Below, piece by piece: positions 1 through 55,824 of a DNA stretch of 55,824 nt. Source of the DNA: Vicingaceae bacterium (GTDB lineage Bacteria; Bacteroidota; Bacteroidia; Flavobacteriales_E; Vicingaceae); contig JBMYXB010000001.1 in assembly GCA_049608005.1 (NCBI GenBank), forward strand, positions 1 through 55,824, given 5' to 3'. The position numbers were made by a program, and so were the translations under genes. The notes beneath the pieces are model-generated. The model did not search any database, was not told the origin of the DNA, and saw nothing but the letters and a program-made list of their open reading frames with translations. How positions within the stretch are numbered: position 1 is the stretch's first letter; every line of letters begins with the position of its first letter.

Positions 1-91
1 AATTACATTCAACGCTATTCTATGTCATGTTTTAATGTGATATAAAATGTTGTTAAGCGAAATTACCGTTTTTATAGGAGAAAGTCAAGTA

Positions 92-895
92 CTAATTAAA
101 ATACTCTTTTTGCCAAAGTGCAGCTATATCCATAGTTATGGCAACAGAATAGTGGATGGCAACTCCTAGCCAAATAGAACGACTTTTTAAACTTAAAGCT
201 CCTAAAATTATACCTGCAAAAATGGCTCCCAAGGTTTCGGGCATTGGTTTCTGAAAATGAATCATCACGTAAGGAATCATCATCACAAAAACGGCATAAA
301 AACCAAAGCGTTTTTTTATTCCGTGTATCATAAACCCTCTAAAAAAGAATTCTAACGCAAAGAATTGAACTAAATATAAAACTTGCCAAATAATAAAATT
401 AGGCCATAAACTTTCTTCGTTAGGATTATAAAAAGGGTATTTATGTTGAAAGCTTTCTGTTGTAGAAACCATTAAGATTAATGGAATCATAAACAAAAAG
501 AAGATGACATAAATCTTATAATTTCCAAAAAAACCTTTTGGTGATAAACCATAATCACTTAGTTTATCTTTAAAAAACACTTTAATAATAAGTAATGGAA
601 TTATAAAATAAAAGGTTATGAGTATGCTAACCCAGTAAGTGAGCCGAAACAACCTTGCATTAGGAAAGTGAGCTTGCAGGGAAGAAATAAATGTTGAAAA
701 TTCGCTTAAACCGATACTTTTTAAGAAAGAAATTAAGAATTGAAAATTTCCGAAATACTCGATAAATACTAGAGAAAAGATAACTGTAAAAAGTATAAGA
801 AGTACCTTTTTATCTAAATTTTTGGTGGTATATTTTTCATTTTCTACCTGCTTAAAAGTATTTACAAAAATGGTATTCCAAATGCTATGCAACAT
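92..895 (-). CDS. CPBP family intramembrane metalloprotease (CAAX-protease-like)
   Basis: 267-aa polytopic membrane ORF. It has an ALEFFFRGF motif (E-x3-R type), plus later MIHF and AIHYSVAITMD His motifs typical of the CPBP/Abi family. Its start overlaps the stop of the upstream gene by 1 nt (TAATG on the minus strand). Confidence 0.65.
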   Translation of the reverse strand: MLHSIWNTIFVNTFKQVENEKYTTKNLDKKVLLILFTVIFSLVFIEYFGNFQFLISFLKSIGLSEFSTFISSLQAHFPNARLFRLTYWVSILITFYFIIPLLIIKVFFKDKLSDYGLSPKGFFGNYKIYVIFFLFMIPLILMVSTTESFQHKYPFYNPNEESLWPNFIIWQVLYLVQFFALEFFFRGFMIHGIKKRFGFYAVFVMMIPYVMIHFQKPMPETLGAIFAGIILGALSLKSRSIWLGVAIHYSVAITMDIAALWQKEYFN

Positions 896-1314
896 TAACT
901 GGTATGGTCAATAGTTATGACCCAATTGCCGTTTATTTTTTTCCAATACAAATCAAAATAACCGTTAGGGTTGTCATTTGCTCTAATTAAACTCCATTTT
1001 CCGAGCATAAAAGCAGAAGAGCCGTTTACTTCTAGTTGAATAATATCAAACTCTAACTTTCCCATTGCAGCTTTATCAGGGTACGATTTTTTGTAATTAT
1101 CTAAGGTTGTTTTCCAGCCATATTTAATACCGTTTTTGCCAACAAATTTTAAAGAATCTGATTGCCAATAACCTTCCATAAAACCATCAATGTTACCATT
1201 GCTCCATGCTTTTTCTTGCATGTTCATTACTTGCATTATGGCATTTTTATCGGTGTTATTGTTGTTGCACGAAAAAAAAGTAATGATGGTAATTATTGCA
1301 ATGAGGTGTTTCAT
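895..1314 (-). CDS. SnoaL/DUF4440-like (NTF2 fold) lipoprotein
   Basis: 139 aa with a lipoprotein-type signal ending FFSC. Size and the W/Y-rich pattern (EKAWSNGNIDGF...GNWVIT) resemble NTF2-like DUF4440 proteins. The family call is by recognition only. Confidence 0.45.
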   Translation of the reverse strand: MKHLIAIITIITFFSCNNNNTDKNAIMQVMNMQEKAWSNGNIDGFMEGYWQSDSLKFVGKNGIKYGWKTTLDNYKKSYPDKAAMGKLEFDIIQLEVNGSSAFMLGKWSLIRANDNPNGYFDLYWKKINGNWVITIDHTS

Positions 1315-1337
1315 AAGTTAAAGACTGTTTAAATAAT

Positions 1338-2843
1338 TTATCGTTTTACAGAAATGTTTTTTGCACATTGTTTGATAAATTGAATGCTCTTTTCCATTAA
1401 AGGGTGCATTTCAACATCATCCGTAACAAACGGAACGTGTTTGCGGTATTCAGTAATAAATTCGGTAATCACTAACGATGATTTTAAAGGTTTTCTAAAT
1501 TCTAAACCTTGAGCAGCATTCATTAATTCAACGCCCATAATTTTTTCTAAATTATCAACGATACGGTAAACTTTGGTAGCAGCATTTGCTCCCATACTCA
1601 CATGGTCTTCTTGTCCGTTGGAAGAATCAATGGTATCAACAGAGCAAGGCGTACATAATTGTTTGTTTTGACTTACCACCGATGCTTGGGCATATTGTGG
1701 AATCATAAAACCACTATTTAAACCAGGGTTAGCTACTAAAAATGCAGGTAAACCTCTTTCTCCACCAATTAATTTATAGGTTCTTCGTTCAGAAATACTT
1801 CCTAATTCTGCTACAGCTATCCCTAAATAATCTAAGGAAATTGCTAAAGGTTGACCATGGAAATTTCCTGCAGAAATAATTTCATCTGCATCTGGAAAAA
1901 TAGTTGGATTGTCTGTTACAGCATTAATTTCTTTTTCGAAAACACTTTGTACATGAGCAATGGCATCTTTACTAGCTCCGTGCACTTGTGGCGAACATCT
2001 AAAAGAATAGGGATCTTGTACGTGTGCTTTTTCTTGTGCAATAATTTCACTACCTTCTAGTGCCATTTGTATGTTTCGGGCAGTAATTAATTGTCCGTCA
2101 TGAGGTCTAACTTTGTGTACTAAATCATTAAAAGGAGAAATTCTACCATCATAAGCATCAATAGAAATTGCAGTAACTAAATCAGTTAACGTGCTTAATT
2201 TTTTAGCTCTTAGTAAAGAATGAATTCCGTAAGCACTCATAAATTGCGTACCGTTTAGTAAGGCTAAACCTTCTTTAGATTGCAACTGAATTTCTTCCCA
2301 ATTCATTAATTTGTTGAGTTCAGCACCAGAAATTCGATTTCCTTTGTAGTTCACTTCTCCTAATCCTAAAATGGGTAAAACTAAATGGGCTAGGGGAGCT
2401 AAATCGCCCGAAGCACCTAACGAACCTTGTTGGTAAACAACAGGAAAAACATTGTTGTTGTAAAAATCAATTAACCGTTGTATGGTTTTTAATTGTACGC
2501 CAGAATGACCATAACTTAAACCTTGTATTTTTAACAATAACATCAGTTTTATAACCTCTTGCGGAACTTCTTCTCCCATACCACAAGCGTGCGACATAAC
2601 AAGATTACGTTGTAGTTTTTCTAAATCTTCATTAGAAATTTCTGTATTGCATAAAGAACCAAATCCGGTGTTTATTCCGTAAATGGGTTTATCATTATTC
2701 AACATTTTATTATCTAAATAATTTCTACATTTTACCACAAGTGCTGTTGCTTCTTGCGAAAGTTCAAGTTGTACTTCGCTTGCAATAATGTTGTCAATTA
2801 TTTCTAATGTTAACCAGTTTTTGTTGATGCTGTGTACTGCCAT
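1338..2843 (-). CDS. hutH: histidine ammonia-lyase
   Basis: 501 aa. The MIO-forming Ala-Ser-Gly triad sits in GSLGASGDLAPLAHL. NLVMSHACG (Ser-His selectivity pair) and NGQEDHVSMG are typical of histidine-specific ammonia-lyases rather than Tyr/Phe-specific ones. Confidence 0.9.
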   Translation of the reverse strand: MAVHSINKNWLTLEIIDNIIASEVQLELSQEATALVVKCRNYLDNKMLNNDKPIYGINTGFGSLCNTEISNEDLEKLQRNLVMSHACGMGEEVPQEVIKLMLLLKIQGLSYGHSGVQLKTIQRLIDFYNNNVFPVVYQQGSLGASGDLAPLAHLVLPILGLGEVNYKGNRISGAELNKLMNWEEIQLQSKEGLALLNGTQFMSAYGIHSLLRAKKLSTLTDLVTAISIDAYDGRISPFNDLVHKVRPHDGQLITARNIQMALEGSEIIAQEKAHVQDPYSFRCSPQVHGASKDAIAHVQSVFEKEINAVTDNPTIFPDADEIISAGNFHGQPLAISLDYLGIAVAELGSISERRTYKLIGGERGLPAFLVANPGLNSGFMIPQYAQASVVSQNKQLCTPCSVDTIDSSNGQEDHVSMGANAATKVYRIVDNLEKIMGVELMNAAQGLEFRKPLKSSLVITEFITEYRKHVPFVTDDVEMHPLMEKSIQFIKQCAKNISVKR

Positions 2844-2986
2844 AATTTTTAAATTTTAGCATTGTAGGAACGAATCAATTTATCAGTTATCTTTTTTTGA
2901 AAACACTTCGACAGGCTCAGTGTGACAATATTGTGATAACCAATTCACAATGGGATTATTATTTTACTTTATTTATCAGTTTTACA

Positions 2987-3046
2987 CGTCATCCTGAACT
3001 TGTTTCAGGATCTGGTGTTAGATGCTGAAACAAGTTCAACATGACG
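2987..3046. repeat. REP-like imperfect palindrome (26-nt arms, 3 mismatches, 8-nt loop)
   Basis: cgtcatcctgaacttgtttcaggatc (2987-3012) pairs with gatgctgaaacaagttcaacatgacg (3021-3046). It lies in the 205-nt gap between the hisS 3' end and the hutH start. A second G/C-rich box, cttcgacaggctcagtgtgacaa, lies at 2907-2929. Confidence 0.7.
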
Positions 3047-3048
3047 GG

Positions 3049-4470
3049 TTATTTATTTTGAACTAAATTAATTAATTCTTTAATTGTTAAATTTTGTTGC
3101 TCTCCGCTTTCCATATTTTTAACGGTTAGTTTACCCGATTCCATTTCATCGCTACCCACCAAAACAACATACTTAATATCTTTGTTATTGGCAAAAGTCA
3201 TTTGTTTTTTCATTTTTGCTGCAGCTGGATATATTTCTGAATTGACACCTGCCTCTCTTAATTGAAAGAGTAGGGGTAAACAATAATCTTGTTCTTTTTC
3301 TCCAAAATTGATGAATAAAACTTGCGTTGAATCACCTTTAAATTCAGGATATAAATCGTTGTCTAGTAAAACATCATAAATACGATCTGCACCAAAAGAA
3401 ATTCCAACTCCCGAAACATCTTTTAAACCAAATTTGCCTGTTAAATCATCGTACCTTCCTCCACCGGTAATGCTCGGAAAGTTGTCTATTTTTACCTCTA
3501 TAATTGTTCCAGTATAATAACCTAAGCCACGAGCTAGCGTAGGATCAAATTTAATGTTGGCTGTTTTGATGCTTAGTTGTTGTAATTTTTCAAAAACAAA
3601 TTCTAGTTCTTCAATTCCTTTTTGACCGTTAATAGTGTTTCCAATCTGATTTCCTAAAGCGTTTATTAAATGAGCTTCTAATTTGATTTTAGGCATCTTA
3701 GGAAATTTTAATTCCGCATCTTTTCTTAATTCAAGAATAACAATTAAAGCGATTAGTTTATTGATACTCTCAATAGTTATATTTATTTTTTGTAATTCTT
3801 TAATAACGCCATCTTGTCCTATTTTATCCAATTTATCAATAGCAACAACAATAGCTTCAAAATTATCTTGTTCACCAACTGACTCTACAATTCCTGCTAA
3901 AATTTTTCTATTGTTAATAGAAACGGTATAACTCAGTTTTCCCTGAAATAATTCAGAAAAAACGTCATCAATAATTTTAATTAAATCTACTTCGTTTAAT
4001 AAAGAATCAGAACCAATAATATCTGCATCGCACTGGTAAAATTCACGGTATCTTCCTTTTTGTGGTCTGTCTGCTCGCCAAACGGGTTGTATCTGAAACC
4101 TCCTAAAAGGAAAGGTAATGTCGTTTTGATTTTGTACTACATAACGAGCAAATGGTACAGTTAAATCATAACGCAACGCTTTTTCGGCAATAGATTTTGT
4201 TAGTCCAGTAGAATTTTTTTCTTGTAATGCTTTTTCATCAGCTTTAGCTAAATAATCTCCACTATTTAAAACTTTAAAAATAAGTTTATCGCTTTCATCA
4301 CCACCTGTACCTATTAAGGTTTTTAGGTTTTCTACTGCTGGAGTTTCTATTTGTTGAAAGCCATATTTTTTATAAACTGTTTTAATCGTATCAAAAATAT
4401 AGTTTCTTCTTGCCATTTCTATTGGCGAAAAATCTCTTGTACCTTTAGGTATGCTAGGTTTGTTGCTCAT
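3049..4470 (-). CDS. hisS: histidine--tRNA ligase
   Basis: 473-aa class II aaRS. Motif 2 region is FRRFQIQPVWRADRPQKGRYREFYQCD. HisRS-type GGGRYD and GVGISFGADR elements and a C-terminal anticodon-binding domain are present. Confidence 0.92.
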   Translation of the reverse strand: MSNKPSIPKGTRDFSPIEMARRNYIFDTIKTVYKKYGFQQIETPAVENLKTLIGTGGDESDKLIFKVLNSGDYLAKADEKALQEKNSTGLTKSIAEKALRYDLTVPFARYVVQNQNDITFPFRRFQIQPVWRADRPQKGRYREFYQCDADIIGSDSLLNEVDLIKIIDDVFSELFQGKLSYTVSINNRKILAGIVESVGEQDNFEAIVVAIDKLDKIGQDGVIKELQKINITIESINKLIALIVILELRKDAELKFPKMPKIKLEAHLINALGNQIGNTINGQKGIEELEFVFEKLQQLSIKTANIKFDPTLARGLGYYTGTIIEVKIDNFPSITGGGRYDDLTGKFGLKDVSGVGISFGADRIYDVLLDNDLYPEFKGDSTQVLFINFGEKEQDYCLPLLFQLREAGVNSEIYPAAAKMKKQMTFANNKDIKYVVLVGSDEMESGKLTVKNMESGEQQNLTIKELINLVQNK

Positions 4471-4533
4471 TGTAATTTATTGAAACGCTAAATTAATAAT
4501 CTATTGGGTAAATAATCTTAATTTTAGTTTTTA

Positions 4534-5112
4534 ATGGACTTTAAAAATGCTAAAAAATATATTTTAGAACGGTTAGAGAAAGATTTAAGCCCTAACCTTT
4601 ACTATCATGGTGTTCATCATACTATTGATGTTTATGAATCTGCTATAAAAATTGCGGAGTTAGAAAATTTAGATGAAGATGAAAAAATGCTTGTGAAAAC
4701 AGCAGCGTTGTATCATGATACAGGTTTTTTATTTGAATACCATAACAATGAAAAATTAGCAATAAAATTAGTGAACCAAGTACTGCCAAAATTTTCTTAC
4801 AACAAAAAGCAATTACAAGTTATAAATGATATTATTAGTAGCACTCAATTAAAAGCAAAACCTAACAATTTACTTCAAAAAATAATGAACGATGCTGATT
4901 CGGATTATTTAGGTAGGAAAGATGTGGGTAAAATTGCCAATACGCTTTATGAGGAGTTAAAGTTGTATGGTGTAAATTATACTGCTGAAGAGTGGGTTAA
5001 AGTGCAACTAAATTTTTTAGAAAAACACCAGTACTATACAAAAATTGCTATAAAATTAAGAGAACCAGAAAAATTAGCTTATTGTAATTACTTAAAAAGC
5101 CACTCGAAGTAA
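4534..5112 (+). CDS. HD-domain phosphohydrolase
   Basis: 192 aa with HD-superfamily ligand pattern: YYHGVHHTIDV, ALYHDTGF, NDADSDYLG. Confidence 0.7.
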   Translation: MDFKNAKKYILERLEKDLSPNLYYHGVHHTIDVYESAIKIAELENLDEDEKMLVKTAALYHDTGFLFEYHNNEKLAIKLVNQVLPKFSYNKKQLQVINDIISSTQLKAKPNNLLQKIMNDADSDYLGRKDVGKIANTLYEELKLYGVNYTAEEWVKVQLNFLEKHQYYTKIAIKLREPEKLAYCNYLKSHSK

Positions 5113-5129
5113 ATTCGAGTGGCTTTTTT
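5099..5129. terminator. bidirectional rho-independent terminator
   Basis: The stem gccactcgaa (5099-5108) / ttcgagtggc (5114-5123) has a 5-nt loop that contains the stop codon. An A-run precedes it and a T6 run (5124-5129) follows. It lies between the convergent genes 4534..5112(+) and 5155..5778(-). Confidence 0.75.
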
Positions 5130-5154
5130 GTAATTTCCGTATTTTTTCAATTTT

Positions 5155-5778
5155 TTAACTTTCAATAACTTCTTGTGTTTGGTTCTCTCCAGCTAAAACT
5201 TTACCTGTAAATGCGGGGTAAGTATCGCTCATGTTACCCATAAAAAGTCCTAATCTCATAAACCATCTAAACGTGCCAACCACAAAGTCGAACATTCCTT
5301 TGGGGTATTTACCAGTAAACAAAACAGCCCACCATGCAATAAAAACAACTACGTAAACTCCAATAATTCTAAAGTAAAGAATAAATATGTGAGGAATTAG
5401 CACATAAAAAAAGCCAAAAAATGCTTTTAGTAACAAATTACCTCTACTAAGACTTTCAGGGTATTCCATTTCAAATGTTACGCTATCATCTTTGGCATCA
5501 AGACCAAAAGCAGGGTAACCATCAGATAGGTTTAGCAATCGGGCATTAACCCTTAGCTCCCAAAGTCTAAACTTTACCTGAAACTCAAACATTCCTTTGG
5601 GGTATTTACCAGTAAAAAGAATTGCCCAAAAAGCAATAAAACCCATAACCATTGAGGCTATAGCTAAAAAGAATAATACAAACATGTGAGGTATTAAAAT
5701 GTAAAAGACTCCGAAAAAAGATCTCAATAATAATTCTCCTCTAGAATAAGTTTCTTGGCGTTTAATGTCAAAATTCAT
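5155..5778 (-). CDS. DUF4389-like membrane protein (internally duplicated)
   Basis: 207 aa made of two ~95-aa modules. Each module has two hydrophobic helices plus FTGKYPKGMF(E/D)F and (G/T)YPAF motifs. Confidence 0.6.
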   Translation of the reverse strand: MNFDIKRQETYSRGELLLRSFFGVFYILIPHMFVLFFLAIASMVMGFIAFWAILFTGKYPKGMFEFQVKFRLWELRVNARLLNLSDGYPAFGLDAKDDSVTFEMEYPESLSRGNLLLKAFFGFFYVLIPHIFILYFRIIGVYVVVFIAWWAVLFTGKYPKGMFDFVVGTFRWFMRLGLFMGNMSDTYPAFTGKVLAGENQTQEVIES

Positions 5779-5810
5779 AGTTTAAAAATTTAGTTAGGTT
5801 AGTAGTAATT

Positions 5811-5844
5811 GAAAAAAAGCTCCGAATAACTGATTCGGAGCTTT
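5811..5844 (-). terminator. rho-independent terminator of the 5862..6275 gene
   Basis: 12-bp stem aaagctccgaat (5816-5827) / attcggagcttt (5833-5844) with a 5-nt loop. On the minus strand a T-run follows it (complement of gaaaaaaa at 5811-5818). Confidence 0.75.
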
Positions 5845-5861
5845 TATGAAAAGTAGCTTTT

Positions 5862-6275
5862 TTAAGCCATGTGTTTTACATTTAAATAGTAAAGAACAAT
5901 AAATAAAACAGGAATTATAGCACCTATTACTCCAAATGACATCCCGAATATTAACGGAAGAATAATAGCTATTACATTGGCTCCGGCATAAATAAAAAAT
6001 CCTTGTTTTTTTAATTTCCACATTTGTAATGCTCCAAATAATGAGGCTGCTGCTAAAAGTGTTCCAATTGCAAAATAAGCAGTTCCGCCTCCCATTGCTG
6101 CATCCATTCCAGGGATTGATTCCATTAAAGCGCCCATTCCTAAAGTCATTAGCAGACCTCCTAATAGCCCAATGCCACTTCCTATAAAAGTTAAAACACA
6201 AAGTACTGTTAAAAAAGTAGGTCTTTTTCCTGCTCCTGCAGATGATCCTGTTGATTCTGTAGTTTCTTCACTCAT
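5862..6275 (-). CDS. small Gly/Ala-rich integral membrane protein, unknown function
   Basis: 137 aa with a polar N-terminus followed by about four hydrophobic helices. A clean terminator follows. I prefer it over the overlapping 5794..6201 frame, which reads as Cys/Asn/Arg-rich nonsense. Confidence 0.55.
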   Translation of the reverse strand: MSEETTESTGSSAGAGKRPTFLTVLCVLTFIGSGIGLLGGLLMTLGMGALMESIPGMDAAMGGGTAYFAIGTLLAAASLFGALQMWKLKKQGFFIYAGANVIAIILPLIFGMSFGVIGAIIPVLFIVLYYLNVKHMA

Positions 6276-6586
6276 AATTTAAAAATTTAGTTAATTGTAT
6301 AATTAGTTGATGACCAATATATAAAGATATTTTTAATATCCAAAATTTAGAAGTTAGCTACTTGTTAACATTACTGTTTGTTGTGTAGAATGATTGATTG
6401 ATTTTTAACCGATAATAAAGGAATTTTTTAAATATTGTTGAGTGTTAATAAGTTTACTAACTTAGGTTCGGTTTAATATTTATTTGTAAAATATTTAACT
6501 TATTGATTACGACATTGTTACATTCTTTGTTTTTATTGGTCTTTATGTCGAACTCAGCTTGCTATTTAAATTGGATGGGATAAAAA

Positions 6587-8293
6587 TTATTGGTGCCAAG
6601 CCTTAAAATTGTCAGATTCTTCATTTTGTTGGATAGTATAAGTTTTAAAATAAAGAGTAGTGCTTTTGGGTAGTTTTATTTTTTCAATAACCCCTAAAGC
6701 TCGTTTAACTGATAAAGCCATTTCTTCCGTTTTAAAGTATTCAGTCCATTCGGTTAAATTGTTGGTTATTTTAATTCCGTTAATTGCAATTAGTTCATCA
6801 TTAATAGATAAGCAATTTTCTTCCACAATAGAATTAGGATAAATGTTATCTACTAAACATTTGTTGTTTTCATAACGAACAGTAAAGCCTAAAAAAGCTT
6901 CGTTGTAATTTTTTGAAGGTTCAATTTTTAAATCGCAACCAATGTAGTTTAAGCTTTCTTGTAAAGCTGAAGTGTAGTCTTCTGTTCCATGTAAAAAGTT
7001 GTTGTAAATTTCATTGTAAGAAGTTCCTGCTACTTGCTCAACAATAGTTTTGTAATCTAAATCGGAAACACCTTTTCCTTTTTTAGCAAAATCTTGATAT
7101 AAGATTTTCATGACATCATTTAATGATTTTTTATTGTTGGTATTTTGTAAGATAAAAATATCTGTTATAAAAGCAATTAAGGCACCCTCAGTATAAATAG
7201 AACCTTTTCTTCCTGGAGCTCCTTTTACATAACCATCCAGCCAAGTGTCAAAAGAAGATTGTACAACAGAATAATTATTAACTCCAAAATTAGTGTAATG
7301 CCTGCTCAATAATTGATTAAACGTTTTAGCATATTGATCCCAATTAAAAACACCCGAAGAAAATAAATATTTATCTCCAAAATAAGTGGTAACTCCTTCG
7401 GTTAAATATCCTAATTCGGTATAGTTTTCTTTGAAGTAATTGTAAGGCAACATTTCTATTGGCCTAATTTTTTTTACATTCCAAGAGTGATATAATTCGT
7501 GAGCACTAACGCCTAACAATTCATTGTACCAGCCTTCTTTTTTCATCACATCATAAGATGGGCCTAAAGAAATTACTGTTGAGTTGTAATGCTCTACTCC
7601 ATGATAGGTTCTGTGTGTTAAAATCTGGAATAAAAAATGATAATCTTTAGTAGGAAAATCTCCAAAATCTTCAATTTGAGCTTTGCTAAATTTTCTAAAA
7701 TCATTTTCTAACAATTTCCAGTTGGGTTTACATTCTCCTTGAAACCATAAATGGAATTTTACACCACTTTCGTTATACGTATGGTGTTGTAAACTGTTGC
7801 TTGCAATTAAAGGAGAATCTACTAATTGATGAAAATCTGCACATTTAAATTGATGTTGAGTTATTTCTTTTAAACCAGAAGCCACTTTATAATCTTTAGG
7901 AATTATTAATTCCAATTCGCATTCTTCATTTATTCGTTCGGGTACATATAAAAAACAATTTACGCCATTTATATAAAGTTGTTTATCATCCAAGTAAGAA
8001 GATCCTGCATTAATCTCATTGGCAAAATAGTTATACTTTATATGTATAGTTGAGTTTCCTTTTGTTTCAACTTCCCATAAATCTTTGGTTATTTTTTTTG
8101 AAGAAAGAGGTTTTCCATTGGGATCAAAAGCTTCCCATTTTTGTATGTTTTTAGCAAAATTGGCTAATTCATATCTTCCTGGTCTCCACGCAGGTAGTTG
8201 AATTTCAATTTTTTCAGAATTTACGTTATCAATAATATATTCAATATCAATATAATGCGTGTTTGGTTTTTGATAAGAAACGATGTATTTCAT
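6587..8293 (-). CDS. M61 family (glycyl aminopeptidase-like) zinc metallopeptidase with C-terminal PDZ-like domain
   Basis: 568 aa with HExxH zinc site in SAHELYHSWNV. Length and the C-terminal ~90-aa PDZ-like segment (IYPNSIVEENCLSINDELIAINGIKI) fit the family. Confidence 0.75.
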   Translation of the reverse strand: MKYIVSYQKPNTHYIDIEYIIDNVNSEKIEIQLPAWRPGRYELANFAKNIQKWEAFDPNGKPLSSKKITKDLWEVETKGNSTIHIKYNYFANEINAGSSYLDDKQLYINGVNCFLYVPERINEECELELIIPKDYKVASGLKEITQHQFKCADFHQLVDSPLIASNSLQHHTYNESGVKFHLWFQGECKPNWKLLENDFRKFSKAQIEDFGDFPTKDYHFLFQILTHRTYHGVEHYNSTVISLGPSYDVMKKEGWYNELLGVSAHELYHSWNVKKIRPIEMLPYNYFKENYTELGYLTEGVTTYFGDKYLFSSGVFNWDQYAKTFNQLLSRHYTNFGVNNYSVVQSSFDTWLDGYVKGAPGRKGSIYTEGALIAFITDIFILQNTNNKKSLNDVMKILYQDFAKKGKGVSDLDYKTIVEQVAGTSYNEIYNNFLHGTEDYTSALQESLNYIGCDLKIEPSKNYNEAFLGFTVRYENNKCLVDNIYPNSIVEENCLSINDELIAINGIKITNNLTEWTEYFKTEEMALSVKRALGVIEKIKLPKSTTLYFKTYTIQQNEESDNFKAWHQ

Positions 8294-8377
8294 GTAGTCA
8301 GATTAAAGTTAGAAAGTTAAAAGTAGAAAGTATTGTTTAATCAGGTTGTTTAAAACGAAAAGAAATTATTTTAAACA

Positions 8378-9826
8378 AGTAATTTAAAAACAAAAACTAC
8401 TAACTCTTTCCCTTTTTTTTAGGGGAAGTACCCGAAGGGGGAAGGGGTGAGAAATATATAAATATTTACTTAAAATACCCCTCTGTCCTACGGACATCTC
8501 CCCTAAAAGTGGAGAAGCAAAAAGCCATTTCATAAGAAGTTTCGTTAATTAAATGCACTACTCATTCTTCCCTTTTTTTTTAGGGGAAGTACCCGAAGGG
8601 GGAAGGGGTAAAGAAACGTATAAATATTTACTTAAAAACACCCCTCTGTCCTACGGACATCTCCCCTAAAAGTGGAGAAGTAAAAAACTATTTCATAAGA
8701 AGTTTCGTTAATTAAAAAAACTACCAACTTTTCCCTTTTTTTTTAGGGGAAGTACCCGAAGGGGGAAGGGGTGAAAACATATAATTATTTACTTAAAAAT
8801 ACCCCTCTGTCCTGCGGACATCTCCCCTAAAAGTGGAGAAGCAAAAAGCTATTTCATAAAAAGTTTTGTTAATTAAATACACTATCAACTCTTCTCCTTT
8901 TTTTAGGGGAAGTACCCGAAGGGGAAGGGGTAAAAAGCCTATAATTCTTTTACTTAAAAAACACCCCTCTGTCCTGCGGACATCTCCCCTAAAAGTGGAG
9001 AAGTAAAAACTATCGCATAATTAAAAAACAAAAAACTACTCACTCTTCCCCTTTTTTTTAGGGGAAGTACCCGAAGGGGGAAGGGGTAAAAAACATATAC
9101 TTATTTACTCAAAAATACCCCTCTGTCCTGCGGACATCTCCTCTAAAAGTGGAGAAGCAAAAAGCCATTTCATAAGAAGTTTCGTTAATTAAATGCACTA
9201 CTCATTCTTCCCTTTTTTTTTAGGGGAAGTACCCGAAGGGGGAAGGGGTAAAGAAACGTATAAATATTTACTTAAAAACACCCCTCTGTCCTACGGACAT
9301 CTCCCCTAAAAGTGGAGAAGTAAAAAACTATTTCATAAGAAGTTTCGTTAATTAAAAAAACTACCAACTTTTCCCTTTTTTTTTAGGGGAAGTACCCGAA
9401 GGGGGAAGGGGTGAAAACATATAATTATTTACTTAAAAATACCCCTCTGTCCTGCGGACATCTCCCCTAAAAGTGGAGAAGCAAAAAGCTATTTCATAAA
9501 AAGTTTTGTTAATTAAATACACTATCAACTCTTCTCCTTTTTTTAGGGGAAGTACCCGAAGGGGAAGGGGTAAAAAGCCTATAATTCTTTTACTTAAAAA
9601 ACACCCCTCTGTCCTGCGGACATCTCCCCTAAAAGTGGAGAAGTAAAAACTATCGCATAATTAAAAAACAAAAAACTACTCACTCTTCCCCTTTTTTTTA
9701 GGGGAAGTACCCGAAGGGGGAAGGGGTAAAAAACATATACTTATTTACTTAAAAATACCCCTCTGTCCTGCGGACATCTCCTCTAAAAGTGGAGAAGTAA
9801 AAAACTATTTCATAAAAAGTTTTGTT
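8378..9826. repeat. tandem array of nine copies of a 155-163-bp unit, non-coding
   Basis: The A-box AGGGGAAGTACCCGAAGGGGGAAGGGGT starts at 8421, 8582, 8745, 8905, 9060, 9222, 9385, 9545 and 9700. Each is followed, after ~28-31 AT-rich nt, by the B-box ACCCCTCTGTCCT(A/G)CGGACATCTCCCCT, then AAAAGTGGAGAAG, a 41-50-nt AT-rich spacer, a C/T-rich block (CTTCCC-type) and a T7-9 run. No ORF of 60 aa or more occurs in any frame. Confidence 0.95.
8503..9797. repeat. higher-order direct duplication with a 640-bp period (four units)
   Basis: 8503-9157 and 9143-9797 align at an offset of exactly 640 nt. I found one mismatch (9110 c versus 9750 t) by line-by-line comparison. Confidence 0.9.
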
Positions 9827-9846
9827 GTTTTGGAACACCTATTGTT

Positions 9847-9863
9847 CCCCCTTTTGAAGGGGG
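9847..9863. repeat. G/C-rich hairpin (7-bp stem, 3-nt loop), REP-like
   Basis: ccccctt (9847-9853) / aaggggg (9857-9863), followed by ctaggggga. Confidence 0.6.
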
Positions 9864-9883
9864 CTAGGGGGATTTTGCGTTAG

Positions 9884-9909
9884 GGATGGAAGCGGCATCC
9901 TTTTTTTTT
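9884..9909 (+). terminator. weak terminator-like hairpin plus T9 run downstream of the repeat array
   Basis: ggatg (9884-9888), a 7-nt loop, catcc (9896-9900), then nine T (9901-9909). The stem is only 5 bp, so this is tentative. Confidence 0.35.
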
Positions 9910-9921
9910 CTTCAACCACCG

Positions 9922-9968
9922 AATCCTCCAAGGTTTATATTGTTAAGCTAAATAAACCTTGGAGGATT
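9922..9968. repeat. perfect 17-bp inverted repeat with 13-nt loop
   Basis: aatcctccaaggtttat (9922-9938) / ataaaccttggaggatt (9952-9968). A T-run (9901-9909) lies upstream and an A8 run (~9986-9993) downstream. Confidence 0.85.
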
Positions 9969-10183
9969 ATAAACAAGTAAATAAAAAAAAGATATAGTGT
10001 ACAGCCCGTTAAAACGCCCAAATAAAGAAGTTAATTAATTGTAGATTTTAGACTTTGTTAAGCCTATAAGCTAGCTCTTTAAAACTTTATCAATTTTAGA
10101 CTTTACAAACTTTCTATTTTTTAACTTTTTAACTAATTTCGTACTCTATTAAATTAGAATATAAAAATTAAACATATATAGAT

Positions 10184-11572
10184 ATGAGTTATGATGTTAT
10201 TGTTGTAGGAAGTGGTCCTGGTGGTTATGTTACTGCTATTAGAGCTTCTCAATTAGGGTTGAAAACGGCTGTTGTTGAAAGATCAGAATTAGGTGGTATT
10301 TGCTTAAATTGGGGGTGTATTCCTACAAAAGCTTTATTAAAAAGTGCTAATGTATTTGAATATATTAACCATGCTGCCGATTACGGAATAAACATTAAAG
10401 GTGCTGATGCAGATTTCCCTGCAATAGTTAAAAGAAGTAGAGATGTTGCTGCAGGAATGAGTAATGGGATTCAGTTTTTAATGAAAAAAAATAAAATTGA
10501 TGTTATTACTGGTTCTGGAAAAGTTAAAGCGGGTAAAAAAGTGGATGTTACTGATGCTGATGGTAAAGTAACTGAATATGCTGCAAAAAACATTGTTATT
10601 GCAACTGGAGCAAGATCTAGAGAGTTACCTTTTTTACCACAAGATGGTAAAAAAATAATTGGATATAGAGAGGCATTAGTTTTACCTAAATTGCCTAAAA
10701 AAATGGTAGTGGTAGGTTCTGGAGCAATAGGGGTTGAGTTCGCTTACTTTTATAATGCTATGGGCGTTGATGTAACTATTGTAGAATTTATGGATAACAT
10801 TGTTCCGGTTGAAGATGTTGATGTGTCTAAGCAATTAGGACGTTCTTTTAAAAAATCTGGAATTAATGTAATGACTAAATCGTCAGTTAAGAGTGTAGAT
10901 ACTTCAGGTACTGGTTGTAAAGTGTTGGTTGAAACGAAGAAAGGTGAAGAAACTATTGAGTGTGATGTAGTGCTTTCGGCTGTTGGAATTAAAAGAAATA
11001 TCGAAAACATTGGTTTAGAAGATGTAGGAATTGCTACGGATAGTGATATTATTATTACTAATGATTTTTACCAAACAAACATTCCGGGTTATTATGCAAT
11101 TGGAGATGTTGCAAAAGGACCAGCATTAGCTCACGTAGCTTCTGCGGAAGGAATTATTTGTGTAGAAAAAATATCAGGAATGGATGTGGAACCATTGGAT
11201 TATGGAAATATTCCTGGGTGTACGTATTGTGCTCCAGAGGTTGCCTCAGTTGGAATGACTGAAGCTGCTGCAAAAGAGGCTGGTTATGAGTTAAAGATTG
11301 GTAAATTTCCTTTTTCAGCTTCTGGTAAGGCAAGTGCTGCAGGGCACAAAGATGGTTTTGTTAAATTGATTTTTGATGCTAAATATGGTGAGCTTTTAGG
11401 AGGACACATGATTGGTGCTAACGTAACCGAAATGATTGCTGAAATAGTTGCTATTAGAAAATTAGAAACTACTGGTCATGAATTAATTAAAACAGTTCAT
11501 CCTCATCCAACAATGAGTGAGGCTATTATGGAAGCTGCAGCTGCTGCTTACGATGAAGTAATACACATGTAA
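10184..11572 (+). CDS. lpdA: dihydrolipoyl dehydrogenase (E3 component)
   Basis: 462 aa. FAD GxGxxG (VVGSGPGG), redox-active disulfide GGICLNWGCIPTK, NAD-binding VVGSGAIGVEFA, and C-terminal HPHPTMSE His-Glu dyad. Confidence 0.92.
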   Translation: MSYDVIVVGSGPGGYVTAIRASQLGLKTAVVERSELGGICLNWGCIPTKALLKSANVFEYINHAADYGINIKGADADFPAIVKRSRDVAAGMSNGIQFLMKKNKIDVITGSGKVKAGKKVDVTDADGKVTEYAAKNIVIATGARSRELPFLPQDGKKIIGYREALVLPKLPKKMVVVGSGAIGVEFAYFYNAMGVDVTIVEFMDNIVPVEDVDVSKQLGRSFKKSGINVMTKSSVKSVDTSGTGCKVLVETKKGEETIECDVVLSAVGIKRNIENIGLEDVGIATDSDIIITNDFYQTNIPGYYAIGDVAKGPALAHVASAEGIICVEKISGMDVEPLDYGNIPGCTYCAPEVASVGMTEAAAKEAGYELKIGKFPFSASGKASAAGHKDGFVKLIFDAKYGELLGGHMIGANVTEMIAEIVAIRKLETTGHELIKTVHPHPTMSEAIMEAAAAAYDEVIHM

Positions 11573-11620
11573 TAGGAATCCTACAAATAAATATTTGAGT
11601 AGTTTATTCATAAAATAAAA

Positions 11621-11652
11621 ATCCTTCTTGAATCTTAAGAAGGATTTTTTTT
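11621..11652 (+). terminator. rho-independent terminator after lpdA
   Basis: atccttctt (11621-11629) / aagaaggat (11637-11645) with a 7-nt loop, then a T-run to 11652. Confidence 0.8.
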
Positions 11653-11693
11653 GCTATGCTGTTTGTTTAGATTACTTTCAATTAAAATTTTAA

Positions 11694-12416
11694 ATGAATC
11701 TTTCAATTATAATCCCCTTATATAACGAATCTAGCACAATTACAGTGGTGTTAGAGAGAATTCTCGGGCTTAAGTTTCCATCTTTTGTTAAATCATGGGA
11801 AGTGATTGTTGTAAATGATTGTTCTACAGATGGTTCTCGGGCTGTAGTCGAAAATTATATACGTGAATATGATAATTTTCATTTGGTAAATCATAATGAA
11901 AATAAGGGCAAAGGAAAATCGATTAGAACAGGGGTAGAGAAAATGAGTGGCGATCTTTTGTTAATTCAAGATGCTGACTTAGAACTTTATCCAGAAGATA
12001 TTCCTTCTATGTTAAATGCTATGGATGAATTAGGTGTTTTGTTTGTAAATGGTTCTAGGTATTTGCCGGGAGTAAACAGGCCTTTGTTTGCTTATGATAG
12101 GTATTTAGGAAATAAGTTCTTTTCTTTTTTAACTTCTTTGTTAATTAATGTAAAGATTACAGATATGGCTTGTGGCTATAAGTTAATTACAAAACCATTA
12201 TTTGATCAGATTAATTCTAAAGAGGATAGGTTTGCTATTGAGGCAGAATTGATGTTGAAAGCATTAAAAATTCAAAGAAATATTATTACAGAAGTACCAG
12301 TGAGATATTTGCCAAGAAACAAAGGGGAAGGGAAAAAAATGAGAAATTCTGATGCTTTTAAAGTGTTGTGGAAAATAATTCAAATAGGTGTTTTTAGTAA
12401 AAGATTTCGAAATTAG
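11694..12416 (+). CDS. family 2 glycosyltransferase (polyprenyl-phosphate sugar synthase-like, DPM1/GtrB/ArnC type)
   Basis: 240 aa, soluble. Motifs IIIPLYNES, VVNDCSTDGS and the QDADLE DxD motif. It is short, with no TM segment, as in polyprenol-monophosphate glycosyl synthases. Confidence 0.8.
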   Translation: MNLSIIIPLYNESSTITVVLERILGLKFPSFVKSWEVIVVNDCSTDGSRAVVENYIREYDNFHLVNHNENKGKGKSIRTGVEKMSGDLLLIQDADLELYPEDIPSMLNAMDELGVLFVNGSRYLPGVNRPLFAYDRYLGNKFFSFLTSLLINVKITDMACGYKLITKPLFDQINSKEDRFAIEAELMLKALKIQRNIITEVPVRYLPRNKGEGKKMRNSDAFKVLWKIIQIGVFSKRFRN

Positions 12417-13779
12417 ACATCTAAAAAAAATAAAAAAAGATGTTTGGGTAATTATACTTTTAGTTACAGTTTCTACCTACACTATTTTTAATTTAAAACA
12501 TTGGAATAAAGAGGAAGGAATTATTGCTTGGGATGTAGTGAGTTATTACGGGTATTTACCGGCTACATTTATTTATGATGATGTTTCTTTAGAAAATCCA
12601 AATGAAAAATTTGAGGAGTTTAAACATGTTTTTTGGATGGAAAAAGCCAAGAATGGAGGGAAAGTTTTTAAAACAACTATGGGGATGTCCGTTTTGTATG
12701 CTCCTTTCTTTTTTGCTAGTCATTTATATGCTTTAAATTCAGAAAATGAACCCGGAGGATATTCTAAACCATATAAGTTTGGAATAGCTATGAGTGGTTT
12801 GTTTTATCTGCTGTTAGGCTTTATTTTTTTGAGGAAAGTCTTACAGAAATATTTTTCTAATAAAGTGGCGGCACTAACTTTATTATTTATTGGATTAGGT
12901 ACAAATCTTTATTATTATACAGTAATAGCTGTAGGAATGCCGCACGTATATTTATTTAGTTTACTTTCTATTAGTATTTATTGTGTGATGTTGTGGTATG
13001 AAAAACCTAGCTTAAAATTAAGTGTTGTGTTGGGTTTGTTGTTTGGTTTAATGGTGTTAATTAGGCCAACTATGTTAATCATTATTTCTTTTCCGCTGCT
13101 ATATAATATAGTTTCGATAAAAGAACGCTTGCTATTTTTTAAGAAGCAAATAGTACCATTATTAATCGTTGTCTTTTGTGCATTTTTAATTTGGGTGCCT
13201 CAATTTATTTATTGGAAAACAGTTACTGGAGATTTTTTATTTTATTCTTACTCAGAAGAAGGCTTCTTTTTTAATGATCCACAAATATTAAATGCACTAT
13301 TTAGTTTTAGAAAAGGATGGCTATTATATACACCACTAATGGCTTTTGCATTGGTTGGCTTTGCGTTAACGCTGGCAAAAAAAGATAAAAATATATTGTC
13401 TTTATTAGTTCCAGTAACACTTTATTTTTATGTGGCATCTTGCTGGTGGGATTGGTGGTTTGGTGGTTCTTACGGATATAGAACAATGATAGATGTAATG
13501 CCGTTTTTAGCTGTGGGGTTAGCGTTTGTAATTCAAAAGGTTTTTGAGTTAACAAAAGCATATAAAACAATAGTTTTAACGTTTATGTTTTGTTTTTTAG
13601 GATTAAGTTTATTTCAAACAAGGCAAGCACACGAAGGGTTAATTCATCATGATTCTATGACCAAAGAAGCATATTTTAAAATACTATTCAAACTTCAGGA
13701 TCAAATATCAAGAGAAGAAGTTAAGCCTTATTTAAAAACTCCAGATTATGATGCGGCTAAAAAAGGAAATAGAGATTAA
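12388..13779 (+). CDS. polytopic membrane protein, GT-C (ArnT/PMT-like) glycosyltransferase candidate
   Basis: 463 aa with about 10-12 hydrophobic helices and an early periplasmic-loop region (AWDVVSYYGYLPATFIYDD). It starts at GTG and overlaps the GT2 gene by 29 nt. No in-frame ATG precedes the first TM helix. Confidence 0.5.
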   Translation: MFLVKDFEIRHLKKIKKDVWVIILLVTVSTYTIFNLKHWNKEEGIIAWDVVSYYGYLPATFIYDDVSLENPNEKFEEFKHVFWMEKAKNGGKVFKTTMGMSVLYAPFFFASHLYALNSENEPGGYSKPYKFGIAMSGLFYLLLGFIFLRKVLQKYFSNKVAALTLLFIGLGTNLYYYTVIAVGMPHVYLFSLLSISIYCVMLWYEKPSLKLSVVLGLLFGLMVLIRPTMLIIISFPLLYNIVSIKERLLFFKKQIVPLLIVVFCAFLIWVPQFIYWKTVTGDFLFYSYSEEGFFFNDPQILNALFSFRKGWLLYTPLMAFALVGFALTLAKKDKNILSLLVPVTLYFYVASCWWDWWFGGSYGYRTMIDVMPFLAVGLAFVIQKVFELTKAYKTIVLTFMFCFLGLSLFQTRQAHEGLIHHDSMTKEAYFKILFKLQDQISREEVKPYLKTPDYDAAKKGNRD

Positions 13780-13809
13780 GAAAAGCTTTTGTTTTAGTAT
13801 CTTTACTTT

Positions 13810-15741
13810 ATGTGTGGAATTGCAGGAATAATATCTCTCAATAAAAGCGAGCTTAGTAAAATTACTGAAGCTACGAGTACGCTATCTAAAAGAGGGCCTG
13901 ATAATCAGAGTACAGAATTAATTGATGGATTGGCTTTAGGGCACGCACGTTTATCAATTATTGATACATCAAAAGCAGCCAACCAACCATTTACAGATGT
14001 TACCAAAAGGTATGTAATTGTTTTTAATGGCGAAATTTACAATTACCTCGAATTAAAAAAAGAATTAATTGCAGATGGTATTTCATTCGTTACCAATTCT
14101 GACACCGAAGTGTTACTTTATTATTATATTAAACATCAAGAAAAGTGTTTAGAGAAATTAAATGGTTTTTTTGCTTTTGCGATTTATGATAAACAAGAGA
14201 AAAGTTTATTTGTTGCACGCGATAGAATGGGTATTAAGCCTTTGCTTTATTATTTTGATGGAGAGCAATTTATTTTTGGTTCTGAATTAAAAGCACTTTT
14301 AACTTTTGGTATTAAAAAGGAAATTGATAAAGTGAGTTTGTTTAACTACTTACAGTTTAATTATATTCCTACCCATAATTCAATAATTGAAGGGGTTAAG
14401 AAATTAAAGCCAGGACATTTTATTGTAATTGAAAATACGGCTAAACTTGGAGAGCTTATAAAGGAAGAAATGTATTATGAAATTCCTTTAAATCAACAGT
14501 CAAATCTTCAAATATCAGCAATGAATTACGATAAATCTCAAGAGATGTTGCGTAATTTGTTGGATGATGCTGTTCAAAAAAGATTGGTTTCGGATGTGCC
14601 GGTAGGTACATTTTTAAGTGGAGGAGTAGATTCTTCTATTATCAGTTTATTAGCTAAAAAACATAAGCCCGATTTACAAACTTTTTCTATAGGGTTTAAA
14701 GATGAGCCATTTTTTGATGAAACAACTTATGCTAATGCTGTAGCTAAAAAAATAGGGAGTAACCACAGTGTGTTTTCATTATCCAATAATGATTTGTATG
14801 AAGATTTAGATAATATTTTAGATTATTTAGATGAACCTTTTGCTGATTCATCAGCAATTGCAGTTTACCTGTTGAGTAAACGAACTAAAGAACATGTTAC
14901 AGTTGCCCTTTCTGGAGATGGGGCAGATGAAATGTTTTCGGGTTACAACAAACATGCGGCAGAATTTAAATCGCGTCATCCAGGTATAAAAGAGTCTGCA
15001 GTAAAAATGGGTTACCCGCTATGGCGAATGCTACCAAAATCAAGAAATTCAAAATTTACAAATGTTAATAGGCAGCTGTATAAATTTAGTTTGGGTTCGC
15101 GATTAACCAACAAAGCAAGGTATTGGAAATGGGCATCAATTTTAGATGAAGAAAAAGCCAATTACTTGTTAAAAGAAGAGTTAATTTTTAATCCGCAACG
15201 TTTAAGTGATACAGCTTTTGAATATAAGAAACGAAAAGAAGAGTTGCTCAAAAATATTAGGAGAGATGGAGATGTAAATGATGTGCTGCACACCGATATG
15301 AAAATGGTTTTAACCAATGATATGTTACGTAAAGTAGATGCTATGAGTATGGCAAATAGCTTAGAGGTTAGAACACCATTTTTAGATCATCGTTTGGTTA
15401 ACTTTGCTTTTTCGTTACCCACAGCATTTAAAATTAATGCTAATATGAAGAAGAAAATTCTTCAAGATGCATTTAGAACTGAATTGCCGGAAGAAATTTA
15501 TAAACGACCAAAACATGGTTTTGAAGTGCCATTGTTAAGCTGGTTTAGAAACGAATTAAGAACTAAAATTGAAAACGATTTATTATCTGATGATTTCATA
15601 GAGGAGCAGGGATTGTTTAATGTTAGTGCAATACAAGGGTTAAAAAAACAACTTTTCTCTAACAACCCGGAAGATGTACAGGCAACAATATGGGCCTTAA
15701 TTGTTTTTAATACTTGGTGGAAAAAATACATTCAAAAATAG
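13810..15741 (+). CDS. asnB: asparagine synthase (glutamine-hydrolysing) family amidotransferase
   Basis: 643 aa with N-terminal MCGIAG (catalytic Cys2 of Ntn amidotransferases) and the SGGVDSS PP-loop. Its position in a polysaccharide locus suggests sugar amidation rather than Asn synthesis. Confidence 0.85.
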   Translation: MCGIAGIISLNKSELSKITEATSTLSKRGPDNQSTELIDGLALGHARLSIIDTSKAANQPFTDVTKRYVIVFNGEIYNYLELKKELIADGISFVTNSDTEVLLYYYIKHQEKCLEKLNGFFAFAIYDKQEKSLFVARDRMGIKPLLYYFDGEQFIFGSELKALLTFGIKKEIDKVSLFNYLQFNYIPTHNSIIEGVKKLKPGHFIVIENTAKLGELIKEEMYYEIPLNQQSNLQISAMNYDKSQEMLRNLLDDAVQKRLVSDVPVGTFLSGGVDSSIISLLAKKHKPDLQTFSIGFKDEPFFDETTYANAVAKKIGSNHSVFSLSNNDLYEDLDNILDYLDEPFADSSAIAVYLLSKRTKEHVTVALSGDGADEMFSGYNKHAAEFKSRHPGIKESAVKMGYPLWRMLPKSRNSKFTNVNRQLYKFSLGSRLTNKARYWKWASILDEEKANYLLKEELIFNPQRLSDTAFEYKKRKEELLKNIRRDGDVNDVLHTDMKMVLTNDMLRKVDAMSMANSLEVRTPFLDHRLVNFAFSLPTAFKINANMKKKILQDAFRTELPEEIYKRPKHGFEVPLLSWFRNELRTKIENDLLSDDFIEEQGLFNVSAIQGLKKQLFSNNPEDVQATIWALIVFNTWWKKYIQK

Positions 15742-16946
15742 TGGAAGAAAAAAAGAAAATAAAAGTACTTCGTATTATAAATCGTTTTAATATTGGAGGG
15801 CCTACTTATAATGCAGCTTACCTTACAAAATATTTAGGTGATAATTTCGAAACTTTATTAGTAGGAGGAGTAAAGTATGAGGAGGAAGAAAGTTCTGAGT
15901 TTATTGTAACTCAGTTAGGGTTAACACCTATTGTTATTCCAGAAATGCAACGAAGCATTAACTTTAAAGAAGATAAAAAAGCTTACCGAAAACTGGTAGA
16001 GTTAATTAAAGAGTTTAAGCCAGATATTGTTCATACTCATGCCTCTAAAGCAGGTACTTTAGGCAGGTTGGCTGCAGCAAAATGTAATGTGCCAGTTATT
16101 GTTCATACTTTTCATGGGCATGTGTTTCATTCTTATTTTGGAAAAGCGAAAACATTATTTTATAAAACCATAGAAAGATGGTTAGCAAAAAAATCAACAA
16201 AAATTATAGCCATTAGTGATATTCAAAAAGAAGAACTTTGGAAAGAGCATAAAATTTGTAAAGCAGATAAATTGGCGGTTGTTCCTTTGGGTTTTGATTT
16301 AGATCGATTTCAGAAAAATATTACGGAAAAAAGAACATCTTTTAGAGAAAAATATCAAATAAAAGAAGATGAAATTGCAATAGGAATAATAGGTAGATTG
16401 GTTCCTATTAAAAATCATCAATTATTTATTAATGCGATTAAAGAAGTACATAATAAAACAACTAAAAAAATTAGAGTTTTTATTATTGGTGATGGAGAAT
16501 GTAAAGAGCAACTAATTGAATTACTAAAACGTATTGAGTTGGATGGTGTAGAGTGGAGTAAAAATCCTAAACCAGCTACGGTTGTTTTTACCTCTTGGAT
16601 TAAAGAGGTAGATTGGGCAAATGCAGGCTTAGATATTATTGCGTTAAGCTCTTTAAATGAAGGTACGCCTGTTAGTTTAATAGAAGCACAGGCCGCAAAT
16701 AAGCCAATTGTAACAACTAATGTTGGAGGGGTAGAAAATATAGTATTAAAAAACGAAACAGCTTTTGTAACTAATTCTGATAACTTAAATGAGTTTTCTG
16801 AAGCACTTCTTAAGCTAGTAAATGATGATGAATTAAGAGGTGAAATGGGGGCTAAAGGGTGGAGTTTTGTAAAAAAAGAATTTCATTACATGCGTTTAGT
16901 TAACGACATGAAAAACCTTTATTTAACCCTTTTAAACAATAAATAA
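15714..16946 (+). CDS. family 4 (GT-B fold) glycosyltransferase
   Basis: 410 aa. N-terminal GGP motif (NIGGPTYNA) and C-terminal EGTPVSLIEAQAANKPIV (E-x7-E type). The track start is TTG. An in-frame GTG at 15741 overlapping the asnB stop by 1 nt is an alternative start. Confidence 0.8.
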   Translation: MVEKIHSKIVEEKKKIKVLRIINRFNIGGPTYNAAYLTKYLGDNFETLLVGGVKYEEEESSEFIVTQLGLTPIVIPEMQRSINFKEDKKAYRKLVELIKEFKPDIVHTHASKAGTLGRLAAAKCNVPVIVHTFHGHVFHSYFGKAKTLFYKTIERWLAKKSTKIIAISDIQKEELWKEHKICKADKLAVVPLGFDLDRFQKNITEKRTSFREKYQIKEDEIAIGIIGRLVPIKNHQLFINAIKEVHNKTTKKIRVFIIGDGECKEQLIELLKRIELDGVEWSKNPKPATVVFTSWIKEVDWANAGLDIIALSSLNEGTPVSLIEAQAANKPIVTTNVGGVENIVLKNETAFVTNSDNLNEFSEALLKLVNDDELRGEMGAKGWSFVKKEFHYMRLVNDMKNLYLTLLNNK

Positions 16947-16974
16947 AAATAAGTGTTAATCCATAAGAATTTAA

Positions 16975-16982
16975 TAAATTTG
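16975..16982 (+). promoter_or_regulatory. candidate Bacteroidota -7 box (TAAATTTG) upstream of wza
   Basis: Matches TAnnTTTG, 24 nt upstream of the ATG at 17006. No clean TTTG -33 element is seen. Confidence 0.3.
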
Positions 16983-17005
16983 TTGGTTGCTAAAGAAAAG
17001 GTAGA

Positions 17006-17782
17006 ATGATGTTGGAAAGACTAAAAAAAATAATAGCTGTTTGTTTAATAATTGCATGTTTTTCATGTAATTATAATTCAAATATTATGATGAAAACAGC
17101 TAAAGATTATGAGTTTGCAGCTCCTCCTTCAGGTGAGGTTTCAGAGTATGTAATCTCATCAAGTGATATTATAGAGTTTAGGCTTTATACCAATAATGGT
17201 AGTGTACTTGTGGATTTTACTGCCATTAAAGAACAAGGTGTGCAAGGAACAATGAATAGTAATTTTCAGTACACAGTTGAGTTTGATGGACTAGTAAAAT
17301 TACCCGTTTTAGGAAGGTTAGAACTAAAAGGATTAACCATTAAAGAGGTAGAAGATTTATTAGAAAAAGAATACGCTAAATATTACATTAAGCCTTTTGT
17401 ACAAATTAAAGTTGTAAATAAAAGAGTAACTGTTTTTCCTGGAGGAAGTAATAAAGCTCAAATAATACCATTAACTTCAAATAACATTAAATTATTAGAA
17501 GCACTTGGTGCAGTAGGTGGTTTAACCGATATTGCTAAAGCTAAAAGAATAAAATTAATTAGAGGAAATTTAAAAGATCCTAAAGTGTATTTATTTGATT
17601 TAAGCTCAATAGAAGGTATTAAGCAAACAGACTTTGTTTTGCAAGCAAATGATATAATTTACATTGAACCTCGCACAGAAACCTTGCAAAAAATTGTTAG
17701 AGATGTAGCGCCAATTGTAAGTTTAATTGCAAGTACTTTAACATTGTTTTTAGTTATTGATAACTTAAAAAATACGAACTAA
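17006..17782 (+). CDS. wza: polysaccharide export outer-membrane protein (Wza family)
   Basis: 258 aa with a signal or lipoprotein-type N-terminus (IIACFSC). The Poly_export/SLBB-like pattern (DIIEFRLY...VEFDGLVKLPVLGRLELKGLTIKEVEDLL) is present. It lies immediately upstream of wzc. Confidence 0.75.
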   Translation: MMLERLKKIIAVCLIIACFSCNYNSNIMMKTAKDYEFAAPPSGEVSEYVISSSDIIEFRLYTNNGSVLVDFTAIKEQGVQGTMNSNFQYTVEFDGLVKLPVLGRLELKGLTIKEVEDLLEKEYAKYYIKPFVQIKVVNKRVTVFPGGSNKAQIIPLTSNNIKLLEALGAVGGLTDIAKAKRIKLIRGNLKDPKVYLFDLSSIEGIKQTDFVLQANDIIYIEPRTETLQKIVRDVAPIVSLIASTLTLFLVIDNLKNTN

Positions 17783-17787
17783 TAAAA

Positions 17788-20226
17788 ATGGAAGAAAACA
17801 ATTCTTCAAACAATATAAATAAAGCTAGAGTAAGAAAACGATCAAATTTAAATACAGAATCTGATCCTGTTTTACTGTTGCACCTAATTAAAAAAAACTT
17901 ATTATGGTTTATTTTAATTATTGCTATTTGTGTAGTTGGAGCACTTCTATATTTACGTTATACAGCACCAGTTTATTCATCAGAGCTAATTTACCAAGTT
18001 AATTCCGAAAACAGAGCAAACACTGTTTTAGATGTACAAAATTCACAAGAAGCTAATAGTTTAGCAAAAGATGTTGAAATTTTAAAATCAAAACTTTTAT
18101 TTAAAAGAGCTTTAAAACGCATTCCTGTTGATGTAAGCTATCATACCGAAGGAGAAATTTTAACCAACGAATTGTATAAATCAACTCCAATTAAGGTTGA
18201 TTATTTGATTAAAGATTCATCAATTTTAAATCAAAATTTTTATATCATTTTTAAAAATGATACAGATTTTGAATTGATTAAAAACGAAGAATCTTTAGGT
18301 GAATTTAAAACCAACAAATTAGTTTCGTTACCAAAAATAGACTTTAACATTAAAAAAATAAACAATGGTAACGTAGAACCTCTTAAAGATGGAAGCCTGT
18401 ATTTTAGAATTAATAGCTATGAAACTCTAACCAATCAGTTGAACTCTAAATTATCTGTTATTCCTTTAAATGGTGCTGCAAAAACTATACGTATTGCTTT
18501 TGAAGATTATAATGCAGGCAAAGCTGTTGATATTGTAACTGCTGTTGCAAATGAGTATATGCATTATGATATTGAAGAAAGAAGTAAAGGATCTAAAAGT
18601 GCTTTAGAGTTTATTGATACGCAGTTAGATAGGTATTATAATAAATTAAAACTTTCTGAAAATAAGATTAAAGATTTTCATGAAGGAAACAATTATACAA
18701 CAATTGATAGATCATCATCTTATTTTGATAGAAGTGTTAAATTAGAAAATGAATTGGTTGATATTGAACTGCAAAGTACTGTTTTAAAAGAAATTAAAGA
18801 ATCAGTATCTGCCAATATTGATGCAATAGATGTTTACGACTTACTACCCATTTTAGCAGGAACAGATTATGCGGGTGGAATAATGTCTTTAATAACCAAT
18901 TTAAAAGAGCTGTTAATTCAAAAAGAAAACTTTCAATACGAAGTAACTTCTAATAGCGAATTAGTAAAATCGTTAGATTATAAAATTGATATTCAGAAAA
19001 AAATCCTTTTTGAAGGAATTAATTCTACGATTGAAAAGCTAAATCTAAAAAGAACCAAAATCTTATCTAAAATAAAAGAATTAGAAGGTAAATTTGAAAA
19101 TGTACCTGCTCAAGAATTAGAGTATGCTAGGTTGCAAAGAGTTTTATCAATAGATGAAAAATTCTTTACCATGTTAATGGAAAAAAGAACAGAGTATTCG
19201 ATATCAGATGCAGGATTTGTTTCTGAACACTTAATTTTAGATAGAGCTACTGTACCAACCACTCCAATTTTTCCTAATAAAAAACTGTTTATTAGTGTTG
19301 GGTTAATGCTTGGATTAATAATTAGTATCATTTTATTATTAGCCAAATATATTTTAAAAAATACGATTTCTTCGATAGATGAAATTTTAAGATATTCTTA
19401 TGCAGATTTAACAGTTTTAGGAGTTGTACCTAAGTATAAACTAGATATACCTGTTTCTCAATTAGTGGTTAATAAAAACCCAAAATCAATAATTGCAGAA
19501 TCGTTTAGAGCCATAAGATCAAATATGCAATTTATTGATGGTACTCCTGGCAAAAAATTATTAGCAGTTACTTCTACAGTTTCTGGCGAAGGAAAAACCT
19601 TTTGTGCTATAAATATTGCAGGAATTATTGCTTATTCAGGTAAAAAAGTAGTGATTTTAGATTTGGATATGCGAAAACCAAAAATACATATTGGTTTTGG
19701 AGTAGATAATAATGTTGGGATGAGTTCTTTGTTGATAAAAAATAAAGCAATAACAGAATGTATTCATCATAGCGAACTAGAGAATTTAGATTTTATAACT
19801 TCAGGGCCAATACCACCTAATCCATCCGAATTAATAATTAATGGTGAGTTAGATAATATTATAGAAAATTTACAAAAAGAATACGACTATGTAATTATTG
19901 ATAATCCGCCAATAGGTTTAGTTTCTGATGCTATGACCATCTTAAAAAAAGCAGATTATCCTATTTATGTTTTTAAAAATGAATACTCCAAAAAGTTTTT
20001 TGTAAACAATGTTGATCGATTAATGCTAGATAACGAGGTTAAGAAATTATCTATCGTATTAAATGCTGTAGAAAGCGAAAAAAGATCTTATGGTGGTGGT
20101 GGATATGGCTACGGTTATGGATATGGCTATGGAGGTGGTTACGGTTATGGTTACGGAGGGTATTATGAGGAAGAACCAAAAGAAAAAAAAGGATTAATCA
20201 AAAAGATTATTAATCGGAAAGAATAA
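17788..20226 (+). CDS. wzc: polysaccharide co-polymerase / BY-kinase (Wzc family) with Gly-Tyr repeat tail
   Basis: 812 aa. It has an N-terminal TM, a long coiled periplasmic domain and a second TM. The kinase domain carries Walker A (SGEGKT), Walker A' (ILDLDMRKP) and Walker B (VIIDNPP). The C-terminal tail is SYGGGGYGYGYGYGYGGGYGYGYGGYY. Confidence 0.85.
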   Translation: MEENNSSNNINKARVRKRSNLNTESDPVLLLHLIKKNLLWFILIIAICVVGALLYLRYTAPVYSSELIYQVNSENRANTVLDVQNSQEANSLAKDVEILKSKLLFKRALKRIPVDVSYHTEGEILTNELYKSTPIKVDYLIKDSSILNQNFYIIFKNDTDFELIKNEESLGEFKTNKLVSLPKIDFNIKKINNGNVEPLKDGSLYFRINSYETLTNQLNSKLSVIPLNGAAKTIRIAFEDYNAGKAVDIVTAVANEYMHYDIEERSKGSKSALEFIDTQLDRYYNKLKLSENKIKDFHEGNNYTTIDRSSSYFDRSVKLENELVDIELQSTVLKEIKESVSANIDAIDVYDLLPILAGTDYAGGIMSLITNLKELLIQKENFQYEVTSNSELVKSLDYKIDIQKKILFEGINSTIEKLNLKRTKILSKIKELEGKFENVPAQELEYARLQRVLSIDEKFFTMLMEKRTEYSISDAGFVSEHLILDRATVPTTPIFPNKKLFISVGLMLGLIISIILLLAKYILKNTISSIDEILRYSYADLTVLGVVPKYKLDIPVSQLVVNKNPKSIIAESFRAIRSNMQFIDGTPGKKLLAVTSTVSGEGKTFCAINIAGIIAYSGKKVVILDLDMRKPKIHIGFGVDNNVGMSSLLIKNKAITECIHHSELENLDFITSGPIPPNPSELIINGELDNIIENLQKEYDYVIIDNPPIGLVSDAMTILKKADYPIYVFKNEYSKKFFVNNVDRLMLDNEVKKLSIVLNAVESEKRSYGGGGYGYGYGYGYGGGYGYGYGGYYEEEPKEKKGLIKKIINRKE

Positions 20227-20769
20227 ATGAAATTTATTAAAACACCACTTGAAGGTTTGATGATTATTGAACCCAAGGTATTTTTAGATGATAGGGGATA
20301 CTTTTTTGAAGCTTACAGCGAAAAAGTTTTTTGTGAAAATGGAATAACTGATGTTTTTGTGCAAGACAATGAGTCAAAATCAAATAAAAATGTACTAAGA
20401 GGACTACATTTTCAAAAACCAAACTATGCTCAAGCTAAATTAATTAGGGTAATTAAAGGTAAAGTTTTAGATGTGGTTGTAGATCTTAGAAAAAACTCAA
20501 AAACTTACGGTAAGCATTTTAAAATTGAACTTTCTGAACAAAATAAAAAAATGTTTTACGTTCCTAAAGGTTTTGCTCATGGATTTTTAACTTTAGAAAA
20601 CAATACCATTTTTTCATATAAATGCAGTAATGGTTATAATAAATTAGCAGAAGATGCTCTTTTATGGAATGATAAAGATTTAAATATTGACTGGAATATT
20701 TCAAGCCCAATTTTATCTGAAAAAGACAAAGAAGCAAATAATTTTAATGACTTTATAACCCCTTTTTAA
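20227..20769 (+). CDS. rfbC: dTDP-4-dehydrorhamnose 3,5-epimerase
   Basis: 180-aa cupin with DDRGYFFE, RGLHFQ and VPKGFAHGF motifs. The start directly abuts the wzc stop. Confidence 0.9.
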   Translation: MKFIKTPLEGLMIIEPKVFLDDRGYFFEAYSEKVFCENGITDVFVQDNESKSNKNVLRGLHFQKPNYAQAKLIRVIKGKVLDVVVDLRKNSKTYGKHFKIELSEQNKKMFYVPKGFAHGFLTLENNTIFSYKCSNGYNKLAEDALLWNDKDLNIDWNISSPILSEKDKEANNFNDFITPF

Positions 20770-20770
20770 C

Positions 20771-21844
20771 ATGAACTTAATTTCGTGGAAACACATTTTT
20801 TTCTTTTTAGGAGCATTATTGTTTTCTATTTTAATTAATAGAGTTATGTTAAGATTTGTAAAAACTCTTGGCATTAGAAATGAAGATGAAAAAACCATAA
20901 GATGGAGTGCTCAAGCAAAACCTGCTTTAGGTGGTCTAACATTTTATATCATATTCCTGCTGTCAATCATTCTTCATTCCTTTATTTTTTCTTACGAAGA
21001 AAGTGGTATTGATTTTAGATTTACAGGCATAGTAGGAGCAACTTCTTTAGGATTTTTAATGGGCTTATCTGATGATGCTTATAATACCCGACCAATATTA
21101 AAGTTTTTAACTCAAGTTTTATGCGGTGTAATTTTAATATACTCAGGTTCATTTATAACTATTTTTGATAATGATTTACTAAATTATTCGATAACAATAT
21201 TGTGGGTAGTGGGATTGATGAACTCTATTAATATGTTAGATAATATGGATGGAATTACCACAATTGTTTCAGTAGTGATAGCCTTTACAATATTACTTTT
21301 AATGCTAGTAAATAATGAAGCAGATAGTTTAGGAACAACTATTGTGATTGGATTGCTGGCATCTTTATTAGGGTTTTTGTACTTTAATTGGAACCCCGCA
21401 AGAATGTATATGGGAGATACTGGAAGTCAGTATTTAGGTGTTTTATTGGCAGCATTAAGCATCAACTACCTATGGAATCCAATAACAACATCAGAATTTG
21501 CTATTTCACGACAACTATTAATTCCATTATTAGCATTTATTATTCCAATAGTTGATACGACTACTGTAACCATTAAAAGGTTAAGCAAAGGAAATTCTCC
21601 GTTTGTAGGAGGTAAAGATCATACTACACACCATTTAGCTTATTTAGGATTTACTGAAAAGCAAGTGGCTGCAATTATAGCCTTAATATCAATTATATCA
21701 TCAGCTATTGCTGTTTACGCTATTTCAAGCATTCAAAACTGGAATCACTGGTACACCCTAATATTTTCAGCTTATTTTTTAATTGTTTTTGGAGTTTTAT
21801 TTACAATAGCTAAAAAAAATGTAAATAAATCTGGCAATGAGTAA
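20771..21844 (+). CDS. polyprenyl-phosphate HexNAc-1-phosphate transferase (MraY/WecA family)
   Basis: 357 aa with about 10 TM helices. Motifs GLSDDAYN, NSINMLDNMDGI and MGDTGSQYLG are characteristic of the family. Confidence 0.8.
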   Translation: MNLISWKHIFFFLGALLFSILINRVMLRFVKTLGIRNEDEKTIRWSAQAKPALGGLTFYIIFLLSIILHSFIFSYEESGIDFRFTGIVGATSLGFLMGLSDDAYNTRPILKFLTQVLCGVILIYSGSFITIFDNDLLNYSITILWVVGLMNSINMLDNMDGITTIVSVVIAFTILLLMLVNNEADSLGTTIVIGLLASLLGFLYFNWNPARMYMGDTGSQYLGVLLAALSINYLWNPITTSEFAISRQLLIPLLAFIIPIVDTTTVTIKRLSKGNSPFVGGKDHTTHHLAYLGFTEKQVAAIIALISIISSAIAVYAISSIQNWNHWYTLIFSAYFLIVFGVLFTIAKKNVNKSGNE

Positions 21845-24665
21845 TAATGACGAAGCGTTTATTGAAGTAATAGGTTCTAGAGTTCATAACCTAAAAAACG
21901 TTTCTGTAAAAATTCCAAGAAACAAATTGGTTGTAATGACTGGAGTTTCGGGTAGCGGAAAGTCTTCTTTAGCATTTGATACTATTTATGCAGAAGGACA
22001 AAGAAGATACTTAGAAACATTTTCTGCTTATGCCAGAAACTTTTTAGGGACCATGGAGCGTCCTGATGTGGATAAAATAACAGGCTTAAGCCCTGTTATT
22101 GCTATAGAACAAAAAACAGTTAGTAAAAATCCCAGATCTACAGTAGGTACAATTACCGAAGTTTACGATTTTTTTAGATTACTTTTTGCCCGAGTATCAG
22201 ATGCCTATTCGTATAATACTGGCGAAAAAATGGTAAAACATACTATTGCACAAATTGTAGATTTAATAATAGATCAATATCAAAGTAAAAAACTAATTGT
22301 TTTAGCACCAATAGTAAGGGGTAGAAAAGGGCATTATCAAGATTTATTTAAACAAATATCTAAACAAGGGTTTGTAAAAGTTAGAATAGATGGAGAACTA
22401 GTTAACATTAGTTCGGGGATGAAATTAGATCGTTATAAAACCCATGATATTGAAATTGTTGTAGATCAAATTAAAGTAAAAAAAGAAGACCGAAAACGCA
22501 TTTCAGATGCTGTAAATTTAGCCATGAAACATGGTAAAGGTTCTATCATGGTTTTTGATTTAGAAAGTAATCAGTTTTCTATTTTAAGTAAAAACTTAAT
22601 GTGCCCAACAACTGGTATTTCTTATGATGAACCAGCCCCCAATCTTTTTTCGTTTAACTCGCCTTATGGAGCCTGCAAAAAATGTAATGGGTTGGGTTTA
22701 GTTTCTGAAATTAACCTCGAGAAAATTATACCTAACCCTAAATTATCTATAAAAAAAGGAGGAATAGCACCTTTAGGTGCTTATAAAAACAATTGGACTT
22801 TTAAACAGATAGAAGCCATTGGTAAAAAATACGGTTTTACAATAAATACACCCATTGGCGAAATACCTGAAGAAGCAATAGATTATATTTTAAATGGATC
22901 TACAGAAACATTAACTGTAGCACAAACTGTAGCAGGAATTTCTTCAGATTATAAGATAGAATTTGAAGGAATTGTGAATATTATTGTTAGACAATTTGAA
23001 GAAAATAAAAGTAAATCTATTGGAAGGTGGGCAAATAGTTTTATGAACAAAGTAAATTGTTATAGCTGTAAAGGTGGTAGATTAAAAAAAGAGGCCACTT
23101 ATTTTAAAGTTGATGATAAATCGATAGATGAAATTGCCAGCTTGGATTTAGAAGACTTGTATCAATGGACTTCTACCTTAGAAGATAAGTTGTTGCCTCA
23201 AAAGCAAATTATAGGTAAAGAAATTTTAAAAGAAATAAACACCAGAATACAATTTTTGCTAGATGTTGGTTTAACCTACTTGTCTTTAAATAGGAGCTCT
23301 AAAACATTATCTGGTGGCGAATCTCAAAGAATAAGATTGGCAACGCAAATAGGTTCTCAATTGGTTAATGTATTATATATATTAGATGAACCAAGTATAG
23401 GATTACATCAAAGAGATAATCTAAAACTAATAACTTCTTTAAAAGAATTAAGAGATGTAGGTAATTCTGTAATTGTTGTAGAGCATGATAAAGAAATTAT
23501 GCTGGCATCGGATTATATTATTGATATTGGTCCAAAAGCAGGAGTTCATGGAGGAGAGGTAGTATCAGTTGGAAACCCTAAAAAATTCATAAAAAATGAT
23601 ACTGAAACAGCTAATTTTTTAAGTGGTAAGTTAGCAATTTCTATCCCTAAAAAAAGAAGAAAAGGAAATGGTAAGTTTTTAGAATTAATTGGAGCATCAG
23701 GTAATAATCTTAAAAATGTTCATTTAAAAATTCCTTTAGGAGAGTTGGTTTGTGTAACAGGTTTGTCTGGTAGCGGAAAATCTACTTTAATAAACGAAAC
23801 ACTTTATCCCATACTAAATAAGCATATTTTTAAAGCTATAAAAAATCCTTTGCCTTATAAAGAAATTAAAGGGCTCGGATATATTGATAAAATAATAGAT
23901 ATAGATCAATCTCCAATTGGCAGAACACCCCGCTCAAATCCGGCAACCTATACAGGTGTTTTTACCAACATAAGAGCTTTGTTTAGTAACCTCCCCGAAG
24001 CAAAAATTAGAGGTTATAAACCGGGTGTTTTTTCTTTTAATGTTAAAGGTGGTAGGTGCGAAGTGTGTAAAGGAGCAGGTGTTAAAACCATAGAAATGAA
24101 CTTTTTACCCGATGTTTATGTTGCCTGTACCGATTGCAATGCTAAACGTTATAATAGAGAAACTTTAGAGGTTAGATTTAAAGGTAAATCGATAAGTGAT
24201 GTGCTTAACTTTACGATAGATCAGGCGGTAGAATTTTTTGAAAATATGCCAGACATTGTTCGTAAAATTAAATCTTTGCAAGATGTTGGTTTAGGATATA
24301 TTAAGCTCGGGCAACCCTCAACAACACTTTCGGGAGGCGAAGCGCAGCGTGTTAAATTGGCAACGGAATTGGCTAAAAAACAAACAGGTAAAACCTTTTA
24401 TATTTTAGATGAACCTTCAACAGGTCTTCATTTTGAAGATATAAAAATATTTTTAGAAGTAATAGACCGTTTGGTTAATTTAGGCAACACTGTTTTAATA
24501 ATTGAGCATAATATGGATATTATTAAGGTGGCTGATTATATTGTGGATATTGGACCAGAAGCAGGTTTAAATGGAGGAGAAATTATTGCAGAAGGAACGC
24601 CCGAACAATTAATTCGTAGCAAAAAAAGTTATACCGCAAAGTATTTAAAAGAAGAATTGAGTTAA
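21837..24665 (+). CDS. uvrA: excinuclease ABC subunit A
   Basis: 942 aa. Two ABC modules ([10 protein letters not shown] and [10 protein letters not shown]), signatures LSGGESQR and LSGGEAQR, and CxxC zinc modules. It overlaps the preceding gene by 8 nt. Confidence 0.95.
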
Positions 24666-24764
24666 GCTCTTAATTTAGGAATCCAATCCGTTTACAGAAT
24701 AATAAAATTAGCTAACCCTAATTTGAATATCTTTACCAATCACTAATATTGATATATTAATTTT

Positions 24765-27700
24765 ATGAAGAATTTTTTAGTTTTTGCAATTTGCACAATA
24801 ACATTAGTTAGTTATAGCAACGCCCAAGAGTATGTTCGATTAATGAACGAAAAAAATGCAAACTTTTATGAAGTGCAGCAAGCTTTTGAAGATTATTGGG
24901 ACGGTAAAACTTATGAAAAAGGTAAGGGTTGGAAACAATTTAAGCGATGGGAATACTTTATGGAAACAAGGGTTAATTCTGATGGAATTATTCCTAACCC
25001 AAGCTTACCTTGGTTAGAACACCAAAAGTTTAAAAATAAATATGCCTCTAAAAAAGAAACAACTAACAAATCTTTATCTAATTGGGCTCCTATAGGGCCA
25101 ACAAGTTGGAACTCTATTGGTTGGAACCCCGGTATTGGAAGAATTAATGCGGTAACAGTAGATCCTAACAATAGCAATGTAATTTATGTTGGAACTCCTG
25201 CTGGCGGCTGTTGGAAATCTTCTGATAATGGTGCTACGTGGTTACCTTTAACAGACAATTTTTCAGCTTTAGGAATTTCAGGAATAGCAGTAGATCCGAA
25301 CAACTCCAACATTATATATTTAGCAACTGGAGATGGGGATGGTGGAGATACCTACAGTATTGGTGTTATGAAATCGGTTGATGGTGGTGCTACTTGGAAC
25401 TCAACTGGTTTAAATTGGTCATCATCTCAAAGCAGAACTATGCGAAGAATAATTAACCATCCTACCAATAGTAATATTTTATGGGTAGCCACAAGTAATG
25501 GTTTATGGAAAACAACAGATGCAGGTGTAAATTGGCAACAGGTGCTTATTGGTTCAATTAGAGATTTAGAGTTAAATACTGCTAACCCTGATATTGTTTA
25601 TGCTTGTACAGGGTCTGTTTTTTACCGATCTACAACAGGAGGTAATGCCAATTCGTTTAATAATATAACAGCAGGAACGCCCTCAGGTAATGTAGGAAGA
25701 TTATCAATTGCGGTAACTCCAAACGATGCAAATTATGTTTATTTATTAGCGGCAAATTCTACAGATGAAGGTTTTTTAGGTTTGTATAGATCTACAAATG
25801 GAGGAAACAGTTTTTCGTTAAGAACAAACACGCCTAATGTTCTTGGCTATAATACAAGTGGCTCAGATAGTGGCGGGCAAAGCTGGTATGATATGGCATT
25901 AGCAGTTTCTCCAACAAATAAAAATGAGGTTTATACTGGTGGTGTTAATGTTTGGAAATCTACCAATGGAGGATCAACTTTAACGGCTTTATCAAAATGG
26001 AGTTGGCCAACTGGTAGTTATGTTTATGTACATGCAGATATTCATACAATAGACTTTTATGGCAGTGAACTTTTTGTAGGTTCTGATGGTGGTATTTTTA
26101 AATCTTCAGACAATGGAAATAGTTTTTCTGACATTACCACAGGAATCCAAAATTCTCAATTTTACAGATTAGGAACCAGTACAACCGATGCTGGAATTAT
26201 TATGGCTGGAGCACAAGATAATGGATGTACATTGCTTAAAAATGGTACTTGGACACATGTTACCGGAGGAGATGGAATGGAGGTGATAGTTGACCATACG
26301 AATACTAATATTATGTATTCAACCTCACAAAATGGTAATATTTATAAATCTAGTAATGGAGGTAATTCGTTTAACGGAATTAGTGGTAGTATAACAGAAG
26401 ATGGTGCTTGGGTTACGCCTTACACTTTAGATCCTAACAATCATAACATTATATATGCAGGATACTCTAACGTTTGGAAATCTTCTAATGCAGGTAATAC
26501 TTGGAGTACAATATCTAGCTTTGGTTCTAATGCAGCTACAATTAGATCTTTAGAAGTGGCACCATCTAACTCTAATGTAATTTATGTCGCTACATTAACC
26601 TCTTTAAAAAGAACTACTAATGGGGGGGCAAACTGGACTAATATAACACCAATTCTTTATGGTGCAAACATTACTTACATTTCGGTACACGACCAAAATC
26701 CTGATATTGCATGGATTAGCTTATCAGGATTTAATAATTCGCCAAAAGTTTATAAGACAATAGATGGAGGTGTAAACTGGGAAGATGTTTCAGGTAATTT
26801 ACCTAACCTTCCTATAAATTGTGTGCTGTACGAAAAAGGTACAAATAATGGAGTTTATGTAGGAACCGATATAGGGGTTTATTATAAAAATGATGATTTA
26901 TTAAATTGGCAATCGTTTATGATTGGTTTACCTAATGTAAGAGTAAATGAATTAGAAATTTATTATCCTACAGGTAAAATTAGAGCAGCTACTTATGGTA
27001 GGGGACTTTGGGAATCTGATGTTTATTCGATAGCAACTCCGGTAGTACAATTTAGTGTTAGCGATACTTCTATTTGCCCTGGAAATTGTACCCAATTTAT
27101 TAACGAAACGTTTGATTTAGGACTGCAATGGCAATGGTATTTCTCTGGCGGAACACCTAGTACATCAACAGATTTAAACCCAATAGTTTGTTACCCTAAT
27201 AATGGAACTTACCATGTTTCTTTAATTGCAACAAATGCTGCAGGAAGTGATTCTGTTTTTGCTCAAAATTACATTCATGTTCAAACTCCAACAACAGGTG
27301 CAGCGTTGCCTTTGTCTGAAGGTTTCGAAGATGGCACTGCAGCACCATTAGATTGGTCTATCATTAATTTTGATAATGGTGTTACTTGGGAATTATCTAC
27401 TACAGCAGGTGGGCATGGATTTAGTGCTGCTAGTGTGGTTATTGATAATCACTCAACCGACTTTGAAGGAGAAAAAGATTATTTAGTTACTCCTGCGTAT
27501 GATTTTACTGCAACAATTAACCCTCAATTAACCTTTGATGTTGCTCATTCGCCACATTGGGCACCTCGTAGAGATACTTTGGCAGTTTATTACTCTACAG
27601 ATTGTGGTGTTACTAAAAACTTGTTGTACGAAAAAGATGGAAATGACCTTTTAACAGCATTTAATACCCCATCCTTTTTTACGCCAGATTCTAATGAATG

Positions 27701-28085
27701 GAGAACTGAATCGGTTAGTTTAAACCAAGTTGTTGGCTTTGGTGCTGTAGAATTTTTCTTTGAAAACAGATCAGGATATGGTAATTCTATTTATTTAGAT
27801 AATATAAATATTTTTGACCAACCATTATCTATTAAAGAAATTAATAAAACCACTTTAAATATTTATCCAAATCCATTTTACAACCAAATAACAATTGCAG
27901 GTTATCAATCTAATGAACCAATAAAAGTTGCCATATATAATGCTATTGGTGTTTTAGTTTTTGATAAAAAGTTAGCTAATTCCCATCAACATACATTACA
28001 GTTAGATGCTTTAAAAGCAGGCTTGTATTTTGTTAAGGTAATTGCCGATGATGAAATTGTTACCAAAAGCATAATAAAAAGATAA
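24765..28085 (+). CDS. secreted multi-Asp-box (BNR) beta-propeller protein with PKD-like domain and T9SS C-terminal sorting domain
   Basis: 1106 aa with a signal peptide ending SNAQ. About ten S/T-x-(D/N)-x-G-x-(T/S)-(W/F) boxes are present (SSDNGATW, SVDGGATW, TTDAGVNW, TTNGGANW, TIDGGVNW and others). A PKD-like segment (VVQFSVSD...HVSLIATNAAGSDS) follows. The C-terminal ~80 aa (LNIYPNPFYNQITI...GLYFVKVIADDEIVTKSIIKR) is typical of type A T9SS CTDs. Confidence 0.75.
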   Translation: MKNFLVFAICTITLVSYSNAQEYVRLMNEKNANFYEVQQAFEDYWDGKTYEKGKGWKQFKRWEYFMETRVNSDGIIPNPSLPWLEHQKFKNKYASKKETTNKSLSNWAPIGPTSWNSIGWNPGIGRINAVTVDPNNSNVIYVGTPAGGCWKSSDNGATWLPLTDNFSALGISGIAVDPNNSNIIYLATGDGDGGDTYSIGVMKSVDGGATWNSTGLNWSSSQSRTMRRIINHPTNSNILWVATSNGLWKTTDAGVNWQQVLIGSIRDLELNTANPDIVYACTGSVFYRSTTGGNANSFNNITAGTPSGNVGRLSIAVTPNDANYVYLLAANSTDEGFLGLYRSTNGGNSFSLRTNTPNVLGYNTSGSDSGGQSWYDMALAVSPTNKNEVYTGGVNVWKSTNGGSTLTALSKWSWPTGSYVYVHADIHTIDFYGSELFVGSDGGIFKSSDNGNSFSDITTGIQNSQFYRLGTSTTDAGIIMAGAQDNGCTLLKNGTWTHVTGGDGMEVIVDHTNTNIMYSTSQNGNIYKSSNGGNSFNGISGSITEDGAWVTPYTLDPNNHNIIYAGYSNVWKSSNAGNTWSTISSFGSNAATIRSLEVAPSNSNVIYVATLTSLKRTTNGGANWTNITPILYGANITYISVHDQNPDIAWISLSGFNNSPKVYKTIDGGVNWEDVSGNLPNLPINCVLYEKGTNNGVYVGTDIGVYYKNDDLLNWQSFMIGLPNVRVNELEIYYPTGKIRAATYGRGLWESDVYSIATPVVQFSVSDTSICPGNCTQFINETFDLGLQWQWYFSGGTPSTSTDLNPIVCYPNNGTYHVSLIATNAAGSDSVFAQNYIHVQTPTTGAALPLSEGFEDGTAAPLDWSIINFDNGVTWELSTTAGGHGFSAASVVIDNHSTDFEGEKDYLVTPAYDFTATINPQLTFDVAHSPHWAPRRDTLAVYYSTDCGVTKNLLYEKDGNDLLTAFNTPSFFTPDSNEWRTESVSLNQVVGFGAVEFFFENRSGYGNSIYLDNINIFDQPLSIKEINKTTLNIYPNPFYNQITIAGYQSNEPIKVAIYNAIGVLVFDKKLANSHQHTLQLDALKAGLYFVKVIADDEIVTKSIIKR

Positions 28086-28108
28086 GATTAAAGGGGTGAA
28101 CTTAAAAA

Positions 28109-28138
28109 GGCAGAAACAGGAGCGTTTCTGCCTTTTTT
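28109..28138. terminator. bidirectional rho-independent terminator
   Basis: ggcagaaac (28109-28117) / gtttctgcc (28124-28132) with a 6-nt loop. A5 lies upstream and T6 downstream. It sits between convergent genes. Confidence 0.8.
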
Positions 28139-28191
28139 ATTACAATCTGATTACAACATAGAAATTTTGTTGTAGAAATTAGATTGCTTAA

Positions 28192-28533
28192 TCATTTATT
28201 TTTATTTCCAAGCATTAAAATTTCGCTGGCTATAATTTCAGTAACATAGCGTTTGTTACCATCTTTATCATCATAACTTCTGCTCGTTAATTTACCCTCT
28301 AAAGCAACCTCACTACCTTTTTGTAAATACTTTTCTATTATCTCTGCTGTTTTGCCCCAAGCAACAACATTGTGCCATTGTGTATCTTCTATTTTATCGC
28401 CCTTTGCATTTCTGTACGATTCGTTTGTAGCTATAGAAAACTTAGCTAATTTTTTACCAGATTCTAAATTTTTAATTTCAGGACTCATACCTAGGTTTCC
28501 GATTAATTGTACTCTGTTTTTTAAATTGTTCAT
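28192..28533 (-). CDS. ssb: single-stranded DNA-binding protein (short form, no acidic C-terminal tail)
   Basis: 113-aa OB fold with NRVQLIGNLG and TQWHNVVAWGK motifs. It ends ...EILMLGNKNK with no Gly/Pro-rich linker and no D-D-(I/L)-P-F tip. Confidence 0.85.
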   Translation of the reverse strand: MNNLKNRVQLIGNLGMSPEIKNLESGKKLAKFSIATNESYRNAKGDKIEDTQWHNVVAWGKTAEIIEKYLQKGSEVALEGKLTSRSYDDKDGNKRYVTEIIASEILMLGNKNK

Positions 28534-28670
28534 AATGTAAAATTTTATGGTTTATAAAGTTTAATTTGTTTTACCTGATTTGTTCAGATTTGATGAGGCA
28601 AAGTAAAGCTGGTTTAAAAAGATAAGTCGGTTACTAAGTGTTTGTTTTCGTTTATAGTCGAGTGTAACCG

Positions 28671-28699
28671 TTTGTAGTCGTTTGTAAATAATAAATTTG
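28671..28699 (+). promoter_or_regulatory. candidate Bacteroidota promoter (TTTG -33, TAAATTTG -7)
   Basis: TTTG at 28671-28674 and TAAATTTG at 28692-28699, with a 17-nt spacer. This implies a very short leader to the ATG at 28712. It also argues against the TTG start at 28697 used in the ORF track. Confidence 0.4.
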
Positions 28700-28711
28700 T
28701 ACCTTTATCAG

Positions 28712-29062
28712 ATGGAAAAGAAAAAATGTTTAGAATGTTCAGAACCCTTTGTAGGTAGGGTAGATAAAAAGTTTTGTTCAGATTATTGTAGAAACGCGTA
28801 CAACAATAAAATAAATAAAGATGGCAAAAACTTAATAAGAAATGTAAATAACCGTTTACGTAAAAATTGGCGAATTTTAGAACAATTAAACCCAAAAGGA
28901 AAAGGAACGGTTAGTAAAAAGAAGTTAGATATGAATGGTTTTGACTTTAATTACATTACCGAAATTTACACCACAAAAGCAGGTAAAATTTATTATTTCT
29001 GTTACGATCAAGGTTACGCTGCATTAGAAAATGATTTGTATCTTTTAGTTAAAAAAGATTAA
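28712..29062 (+). CDS. small zinc-ribbon protein, unknown function
   Basis: 116 aa from the ATG (MEKKKCLECSEPFVGRVDKKFCSDYCRNAYNNK). It has a C-x2-C...C-x3-C four-Cys cluster followed by a basic region. The track ORF starts at TTG 28697. Confidence 0.5.
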   Translation: MEKKKCLECSEPFVGRVDKKFCSDYCRNAYNNKINKDGKNLIRNVNNRLRKNWRILEQLNPKGKGTVSKKKLDMNGFDFNYITEIYTTKAGKIYYFCYDQGYAALENDLYLLVKKD

Positions 29063-29135
29063 GTAACAAAGCCCTGTTTAAAACATAAAATAACTGCCTA
29101 ACAAAATTGGCATTTTAGTTGTTTATTTTTGAATT

Positions 29136-30101
29136 ATGAATAAAATAAAAACACTCTTTTTAGGAATTTTAATCGCTGTAAATTTATCAAGCTTTTCTCA
29201 ATTATTAGTACCCGAAACTGAAGTTATAGAGGTGGCTGGTTTACACGATTCTTTAAATTTTCAATTTGTACAAAATAAACAACTTTTTAGCGAGGGTTGG
29301 CACAAGTTAGAGCAACCTAATTTTTGGAGAACTTTAATGACTATGGAAGATGATTCTGCATTAATAAATATACGAAGTACCCGCCAAATTATAAAAAAAA
29401 TTGCAGTTAAAGAGTGGGATAAAATGACAGAGAAAGATAAAAATGCAATAAGAGATAGTGTAAAAAAACATTATAATTTACAAGAAGAAGATCATGTTTA
29501 CATGACCTCTGGCAAAAAAGCTTTTTATGATTTTGAAAAAGTAATACCAAGTATTGGACAAGGAATAAAAATATTTAATGAAAATAACGTTGATCCATTT
29601 TTTGCCCAAGCAATATTGTTAATAGAAAGCCCTAACAAAATGCAAAAATCGCCCGTTGGAGCTTATGGTTCTTTTCAAATTATGAGGGCTGTAGCTATTA
29701 ACCTAGGTTTAAAGGTTAATAAAACGGTTGATGAACGTAAAGATTTTGATAAATCGGCATGGGCATCAGCAAAATTAATTCGCACAATTTGCATTCCAGA
29801 AACCAATAAAATATTAGCTGCCAAAGGCATTGAGTTTAACCCCAATGATTTGTGGTATAAATTACTTGTTTTACATACTTACCATGCTGGAGCAGGTAAT
29901 GTTAAAAATGCAGTAAATGCAGTAAATCCTAAAAAGGGAGACATGAAATTAATACAAAATTTATGGCAAACAGAAGTAGGTAGTTTTAGAAATGCATCTC
30001 AAAATTACTCGCAATTAGCATTGGCATCTTTAATAGAGTTAGATAGAATTATTAAAAACAGAAGTAAATTCATTTACAATTGTCCACTAAGCGAAATTTA
30101 G
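29136..30101 (+). CDS. lytic transglycosylase (SLT domain) protein
   Basis: 321 aa with a signal peptide. The catalytic-Glu region is LLIESPNK, followed by GAYGSFQIM and LHTYHAGAGN, as in family 1 lytic transglycosylases. Confidence 0.65.
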   Translation: MNKIKTLFLGILIAVNLSSFSQLLVPETEVIEVAGLHDSLNFQFVQNKQLFSEGWHKLEQPNFWRTLMTMEDDSALINIRSTRQIIKKIAVKEWDKMTEKDKNAIRDSVKKHYNLQEEDHVYMTSGKKAFYDFEKVIPSIGQGIKIFNENNVDPFFAQAILLIESPNKMQKSPVGAYGSFQIMRAVAINLGLKVNKTVDERKDFDKSAWASAKLIRTICIPETNKILAAKGIEFNPNDLWYKLLVLHTYHAGAGNVKNAVNAVNPKKGDMKLIQNLWQTEVGSFRNASQNYSQLALASLIELDRIIKNRSKFIYNCPLSEI

Positions 30102-30195
30102 TAGTTAATCATCTAACATTAAATGATAAAATAAGGTAAATAAGAGTTAAACTTTTACTAATTTTAAATCCAAAACATAAGGGTTAATATATTTT

Positions 30196-31725
30196 ATGGA
30201 ACAGTACGATTTATGTGTAATTGGTGGCGGCCCAGCAGGTTATGCAGCAGCTATGAGAGCTATAGATTTTGATAAGAAAGTAATTCTTATTGAAAAAGAA
30301 AAGCTAGGAGGAGCAGGAATTTATAATGGAGCACTCTCTTCTAAAACAATGTGGGAACTTTCTACAAGGTATAGGAAGGTAAAAGAAGATTTAGAAGACG
30401 AAAAAGCTGATTTGTTAGACATATCTTACAATGATGTAAAAAACTCTATTGAAGAAGCTGTTTTTGATCGGAAATTTCAATTAACCTGTCACCTTAGAAT
30501 TATACATGCCGAAACAGATTTAATTACTTACGATAAAGGAATAGCTAGCTTTGTTAACGATAAAGAAGTTAAAATATCTAAAGCAGATGGGGTTGAAGAA
30601 ACAATTTATGCTGAAAATATTATTATTGCTAGTGGTAGTAGTCCCAGAAAATTGCCAGATGTAACTGTTGATGAAAAAATAATTATGACCAGTGATGGCA
30701 TTCAGAATATGGATGAATTTCCGGAAAGCTTAGTTATTGTTGGTGCAGGAGTTATTGGTTGTGAATACGCAACAATATTTGCAAATTTTGGTAAAACTAA
30801 AGTTCATTTAATAGATAGAGCTGAGCGTATTTTACCATTCGAAGATGAAGATATATCTGATTTGATTTCTAATAATATGGAGAAAAAAGGGGTGATTGTA
30901 CACCGCAAATCTCAATTAAAACGAATAGAAATTATTGACGGAAAAGTAGAGTATGAAATTGAAACTGAAAGTGGAGATTTAGAAGTAATTACTGTAGAAA
31001 AAGCTTTGCTATCAATAGGAAGAGTACCCAACATAAAATCGTTAAAGATTGAAAATGCAGGTGTTGCAATGAGTAAAAGAGGGGTGCATATTGGCGAGCA
31101 AGATACCATAACAAACGTACCACACATATACGCTGTTGGAGATGTATCTGGCAGAATACCCTTGGTAAATGTTGGAGAAAGAGAAGCACGCCATGCTGTA
31201 GTTAAAATGTTTGCAGATTTTCCTGTAAAATCGATTAATTACGAAAATGTATCTACCATTATGTTCTTAGATCCTGTAGTTGCTTCGGTAGGTGCTAACG
31301 AGCAAATGCTGCAAAAACAAAATATACCGTATAAAATTGCAAAAGTTGATTACTCTACCATTGCCAGGGCAATATCTATGGGTAAGCCAGAAGGATTTTT
31401 TAAACTAATAGTATCTGATGATGCAGATATGAAAGTTTTAGGAATGAGAGCGGCAGGAGCACACGCATCTTCAGCAATACAAAGTATAGCCTTGTTAATG
31501 CACATGAATAAAGGTATAGAAGAATTGGCTCACATGATTCATCCACACCCTTCTATTGTAGAGGGAGTACAAGAAGCAGCACGTATGCTTTTAGGAAAAT
31601 CCATATACAAATCGGCAGTGTTTAAAGATAAATTAAAATGTTACAGATTTAGAGATGGCGTTGCTACTCCTTTAAATATAATAGATGACGAAAAAAGAAT
31701 AAAATACGAAGAGGTTGCTAAGTAA
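30196..31725 (+). CDS. class I pyridine nucleotide-disulfide oxidoreductase family flavoprotein lacking the redox-active cysteines
   Basis: 509 aa. FAD GxGxxG (VIGGGPAG), NAD site VGAGVIGCEYA, and C-terminal HPHPSIVEG dyad. The CxxxxC position reads GGAGIYNGALSSK, with no Cys. It carries a ~40-aa C-terminal extension relative to LpdA. Confidence 0.8.
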   Translation: MEQYDLCVIGGGPAGYAAAMRAIDFDKKVILIEKEKLGGAGIYNGALSSKTMWELSTRYRKVKEDLEDEKADLLDISYNDVKNSIEEAVFDRKFQLTCHLRIIHAETDLITYDKGIASFVNDKEVKISKADGVEETIYAENIIIASGSSPRKLPDVTVDEKIIMTSDGIQNMDEFPESLVIVGAGVIGCEYATIFANFGKTKVHLIDRAERILPFEDEDISDLISNNMEKKGVIVHRKSQLKRIEIIDGKVEYEIETESGDLEVITVEKALLSIGRVPNIKSLKIENAGVAMSKRGVHIGEQDTITNVPHIYAVGDVSGRIPLVNVGEREARHAVVKMFADFPVKSINYENVSTIMFLDPVVASVGANEQMLQKQNIPYKIAKVDYSTIARAISMGKPEGFFKLIVSDDADMKVLGMRAAGAHASSAIQSIALLMHMNKGIEELAHMIHPHPSIVEGVQEAARMLLGKSIYKSAVFKDKLKCYRFRDGVATPLNIIDDEKRIKYEEVAK

Positions 31726-32029
31726 TTTGATGATGGAGAAGATTAAATTCATAAACCTTCTTTTTTAGATAAAAAAATACGATCAATACAACAATTTTAC
31801 TACTGCTTTTATAAAGCCGTTTATGGTGTAAATAATATCAGAAGTATTATTTCTGTGTCTATTATAATTACGATACCTCATTTAGTTTTTGCTTACTAAA
31901 AAACACATTATGTTTTATCATAACGCAGTTAGCCTTATTTTTATATTTAAAATTGGTGTATAAATTGTATTGGATTAATTAGTGCAACAGCATTTTTTTT
32001 CGTTTTTTTATGATGAATTGATATAAAGT

Positions 32030-32860
32030 ATGGAATACGTAGAGTTTAAAGCAGAAATTACTCCTTTAGAAATAGGAAGAGATATTTTAATAGCAGAACT
32101 AGCTGAAATAGGATTTGAAAGTTTTGTAGAAAACCAAACAGGAGTAGAAGCATATATTCAAAAAGCAGAATATAATGAAGCATTAATTAAAACTATGGGT
32201 ATTATATCTAACCCTAATTTTAAGATTAACTATACAACCAAACAAATTGCCGATCAAAATTGGAATGCAGAATGGGAAAAGAATTTTGAATTGATTGATG
32301 TAGAAGGACAATGCTGTATAAGAGCACCATTTCATAATAAGTTAAAAAACGTAGAATTTGATATTGTTATAAACCCTAAAATGTCATTTGGAACAGGGCA
32401 TCATGAAACAACTTATTTAATGATTAAACGGTTGTTAACTCTTAATTTAAAAGCATTAGATGTTTTAGATATGGGGTGCGGAACAGGAGTTTTGGCAATT
32501 TTGGCTAAAATGAAAAATGCAGCAAATACTATGGCAATAGATATTGATGAGTGGGCGTATAATAATACAATCGAAAACATTGGCAACAATAACTGTAATG
32601 ATATAATAGTTAAAATGGGCGGAGCAGAAAAAATTACAGCTCAATTTGATTTAATTATTGCGAACATAAACAGAAACATTTTGTTAAACGATATGGATGC
32701 TTATGTTAAGCATCTAAAACCAAATGGGATAATATTATTTAGCGGATTTTTTAGCTCAGATAAAGAAGTGTTGCTAGCGGCAACTAATAACTTGGGGTTA
32801 GAATTAGTGTATACCGAAAGTAAAAATGATTGGACCATGTTACATTTAATTAAAAAATGA
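32030..32860 (+). CDS. prmA: ribosomal protein L11 methyltransferase
   Basis: 276 aa. SAM motif DMGCGTGVLAI and FGTGHHETT, typical of PrmA. Confidence 0.85.
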   Translation: MEYVEFKAEITPLEIGRDILIAELAEIGFESFVENQTGVEAYIQKAEYNEALIKTMGIISNPNFKINYTTKQIADQNWNAEWEKNFELIDVEGQCCIRAPFHNKLKNVEFDIVINPKMSFGTGHHETTYLMIKRLLTLNLKALDVLDMGCGTGVLAILAKMKNAANTMAIDIDEWAYNNTIENIGNNNCNDIIVKMGGAEKITAQFDLIIANINRNILLNDMDAYVKHLKPNGIILFSGFFSSDKEVLLAATNNLGLELVYTESKNDWTMLHLIKK

Positions 32861-35800
32861 AAAACTATATAAAATACCTCTTCATATTTAGCTTTGTGTT
32901 GATTACCTTTTCAGGATATTCGCAAACAAAAATTAAAAATTTCACTTCAGATTCTACCATCTTTTTTGAAGAGATGGAAGCTTTTTTAACATACTCCAGA
33001 AAGCAAGATGGTATTGCTGTTATGGATGAGTTTTCGTGGTCGTGGTTTGGAGGTAAGTTTTCAGAAAACCAAAAAAAGGGAGTTTATAAAATCTCAAACT
33101 TAATGCTTAAAAAGAGGAAAAAAGCTTTTCCAGATTTTAAAAATTACCTTTTTGCAGTATCTCAATTTGTAAGTAAAAATAATGTAACAGATGAACAGTT
33201 TGATAACTGGCAATCAATATTAGTAAGACTTATAAAGGGAAAGGGTAAAAAGAAATTAACTGACTATTTAAAATCCTGTAATTATCTTTTTAGTGAAAAT
33301 TTACTCTATAAATCGGCTTCTAACTCATGGGGTGTAAGCAATAGTAATTATACATTTGGTTATGATAGCTTACCTACAATAAATTTTGATGCTTTAACGC
33401 TAAAATGTTATTCTAAAGGAGATAGTTCTGTAATTGCAAATACAAAAGGAATATATTATCCTACCGAAGCAAAATGGGTTGGAGAAGGTGGAAAAATTAC
33501 TTGGGAACGTGCCGGTTTTTCTTCAGATTCTGTTTACGCAAATATAAATGAATATTCAATTAATGTAAAATCTCCTAACTATCAAATTAAAGATATTATT
33601 TTTTACGATTACCACTATTTTGATGAGCCAATGAAAGGTCGGTTAACTGAAAAAGTGCTAGCCAATGTTAAAACCGAAAAAGCAACTTATCCTCGATTTG
33701 ACTCTGATGAAGCAGTGTTTGAAATTAAAGACATTGCAGAGGGTGTAGATTATTTAGGTGGGTTTTCTTTGTATGGAAGAAAAGTTTTAGGTAGAGGATC
33801 TGACCAAAAAGAAGCTGTTTTAATTTTTAATAGAAATGGAGTGCCTTTTTTAAAAATGGCATCAAAAACCTTTGTAATTAAACCCGAACGAATAGTTGCA
33901 CAAATTGCCTCGCCAACATTTTACATCAAAGAAGATTCTATTTTTCACCCAGGATTAACATTTAAATTTTTCATTAATAAGCGTAGTGTTTCTTTAATTA
34001 GAGATAATAAAGGAATAAAAATTACTCCTTATTTTAATTCATACCACCAAGTAGATATGGATTTTGAAGCACTTAATTGGAAAATTGATTCTCCGATGGT
34101 AGAGTTTGAAAACTTAACAGGAGGCACAAGGACCCGAGCAACTTTTATTTCATCTAACTATTTTAAAAAAGATGCCTACTTAAAATTAATGGGGTTAGCC
34201 GATAAGCACCCGCTATACACTATATATGAATTGGCAGAAAAATTAGATACCAATTATATTACTGTAGATGATATGGCAGGACATACTTTATTAGCACAAA
34301 CTAGTATTGTAAACATGCTGCTAGATTTATCTACCAAAGGATTTATTAATTATAATTACGAAGGAAAATATTTTATTGTAAAAGATAAACTTACCGCTTG
34401 GGTTAAAGCCAGTGGCGGTAATGTAGATTATGATGTAATAGGTTTTTTATCAAATACAAGAGGTAAAAGTAATGCCACATTAAGTTTACTTAATTACGAT
34501 TTACAATTAAGAGGGGTGAATAGTGTAAATGTAAGCGATTCGCAAGAAGTAATTATTTACCCATCGCACAGAGAAATTACTTTAAAGAAAAATAGAGATT
34601 TTGATTTTAGCGGAGCCATACAAGCCGGTCGTTTTGATATTATGGGGCATAATTTTTCTTTTAAATATGATGAATTTAAAATTGACATGCCCAATGTAGA
34701 TTCGTTACGAATATATGCTGAAACAGGTAGAAAGAATAAACATGGCGAGTTAGAAATTAGACCAGTAAAAACACTTATAGAAAAAATTACTGGTGATTTA
34801 TTAATTGATAGAGCTAACAATAAATCGGGTGTTAAAAAAGCCGATAAATACCCAGTGTTAAACAGTTTTAAAGATTCTTATGTGTTTTATGATAAAAAAA
34901 ATATACAAGGGGGAGTGTATAAAAGAGATGATTTTTATTTCCATGTAGATCCGTTTACAATTGACAGTTTAGATAATTTTGATAATGATCAATTAAAATT
35001 TGAAGGAACAATGTTATCGGCAGGTATTTTTCCAGATTTTACAGAAACTCTAACATTACAACCCGATCATTCCTTAGGTTTTGTAAGAACTACACCTAAA
35101 GATGGGTATCCAATGTATGCAGGTAAAGGTGTGTTTAATGATACCATTAAAATGAGTAATCAAGGTTTAAGAGGTAGTGGAGATTTAGAGTACATTACTT
35201 CTACCACGTACTCTAATGATTTTTTGTTTTTTCCAGATTCTATGAAAGCTATTGCTCAAAATTTTAATGTAGAAGAAAGCCCTGTTGCTGTTGAATTTCC
35301 TCCTGTTGAAGGAGAAGATGTAATGACAAGGTGGTATCCTGAAAGAGATATTATGATTCATCGAGAAAGAAGCAAGCCAATAGCAATGTATGATATGAAA
35401 TCGAAGATGCACGGGCAAACTATGATACAGCCTGATGGACTAACTGGAGATGGAATTTTTGAGTTTGAAAAGGCAGAATTAGAGTCTGATCTAATTAACT
35501 TTAAGTTTAAAGATTTTCAATCTGATACTGCAGACTTTAGGTTGAAAGATATTGGAGCTGATGATGAAAATGCTTTAGCTTTTTCTACTGTTAATGTTAA
35601 TGCTTATGTAACTTTTGGAGAACGATATGGTCAGTTTAAATCTAATGGTGGCGGATCTTTTATAAGTTTTGACCCAATGCAATATATCTGTTATATGGAA
35701 GAGTTTAAATGGTTTATGGATAACGATGATATTGAACTTACTGCTGGTGAAGCCAAAGCAACGGATGCATCAGGGGTTAAGTTGGATGGAGCTCAATTTA

Positions 35801-37311
35801 TTTCTACTCATCCACAACAAGATTCACTTGATTTCTTTTCATCTAAAGCAAAATACGATTTAAGAAAAAAAGTTATCTATGCTAAAGGAGTTAAGTTTAT
35901 GAATGTTGCAGATGCTATGTTGTATCCGGATAGTGGAAATGTAACGATAGATAAAAAAGCAAAAATGCGAACACTTAACAATTCTAAAGTTGTTGCCAGT
36001 TTTGTAACACAAAATCACAACATTTATAATTCTACCATAAATGTATTTGGTAAAAAGAAATATGCAGGTAGTGGTTATATTGATTATGTAGATGAAATTG
36101 AAAAATCGCAAACCATTTATTTACAAAACATTGGTGTAGATACAACTGGGCAAACTTATGCTACTGCTCAGATTAAAGATACTGCTAGTTTTACTTTAAG
36201 TCCTAATTATGAGTTTTATGGTAAGGTTAAATTATTTGCAAACAATGAGTTTTTAACTTTTGATGGTTATTCTAGAATTTTACATGATTGTGATTTGTTA
36301 GCAAAGAATTGGTTTAGTTTTGAAACAGAAATTAATCCTCAAGAAATTTATATTCCTGTTGATAGTGCAACAAAAGATATTACAGGAAACAAGTTATCTG
36401 CTAGTGTATTTTTAAGCCCTGATTCTTTAGGCGTTTACACATCTTACCTTAATAATAAGAAAAAGTACAGTCATATACCTGTATTACCAGCAAGTGGGTA
36501 TTTGTTTTATAACAAAGAAAAAGAAGAGTATCAAATATCTAATAAAGACAAATTGCAAGAAATGTCGTTTGGAGGTAATTACTTGAGCTTAAATACTAAA
36601 AACTGTAAAGTATATGGTGAAGGAAAAGTAAACTTAGGAAGTAAATTAGGTCAAGTTAAAATAAATTCTGCAGGAGTTATAGAGCATAACCAATTGGATG
36701 GAGAAGTTATTTTAGATATGGTATTTGCAGCAGATTTCTTTTTTAATGATGATGCAATGAAAAAATTAACAAAGCAATTACAAGAAGCTAGCTCATTAGA
36801 TCCTGTTAAATTAGATAGGCCAACTTTTGAAAAAGGTTTAAGAGAATTAGTTGGTGCATCGGAAGGGGATAAGTTAATTGCTCAGATTAATTTAAATGGA
36901 GAATTTAAAAAAGTGCCAAAATCTTTAGAAAAACCGTTTGTTTTTAATGATGTTAAAATGCGTTGGAATGATGAAAGTAAATCGTTTAAATCGTTTGGTA
37001 AAATTGGTATAAGTAACATACAATCAAAACAAATAAATAAATATGTTACAGGTAAAATAGAATTGGTTAAAAAAAGAAGTGGAGATGTGTTAACCATATA
37101 TTTAGAAGTGGATAAAAACAATTGGTATTTCTTTACTTATACACGCGGAATTATGCAAGCAATTTCGTCTAACGCAGACTTTAATTCTGCAATTACAGAA
37201 ACAAAGCCTGATAAACGAAAAGCAAAAGGAACAAAGACAGAAGGTCCTTATCAGTACATGTATTCTAGTGCTAAAAAGAAAAAAGATTTTTTAAGAAAAT
37301 TTGAAGACTAA
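32857..37311 (+). CDS. large secreted protein of unknown function (1484 aa)
   Basis: Uninterrupted 4.45-kb ORF in AT-rich DNA. It has an N-terminal signal peptide (FVLITFSGYSQ). I recognise no catalytic motif, T9SS CTD or obvious repeat. The start overlaps the prmA stop (ATGA). Confidence 0.8.
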   Translation: MKNYIKYLFIFSFVLITFSGYSQTKIKNFTSDSTIFFEEMEAFLTYSRKQDGIAVMDEFSWSWFGGKFSENQKKGVYKISNLMLKKRKKAFPDFKNYLFAVSQFVSKNNVTDEQFDNWQSILVRLIKGKGKKKLTDYLKSCNYLFSENLLYKSASNSWGVSNSNYTFGYDSLPTINFDALTLKCYSKGDSSVIANTKGIYYPTEAKWVGEGGKITWERAGFSSDSVYANINEYSINVKSPNYQIKDIIFYDYHYFDEPMKGRLTEKVLANVKTEKATYPRFDSDEAVFEIKDIAEGVDYLGGFSLYGRKVLGRGSDQKEAVLIFNRNGVPFLKMASKTFVIKPERIVAQIASPTFYIKEDSIFHPGLTFKFFINKRSVSLIRDNKGIKITPYFNSYHQVDMDFEALNWKIDSPMVEFENLTGGTRTRATFISSNYFKKDAYLKLMGLADKHPLYTIYELAEKLDTNYITVDDMAGHTLLAQTSIVNMLLDLSTKGFINYNYEGKYFIVKDKLTAWVKASGGNVDYDVIGFLSNTRGKSNATLSLLNYDLQLRGVNSVNVSDSQEVIIYPSHREITLKKNRDFDFSGAIQAGRFDIMGHNFSFKYDEFKIDMPNVDSLRIYAETGRKNKHGELEIRPVKTLIEKITGDLLIDRANNKSGVKKADKYPVLNSFKDSYVFYDKKNIQGGVYKRDDFYFHVDPFTIDSLDNFDNDQLKFEGTMLSAGIFPDFTETLTLQPDHSLGFVRTTPKDGYPMYAGKGVFNDTIKMSNQGLRGSGDLEYITSTTYSNDFLFFPDSMKAIAQNFNVEESPVAVEFPPVEGEDVMTRWYPERDIMIHRERSKPIAMYDMKSKMHGQTMIQPDGLTGDGIFEFEKAELESDLINFKFKDFQSDTADFRLKDIGADDENALAFSTVNVNAYVTFGERYGQFKSNGGGSFISFDPMQYICYMEEFKWFMDNDDIELTAGEAKATDASGVKLDGAQFISTHPQQDSLDFFSSKAKYDLRKKVIYAKGVKFMNVADAMLYPDSGNVTIDKKAKMRTLNNSKVVASFVTQNHNIYNSTINVFGKKKYAGSGYIDYVDEIEKSQTIYLQNIGVDTTGQTYATAQIKDTASFTLSPNYEFYGKVKLFANNEFLTFDGYSRILHDCDLLAKNWFSFETEINPQEIYIPVDSATKDITGNKLSASVFLSPDSLGVYTSYLNNKKKYSHIPVLPASGYLFYNKEKEEYQISNKDKLQEMSFGGNYLSLNTKNCKVYGEGKVNLGSKLGQVKINSAGVIEHNQLDGEVILDMVFAADFFFNDDAMKKLTKQLQEASSLDPVKLDRPTFEKGLRELVGASEGDKLIAQINLNGEFKKVPKSLEKPFVFNDVKMRWNDESKSFKSFGKIGISNIQSKQINKYVTGKIELVKKRSGDVLTIYLEVDKNNWYFFTYTRGIMQAISSNADFNSAITETKPDKRKAKGTKTEGPYQYMYSSAKKKKDFLRKFED

Positions 37312-37329
37312 TTAGGAATTAATCAATTT

Positions 37330-37360
37330 TTTGCATCCATATAATATATGCTTAATTTTG
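37330..37360 (+). promoter_or_regulatory. candidate Bacteroidota promoter (TTTG -33, TAATTTTG -7)
   Basis: TTTG at 37330-37333 and TAATTTTG at 37353-37360, with a 19-nt spacer. It sits about 20 nt upstream of the ATG at 37381, inside the 69-nt gap. Confidence 0.5.
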
Positions 37361-37380
37361 ATTGTTGGCCTAGCCATTAA

Positions 37381-40300
37381 ATGACAAGAAAAAACTTACA
37401 TAAAATAACATTTACACTACTAATACTTATTAGTAGTATTAGTTCTAAAGCGCAATACGCCTCAGAAGAAGAGCTGAAATCTGCAGCAAACGAAATGTTT
37501 GATCAAGAAAACTATGTAGGCTCTATTAAGCTTTTTGGGCAATTATTGAGTAATTATCCTAAAGATGCTAGTTATAATTACAAATATGGTGCTTGTTTAC
37601 TTTTTGGTTCTTCTGATAAAGATAAATCGTTGAGGTATTTAAAATTTGCTGTTACCAAACCTAATGTAGATCCTTTAGCCTATTATTACCTTGCCAAAGC
37701 ACATCATCATAATTATGCGTTTTCTAAAGCTATAGTAAATTACAATTTATTTAAAGATAAAGGAAGTTCTAAAATAGTAGATAAATATGATGTAGATAGA
37801 AATATAAACATGTGCCAAAATGGGCAACAGCTTATTAAAAGTATGTTAAATATTGGCGTATTAAGTAATAAAGAAATTAAAAGTACCGACTTTTTTAGAT
37901 CTTATAAATTAAATGGAATTGGAGGTAAAATTATTGTTAAGCCAGATGATTTTAAAACAAAATTAGATAATAAAAAGAATGAAAATTCTGTCATATATCT
38001 TGGAGAGAAAAAAGATATGGTTGTGTATTCATCTTATGGTAAGGATGGATCTACAGGTAAAGACATATATAAAGTTGTAAAATTAGCTTCAGGAGAATGG
38101 AGTAAACCAGTTTCGATAAGCAACAATATCAATACTAAATTTGATGAAGACTATCCTTTTTTACATCCTGATGGTAAAACACTTTATTTTAGCTCTAAAG
38201 GTTATAACAGTATGGGAGGTTATGATGTTTTTAAATCTGTTTTTGATGCATCAACAGGTAATTGGGGAGTACCAGAAAATTTAGATTTTCCGATAAATAC
38301 ACCAGATGATGATATTTTATATATTTCGGATATTGAAAATAAATTGGCATACTTTGCTTCTACCAGAGCAAGCAAGCAAGGAGAAATTACCGTTTATAAT
38401 GTTACTGTTGATGCTACTCCTGTAGAAAATTCTGTGATAAAAGGATTTTTTATTGCAGAATCTAACCCAAGCATTAAAGATGCTACCATTACTGTAATGG
38501 ATGTAGAAAGCGAAAGGAGATATGGTGTTTATAAAACACATCAAGTAGATGGAGCTTATTTATTATCTTTTCCGAGTAATGGAGGAAAGTTTAAACTTTT
38601 AGTAGAAACTACTGATACTGCTCCAGTGCATGCTGCGGTAATAGAATTACCCGAGTTAGATGGGTTTAGAGCATTAAAACAAGAGTTAAGATTAGTTGGA
38701 TTAGGTAATGATGAAAAACTTGTTGTTAAAAATTTATTTGATGAATCTGATGAGTTCGACATTAATGACCCTCTATTTGTTCAGAACATTTTAAAATCTA
38801 GAGCAAAGTTAGCTGTTAATACTACCGAAGAAGAATTAAATAATAAGCCTAAAGTTGACACAAATTTAATAGCTAAAAATGAATCTGTATTTGCTAACTT
38901 GTCTGATGCTGATCTTGTTAACCAAGTTAAAAAGCAAACTGATAAAATTAATGAGCAAACATCTGAGTCTAAAAAGTTAGCAAATACATCGTTTAACATT
39001 GCCAAAATTAAAAGTGTTGCAGCCAAAAAACTATATAAAGAAGCTAAAACACTTATGGCAAATGGAGAAGTTTTAAAAGCTGAAAGTAAAAAAGTTGAAG
39101 CATCAAAAATGATTGATGAAGTAATGACAGCTTTAACAGTTGCAAAATCTATAGAAAATGAAGCGGTTGAAAGAGGAAGTGATTTGAAAAAAGTAAACAC
39201 TTTAAAAGAGTCAATTAATTTAAGTATAGAAAATGAAGATAGATTAGCAGCAGAAAAACAATTAGCGACCTTAAATGAAATAACTGAAGCAAGTTATTTT
39301 ACAACTTCTGCAATAGATACAGAAATAGAAATACTAGAAAAAGATTTAATAACAAAACAAGCAATATTTAATAAGGATAGAGAAAAAGTTGTTGTCTTAA
39401 AAAATAGAGAATATGAATTGATGGAAACTATTGAGGGTTTACAATCGGAATTAAAAACTATTAAAAAGAAAAAAGGTAAGGCAGAAATACAGGCGAGAAT
39501 AGATGCTATTAAAATTGATTTAGAAGATACTAGATTTGACGTTGAAAACGCTCAGAAAAAAGAAGAAATATCTAAACCAAGCTATCTTAAAATTAAAAAC
39601 CAATTGGCAACCACAACTAAGGTTATTGCTGCTATAAATAGTAATGATACAGATAAACAGCTTATTTCAGATAATGAAAAATTGCAATTAGAGAATGATG
39701 TTCAAAATTTTAAAAATGAAGGACTAGTAGGGCTTAAAGCTATAAAGGAGCCAACAGTCGATGCTGTAGCAGAAGTTGATGTAAAAGATAGTAGTTACAA
39801 AATTGAAGAACACAAAAACGAGTTTGAAATAATTAATAATGAAGGAGAAATAATTGATTATAATAGTAAATATACCGCAGCTTTACCAGATAGCTTAGCA
39901 GATGGAAATGTTGCTGATAGAGCTAAAATTGTTATTAAAATTAATGAAAGTTGGATTAAAGATATTGATGAAGAAATTAAGTTGAGAGAAAACCAATTAG
40001 CAGGAGAAACTGCTTTAAATAAAAAAATAGAATTAACTGAAAAAATTGAAGCACTTAAAACATTAAAACAAGAAAAACAAAATCAATTATCAGAAAATAC
40101 AAGCTTAATTGCGGATAATGTTCCAACTAATAGTGAAGTAGAAACAAGTGCAAACAAATCAGAAGCTGAAACACCAACAGTTGATGATGCTACTAAGAGT
40201 ATAAAAGAACAAATTGAAGCGATTGATACAAAAGGAAATGTTGTTGATTATAAAACGGCATATACCAATAAGTTAAAATTAATAGAAGATAACAATGAAA

Positions 40301-43300
40301 ATGAATCGTTTAAAACTAAGGCAGCAATTCATGCTAATTGGGCAAAAACTACCGAACAAGAAATATCATTTAAAAAAGAAAAACTAGCCACTGTTGAAGG
40401 TGATGAAAAGAATGAATTACAAAATGAAATTGCTATTTTAGAAAGTAATTTAATGGAGCAACGAGAGTTTTCTGATCTTTATAACATGCAAATAGCAGCA
40501 GAAGTTGAAGATGAAATTGCTACAGAAACAACAACCACAAATAATGAAAATGTAAATAATGAAGCAACTGAAACTGAAACCAATACCAATACACCTCTTT
40601 TAGAAAGCGAAAATTTACTTACAGAAACAAAAGATACAACAACTGAAAATAATGCTGAACTTGCTGTAGCTGAAACGGTTATTGAAGATACAATTGTAAA
40701 TTCTGAAAATGAGACTAATACCGAAGCAGGAAACTATCAAAAAAATTATATTGCTCAATTAGATGAGGTTGATGATGAGGATACGTATGAAAATTCAATG
40801 AAAAAGGCGAATATTCATAACAATTGGGTAGCCGCTATTAAAACTGAAATTTCAGAAAAGGAAACAACACTATTAAATGCTAGTGAGGGTCAAAAAAATG
40901 ATTTAGAAAACGAAATTGCCATTTTACAAAGTAATTTATTAGAGCAAGAAGAATTTGCTATGTTATATCAGTTACAAGCAGAAACGCAAACACCAATTGC
41001 AAATAACCAAAATAAAGACAGTGAATTAGCTACAAATGAAATTACAAGTGAGGTTGAAGAAACAGATAGTTTAGAACTTGAACCAATTGTTAATAATGAA
41101 AACAATGTTGCAGATGTTTTAAATAAAGAAGAGATTACAGATGTTAATGAAAATGCTACAGAAGTTAATGAGTTAATTGCTAATGAAGCAGTAAATAATA
41201 CAACAGAAAACATTACTGCAAAAAATGAGCTTGAAGAAAGTGAAATAATAGCGAATACTGAAAACGAAAACAAAGCGATAGAAGACAATAAAAAAGGTGT
41301 TCAAAAATTAACTGAAAATGAACTGACTGAAAATAATTTGAATTCTCCTGAGGATGATTTTTCTAACCTTAAGTACAATAATACATTTAACTACACCTCA
41401 AATCAATCTAAAGCAGTGCTTCGATCAATTACTGAATTAAAGCAAGAGGCTAAAGATTTAAAGGAGGAAGGAACAGAAAAAAGTATTGCTGCAGATAAAA
41501 TCAGAAAAAAATCTGAAAGAGAAAAGGCATTATCAGAATCGGAAGATATATTAAATAAAGCAAGTAGGAAAGAAGAAGAAATAGCAAAAGTTTATGAAAA
41601 TGCTAATAGAAATGAATTTTATAAAAAACAGGCTTTAATATCTAAATTAAAAACAGAAAATACTAACCTAACAACAGATAACGCAATTAGAGTTGATTTA
41701 TTAATAGAAGAATCGGATAATTATTATAGTCAAGCAAAAGATAAGAGAGAAGAAGCAGAAAATGCCCCTAACTTTAATGTTAAAGAAAATGCTTTACAAA
41801 AAGCTTACGAATTAGAAATGAAAGCGATAGAAAAGCAATTGGAGGTTACTTATATGTTAACAAACAATAATAATGATGAATTGTTAGCAAATACCACTAG
41901 TAATGAAGAGCGTTTAGAAAATAAAAATATTGCTGTAGAAAATGAAAGTGTTGAAAATGAAACACCTTTAGTAGAAGAAGTTGAAATAGCATCGTTAGCT
42001 ATAACAAAACCAAAAGAAGAGGTAACACAAGCAGATGAGCAATTATTAATAAACCTTGAGCCTTTTGAAGTTAGTGCAGCTAAAGAAACAGAAGATTTTA
42101 AAACTTATGCAGCTTTAAAAACAATTAAAAGAAGATTGGTAAAAGAAGCTGAGGTAGAATATGTATTGGCAGAAAAGCTAGCGAAAGAAATTAGTGAACA
42201 AAAGCAATTAGAAAAAACGTTGAAAGCTAAATCTGATGAAGCTTTAAATGCAGCGGATAAACAAAGTAATAAAACAGAAATAGAACAATTAGAAAAAGCT
42301 ATTGCCGAAAATTCAATTGAATTAAATAAAATAAAAGAACAGATTTTATTAAAACAAAAGAAAGCACAAGAGGCTGAAGACAAATCGAACAATATTTTAA
42401 ATAATACAGATGAACAAATTGCTAAAAGGATAGTAGCTATTGAAAAAGCAGAAACTTTTGATGTTGATTTAATAGAGCGAGTGATGGCTAAATCTGTAAC
42501 TTTAGATGCAAATAAAGAGCCATTAACATTAAATGAAAGCAATATAAATAACACGGAATTAATTGATGTTAGTGAAGAAAAAATAACTCCAGAAAATATT
42601 GATGTGATACCATCCACTTTAAGTAAATCAATATTTGTAATTAATAAAAATAAAGCCGTTTATAACGAAACTAAAAGAATACCAACTACAACAAGATTGC
42701 CAGAAGGCTTAGTGTTTAAAGTACAGGTCGGGGCTTTTAGAAATGCAATTCCTCAAGATCATTTTAAAGGATTTGCACCAATTTTAGCAGAAAATGCAGG
42801 TAACGGAATAACAAGATATACAGCTGGTCTTTTTAATGCCTTTAATGCAGCCAACCAAGCTAAAGATGCGATTAGAGAAATAGGGTATTCTGATGCCTTT
42901 GTTGTAGCCTTTTTTAATGGTAAGAGAATTAATATTAACGAAGCAAGGGCTATGTTAAGCAATACTGCTATTGCAGCAAATACAGCTACAAATAATACAG
43001 TTACAGACAATGTTAATCCTATTAATAAAACAGAAAAATCGACAGAAAACCAAGCTGTAGTATCAACTGAAAAAACAATACCGCAAACTGAAATAAACAC
43101 TACAACTGCTAACCAACCTATTTTAACGCAAGAAGTAAAAGATGGAGTATCAACAGATGTTAGAAATATTAGCGGAGCCTTTTATACAATACAAGTTGGA
43201 GTTTATTCTAAGCCTGTAACAGCCAATCAATTAAATAATGTATCTCCTTTAAACAGTGAGCGAACAGCATCTGGTTTAATAAGATATACTTCTGGAGTTT

Positions 43301-43872
43301 ATAAAACATTAGATGATGCAAATAAAGGGAAAGATAAAATTAGAGCTTTGGGTATTTCTGATGCTTTTGTTGTGGCTTATAAAGCTGGTAAAAAAATAAC
43401 GATAGCAGTAGCTACAGCAAGCTTAAATGAAAATACAGAACTTAAAGAAAACGATGCTCAAGAAACCCCTCAAAATAATGAGGATAATAAAGTTGAAAAT
43501 GAATTACCCGAAAATACGAGCAATACTACAGAAAATACAATAGATGAGGAAAATTCAGACAATACAGCTGTGGCTGATGTTGCAAATCAATTAAACATTG
43601 TATTTAAAGTGAAATTAGGAGAATATACTGAAGAGGTACCAGTAGAGGATGCTGGATTATATTTAAAATTAAATGGTAGGGGTGTTAAAATAATTGAAGA
43701 AAACAATAAAACAATTTATACCATTGGTTCGTTCTCTACCTATCAATCTGCTAAAGAAATGCAAGCAGAGATGAAAACATTAGGAATTAAAAATCCTGAA
43801 ACGATAGCATTTAAAGACAACAACCAAATTGAAATTGAAGCGGCTTTAGATTTAATAAAAAATAATCAATAA
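37381..43872 (+). CDS. giant envelope protein: signal peptide, TPR-like, PD40/TolB-like propeller, CarboxypepD_reg-like, ~1300-aa coiled coil / low-complexity region, three C-terminal SPOR-like domains
   Basis: 2163 aa. PD40-type motifs DEDYPFLHPDGKTLYFSS and DDDILYISDIENKLAYFAS lie at nt ~38020-38420. A beta-sandwich-like segment reads IKGFFIAE...FKLLVETTD. An E/K/N/T-rich heptad-like region spans nt ~38790-42690. SPOR-like modules are FKVQVGAFRN...GYSDAFVVAFFNGKRI (42700-42960), YTIQVGVYSK...GISDAFVVAYKAGKKI (43174-43410) and a degenerate third (43588-43850). Confidence 0.8.
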   Translation: MTRKNLHKITFTLLILISSISSKAQYASEEELKSAANEMFDQENYVGSIKLFGQLLSNYPKDASYNYKYGACLLFGSSDKDKSLRYLKFAVTKPNVDPLAYYYLAKAHHHNYAFSKAIVNYNLFKDKGSSKIVDKYDVDRNINMCQNGQQLIKSMLNIGVLSNKEIKSTDFFRSYKLNGIGGKIIVKPDDFKTKLDNKKNENSVIYLGEKKDMVVYSSYGKDGSTGKDIYKVVKLASGEWSKPVSISNNINTKFDEDYPFLHPDGKTLYFSSKGYNSMGGYDVFKSVFDASTGNWGVPENLDFPINTPDDDILYISDIENKLAYFASTRASKQGEITVYNVTVDATPVENSVIKGFFIAESNPSIKDATITVMDVESERRYGVYKTHQVDGAYLLSFPSNGGKFKLLVETTDTAPVHAAVIELPELDGFRALKQELRLVGLGNDEKLVVKNLFDESDEFDINDPLFVQNILKSRAKLAVNTTEEELNNKPKVDTNLIAKNESVFANLSDADLVNQVKKQTDKINEQTSESKKLANTSFNIAKIKSVAAKKLYKEAKTLMANGEVLKAESKKVEASKMIDEVMTALTVAKSIENEAVERGSDLKKVNTLKESINLSIENEDRLAAEKQLATLNEITEASYFTTSAIDTEIEILEKDLITKQAIFNKDREKVVVLKNREYELMETIEGLQSELKTIKKKKGKAEIQARIDAIKIDLEDTRFDVENAQKKEEISKPSYLKIKNQLATTTKVIAAINSNDTDKQLISDNEKLQLENDVQNFKNEGLVGLKAIKEPTVDAVAEVDVKDSSYKIEEHKNEFEIINNEGEIIDYNSKYTAALPDSLADGNVADRAKIVIKINESWIKDIDEEIKLRENQLAGETALNKKIELTEKIEALKTLKQEKQNQLSENTSLIADNVPTNSEVETSANKSEAETPTVDDATKSIKEQIEAIDTKGNVVDYKTAYTNKLKLIEDNNENESFKTKAAIHANWAKTTEQEISFKKEKLATVEGDEKNELQNEIAILESNLMEQREFSDLYNMQIAAEVEDEIATETTTTNNENVNNEATETETNTNTPLLESENLLTETKDTTTENNAELAVAETVIEDTIVNSENETNTEAGNYQKNYIAQLDEVDDEDTYENSMKKANIHNNWVAAIKTEISEKETTLLNASEGQKNDLENEIAILQSNLLEQEEFAMLYQLQAETQTPIANNQNKDSELATNEITSEVEETDSLELEPIVNNENNVADVLNKEEITDVNENATEVNELIANEAVNNTTENITAKNELEESEIIANTENENKAIEDNKKGVQKLTENELTENNLNSPEDDFSNLKYNNTFNYTSNQSKAVLRSITELKQEAKDLKEEGTEKSIAADKIRKKSEREKALSESEDILNKASRKEEEIAKVYENANRNEFYKKQALISKLKTENTNLTTDNAIRVDLLIEESDNYYSQAKDKREEAENAPNFNVKENALQKAYELEMKAIEKQLEVTYMLTNNNNDELLANTTSNEERLENKNIAVENESVENETPLVEEVEIASLAITKPKEEVTQADEQLLINLEPFEVSAAKETEDFKTYAALKTIKRRLVKEAEVEYVLAEKLAKEISEQKQLEKTLKAKSDEALNAADKQSNKTEIEQLEKAIAENSIELNKIKEQILLKQKKAQEAEDKSNNILNNTDEQIAKRIVAIEKAETFDVDLIERVMAKSVTLDANKEPLTLNESNINNTELIDVSEEKITPENIDVIPSTLSKSIFVINKNKAVYNETKRIPTTTRLPEGLVFKVQVGAFRNAIPQDHFKGFAPILAENAGNGITRYTAGLFNAFNAANQAKDAIREIGYSDAFVVAFFNGKRININEARAMLSNTAIAANTATNNTVTDNVNPINKTEKSTENQAVVSTEKTIPQTEINTTTANQPILTQEVKDGVSTDVRNISGAFYTIQVGVYSKPVTANQLNNVSPLNSERTASGLIRYTSGVYKTLDDANKGKDKIRALGISDAFVVAYKAGKKITIAVATASLNENTELKENDAQETPQNNEDNKVENELPENTSNTTENTIDEENSDNTAVADVANQLNIVFKVKLGEYTEEVPVEDAGLYLKLNGRGVKIIEENNKTIYTIGSFSTYQSAKEMQAEMKTLGIKNPETIAFKDNNQIEIEAALDLIKNNQ

Positions 43873-43874
43873 AT

Positions 43875-44147
43875 ATGACAGAAACATTAACTGAACAAAT
43901 TGTAGAATTAAAAGAAAGTGTAGTTAAAGAACATGTTTTAGTATTGTTTGATGATAATGTAAACACTTTTGATCATGTAATAGAATTACTGGTTAAAGTT
44001 TGCAAACATGATGTTGTACAGGCAGAACAATGTGCTACTTTAGTACATTATACAGGTAAATGTGCCGTTAAAAAAGGAACTTTTAAAGAATTGCAATTAA
44101 TGGCCGAATTACTAGGCGATAGTGGTTTAACAGTTGAGGTAAATTAA
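43875..44147 (+). CDS. clpS: ATP-dependent Clp protease adaptor ClpS
   Basis: 90 aa. The core FDDNVNTFDHVIELLVKVCKHDVVQAEQCATLVHYTGKCAV matches the ClpS fold pattern. It starts 2 nt after the stop of the giant gene. Confidence 0.88.
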   Translation: MTETLTEQIVELKESVVKEHVLVLFDDNVNTFDHVIELLVKVCKHDVVQAEQCATLVHYTGKCAVKKGTFKELQLMAELLGDSGLTVEVN

Positions 44148-44201
44148 TTTAACTTTAAGCTGTTTTGTTTACTTGGTAGCTTTTAATTAATAGAATAAAA
44201 T

Positions 44202-45014
44202 ATGAATAATTCAATTAAAAAAATAGTATTTATTAGTGCATTAGCATTAATGTTTTGGTCGTGTGCAACAGTGCCAATTTCTGGAAGAAAGCAAATTAGT
44301 TTATTGCCAGAAAGCCAAATGATGAGTATGAGTTTAACGCAATATCAAACATTTTTATCAGAAAACAAAACCGTTAGTGATAAAATGGAACAAGCTAAAT
44401 TGGTAAAAAGAGTAGGGCAAAGAATAGCACATTCGGTTGAGCAGTATATGAAAGACAATAACATGTCGGGCAGAATTAAAAACTATAAATGGGAATTTAA
44501 TTTAGTGGAAGATAATACCGTAAATGCTTGGTGTATGCCAGGAGGAAAAGTGGTTGTTTATACAGGTATTTTACCAGTTACCGAATCTGAAGATGGATTG
44601 GCAGTTGTAATGGGGCATGAAATTGCACATGCAATTGCACGACACGGAAATGAAAGAATGAGCCAAGGAATGCTTGCACAAGGAATTACTGCAGGAGTTG
44701 CAGTTGCTGCTCGCGAACAACCAGACTTAATGCAATCGCTACTTTTAAGTGCTGTTGGAGCAGGTTCGCAAGTAGGAATGCTGGCATTTGGAAGAAACCA
44801 AGAAAGTGAAGCAGATAAATTAGGGATGGTTTTTATGGCAATGGCAGGTTATCAGCCAGCCGAAGCAATTCCTTTTTGGGGAAGAATGAAAAAAGTTGGG
44901 GGAGGAGGCGATACTCCAGAATTTATGAGAACACACCCTAGTCATGATATTAGAATAGATAGAATAAAAGAATGGTTACCCACTGCAGAATCTTATTATA
45001 ATAAAGCCGAATAA
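44202..45014 (+). CDS. M48 family zinc metallopeptidase lipoprotein
   Basis: 270 aa with a lipoprotein signal (MFWSC). HEIAHAIARH HExxH, downstream ESEADKLG, and NAWCMPGGKVVVYTG typical of the M48/BepA-like family. Confidence 0.85.
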   Translation: MNNSIKKIVFISALALMFWSCATVPISGRKQISLLPESQMMSMSLTQYQTFLSENKTVSDKMEQAKLVKRVGQRIAHSVEQYMKDNNMSGRIKNYKWEFNLVEDNTVNAWCMPGGKVVVYTGILPVTESEDGLAVVMGHEIAHAIARHGNERMSQGMLAQGITAGVAVAAREQPDLMQSLLLSAVGAGSQVGMLAFGRNQESEADKLGMVFMAMAGYQPAEAIPFWGRMKKVGGGGDTPEFMRTHPSHDIRIDRIKEWLPTAESYYNKAE

Positions 45015-45016
45015 AA

Positions 45017-45487
45017 ATGATGAACAAATTATTTTTAATAATTGCAATTGCATCAAGTTTAGTTGCATGCCAATCAGAAAACAGAATTTTTGAAGAACAT
45101 CAAGAATTATCTCCAGAAATAGAGTGGTTAAAAAAAGATGTTAAAACTTTTAAAGTGCCAATTTCTGATAATAAATTAAAGTATAATTTAAGTTTATCTT
45201 TTAGATATGCAAATGGCTATCAGTATGAAACGGTAAATGTAAAGGTTAAAGAAACTAGCCCAAGTGGCAAAGAAGCTATACAAGAGTATAATTTAAAAGT
45301 TAGAGCAACTAATGGAGATTATATTGGCGAGCCTGGTTTTGATATTTGGGATAGCGAACATTTAATTGAACCCAACAAAATATATTTAGAAAATGGAGAA
45401 TACACGTACACTATTGAGCAAAACACGCCAGTAGATCCATTAAACTTTGCAATGGAAATAGGTGTGATTTTAGATAAAACTCAATAA
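45017..45487 (+). CDS. gldH: gliding motility lipoprotein GldH-like
   Basis: 156 aa with a lipoprotein signal (SLVAC). The pattern C-x5-IFEE...W-x-KD-V-x-F...KYNLSLSFRY...Y-x-Y...G-x-Y-x-Y-x-I-x-Q resembles my recollection of Flavobacterium GldH. This is recognition only. Confidence 0.55.
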   Translation: MMNKLFLIIAIASSLVACQSENRIFEEHQELSPEIEWLKKDVKTFKVPISDNKLKYNLSLSFRYANGYQYETVNVKVKETSPSGKEAIQEYNLKVRATNGDYIGEPGFDIWDSEHLIEPNKIYLENGEYTYTIEQNTPVDPLNFAMEIGVILDKTQ

Positions 45488-45554
45488 ATTAGGGATTGTT
45501 AAACATAAACCCTTTCTAAAATCAAATAATAAAAGTGTAGTTTTCTTAAACAAA

Positions 45555-45584
45555 TTTGGTATTAAAATAAAAAGTCTATCTTTG
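45555..45584 (+). promoter_or_regulatory. candidate Bacteroidota promoter (TTTG -33, TATCTTTG -7) for the DEAD-box helicase gene
   Basis: TTTG at 45555-45558 and TATCTTTG at 45577-45584, with an 18-nt spacer. This predicts a ~105-nt 5' UTR before the ATG at 45697. Confidence 0.5.
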
Positions 45585-45696
45585 CGGTCGCTAACCAAAA
45601 AATGGATAGCATTGTGAACCAGCCAATTGGTTAAAACAATTCAGCGATTAAGTCCCGCTTTTACGTTTTATGCCAGTTCGGTATAAAATATAAAAT

Positions 45697-47550
45697 ATGA
45701 CATTTAACGACTTAGGTCTAAGCGCAGAAGTGCTTAAGGCTGTTACTGCTCTTGGTTTTGAAAAACCATCAGAAATTCAAGAAAAATCAATTCCTCAATT
45801 ATTAACTACAGAAAGAGATTATGTAGGTTTAGCTCAAACAGGAACAGGTAAAACTGCTGCTTTTGGAATACCAATGATTGAACAAATTGATACTAGTTAC
45901 AAAGCAATACAAGGTTTAGTACTTTGTCCAACTCGTGAGTTGTGTATTCAAATTGCACGCGAAATGACAGCCTACTCTAAGTTTTCGGACGGAGTAAAAG
46001 TTGTTGCCGTTTATGGTGGTGCAAGTATTCAAGATCAAATAAGAGCAATTAAAAGCGGAGCCAATATTATTATTGGAACACCGGGAAGAACTATTGATTT
46101 AATTGGAAGAAAAGCATTAAAGTTTGATAGCGTATCTAAAGTAGTTTTAGATGAGGCTGATGAGATGTTGAACATGGGATTTAAAGAAGATATTTCTGAA
46201 ATTCTAGAATCAACACCAGCATTTAAAAGAACTTGGTTGTTTTCTGCAACTATGCCACGTGAGGTAGAGCGTATTTCTAGTAACTATATGGAAGATCCTA
46301 TTAAAGTTACAGTAGGAACAAAAAACAGTAGTGCAGCAAATATTGATCATAAATTTTGTTTAGTACAAGGACGAGATAAGTACTTTGCTTTAAAACGTTT
46401 TGCAGATCATTACCCAGGTATGTTTGGAATTGTTTTTTGTAGAACAAGAAGAGATACACAAGAGGTTGCAGAAAAATTAATGAAAGATGGTTATAATGCA
46501 GATGCATTACACGGAGATCTTTCTCAAGGACAGCGTGATAACGTAATGAAGAAATTCAGAAACAAAACAATTACGATGTTGGTTGCTACAGATGTTGCAG
46601 CAAGAGGTATTGATGTAGATAATGTTTCTCACGTGTTTCATTATGATTTACCTGATGAAATTGAAAGTTACACGCACAGAAGTGGTAGAACAGGTAGAGC
46701 AGGTAAATCGGGTATTTCTATTGCGTTAATTGCTCCTCAGAAATCAGGGAAAATTAAATTAATTGAAAAAAAGATAGGTAAAGAATTAGAGTTAGTAAAA
46801 GCACCTTCTGGTCAGGATATTTGCGGGATGCAACTAATGAAAATGATTAAAAATGTTGAAGAGGTTGAAGTAAACCAAAAAGGAATTGCTCCTTTTGTGG
46901 CTCAAATTCATGAGGCTTTAGCTGATTTTTCTAAAGAAGAAATTATAGAACGTTTTGTTTCTGTTGAGTTTAATAGCTTCTTAAAAGAATACGAAAAAGC
47001 GGGAGATATTAATGTAGATCCAAGTAGAATTAGAAAAGGTGCAGATGCTAGATTTAATGATAGAGGCAGAGGCGGAAGAGATAGAGATAGAGGAGAAAGA
47101 AGGTCTAGTAGAGGCGGAGAAACCAATACTAAAAGAGTATTTATTAATGTTGGAAAAATGGATGGTTTTGAAAACAAAGGACAACTTTTAGGTTTTCTTT
47201 GTAACCAATCTGGTGTTGATGGAAGCTCTTTAGGTAAAATTGATTTGTTTGATAGTTTTGCTTTTGTTGGTGTTGATGATGGTGTTGGAGAAAAAATGAT
47301 TTCTGCAATGAATGGTCAAAACATAGAAAATAGAGATATTAGAGTAGAATTTTCGCAAGATAAACCACAAGGAGAAAGAGGTGGTGGAAGAGGTGGAAAC
47401 CGAGGTGGCGGAGGTCATAGAGGCGGAAATGGAAACTTTAGAGGAGAAAGAAGAAGTGGAGGTGGAGATAGAAGAAGAAGAGATTCTGGATCATCAGAAA
47501 ATAGAGGTGGAGGAGATAGAAACTATAGTGAAAGAAGACGAAGAAGATAA
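45697..47550 (+). CDS. deaD: DEAD-box ATP-dependent RNA helicase (DeaD/CsdA-like) with DbpA-type RNA-binding domain and RGG/RD-rich tail
   Basis: 617 aa. Motifs AQTGTGKT (I), PTRELC (Ia), DEAD (II), SAT (III) and HRSGRTGRAG (VI). Arg/Gly-rich segments are RGRGGRDRDRGERRSSRGGE and GERGGGRGGNRGGGGHRGGNGNFRGERR...RRRRR. Confidence 0.92.
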   Translation: MTFNDLGLSAEVLKAVTALGFEKPSEIQEKSIPQLLTTERDYVGLAQTGTGKTAAFGIPMIEQIDTSYKAIQGLVLCPTRELCIQIAREMTAYSKFSDGVKVVAVYGGASIQDQIRAIKSGANIIIGTPGRTIDLIGRKALKFDSVSKVVLDEADEMLNMGFKEDISEILESTPAFKRTWLFSATMPREVERISSNYMEDPIKVTVGTKNSSAANIDHKFCLVQGRDKYFALKRFADHYPGMFGIVFCRTRRDTQEVAEKLMKDGYNADALHGDLSQGQRDNVMKKFRNKTITMLVATDVAARGIDVDNVSHVFHYDLPDEIESYTHRSGRTGRAGKSGISIALIAPQKSGKIKLIEKKIGKELELVKAPSGQDICGMQLMKMIKNVEEVEVNQKGIAPFVAQIHEALADFSKEEIIERFVSVEFNSFLKEYEKAGDINVDPSRIRKGADARFNDRGRGGRDRDRGERRSSRGGETNTKRVFINVGKMDGFENKGQLLGFLCNQSGVDGSSLGKIDLFDSFAFVGVDDGVGEKMISAMNGQNIENRDIRVEFSQDKPQGERGGGRGGNRGGGGHRGGNGNFRGERRSGGGDRRRRDSGSSENRGGGDRNYSERRRRR

Positions 47551-47578
47551 AAAGTTATAACTTAGAAGAAGGATTAAA

Positions 47579-47613
47579 GCCGAAAATTCAGCAATGAATT
47601 TTCGGCTTTTTTT
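47579..47613 (+). terminator. rho-independent terminator after the helicase gene
   Basis: gccgaaaattc (47579-47589) / gaattttcggc (47596-47606) with a 6-nt loop, then T7 (47607-47613). Confidence 0.85.
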
Positions 47614-47653
47614 AATTTAGGGGTAATTTTTAATACAACTTCAACACAATATT

Positions 47654-48598
47654 TTAAGCGTTAAATTTTTTTGGTATTGGTGCTATAAAAGTCATTTCTT
47701 TATTTAACGTAGGATGTTTAAATGTAATTTGATGGGCATGTAAAAAAAGACTATCAGTTTTATAGGTGAAAGGATTGGATTTAAAATAATTAATGTCTTT
47801 ATGTCCTAAATCACCAACAATAGGGTGGCCTAATTCGGCTAAATGTAATCTAATTTGATTTGTTCTGCCAGTTAAAGGAGCAACTTTTAATAGCGTATTG
47901 TTTTCTCTTCTTTCAATTACTTCAATTTCAGTTTGCGAAAGCTTGCCATTCTCATCCACCTTTCTTGCACCACCAACCAAAACCTCTGTACCAATAGATT
48001 GCTGCAAGTTTAAATTGTTTTCAGTTACAATTCCATCTACTAAAGCAATATAAATTTTCTTAATTGTCTTATTTTCAAACTGTTGTTGGATAAAGCTAGC
48101 TGCTTTTTTGTTTTTAGCCAAAACAATTAATCCTGTTGTATTGGCATCAATTCTATGCAATAACTTAAAGTTTTCATTCGGAAAAGCCAAAGAAAGAATG
48201 TGGATTAAAGTGTTTCTTACAAATCTGCCCGAAGCATGAACAGGCAAGGGGGAAGGCTTATTTAAAACAATAATCTCATCATCATTATAAATACAATTAA
48301 TATTGGTGCTAACGGGTGGTTCAATTTTTGGCTCAGATTGGTGCATTGTAACATCACCTCCTTTTACAAGATAAGCAGTTGTAATATTTTTTCCATTAAC
48401 TTTTAAATTGCCATCATTTACTTTGTCTATCCAAATGGTAGGCGTAGAACGAGGTACTGCTATATTAAAAAAAGCTATAATGTTTAAGCCTTCATACTTT
48501 TTTTTAACAGCTAATTTATAAGTGATGGCTTTAGGAGTGCTACCAGGCAAAGGACTGGTTACTTTTTTTATCGAATTGCTAAATAGATTATCTTTCAT
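47654..48598 (-). CDS. RluA family pseudouridine synthase
   Basis: 314 aa. Catalytic-Asp motif HRIDANTTGLIVLAK and GRTNQIRLHL. Confidence 0.85.
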   Translation of the reverse strand: MKDNLFSNSIKKVTSPLPGSTPKAITYKLAVKKKYEGLNIIAFFNIAVPRSTPTIWIDKVNDGNLKVNGKNITTAYLVKGGDVTMHQSEPKIEPPVSTNINCIYNDDEIIVLNKPSPLPVHASGRFVRNTLIHILSLAFPNENFKLLHRIDANTTGLIVLAKNKKAASFIQQQFENKTIKKIYIALVDGIVTENNLNLQQSIGTEVLVGGARKVDENGKLSQTEIEVIERRENNTLLKVAPLTGRTNQIRLHLAELGHPIVGDLGHKDINYFKSNPFTYKTDSLFLHAHQITFKHPTLNKEMTFIAPIPKKFNA

Positions 48599-48656
48599 AA
48601 ATAACTTAATGCTGCAAAATAAACTTATTTTTAAAGAACATTTTTAATTTTATCAG

Positions 48657-49667
48657 ATGAAATCATTTTTAACTTTATTTCTTATCTCATTAATATTGTT
48701 TTCTTGCACACATCAAAATGTAGAGATAATTCCATTTACTTTTCGTTACCAATCTTCAATAAGAGGCTTATATAATGTAAATAAAGCAATAAGTTGGGCT
48801 AGTGGAACTAATGGCTATACTTTTAGATCTGTAAACAACAGTTGGTATGCAAAAAGAGATACCGCTTGGGCTTTAACAGATTTTAGAGATGTACATAGTT
48901 TTAAAGATAATGAAGCAATAATAATGAGTTCTGGTGATGGTTGTAAAATGTACAAAACCACCGATGCAGCAGAAACTTGGGATTTGGTTTATGAAAACAA
49001 TGAACCAGGTATTTTTTTTGATGGGATGGATTTTTGGGATGATAAAAATGGTATAGCTTTTAGTGATCCTATTGATAATAAGTTATTTATAATTAGAACT
49101 AAAGATGGAGGAGATACTTGGCAGCATTTACAAAATGTAGAATTGCCTCAAACCATAAAAGGTGAGGCAGGTTTTGCAGCAAGTGGTACTGGTATTGTGT
49201 GTGTTGGAGATAGTGCTGTTTATATTGGTACAGGAGGGGGCGAAGTGGCAAGAATTTTTAGATCTGATAATAGAGGGTTAAATTGGAGTGTGGTAGAAAC
49301 TCCTATGATGAAAGGAGCTGCATCAGGAATTTACTCTATTACTTTTTTGGATGAATTAAATGGTGTGGCTGTTGGAGGGAACTATTTAGATTCGGCAAAT
49401 ACCAAAGGCAATTGTATTGTTACTGCTGATGGAGGGTTAACATGGCAGTTATCCCAAACACCACCTACAGGTTATAGGTCTTGTGTAGCTCATAATGGTA
49501 AGGGTGTGCTCGTATCTACTGGCAGAAACGGAGTTGATGTTTCTTTCGATAAAGGAAATAATTGGGAACATATTTCGGATAAAGCTTATTACAGTTGCAT
49601 TCTAAATGGAGATTCTGGCTGGCTATCAGGCAGAAATAATATGGCAATGATTAAGATTACACAATAG
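48657..49667 (+). CDS. secreted Asp-box (BNR) beta-propeller protein, Ycf48/sialidase-like fold
   Basis: 336 aa with a lipoprotein-like signal (LFSC). It carries repeated TTDAAETW, TKDGGDTW, SDNRGLNW, TADGGLTW and FDKGNNW boxes. Confidence 0.6.
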   Translation: MKSFLTLFLISLILFSCTHQNVEIIPFTFRYQSSIRGLYNVNKAISWASGTNGYTFRSVNNSWYAKRDTAWALTDFRDVHSFKDNEAIIMSSGDGCKMYKTTDAAETWDLVYENNEPGIFFDGMDFWDDKNGIAFSDPIDNKLFIIRTKDGGDTWQHLQNVELPQTIKGEAGFAASGTGIVCVGDSAVYIGTGGGEVARIFRSDNRGLNWSVVETPMMKGAASGIYSITFLDELNGVAVGGNYLDSANTKGNCIVTADGGLTWQLSQTPPTGYRSCVAHNGKGVLVSTGRNGVDVSFDKGNNWEHISDKAYYSCILNGDSGWLSGRNNMAMIKITQ

Positions 49668-50340
49668 ATTCTCCGTTAGAATTAGTGGTTACACTTTCGC
49701 TCATATAATCGAAAAATGGACGCATTTTCTTAAATGTTTCGCCCACTTGTTTCGCAAAATCAGGACTTAAAACTTCTTTGTCAGTAAATTTTTTAGAAAT
49801 AATATATTGCTTGTAACGTAGTAAATCCACATCAGGATGTTCTTTGTTAAACCCTTTAGGGCAAGTTTTTAATTGATCTCCATCTAACGTTTTAAAAGTT
49901 TCTTTAAATAATTTACTATTGATAATTCTTCTTAATGGCTTAGCATCAACTGCAATATCTTCTCTAAAACGTAATAAATCTTCTTTACTAGGAGCCCAAA
50001 ATCCACCAGCTACCATAGAATTTCCTTCTTCAATATGAAAATAGTAACCACCTCTTAAGTGTTTGGTTGCTCTTTTAAACCCTCCAGCCCAGTGGGTTTT
50101 GTATGGAGATTTATCTTTACCAAAACGAACATCTCTATAAATTCTAAACAAACTCTTTTTTCCTGTTGGAGTTTCAATATTGTCATGCACGTTTAATTCT
50201 TTTAAAACTTCATCTGCAAACTCAATAATATTCTGATGTTGTTTAAGGTATTGATCTTTGTTGGTATTAAACCAATCCCTGTTGTTATTTTTTTTTAATT
50301 GTTTTAAGAAGTTAAAATTCCCTTTAGATATTTCAGTCAT
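49657..50340 (-). CDS. DUF2461 (TIGR02453) family protein
   Basis: 227 aa with NNNRDWFNTNKDQY and FRIYRDVRFGKDKSPYKTH signature segments. Its 3' end overlaps the convergent gene by 11 nt. Confidence 0.75.
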   Translation of the reverse strand: MTEISKGNFNFLKQLKKNNNRDWFNTNKDQYLKQHQNIIEFADEVLKELNVHDNIETPTGKKSLFRIYRDVRFGKDKSPYKTHWAGGFKRATKHLRGGYYFHIEEGNSMVAGGFWAPSKEDLLRFREDIAVDAKPLRRIINSKLFKETFKTLDGDQLKTCPKGFNKEHPDVDLLRYKQYIISKKFTDKEVLSPDFAKQVGETFKKMRPFFDYMSESVTTNSNGESIV

Positions 50341-50438
50341 AACAAATATGTAATAAGTTATGAAATTAATAATTTTTGGTTTAAAACTATTGATTTAAAG
50401 TTATAAGGGTAGAAATGAAATTGATAATTACAATTTAG

Positions 50439-51221
50439 CTAGTTTTTGTTATTTCCGATAAAATCAAACAAATTTTTGTCTAACAAGTGAGATGGGGATG
50501 TATTCTTCAATGCATTAAAGATAACAGCTTTTCTATCAGGATAATCAATTTCCCAATCGCTTAGCATTTTCTTTACCATTTGCCGTTGCATTTTTGGTTG
50601 TGATCCACATAAATTACACGGAATAATAGGAAATTTTCTATCCTCGGCATAAGCAATAATTTCTTCTTCCTTACAAAATGCTAAAGGTCTAATAACGGTA
50701 TGTTCTCCACTGTCAGACAGAAACTTAGGAGGCATAGCTTCAAGCTTTCCACTAAAGAAAAGGTTTAGTAAAAATGTTTCAATAATATCATCTCTATGAT
50801 GTCCCAAAGCTAATTTGTTGGCTCCAATTTCTCTGGCTGTAGCATATAGTTTTCCTCTTCGCATTCTAGAGCACAATGTGCAAGTTGTTTTTCCTTCAGG
50901 TGTTTTCTCTTTAACAACACTGTAAGTATCTTGTCCAACAATTAAGTGGGGGATGTTATTCTCTTTAAAATAGTTAGGTAACACCTCAACAGGAAAACCA
51001 GGTTGTTTCTGATCCATGTTAACAGCAACCAATTCAAAATTAATACCTGATGCTTTTTGATAATGCAACAGCATATCCAACATGGTATAGCTATCCTTTC
51101 CGCCTGAAATACAAACCATTATTTTATCACCTTCTTCGAGCATTTTATACTCGTCCATGGCGTTCCAAGTATCTCTTCGGAGTCTTTTGGTTATTGTTTT
51201 TGGGTCTATTTTAGTTTCCAT
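50439..51221 (-). CDS. ttcA: tRNA 2-thiocytidine(32) synthetase
   Basis: 260 aa with PP-loop CISGGKDS and Cys motifs [10 protein letters not shown] and CNLCGSQ. Confidence 0.85.
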
Positions 51222-52007
51222 TTAATTATTTTCAATAATTGATTTGAATGTTGTGCTTGTTAATACTTCTCCTGAAACAGCATACTCTTTCCATTCGCCT
51301 GTAAAAAGTCCGAGATTAAATTGCCCAGACGCAAGTATTTCTCCAGAAGGGTAGTAATAAATACAATTACCATGAGGTCTTCCATTTTTCATCTGTACAG
51401 ACCTTAAAAGACTTCCTGTTCCTCTATAAAACAAAATGGTTCCACTACCATTTTTAAAGCTTCCTTTCTTTAATTTCTTTCCCTTAAGGTCATACTGGGC
51501 TTTAATATTTTTTAATTTTCCATCTTCATCCAATTCAACCAAAGCCAAAAGTTTTTGGGGCGTATCTTCAATTTTTGGTTTAGAAGAATTAGCATCATAA
51601 AAATGTTCTACAATTTCTGTAATCTTATCTTTTTTATAAATATACCTTATCCACGATTTACCAGAGGGATGATTAATAATGTAGTAACCTTCTAGTTTTC
51701 CAGAATACTGATTAAAGTTATAGATTTCCTTATCTTTATTTAAGCAGCTTCTAGCAATTATTTTTTCTCTCTGAGAGCAAGGAGCAGTAGTGCTTGGAAG
51801 CATCGCATCAATAGAGCTGTTGATGATAGTTTCGTTACACTCAATTTGACAAGTAGGAATTTTTCTGAAATAATTTTCAGAAGAAGTGTCGGTGTCAAAA
51901 TAAATTAATAACGAATCGGTTTTGGGTTGGTATTCATTTACAATGTATGATTGGCTAAATAACAATAAGGGGAGTAGAAGTATTATTGTTAAAATTGGTT
52001 TTTTCAT
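51222..52007 (-). CDS. secreted MORN-repeat-variant (YwqK-like) protein
   Basis: 261 aa with a signal peptide. C-terminal G-x-(Y/W)-x-(Y/E)-Y-x-x-G repeats are present (HGNCIYYYPSGEILASGQFNLGLFTGEWKEYAVSGEV). It directly abuts ttcA. Confidence 0.5.
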   Translation of the reverse strand: MKKPILTIILLLPLLLFSQSYIVNEYQPKTDSLLIYFDTDTSSENYFRKIPTCQIECNETIINSSIDAMLPSTTAPCSQREKIIARSCLNKDKEIYNFNQYSGKLEGYYIINHPSGKSWIRYIYKKDKITEIVEHFYDANSSKPKIEDTPQKLLALVELDEDGKLKNIKAQYDLKGKKLKKGSFKNGSGTILFYRGTGSLLRSVQMKNGRPHGNCIYYYPSGEILASGQFNLGLFTGEWKEYAVSGEVLTSTTFKSIIENN

Positions 52008-52163
52008 TATTTGAGTTAAATTAAAATTGAATTAGTTCGAGAACCAACAATTTGGTGCAAAAATACTGTTATCGATACATTTCGACAAATGCCGTAAACT
52101 CGATCTGAAAAAGTATTTCGTCTTGTTTCTTGCTTCTAAAAGCCTTGTTTCTTGTATCTAACG

Positions 52164-53900
52164 TTATATTCTACTCTGATAAGTAAACAGTTTGTAATAT
52201 CTTCCTTCAGCAGCAATCAATTCATCGTGTTTGCCTTGTTCTGCTATGTTTCCTTCTTCAATTACTAAAATTTGGTCAGCTTTACGAATTGTACTTAATC
52301 GGTGAGCAATAACAATGGTTGTTCTTCCTTTCATTAGTTCTGCTAAACTTTCTTGTATCATTGCTTCACTTTCGTTATCTAAGTTAGAGGTAGCTTCATC
52401 TAAAATTAAAATTCTTGGGTTAGCTAAAATTGCTCTAGCAATGGCAATACGTTGTCTTTGCCCTCCAGAAAGCTTGACACCTCGCTCACCAATTAAAGTT
52501 TCTAAACCATCCTCAAATTTATCTGTAAACTCATAAACATAAGCAGCTTTTACAGCGTTTTGTAATTGTTCTTCGGTAGCGTTAGGACGCGGGAAAAGTA
52601 TATTTTCCTTAATCGTACCTTCAAACAAGAAGTCATCTTGTAAAACAACTCCTAATTGACTTCTGTAAGAGTTTAAACTTACTTTAGATAGATCTTGACC
52701 GTCAATTGTTATTGTTCCGCTTTCAGGGTTAATAAAAGATGAAACCAACCCTGCAATGGTAGATTTTCCAGAACCTGAAGAACCAACCAAAGCAGTAACA
52801 CTTCCTTGTTTTGCTTCTAGACTAATGTTGTGAACCACTTCTTTTCCTTCTTCGTAAGAAAATGAAACATTATCAAACTTAATATCACCGTGAATGTCTT
52901 TTAACTCAACGGTTCTAACTGTTGGATCATCTTCGGAGTGCATGTTCATTATTTCTTCAGTTCGGTCCAATCCTGCGAAAGCTTCGGTTAATTGACTTCC
53001 AATGTTACTCATTTGGACAATTGGAGCAATCATAAAACCAAGCAGGAGCGTAAACGATAAGAAATCTCCTGTAGTTAATGTACCGTCAATAATCATCATT
53101 CCTCCAATTCCCATAATTCCTACAGAAGCCATTCCTAAAAGGAAAGCAGAAGAACTCGTCATAATTGCAGTTGCTGTTAAACTTTTTTTTACATTTTGAA
53201 ATAAGCGATCAACACCTTTTTCAAATGTTATGTTTTCTTGTGCTTCTGCATTAAAACCTTTTATAACTCTAACGCCTGCTAATGACTCTGTTAATCTGCC
53301 AGTTACCTCCGCGTTAATAACACCTCTATTTCTAAATATTGGTCGGATGTAACCAAATGCTTTTAAGGCAATTACAGCAAATAAAGCAACAGGCGCTAAA
53401 ACAAACAAAGTCATTTTTGGACTGATGTTAATTAGCAATACCAATGAAATAATTGCAGTTATTGTTCCGCCAAACAACTGAACTAAACCTGTTCCAATTA
53501 AGTTTCTTACGCCTTCAACATCTGTCATAATTCTAGAAACCAATGCTCCCGATTTGTTGTTATCAAAATAAGAAATAGGTAAAGACAATACTTGTTTTTG
53601 AACTTTAGCTCTTAACTTAGAAATCAGTAATTGTGCTTCTACACTCAATAACCTGGTTAATGCAAAAGAGGTGAGTGCTGAAATTAAAATTGCTCCAGCC
53701 ACCATTAATACTAACGCAATTAAAGCATCCATATCTTTGTTAGGAATAACTTCATCGAGCAGCTCTTTACTTTTTAAGGGCAATACCAAGCTCGCTAATC
53801 GGCTAATTACAATTAATATGAGTCCAATGAGTACAATTCCTTTTCGGGGCCAAATAAACTCTTTAAATGCTTGTAGTATGGTGACTTTGTTTTTGCTCAT
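52164..53900 (-). CDS. ABC exporter, fused permease/ATPase (MsbA-like type)
   Basis: 578 aa. Six N-terminal TM helices, Walker A GSSGSGKST, signature LSGGQRQR, Walker B ILILDEATS. Confidence 0.9.
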   Translation of the reverse strand: MSKNKVTILQAFKEFIWPRKGIVLIGLILIVISRLASLVLPLKSKELLDEVIPNKDMDALIALVLMVAGAILISALTSFALTRLLSVEAQLLISKLRAKVQKQVLSLPISYFDNNKSGALVSRIMTDVEGVRNLIGTGLVQLFGGTITAIISLVLLINISPKMTLFVLAPVALFAVIALKAFGYIRPIFRNRGVINAEVTGRLTESLAGVRVIKGFNAEAQENITFEKGVDRLFQNVKKSLTATAIMTSSSAFLLGMASVGIMGIGGMMIIDGTLTTGDFLSFTLLLGFMIAPIVQMSNIGSQLTEAFAGLDRTEEIMNMHSEDDPTVRTVELKDIHGDIKFDNVSFSYEEGKEVVHNISLEAKQGSVTALVGSSGSGKSTIAGLVSSFINPESGTITIDGQDLSKVSLNSYRSQLGVVLQDDFLFEGTIKENILFPRPNATEEQLQNAVKAAYVYEFTDKFEDGLETLIGERGVKLSGGQRQRIAIARAILANPRILILDEATSNLDNESEAMIQESLAELMKGRTTIVIAHRLSTIRKADQILVIEEGNIAEQGKHDELIAAEGRYYKLFTYQSRI

Positions 53901-54049
53901 TGTATTTAGTTAAAAGTTTATAAAGTTCGTAAAGTTAAAAGTCTGTAAAGATAAAAGTTTATTTTCTTTAAAACCTTGAATGCCTTTTGCCTGCGAAAGA
54001 ATAGGTGTATTCAATCATTCGCTCATTAATTCATTCAATCATTGTAACA

Positions 54050-54700
54050 TTAAGAAACGCCTTCCCACTCATTATAAAACTGCTCTAAATATTGTTCCAT
54101 AAATGCATGACGTTGTTCAGCTATTTTACTCCCAGTTTCCGTATTCATGGTATCTTTCAAAAGTAACAGTTTCTCATAAAAATGATTCATGGTAGGAGCA
54201 GTAGTGGCTTTGTATTGCTCTTTAGTCATGTTTAAATTTGGCTTAATTTCTGGGTCATAAATGGCTCTATTTTTAAACCCACCATAATTAAAAGTCCTTG
54301 CAATGCCAATTGCTCCAATAGCATCTAAACGATCGGCATCTTGTACCACATCTAATTCAGTAGAGTTAAACGTTCTTGCTTCATTTCCACCTTTAAAAGA
54401 TACATTTTCTATGATAGCCAATACATGATCAATAACTCTATAATCTGCATCTTGACCAATTAAAAAGTTTAATGCTTTTTTAGGGCCAATTTTTTCATCA
54501 CCATTATGAAATTTAGAATCAGCAATATCGTGTAACAATGCAGCTATTTCTACAATTTCGATATCTACATCCTCAGATTTAGCTATTAGTTTAGCATTTT
54601 TCCAAACACGTTCTATATGGAGCCAATCGTGTCCGCCTTCAGCTCCTTCAAGCTCTTGTTGTACAAATTGTATGGTGTTTTTTACTAGTTGACTATTCAT
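54050..54700 (-). CDS. HD-domain phosphohydrolase (YedJ-like)
   Basis: 216 aa with GGHDWLHIERV, ALLHDIADSKF and QDADRLDAIGAIGIARTF. Confidence 0.8.
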   Translation of the reverse strand: MNSQLVKNTIQFVQQELEGAEGGHDWLHIERVWKNAKLIAKSEDVDIEIVEIAALLHDIADSKFHNGDEKIGPKKALNFLIGQDADYRVIDHVLAIIENVSFKGGNEARTFNSTELDVVQDADRLDAIGAIGIARTFNYGGFKNRAIYDPEIKPNLNMTKEQYKATTAPTMNHFYEKLLLLKDTMNTETGSKIAEQRHAFMEQYLEQFYNEWEGVS

Positions 54701-54729
54701 TTTGCAAAGGAAAGAATTTATATTGTATT

Positions 54730-54826
54730 GTCATTCCGATTGTAACGACTTTAGGAGTGAAATAGAGGAATCTTTTGAAAACTTTGCTAAAGAATTAAAA
54801 GATCCCTCCGCTTCGGTCGGGATGAC
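54730..54826. repeat. REP-like nested inverted repeat
   Basis: The outer arms are gtcattccga (54730-54739) and tcgggatgac (54817-54826), with 1 mismatch. The inner arms gaggaatc and gatccctc flank an AT-rich loop. The G/C-rich core is gatccctccgcttcggtcgggatgac. Confidence 0.7.
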
Positions 54827-54848
54827 ATAAAAACATTAGCTTTGAAAA

Positions 54849-55739
54849 ATGCCTGTTTTAAAAACTCACATAGTTCCAAATGATTTTGAAGAAATTCGAT
54901 TGTATGATTATGTGCAACAAATTTTCCCAACTATACCTTCTCGTAAAGCAGTTAAAAAAGCCATTGCTCGTGAAGAAATATTGGTAAATGGACATAAAAC
55001 TTCTACAGGGCATTGGATTAAAGCAGGTCAGAAAATAGAATTGTTAGAGTCTAACGCTAATCCACCTAAAGCATACAACTTAGATTTAGAAATTGTTTTT
55101 GAAGATGAGTATTTGGCTGTAATTAATAAGCCAGCAGGAATTCCTGTTAGTGGTAACCAGTTTAGAACGATACAAAATGCTATAATTGGAAACATTAGTT
55201 TATCTCATGAAGAAGATGCTTTAAGATGGCCTAAACCAGTACATCGCCTAGATGGACCAACTAGTGGTTTATTGATAATTGCAAAAACTGCAAAAGCATT
55301 GGTTAAGTTAGGGCAGCAGTTTGAACAAAAACAGATTCAAAAAAAGTATGCAGCTATTGTTATGGGAAAAACCCCAGAAAGTGGAATTGTTGATACTGCT
55401 ATTGATGGGTTGAAATCATTGAGTGAATACAAAACACTTAAAACAATTAATTCGTTAAGGAGTAAACAGTTGAGCTTGGTTGAATTATCTCCAAAAACAG
55501 GAAGGACGCATCAACTAAGGATTCATATGTCAAGGATTGGGTTTCCAATTTTAGGAGATAAGCAATATGGAGATGAGGGCAATAATTTAGAAGGTAAAGG
55601 GTTGTTTTTGTGTGCTTTGGAGTTAAATTTAAAACACCCAATAACTGAAGAAACATTAGTTATTGAAACAACCATCCCAAACAAGTTTAATAGCTTATTG
55701 GAGCGTGAAGAAAAAAGATGGAATAAATTTAATACTTGA
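54849..55739 (+). CDS. RluA family pseudouridine synthase with N-terminal S4-like domain
   Basis: 296 aa with HRLDGPTSGLLIIAK and GRTHQLRIHM. A TAGCTTTG box lies only 4 nt upstream of the ATG. Confidence 0.88.
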   Translation: MPVLKTHIVPNDFEEIRLYDYVQQIFPTIPSRKAVKKAIAREEILVNGHKTSTGHWIKAGQKIELLESNANPPKAYNLDLEIVFEDEYLAVINKPAGIPVSGNQFRTIQNAIIGNISLSHEEDALRWPKPVHRLDGPTSGLLIIAKTAKALVKLGQQFEQKQIQKKYAAIVMGKTPESGIVDTAIDGLKSLSEYKTLKTINSLRSKQLSLVELSPKTGRTHQLRIHMSRIGFPILGDKQYGDEGNNLEGKGLFLCALELNLKHPITEETLVIETTIPNKFNSLLEREEKRWNKFNT

Positions 55740-55740
55740 G

Positions 55741-55824
55741 TTGTGAGGGGTGGGTAATGTGTGGTGGAGCCTTTCCCGCGAAGGCGGGAATCTAGTCACA
55801 GTAAATTACTCTATCTGGACCCCC
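55741..55824. repeat. G/C-rich REP-like element (truncated by the window end)
   Basis: Contains the cccgcgaaggcggg hairpin (ccgc-gaag-gcgg) and G-rich flanks in otherwise AT-rich DNA. Non-coding. Confidence 0.5.

Follow-up and report, generated by a model that had tools for sequence, protein, structure and literature searches.

Two divergently transcribed genes flank a long tandem array in the stretch of Vicingaceae bacterium DNA that we analysed (55,824 nucleotides, hereafter the window). The left gene encodes an M61 peptidase (6587–8293, minus strand; matches to Peptidase_M61_N, Peptidase_M61 and PDZ) and the right gene an lpdA-type dihydrolipoamide dehydrogenase (10184–11572, plus strand; matches to Pyr_redox_2/Pyr_redox_dim). 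Look-up returned no record of these exact proteins and homologues were compared instead. In the gap between the two genes (8294–10183) no ORF reaches 60 aa, and the longest one has 49 aa. Within this gap, between the two divergent promoters, Tandem Repeats Finder placed an array at 8394–9826 with a period of 161, 9.0 copies, 84% matches and a score of 2045; an alternative reading with a period of 324 was also returned. The array spans ~1.43 kb and its units of ~161 bp are arranged head-to-tail, with successive lengths of 163, 161, 162, 154, 163, 161, 162 and 154 bp when measured from the start of one box B to the start of the next. The sequence-only reading of this DNA had described nine units of about 160 bp in a gap that is free of ORFs and separates the divergently transcribed M61 peptidase and lpdA genes, and each part of that description holds, including the identities and orientations of the flanking genes as judged from domain matches.

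Each unit consists of two short elements, box A and box B, which form an inverted pair. Box B is ordered Y1-hairpin-Y2-loop-R, where Y2 is mirrored by Y1 and complemented by R, and box A is ordered Y-loop-R1-hairpin-R2, where R1 is mirrored by R2. Box A and box B, the latter being of the complement type of the former, alternate along the array with spacers of ~28 nt and ~70 nt, and each box B forms with the box A that follows it an imperfect palindrome of ~135 nt. The array is therefore composed of palindromic units of alternating orientation with recurring linkers between them, which is the arrangement expected of a BIME. The core of box B (ACCCCTCTGTCCTRCGGACATCTCC) was found nine times without any mismatch, in the array only, against an expectation of 0.00 from shuffled sequences. 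The core of box A (GGGGAAGTACCCGAAGGGGGAAGGGGT) occurs seven times exactly and two further copies are shorter by one G.

The copies of both boxes all lie on the plus strand. The first box A (8406–8448) has no box B before it and reads Y(CTTTCCC), T-rich loop, R1(GGGGAAG), T, hairpin(ACCC GAA GGG) and R2(GAAGGGG), which is the architecture of a class II purine-motif triplex. The first box B (8477–8517) reads Y1(CCCCTCT), hairpin(GTCC TAC GGAC), A, Y2(TCTCCCC), loop and R(GGAGA), the architecture of a class IV pyrimidine-motif triplex. The following copies of box A are at 8567–8609, 8728–8772, 8891–8931, 9045–9087, 9207–9249, 9368–9412, 9531–9571 and 9685–9727, the fourth and the eighth copies being those that lack one G. 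The following copies of box B are at 8640–8680, 8801–8841, 8963–9003, 9117–9157 (a TCTCCTC variant), 9280–9320, 9441–9481, 9603–9643 and 9757–9797.

The units fall into four subtypes that share 83–90% identity and follow one another in the order a-b-c-d-a-b-c-d-a'. Their alignment shows that box B is invariant at 39 of 41 positions and that the core of box A is nearly invariant, whereas the AT-rich spacers vary; this agrees with the earlier proposal that what is maintained is the G/C boxes rather than a reading frame. That the boxes are far better kept than the spacers across four subtypes could reflect selection on a function, beyond what gene conversion or the youth of the array would produce. 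Box B contains a hairpin whose stem is the 13-bp palindrome TGTCC-N3-GGACA. The segment running from box B to box A is predicted to fold into a long hairpin on either strand (−47.5 and −49.8 kcal/mol, with z-scores of −3.6 and −3.3), and such equal folding on both strands is the behaviour of an inverted DNA repeat. In the stem of box A, G-U wobbles outnumber other mismatches (25 vs. 9), an excess that suggests strand-specific folding and counts against reading the boxes as a DNA repeat.

Additional elements are found to the right of the array. A variant of box A that lacks the internal hairpin, GTTCCCCC-TTTTGAA-GGGGG-CTA-GGGGGAT, lies at 9844–9873 on the plus strand as the partner of the last box B, and the same hairpin-less type (Y-loop-R1-CTA/TTA-R2) is also present at loci of Chloroflexota. 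It is followed by a match to the Flavo-1 RNA motif (RF01705; 9872–10015, plus strand; 45.6 bits, above the gathering score of 42), the sole Rfam match reported in the window. The terminal loop of this match is enlarged by an insertion of 74 nt and harbours a perfect 16-nt inverted repeat (ATCCTCCAAGGTTTAT / ATAAACCTTGGAGGAT; 9923–9967). Finally, a pair of 23-nt direct repeats on the plus strand that are 87% identical (8368–8390 and 9966–9988) encloses the array together with the variant box A and the greater part of the Flavo-1 match.

Relatives whose M61 peptidase is 71–80% identical retain the divergent lpdA/M61 pair with a gap of only 70–207 bp, and the array was absent from all five syntenic loci examined. 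Within the gap, sequence shared with these relatives lies at ~8294–8340, proximal to the M61 promoter, and at ~10050–10183, upstream of lpdA, such that ancestral flanks remain recognisable on either side of an insert of ~1.7 kb. Given the short gaps of the relatives, these ~1.7 kb constitute a lineage-specific insertion. The likely −7 box of lpdA (TAATTTCG, at 10134) lies in the ancestral part. The same insertion includes Flavo-1, itself another dispersed, repeat-like motif of flavobacteria.

The two four-unit blocks of the array share a stretch of 607 bp (8503–9109) that recurs with 100% identity at an offset of 640 bp (9143–9749), within a repeat family of 99% identity, which implies either a very recent duplication or a loop in the assembly. 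The number of copies, and possibly the higher-order duplication itself, could therefore be an artefact of short-read metagenome assembly, the true array having about five units or some other number. In line with this possibility, the window appears to be one whole metagenomic contig of 55,824 bp that was seen once, and a metagenome scan with the core of box A returned no second contig bearing the array. However, four clear subtypes and a distinct last unit could not arise from a single collapsed repeat, six differences are found directly after the identical stretch (9110–9183), and tandem clusters of related elements are present in the genome of an isolate, Lewinella cohaerens DSM 23179. We consider an artefact unlikely, yet the most serious of the alternatives. 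At least five distinct units are secure, and the count of nine depends on the assembly.

The internal organization of the boxes is that of intrastrand-triplex repeats, in which three homopurine or homopyrimidine blocks succeed one another on the same strand, one of pyrimidines, one of purines that is its Watson-Crick complement and a third that mirrors either of the two. Box A provides the three blocks CTTCCCC, GGGGAAG and GAAGGGG, and box B provides CCCCTCT, TCTCCCC and GGAGA (extended by -GGGG in other genomes). In triplex terms, box B (class IV) runs from a Hoogsteen pyrimidine block through a hairpin linker to a Watson-Crick pyrimidine block, a loop and a purine block. Its complement on the minus strand is a class II purine motif, as is box A on the plus strand.

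The instances of box B listed from other genomes show that the mirror relation, which is required of PIT/TM elements, is upheld by covariation. When any pyrimidine is allowed at the three inner positions, mirror symmetry is retained in 147 instances and lost in three. Among the non-canonical instances listed, 19 are mirrored and three are not, when one in eight would be expected by chance, and the majority of these variants carry a matching change in the purine block R. The lengths of the C runs in Y1 and Y2 also covary across the listed instances, with 16 cases of (3,3), 56 of (4,4), 44 of (5,5) and three of (6,6) for ~20 off-diagonal cases. In addition, 34 of the 139 listed instances of box B are followed within 160 nt by a purine motif with a perfect mirror (0.0 in shuffled controls), and these downstream motifs comprise 15 different R1 sequences.

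The boxes depart from the published definitions in other respects. The 7-nt blocks fit the 6–15 nt of the ITxF definition, whereas the loops exceed its 1–6 nt, the range to which published triplex searches were limited (PMC4666352): loop 1 measures 7–9 nt here and up to tens of nucleotides elsewhere, and loop 2 consists of a hairpin of 10–13 nt plus 1–2 nt. Since these loops are too long for that definition, the boxes represent a structural variant that lies outside the published search window. Nor do the boxes match the consensus of TM_ECO/BoxC, 5'-CCCTCNCCC-N3-6-GGGNGAGGG-N3-GGGNGAGGG, from which they differ in both sequence and block lengths.

Both boxes are dispersed in other genomes, mostly as single intergenic copies, at more than 180 loci across many phyla and phage contigs. 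The core of box B was found at no fewer than 120 genome loci and, as exact matches, in 24 phage-type contigs. Its listed hosts include Chloroflexota, Bacteroidota, Clostridia, bacteria of the candidate phyla radiation, Abditibacterium and Chlorobiota, among others, and several other genomes present three to five or more loci among the matches listed. The core of box A was found at 65 metagenome loci, 64 of them with a single copy and none with a tandem array; a few of its high-GC matches seem to fall within coding sequence and are possibly due to chance. Two other tandem clusters of related elements were detected, one in Lewinella (170 nt × 3.6 copies) and one at another locus (L208; 60 nt × 3.2 copies). 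Neither box was found again in the other ~54 kb of the window nor in the ~55 kb of the relatives' loci, such that over the sequence covered the family does not present itself as a high-copy repeat in this lineage.

The copies are tied to no particular gene. Among 150 neighbouring ORFs, 290 Pfam families were represented and none occurred in more than three ORFs, such that an association with a protein family was rejected; no family of transposases was enriched either. The top family among small neighbouring ORFs was the DUF559 nuclease (3 of 150), which constitutes a lead only. The genes in the neighbourhood of the array itself are metabolic or glycosyltransferase genes. At bacterial loci, the orientation of the boxes relative to genes is weakly biased (23 in the same direction vs. 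16 in the opposite one). In phage contigs, each of which carries several copies, box B invariably has the orientation of the coding strand, starts 4–5 nt past stop codons and ends 24–55 nt ahead of the following start codon. This placement hints at a role at the RNA level, at least in phages.

Taken together, these results make it most likely that the array is a recently amplified cluster of repeats of a known kind rather than a new gene system. More specifically, it is probably a non-coding, tandemly amplified, BIME-like cluster of element pairs of the intrastrand-triplex type (BoxC/PIT/TM). One or a few B/A pairs would have arrived between the divergent promoters in this lineage only. Elements that become single-stranded, for instance at replication forks, may fold into a hairpin or a triplex, and these structures may promote polymerase stalling, slippage and unequal recombination. 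Slippage or recombination would then have produced four diverged units first and, very recently, a duplication of the 640-bp block of four units. Under this scenario the array presumably serves no dedicated cellular function. Single strands of BoxC/PIT/TM repeats form triplexes in vitro and these repeats are tied to local genomic instability, although triplex formation in cells is undemonstrated even for the E. coli prototype (PMC4666352).

The sequence-only reading had stated that ordinary annotation does not explain the array. It was right that the array is neither coding, nor rRNA or tRNA, nor an insertion sequence, but the view that nothing known explains it is too strong because the BoxC/PIT/TM class has been described (PMC4666352). 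Three options had been put forward. We favour the amplified REP/BIME-like array because the boxes are inverted, palindromic and of triplex type, are dispersed elsewhere, belong to a block that is absent in relatives, and showed no promoter or terminator per unit; the other two options, small RNAs and protein binding, gained no positive support. Novelty was to be given up if the unit proved to be a generic repeat dispersed as single intergenic copies. This is largely what we found across other genomes, with no copies in the other ~54 kb of the window.

It is conceivable that the array is transcribed into structured RNAs, with box B forming a pyrimidine-motif RNA triple helix (C+.G-C and U.A-U triples) by which RNA ends are protected or processed. 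Under this hypothesis, the array would supply such RNAs from multiple copies or serve lpdA as a long, structured 5' leader. Box B indeed lies on the plus strand, in the direction of both lpdA and Flavo-1, and pyrimidine-type intrastrand triplexes are able to form in RNA (PMC4666352). The wobble bias of the stems points the same way, as do the phage copies of box B, which are co-oriented with genes between a stop codon and the next start codon, and the units of the Lewinella cluster, each of which carries a terminator-like hairpin with a U tract as well as a TAATTTTA box that is similar to a −7 box. In contrast, no terminator-like site was detected within the array and matches to sigma-70-like promoters were at background level. 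The Bacteroidetes-type promoter TTG-N17-22-TAnnTTT was not matched in the array, and the −7-like motif TAnnTT[TC]G had a single match, on the minus strand and in unit 5 only. The likely promoter of lpdA is downstream of the insertion, the orientation bias at bacterial loci is weak, and relatives lack the array. Runs of four to five C+.G-C triples are disfavoured at neutral pH. Finally, the purine motif of box A forms no triplex in RNA, and PIT elements have neither promoter nor terminator activity in E. coli (PMC4666352). Expression of the array as structured RNAs therefore appears improbable to us.

A broader version of the RNA hypothesis, which we regard as quite unlikely, holds that box B and its kin function as an RNA element that has spread horizontally and acts on transcripts as a pyrimidine-motif triple helix bridged by a hairpin, and that the array is an expressed multi-copy locus of it. 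The three-way covariation would then maintain a triple helix in many bacterial phyla and their phages, for example as a block to 3' exonucleases or a processing mark that separates cistrons, and would be the bacterial equivalent of the ENE/MALAT1 triple helices of viruses and eukaryotes. The array units had no Rfam match at the gathering score, and only unrelated models at E-values of 10 or below, all with E of at least 0.2; at 29 other loci, nothing matched at the gathering score at box B or adjacent A-type motifs. The core shared across phyla and the intergenic positions in phages had also raised the idea of a self-cleaving ribozyme or riboswitch, which was rejected since it has no Rfam support and no gene association; the triplex blocks account for the conserved nucleotides of the boxes.

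The units might instead be classical REP/REPIN or MITE units moved in trans by a RAYT (IS200/IS605-type Y1) or another transposase, in which case the array would be a true BIME. Inverted doublets forming long hairpins, intergenic positions, alternating clusters and many dispersed copies elsewhere would all be expected of such units, and subclasses of RAYTs in Bacteroidetes go with atypical structures (PMC6006769). DUF559 nuclease ORFs also adjoin a few copies. However, REPs are defined by a GT[AG]G guide tetranucleotide located 0–2 nt 5' of the hairpin foot (PMC6006769), and no such tetranucleotide was found at either hairpin foot, box A presenting GTAC. REPs are also normally species-specific (PMC6006769), whereas the box cores are identical across phyla, no transposase family is enriched among neighbouring ORFs, and no target-site duplications were seen. 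The chances of this explanation are accordingly small.

Still less probable is that the array binds proteins or organises the nucleoid, or that it acts as an insulator between the divergent promoters. The array lies exactly between two such promoters, it is periodic with conserved boxes, the TGTCC-N3-GGACA palindrome could suit a dimeric protein, and REP/BIME elements of E. coli bind IHF, gyrase and Pol I (PMC6006769). Yet symmetric DNA-binding dimers do not recognise mirror repeats, and covariation preserves complementarity and mirror symmetry rather than a fixed sequence. The boxes found elsewhere are associated with no gene or regulator, relatives with the same gene pair have no array, and the gap is devoid of DnaA boxes. 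A replication origin was rejected as well: the GC skew changes sign at the gap but tracks gene orientation and reverses again near 50 kb, and no TTATCCACA-like site (at most one mismatch) was detected at 4931–10789, their number across the window being that expected by chance. Likewise, a five-way junction, in which Y1 of box B would pair with R2 of box A to form an outer stem, was rejected, as the complementarity of the flanks is only two to three times that of controls, phage copies lack box A, and Y1 is explicable without a junction.

If the array is a cluster of triplex-type repeats, the annotation of this 1.4-kb region should be that of a repeat cluster instead of a gene or an RNA locus. 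Its copy number in this genome should be treated as unreliable. The region offers an example of the local genome instability ascribed to such repeats, with an insertion of 1.7 kb and amplification at an otherwise conserved gene pair. It also exposes a hairpin-bridged version of intrastrand-triplex repeats with cores that are identical across distant phyla and phage contigs and with three blocks that covary nearly without exception, a version that the published searches, limited to loops of 1–6 nt, would have been unable to find. These elements constitute a natural test set for asking whether triple helices form and matter in bacteria, be it in RNA or in DNA at replication, and by which routes such elements pass from one phylum to another.

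The array resembles several known systems to different degrees. As in CRISPR arrays, conserved repeats are regularly spaced in non-coding DNA; however, the array has a period of 161 bp, its boxes do not constitute one direct repeat of 23–50 nt, the "spacers" between them are homologous to each other and no cas genes lie nearby, and a CRISPR was rejected on these grounds, as it had been in the sequence-only reading. Tandem sRNA families such as LhrC, Qrr and PrrF also consist of head-to-tail intergenic units of 100–200 nt with conserved structured cores, but they carry a promoter and a terminator per unit and are conserved between relatives, whereas neither signal was detected in the array and relatives lack it. 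Flavo-1 is a flavobacterial motif that is intergenic like the array, which one copy adjoins, but the units do not match it and it has no purine/pyrimidine mirror blocks. In Flavobacterium psychrophilum (F. psychrophilum), Flavo-1 behaves like a dispersed repeat and is found in sense, in antisense or outside transcribed regions (PMC9723704).

REP, BIME and REPIN elements are closer. They are short imperfect intergenic palindromes whose inverted doublets form long hairpins and whose presence varies between lineages, and BIME-2 further shares the alternating orientation and the two alternating kinds of spacers. The boxes differ from them by the missing guide tetranucleotide, by cores that cross phyla instead of being species-specific, by a mirror symmetry added to the palindromic one, and by a much greater length of ~161 bp per pair. 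Searching the literature with the box sequences returned no matches, and publications on RNA triple helices and REPs in Bacteroidetes and Chloroflexi yielded nothing specific beyond the RAYT/REP background.

The closest likeness is to the BoxC/PIT/TM_ECO repeats of E. coli and other bacteria (PIT, potential intrastrand triplex; Hoyne, Maher et al. 2000; Holder et al. 2015, PMC4666352), in which one strand also presents three consecutive homopurine/homopyrimidine blocks, the third mirroring the second. The class II layout of PIT elements, Y-loop-R-loop-R with a pyrimidine-motif complement, is common to both. BoxC/PIT/TM repeats are intergenic, show no bias of strand or gene function and form inverted pairs of two subtypes (PMC4666352); the boxes are likewise G/C-rich, intergenic, tied to no gene class, paired in inverted orientation as two subtypes and associated with local genome variability. 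Several differences are nevertheless evident. TM_ECO uses 9-nt blocks (GGGNGAGGG) where the boxes use 7-nt blocks such as GGGGAAG/GAAGGGG and CCCCTCT/TCTCCCC, and it has been reported in Proteobacteria and not in phages or plasmids, whereas identical box cores are spread over many phyla and phage contigs. The second "loop" of the boxes is a conserved hairpin of 10–13 nt (ACCC-GAA-GGG or GTCC-TNC-GGAC) and, unlike BoxC/PIT/TM repeats, the pairs described here have been amplified into a tandem array of nine units.

Between the genes of an M61 peptidase with a PDZ domain (6587-8293, minus strand) and an lpdA-type pyridine-nucleotide disulphide oxidoreductase (10184-11572, plus strand), the sequence-only reading had placed a nine-copy array of a ~160-bp unit. 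Tandem Repeats Finder reported 9.0 copies of a 161-nt period at 8394-9826 (84% matches), and a repeat finder recovered each conserved box nine times at a spacing of 154-163 nt. Pfam agrees with the identity of both flanking genes and the longest ORF in the gap is 49 aa. Alignment of the unit subtypes revealed that box B is invariant at 39 of 41 positions and that the core of box A is almost invariant, with AT-rich spacers that vary between subtypes. Searching the window for the box B core gave nine exact matches, every one inside the array; shuffled sequences gave none. The earlier description is therefore accurate. The nine units fall into four subtypes with a mutual identity of 83-90%, arranged in the order a-b-c-d-a-b-c-d-a', and a stretch of 607 bp recurs unchanged 640 bp further on. 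The exact copy number depends on the assembly, since the window seems to span one complete metagenomic contig.

Each unit carries two G/C-rich elements, exemplified by box A at 9045-9087 (CTTCCCC-T8-AGGGGAAG-T-ACCCGAAGGG-G-GAAGGGG-T) and box B at 9117-9157 (A-CCCCTCT-GTCC-TGC-GGAC-A-TCTCC(CC)-TAAAAGT-GGAGA-AG). The AT-rich spacers measure ~28 nt from A to B and ~70 nt from B to the next A. The repeat finder matches box A to box B as an imperfect reverse complement (32 nt, 72%) whose internal hairpin is compensated. The segment from box B through the spacer to box A folds into one long imperfect hairpin that is equally stable whichever strand is folded (-47.5 and -49.8 kcal/mol, z-scores of -3.6 and -3.3), which is expected of an inverted DNA repeat.

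The pyrimidine blocks on either side of the small hairpin of box B are mirror images, not inverted repeats, and the purine block downstream is complementary to the second pyrimidine block. Across 139 non-redundant box B instances, the C-runs of the two pyrimidine blocks match in length ((3,3) in 16, (4,4) in 56, (5,5) in 44 and (6,6) in 3), with ~20 off-diagonal cases. The stems of the second pyrimidine block and the purine block span 4-20 bp, and their extensions vary in sequence between instances. When the inner three positions in each pyrimidine block were allowed to be any pyrimidine in all loci fetched, 147 instances were mirrored and 3 were not. Non-canonical mirror pairs were CCT/TCC (8), TCC/CCT (5), TTT/TTT (3), TTC/CTT (2) and CCC/CCC (1); each of the three non-canonical exceptions concerned a single position, and the chance expectation of a mirror is 1 in 8. 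The purine block compensates in most variants, as in CCCCUUU/UUUCCCCC/GGGGAAA and CCCCCUUC/CUUCCCCC/GGGGAAG, with occasional single mismatches. A generic search for a pyrimidine block followed by a purine block and its mirror image gave a perfect hit at most 160 nt downstream of 34 of the 139 box B instances; these A-type elements comprise fifteen different purine sequences and shuffled controls yielded 0.0.

The signature that defines intrastrand triple helices is mirror symmetry plus a complementary third block. By the published class names, box B is of class IV (Hoogsteen pyrimidine, Watson-Crick pyrimidine, purine) and box A of class II (pyrimidine, purine, reverse-Hoogsteen purine). A class IV element read on the opposite strand is a class II element, so each unit combines two subtypes of a single element type in inverted orientation.

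The boxes are widely dispersed. The 23-nt core of box B was found at 24 loci in the phage-type contigs scanned, and its 19-nt version, scanned against one genome per species, at no fewer than 120 genome loci. Hosts among the matches listed include Chloroflexota, Bacteroidota (Dokdonia, Allomuricauda, Lewinella, Labilibaculum, Ancylomarina and Bacteroidales MAGs), Ruminococcus, other Clostridia, Moraniibacteriota, Gracilibacteria, Peribacteria, Abditibacterium, Chlorobiota, a gammaproteobacterial MAG and a Bathyarchaeia MAG; the less frequent hosts are tentative, as MAG bins may contain foreign contigs. Among the same matches, box B is almost always present as one copy in an intergenic gap. The 19-nt core of box A was found at 65 metagenome loci on contigs of 24% to 72% G+C, as a single copy in all but one and never as a tandem array; a few of those at high GC fall in what looks like coding sequence and may have arisen by chance. 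We detected no link to a gene family: the 150 nearest-ORF proteins held 290 Pfam families, none more than three times. DUF559 nucleases stand out weakly among the small neighbouring ORFs (top family, 3 of 150). No Rfam model was found for either box in the window at permissive thresholds, or in a further 29 loci at gathering score.

Several of these loci present features of their own. Small ORFs with DUF559, a Vsr-like endonuclease domain, adjoin or enter some elements and are a possible candidate link to a mobilising nuclease: one lies between two element pairs (L136, 6245-6607, minus strand), one terminates in box A (L158, near 1097) and another is found at L038:3690-4061. At the start of the 4.7-Mb record of Abditibacterium chromosome_2 (L036), two box B copies are inverted ~100 nt apart (36-57, plus strand; 158-179, minus strand). 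In Ruminococcus (L043, L057, L058, L094, L097 and others) and in gut phage-type contigs (L003-L021), box B is embedded in a larger structure whose outer stem covaries (GGGGCGAUG...CAUCGCCCC vs GGAACGCCG...CGGCGUUCC) and which has a conserved GGGAGUCACCC tail, often near GTAG-type REP-like palindromes (tgtaggggcgg...ccgcccctaca). Phage-type contigs of ~50% G+C carry several box B copies each (L008 at 1050, 6922, 11569 and 12070; L023; L011; four copies in L220; IMG/VR); each copy stops 24-55 nt short of the next start codon, and the long stems covary (UCUCCCCCAAAU...AUUUGGGGGAGA). Related elements are also clustered in tandem in Lewinella cohaerens DSM 23179, where the units contain box B (L041:4956-5565, 170 nt x 3.6 copies, 94% identity), and in a metagenome contig of 27% G+C (L208:1857-2049, 60 nt x 3.2 copies), whose units are short TTC/CTT-type triplex-like sequences (CCCTTCGGACACTTCC...).

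The best hits of the M61 protein are 77-81% identical, some of them from MAGs labelled Vicingaceae or Flavobacteriales at source, and the protein of Vicingus serpentipes is 71% identical; this protein places the contig in Vicingaceae-like Flavobacteriales. The divergent lpdA/M61 pair is kept in five syntenic loci from relatives (71-80% M61 identity) with gaps of 70-207 bp. This short-gap sequence is recognisable in the window on both sides, at ~8294-8340 and at ~10050-10183, the latter including the likely -7 box of lpdA (TAATTTCG, 10134), and the ~1.7 kb between the two promoters is thus a lineage-specific insertion. It comprises the array, a simpler A-type element that follows the last box B (9757-9797) at 9844-9873 (GTTCCCCC-TTTTGAA-GGGGG-CTA-GGGGGAT) and a plus-strand match to Flavo-1 at 9872-10015 (45.6 bits, gathering score 42), whose terminal loop is enlarged by a 74-nt insertion that includes a perfect 16-nt inverted repeat (ATCCTCCAAGGTTTAT/ATAAACCTTGGAGGAT, 9923-9967). 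In the F. psychrophilum transcriptome, Flavo-1 hits lie sense, antisense and outside transcribed regions (PMC9723704), which is repeat-like behaviour. The two copies of a 23-nt direct repeat (87% identity; 8368-8390 and 9966-9988) enclose most of Flavo-1 as well as the array and the variant A element, and may be a trace of the insertion or duplication of the block. No other such element was found in the rest of the window or in the loci of the relatives (~55 kb). The four diverged subtypes and the perfect 607-bp duplication point to two or more rounds of amplification, of which the latest was very recent or is an assembly loop.

It is possible that box B acts at the RNA level. In phage contigs it always lies on the coding strand, starting 4-5 nt after stop codons, with several copies per contig; in phages it may thus act at the RNA level or in a strand-specific way. 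The stem of box A contains 25 G-U wobbles against 9 other mismatches, and the Lewinella units, which end in a terminator-like hairpin with a U tract (CUCCUCCC-UGGUAA-GGAGGGG-CUUUUUU) and each contain TAATTTTA, similar to the Bacteroidetes -7 box, could be individually transcribed. However, the orientation bias of bacterial box B copies is weak (23 vs 16), and box A is of the purine-motif type, which RNA does not adopt, although pyrimidine-motif triplexes are possible in RNA (PMC4666352). The units of the window also lack promoters and terminators: the array has no terminator-like sites, sigma-70-like hits are at background level, the Bacteroidetes-type TTG-N17-22-TAnnTTT has no match on either strand and the single -7-like hit is in unit 5. 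An array of protein-binding or insulator sites deserves less weight, as it has no positive support and dimeric proteins do not read mirror symmetry. A replication origin was rejected: GC skew turns from negative to positive at the gap (~8000-10000) and back near ~50000, but this is not evidence for an origin because DnaA boxes are absent from the gap and the switches coincide with gene orientation (minus before 8.3 kb, plus from 10.2 to 47.5 kb). A CRISPR, already dismissed by the sequence-only reading, is rejected since the 'spacers' are homologous to each other.

We consider it rather likely that the array is a repeat cluster of triplex-type elements. It is largely explained as a tandemly amplified, BIME-like cluster of intrastrand-triplex-type inverted pairs inserted in one lineage. 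Single-stranded elements, for instance on the lagging-strand template, would fold into hairpins or triplexes that could stall polymerases and favour slippage and unequal exchange among neighbouring copies; a pair arriving between two promoters, where it would do little harm, might thus have grown into an array. The array itself probably arose as a by-product of instability in the repeats; it may also have a dedicated cellular function, though this is unproven. With its near-perfect three-way covariation, the element family constitutes a good natural system for asking whether bacterial triple helices form and matter.

The inverted doublets and alternating clusters of REP/BIME elements, which are species-specific in the case of REPs (PMC6006769), are also seen in the window array, but the GT[AG]G guide tetranucleotide that defines such elements is missing. 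The triplex class itself was described by Hoyne, Maher and colleagues (2000) and characterised by Holder et al. (2015, PMC4666352): the 'potential intrastrand triplex' (PIT) elements, which are the older BoxC repeats, with the consensus CCCTCNCCC-N3-6-GGGNGAGGG-N3-GGGNGAGGG and 3610 copies in 262 proteobacterial genomes. All of these lie between genes with no strand bias and no functional association, show neither promoter nor terminator activity, occupy loci significantly more variable between strains and form inverted pairs in five E. coli cases, always combining two subtypes (PMC4666352). Their triplex is stable in vitro as single-stranded DNA and undetectable in double-stranded DNA and by in vivo footprinting (PMC4666352). 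The elements of the window have the same architecture, are likewise intergenic and free of associations, and likewise pair two subtypes in inverted orientation. In contrast, they differ in sequence, their blocks are 7 nt long, their second loop is a conserved hairpin of 10-13 nt (1-6 nt in the range of the published survey), their cores are identical across phyla and present in phage contigs, and their pairs are amplified to a long tandem array. New here are the hairpin bridge, the sharing of the elements across phyla and with phages, and their amplification to an array.
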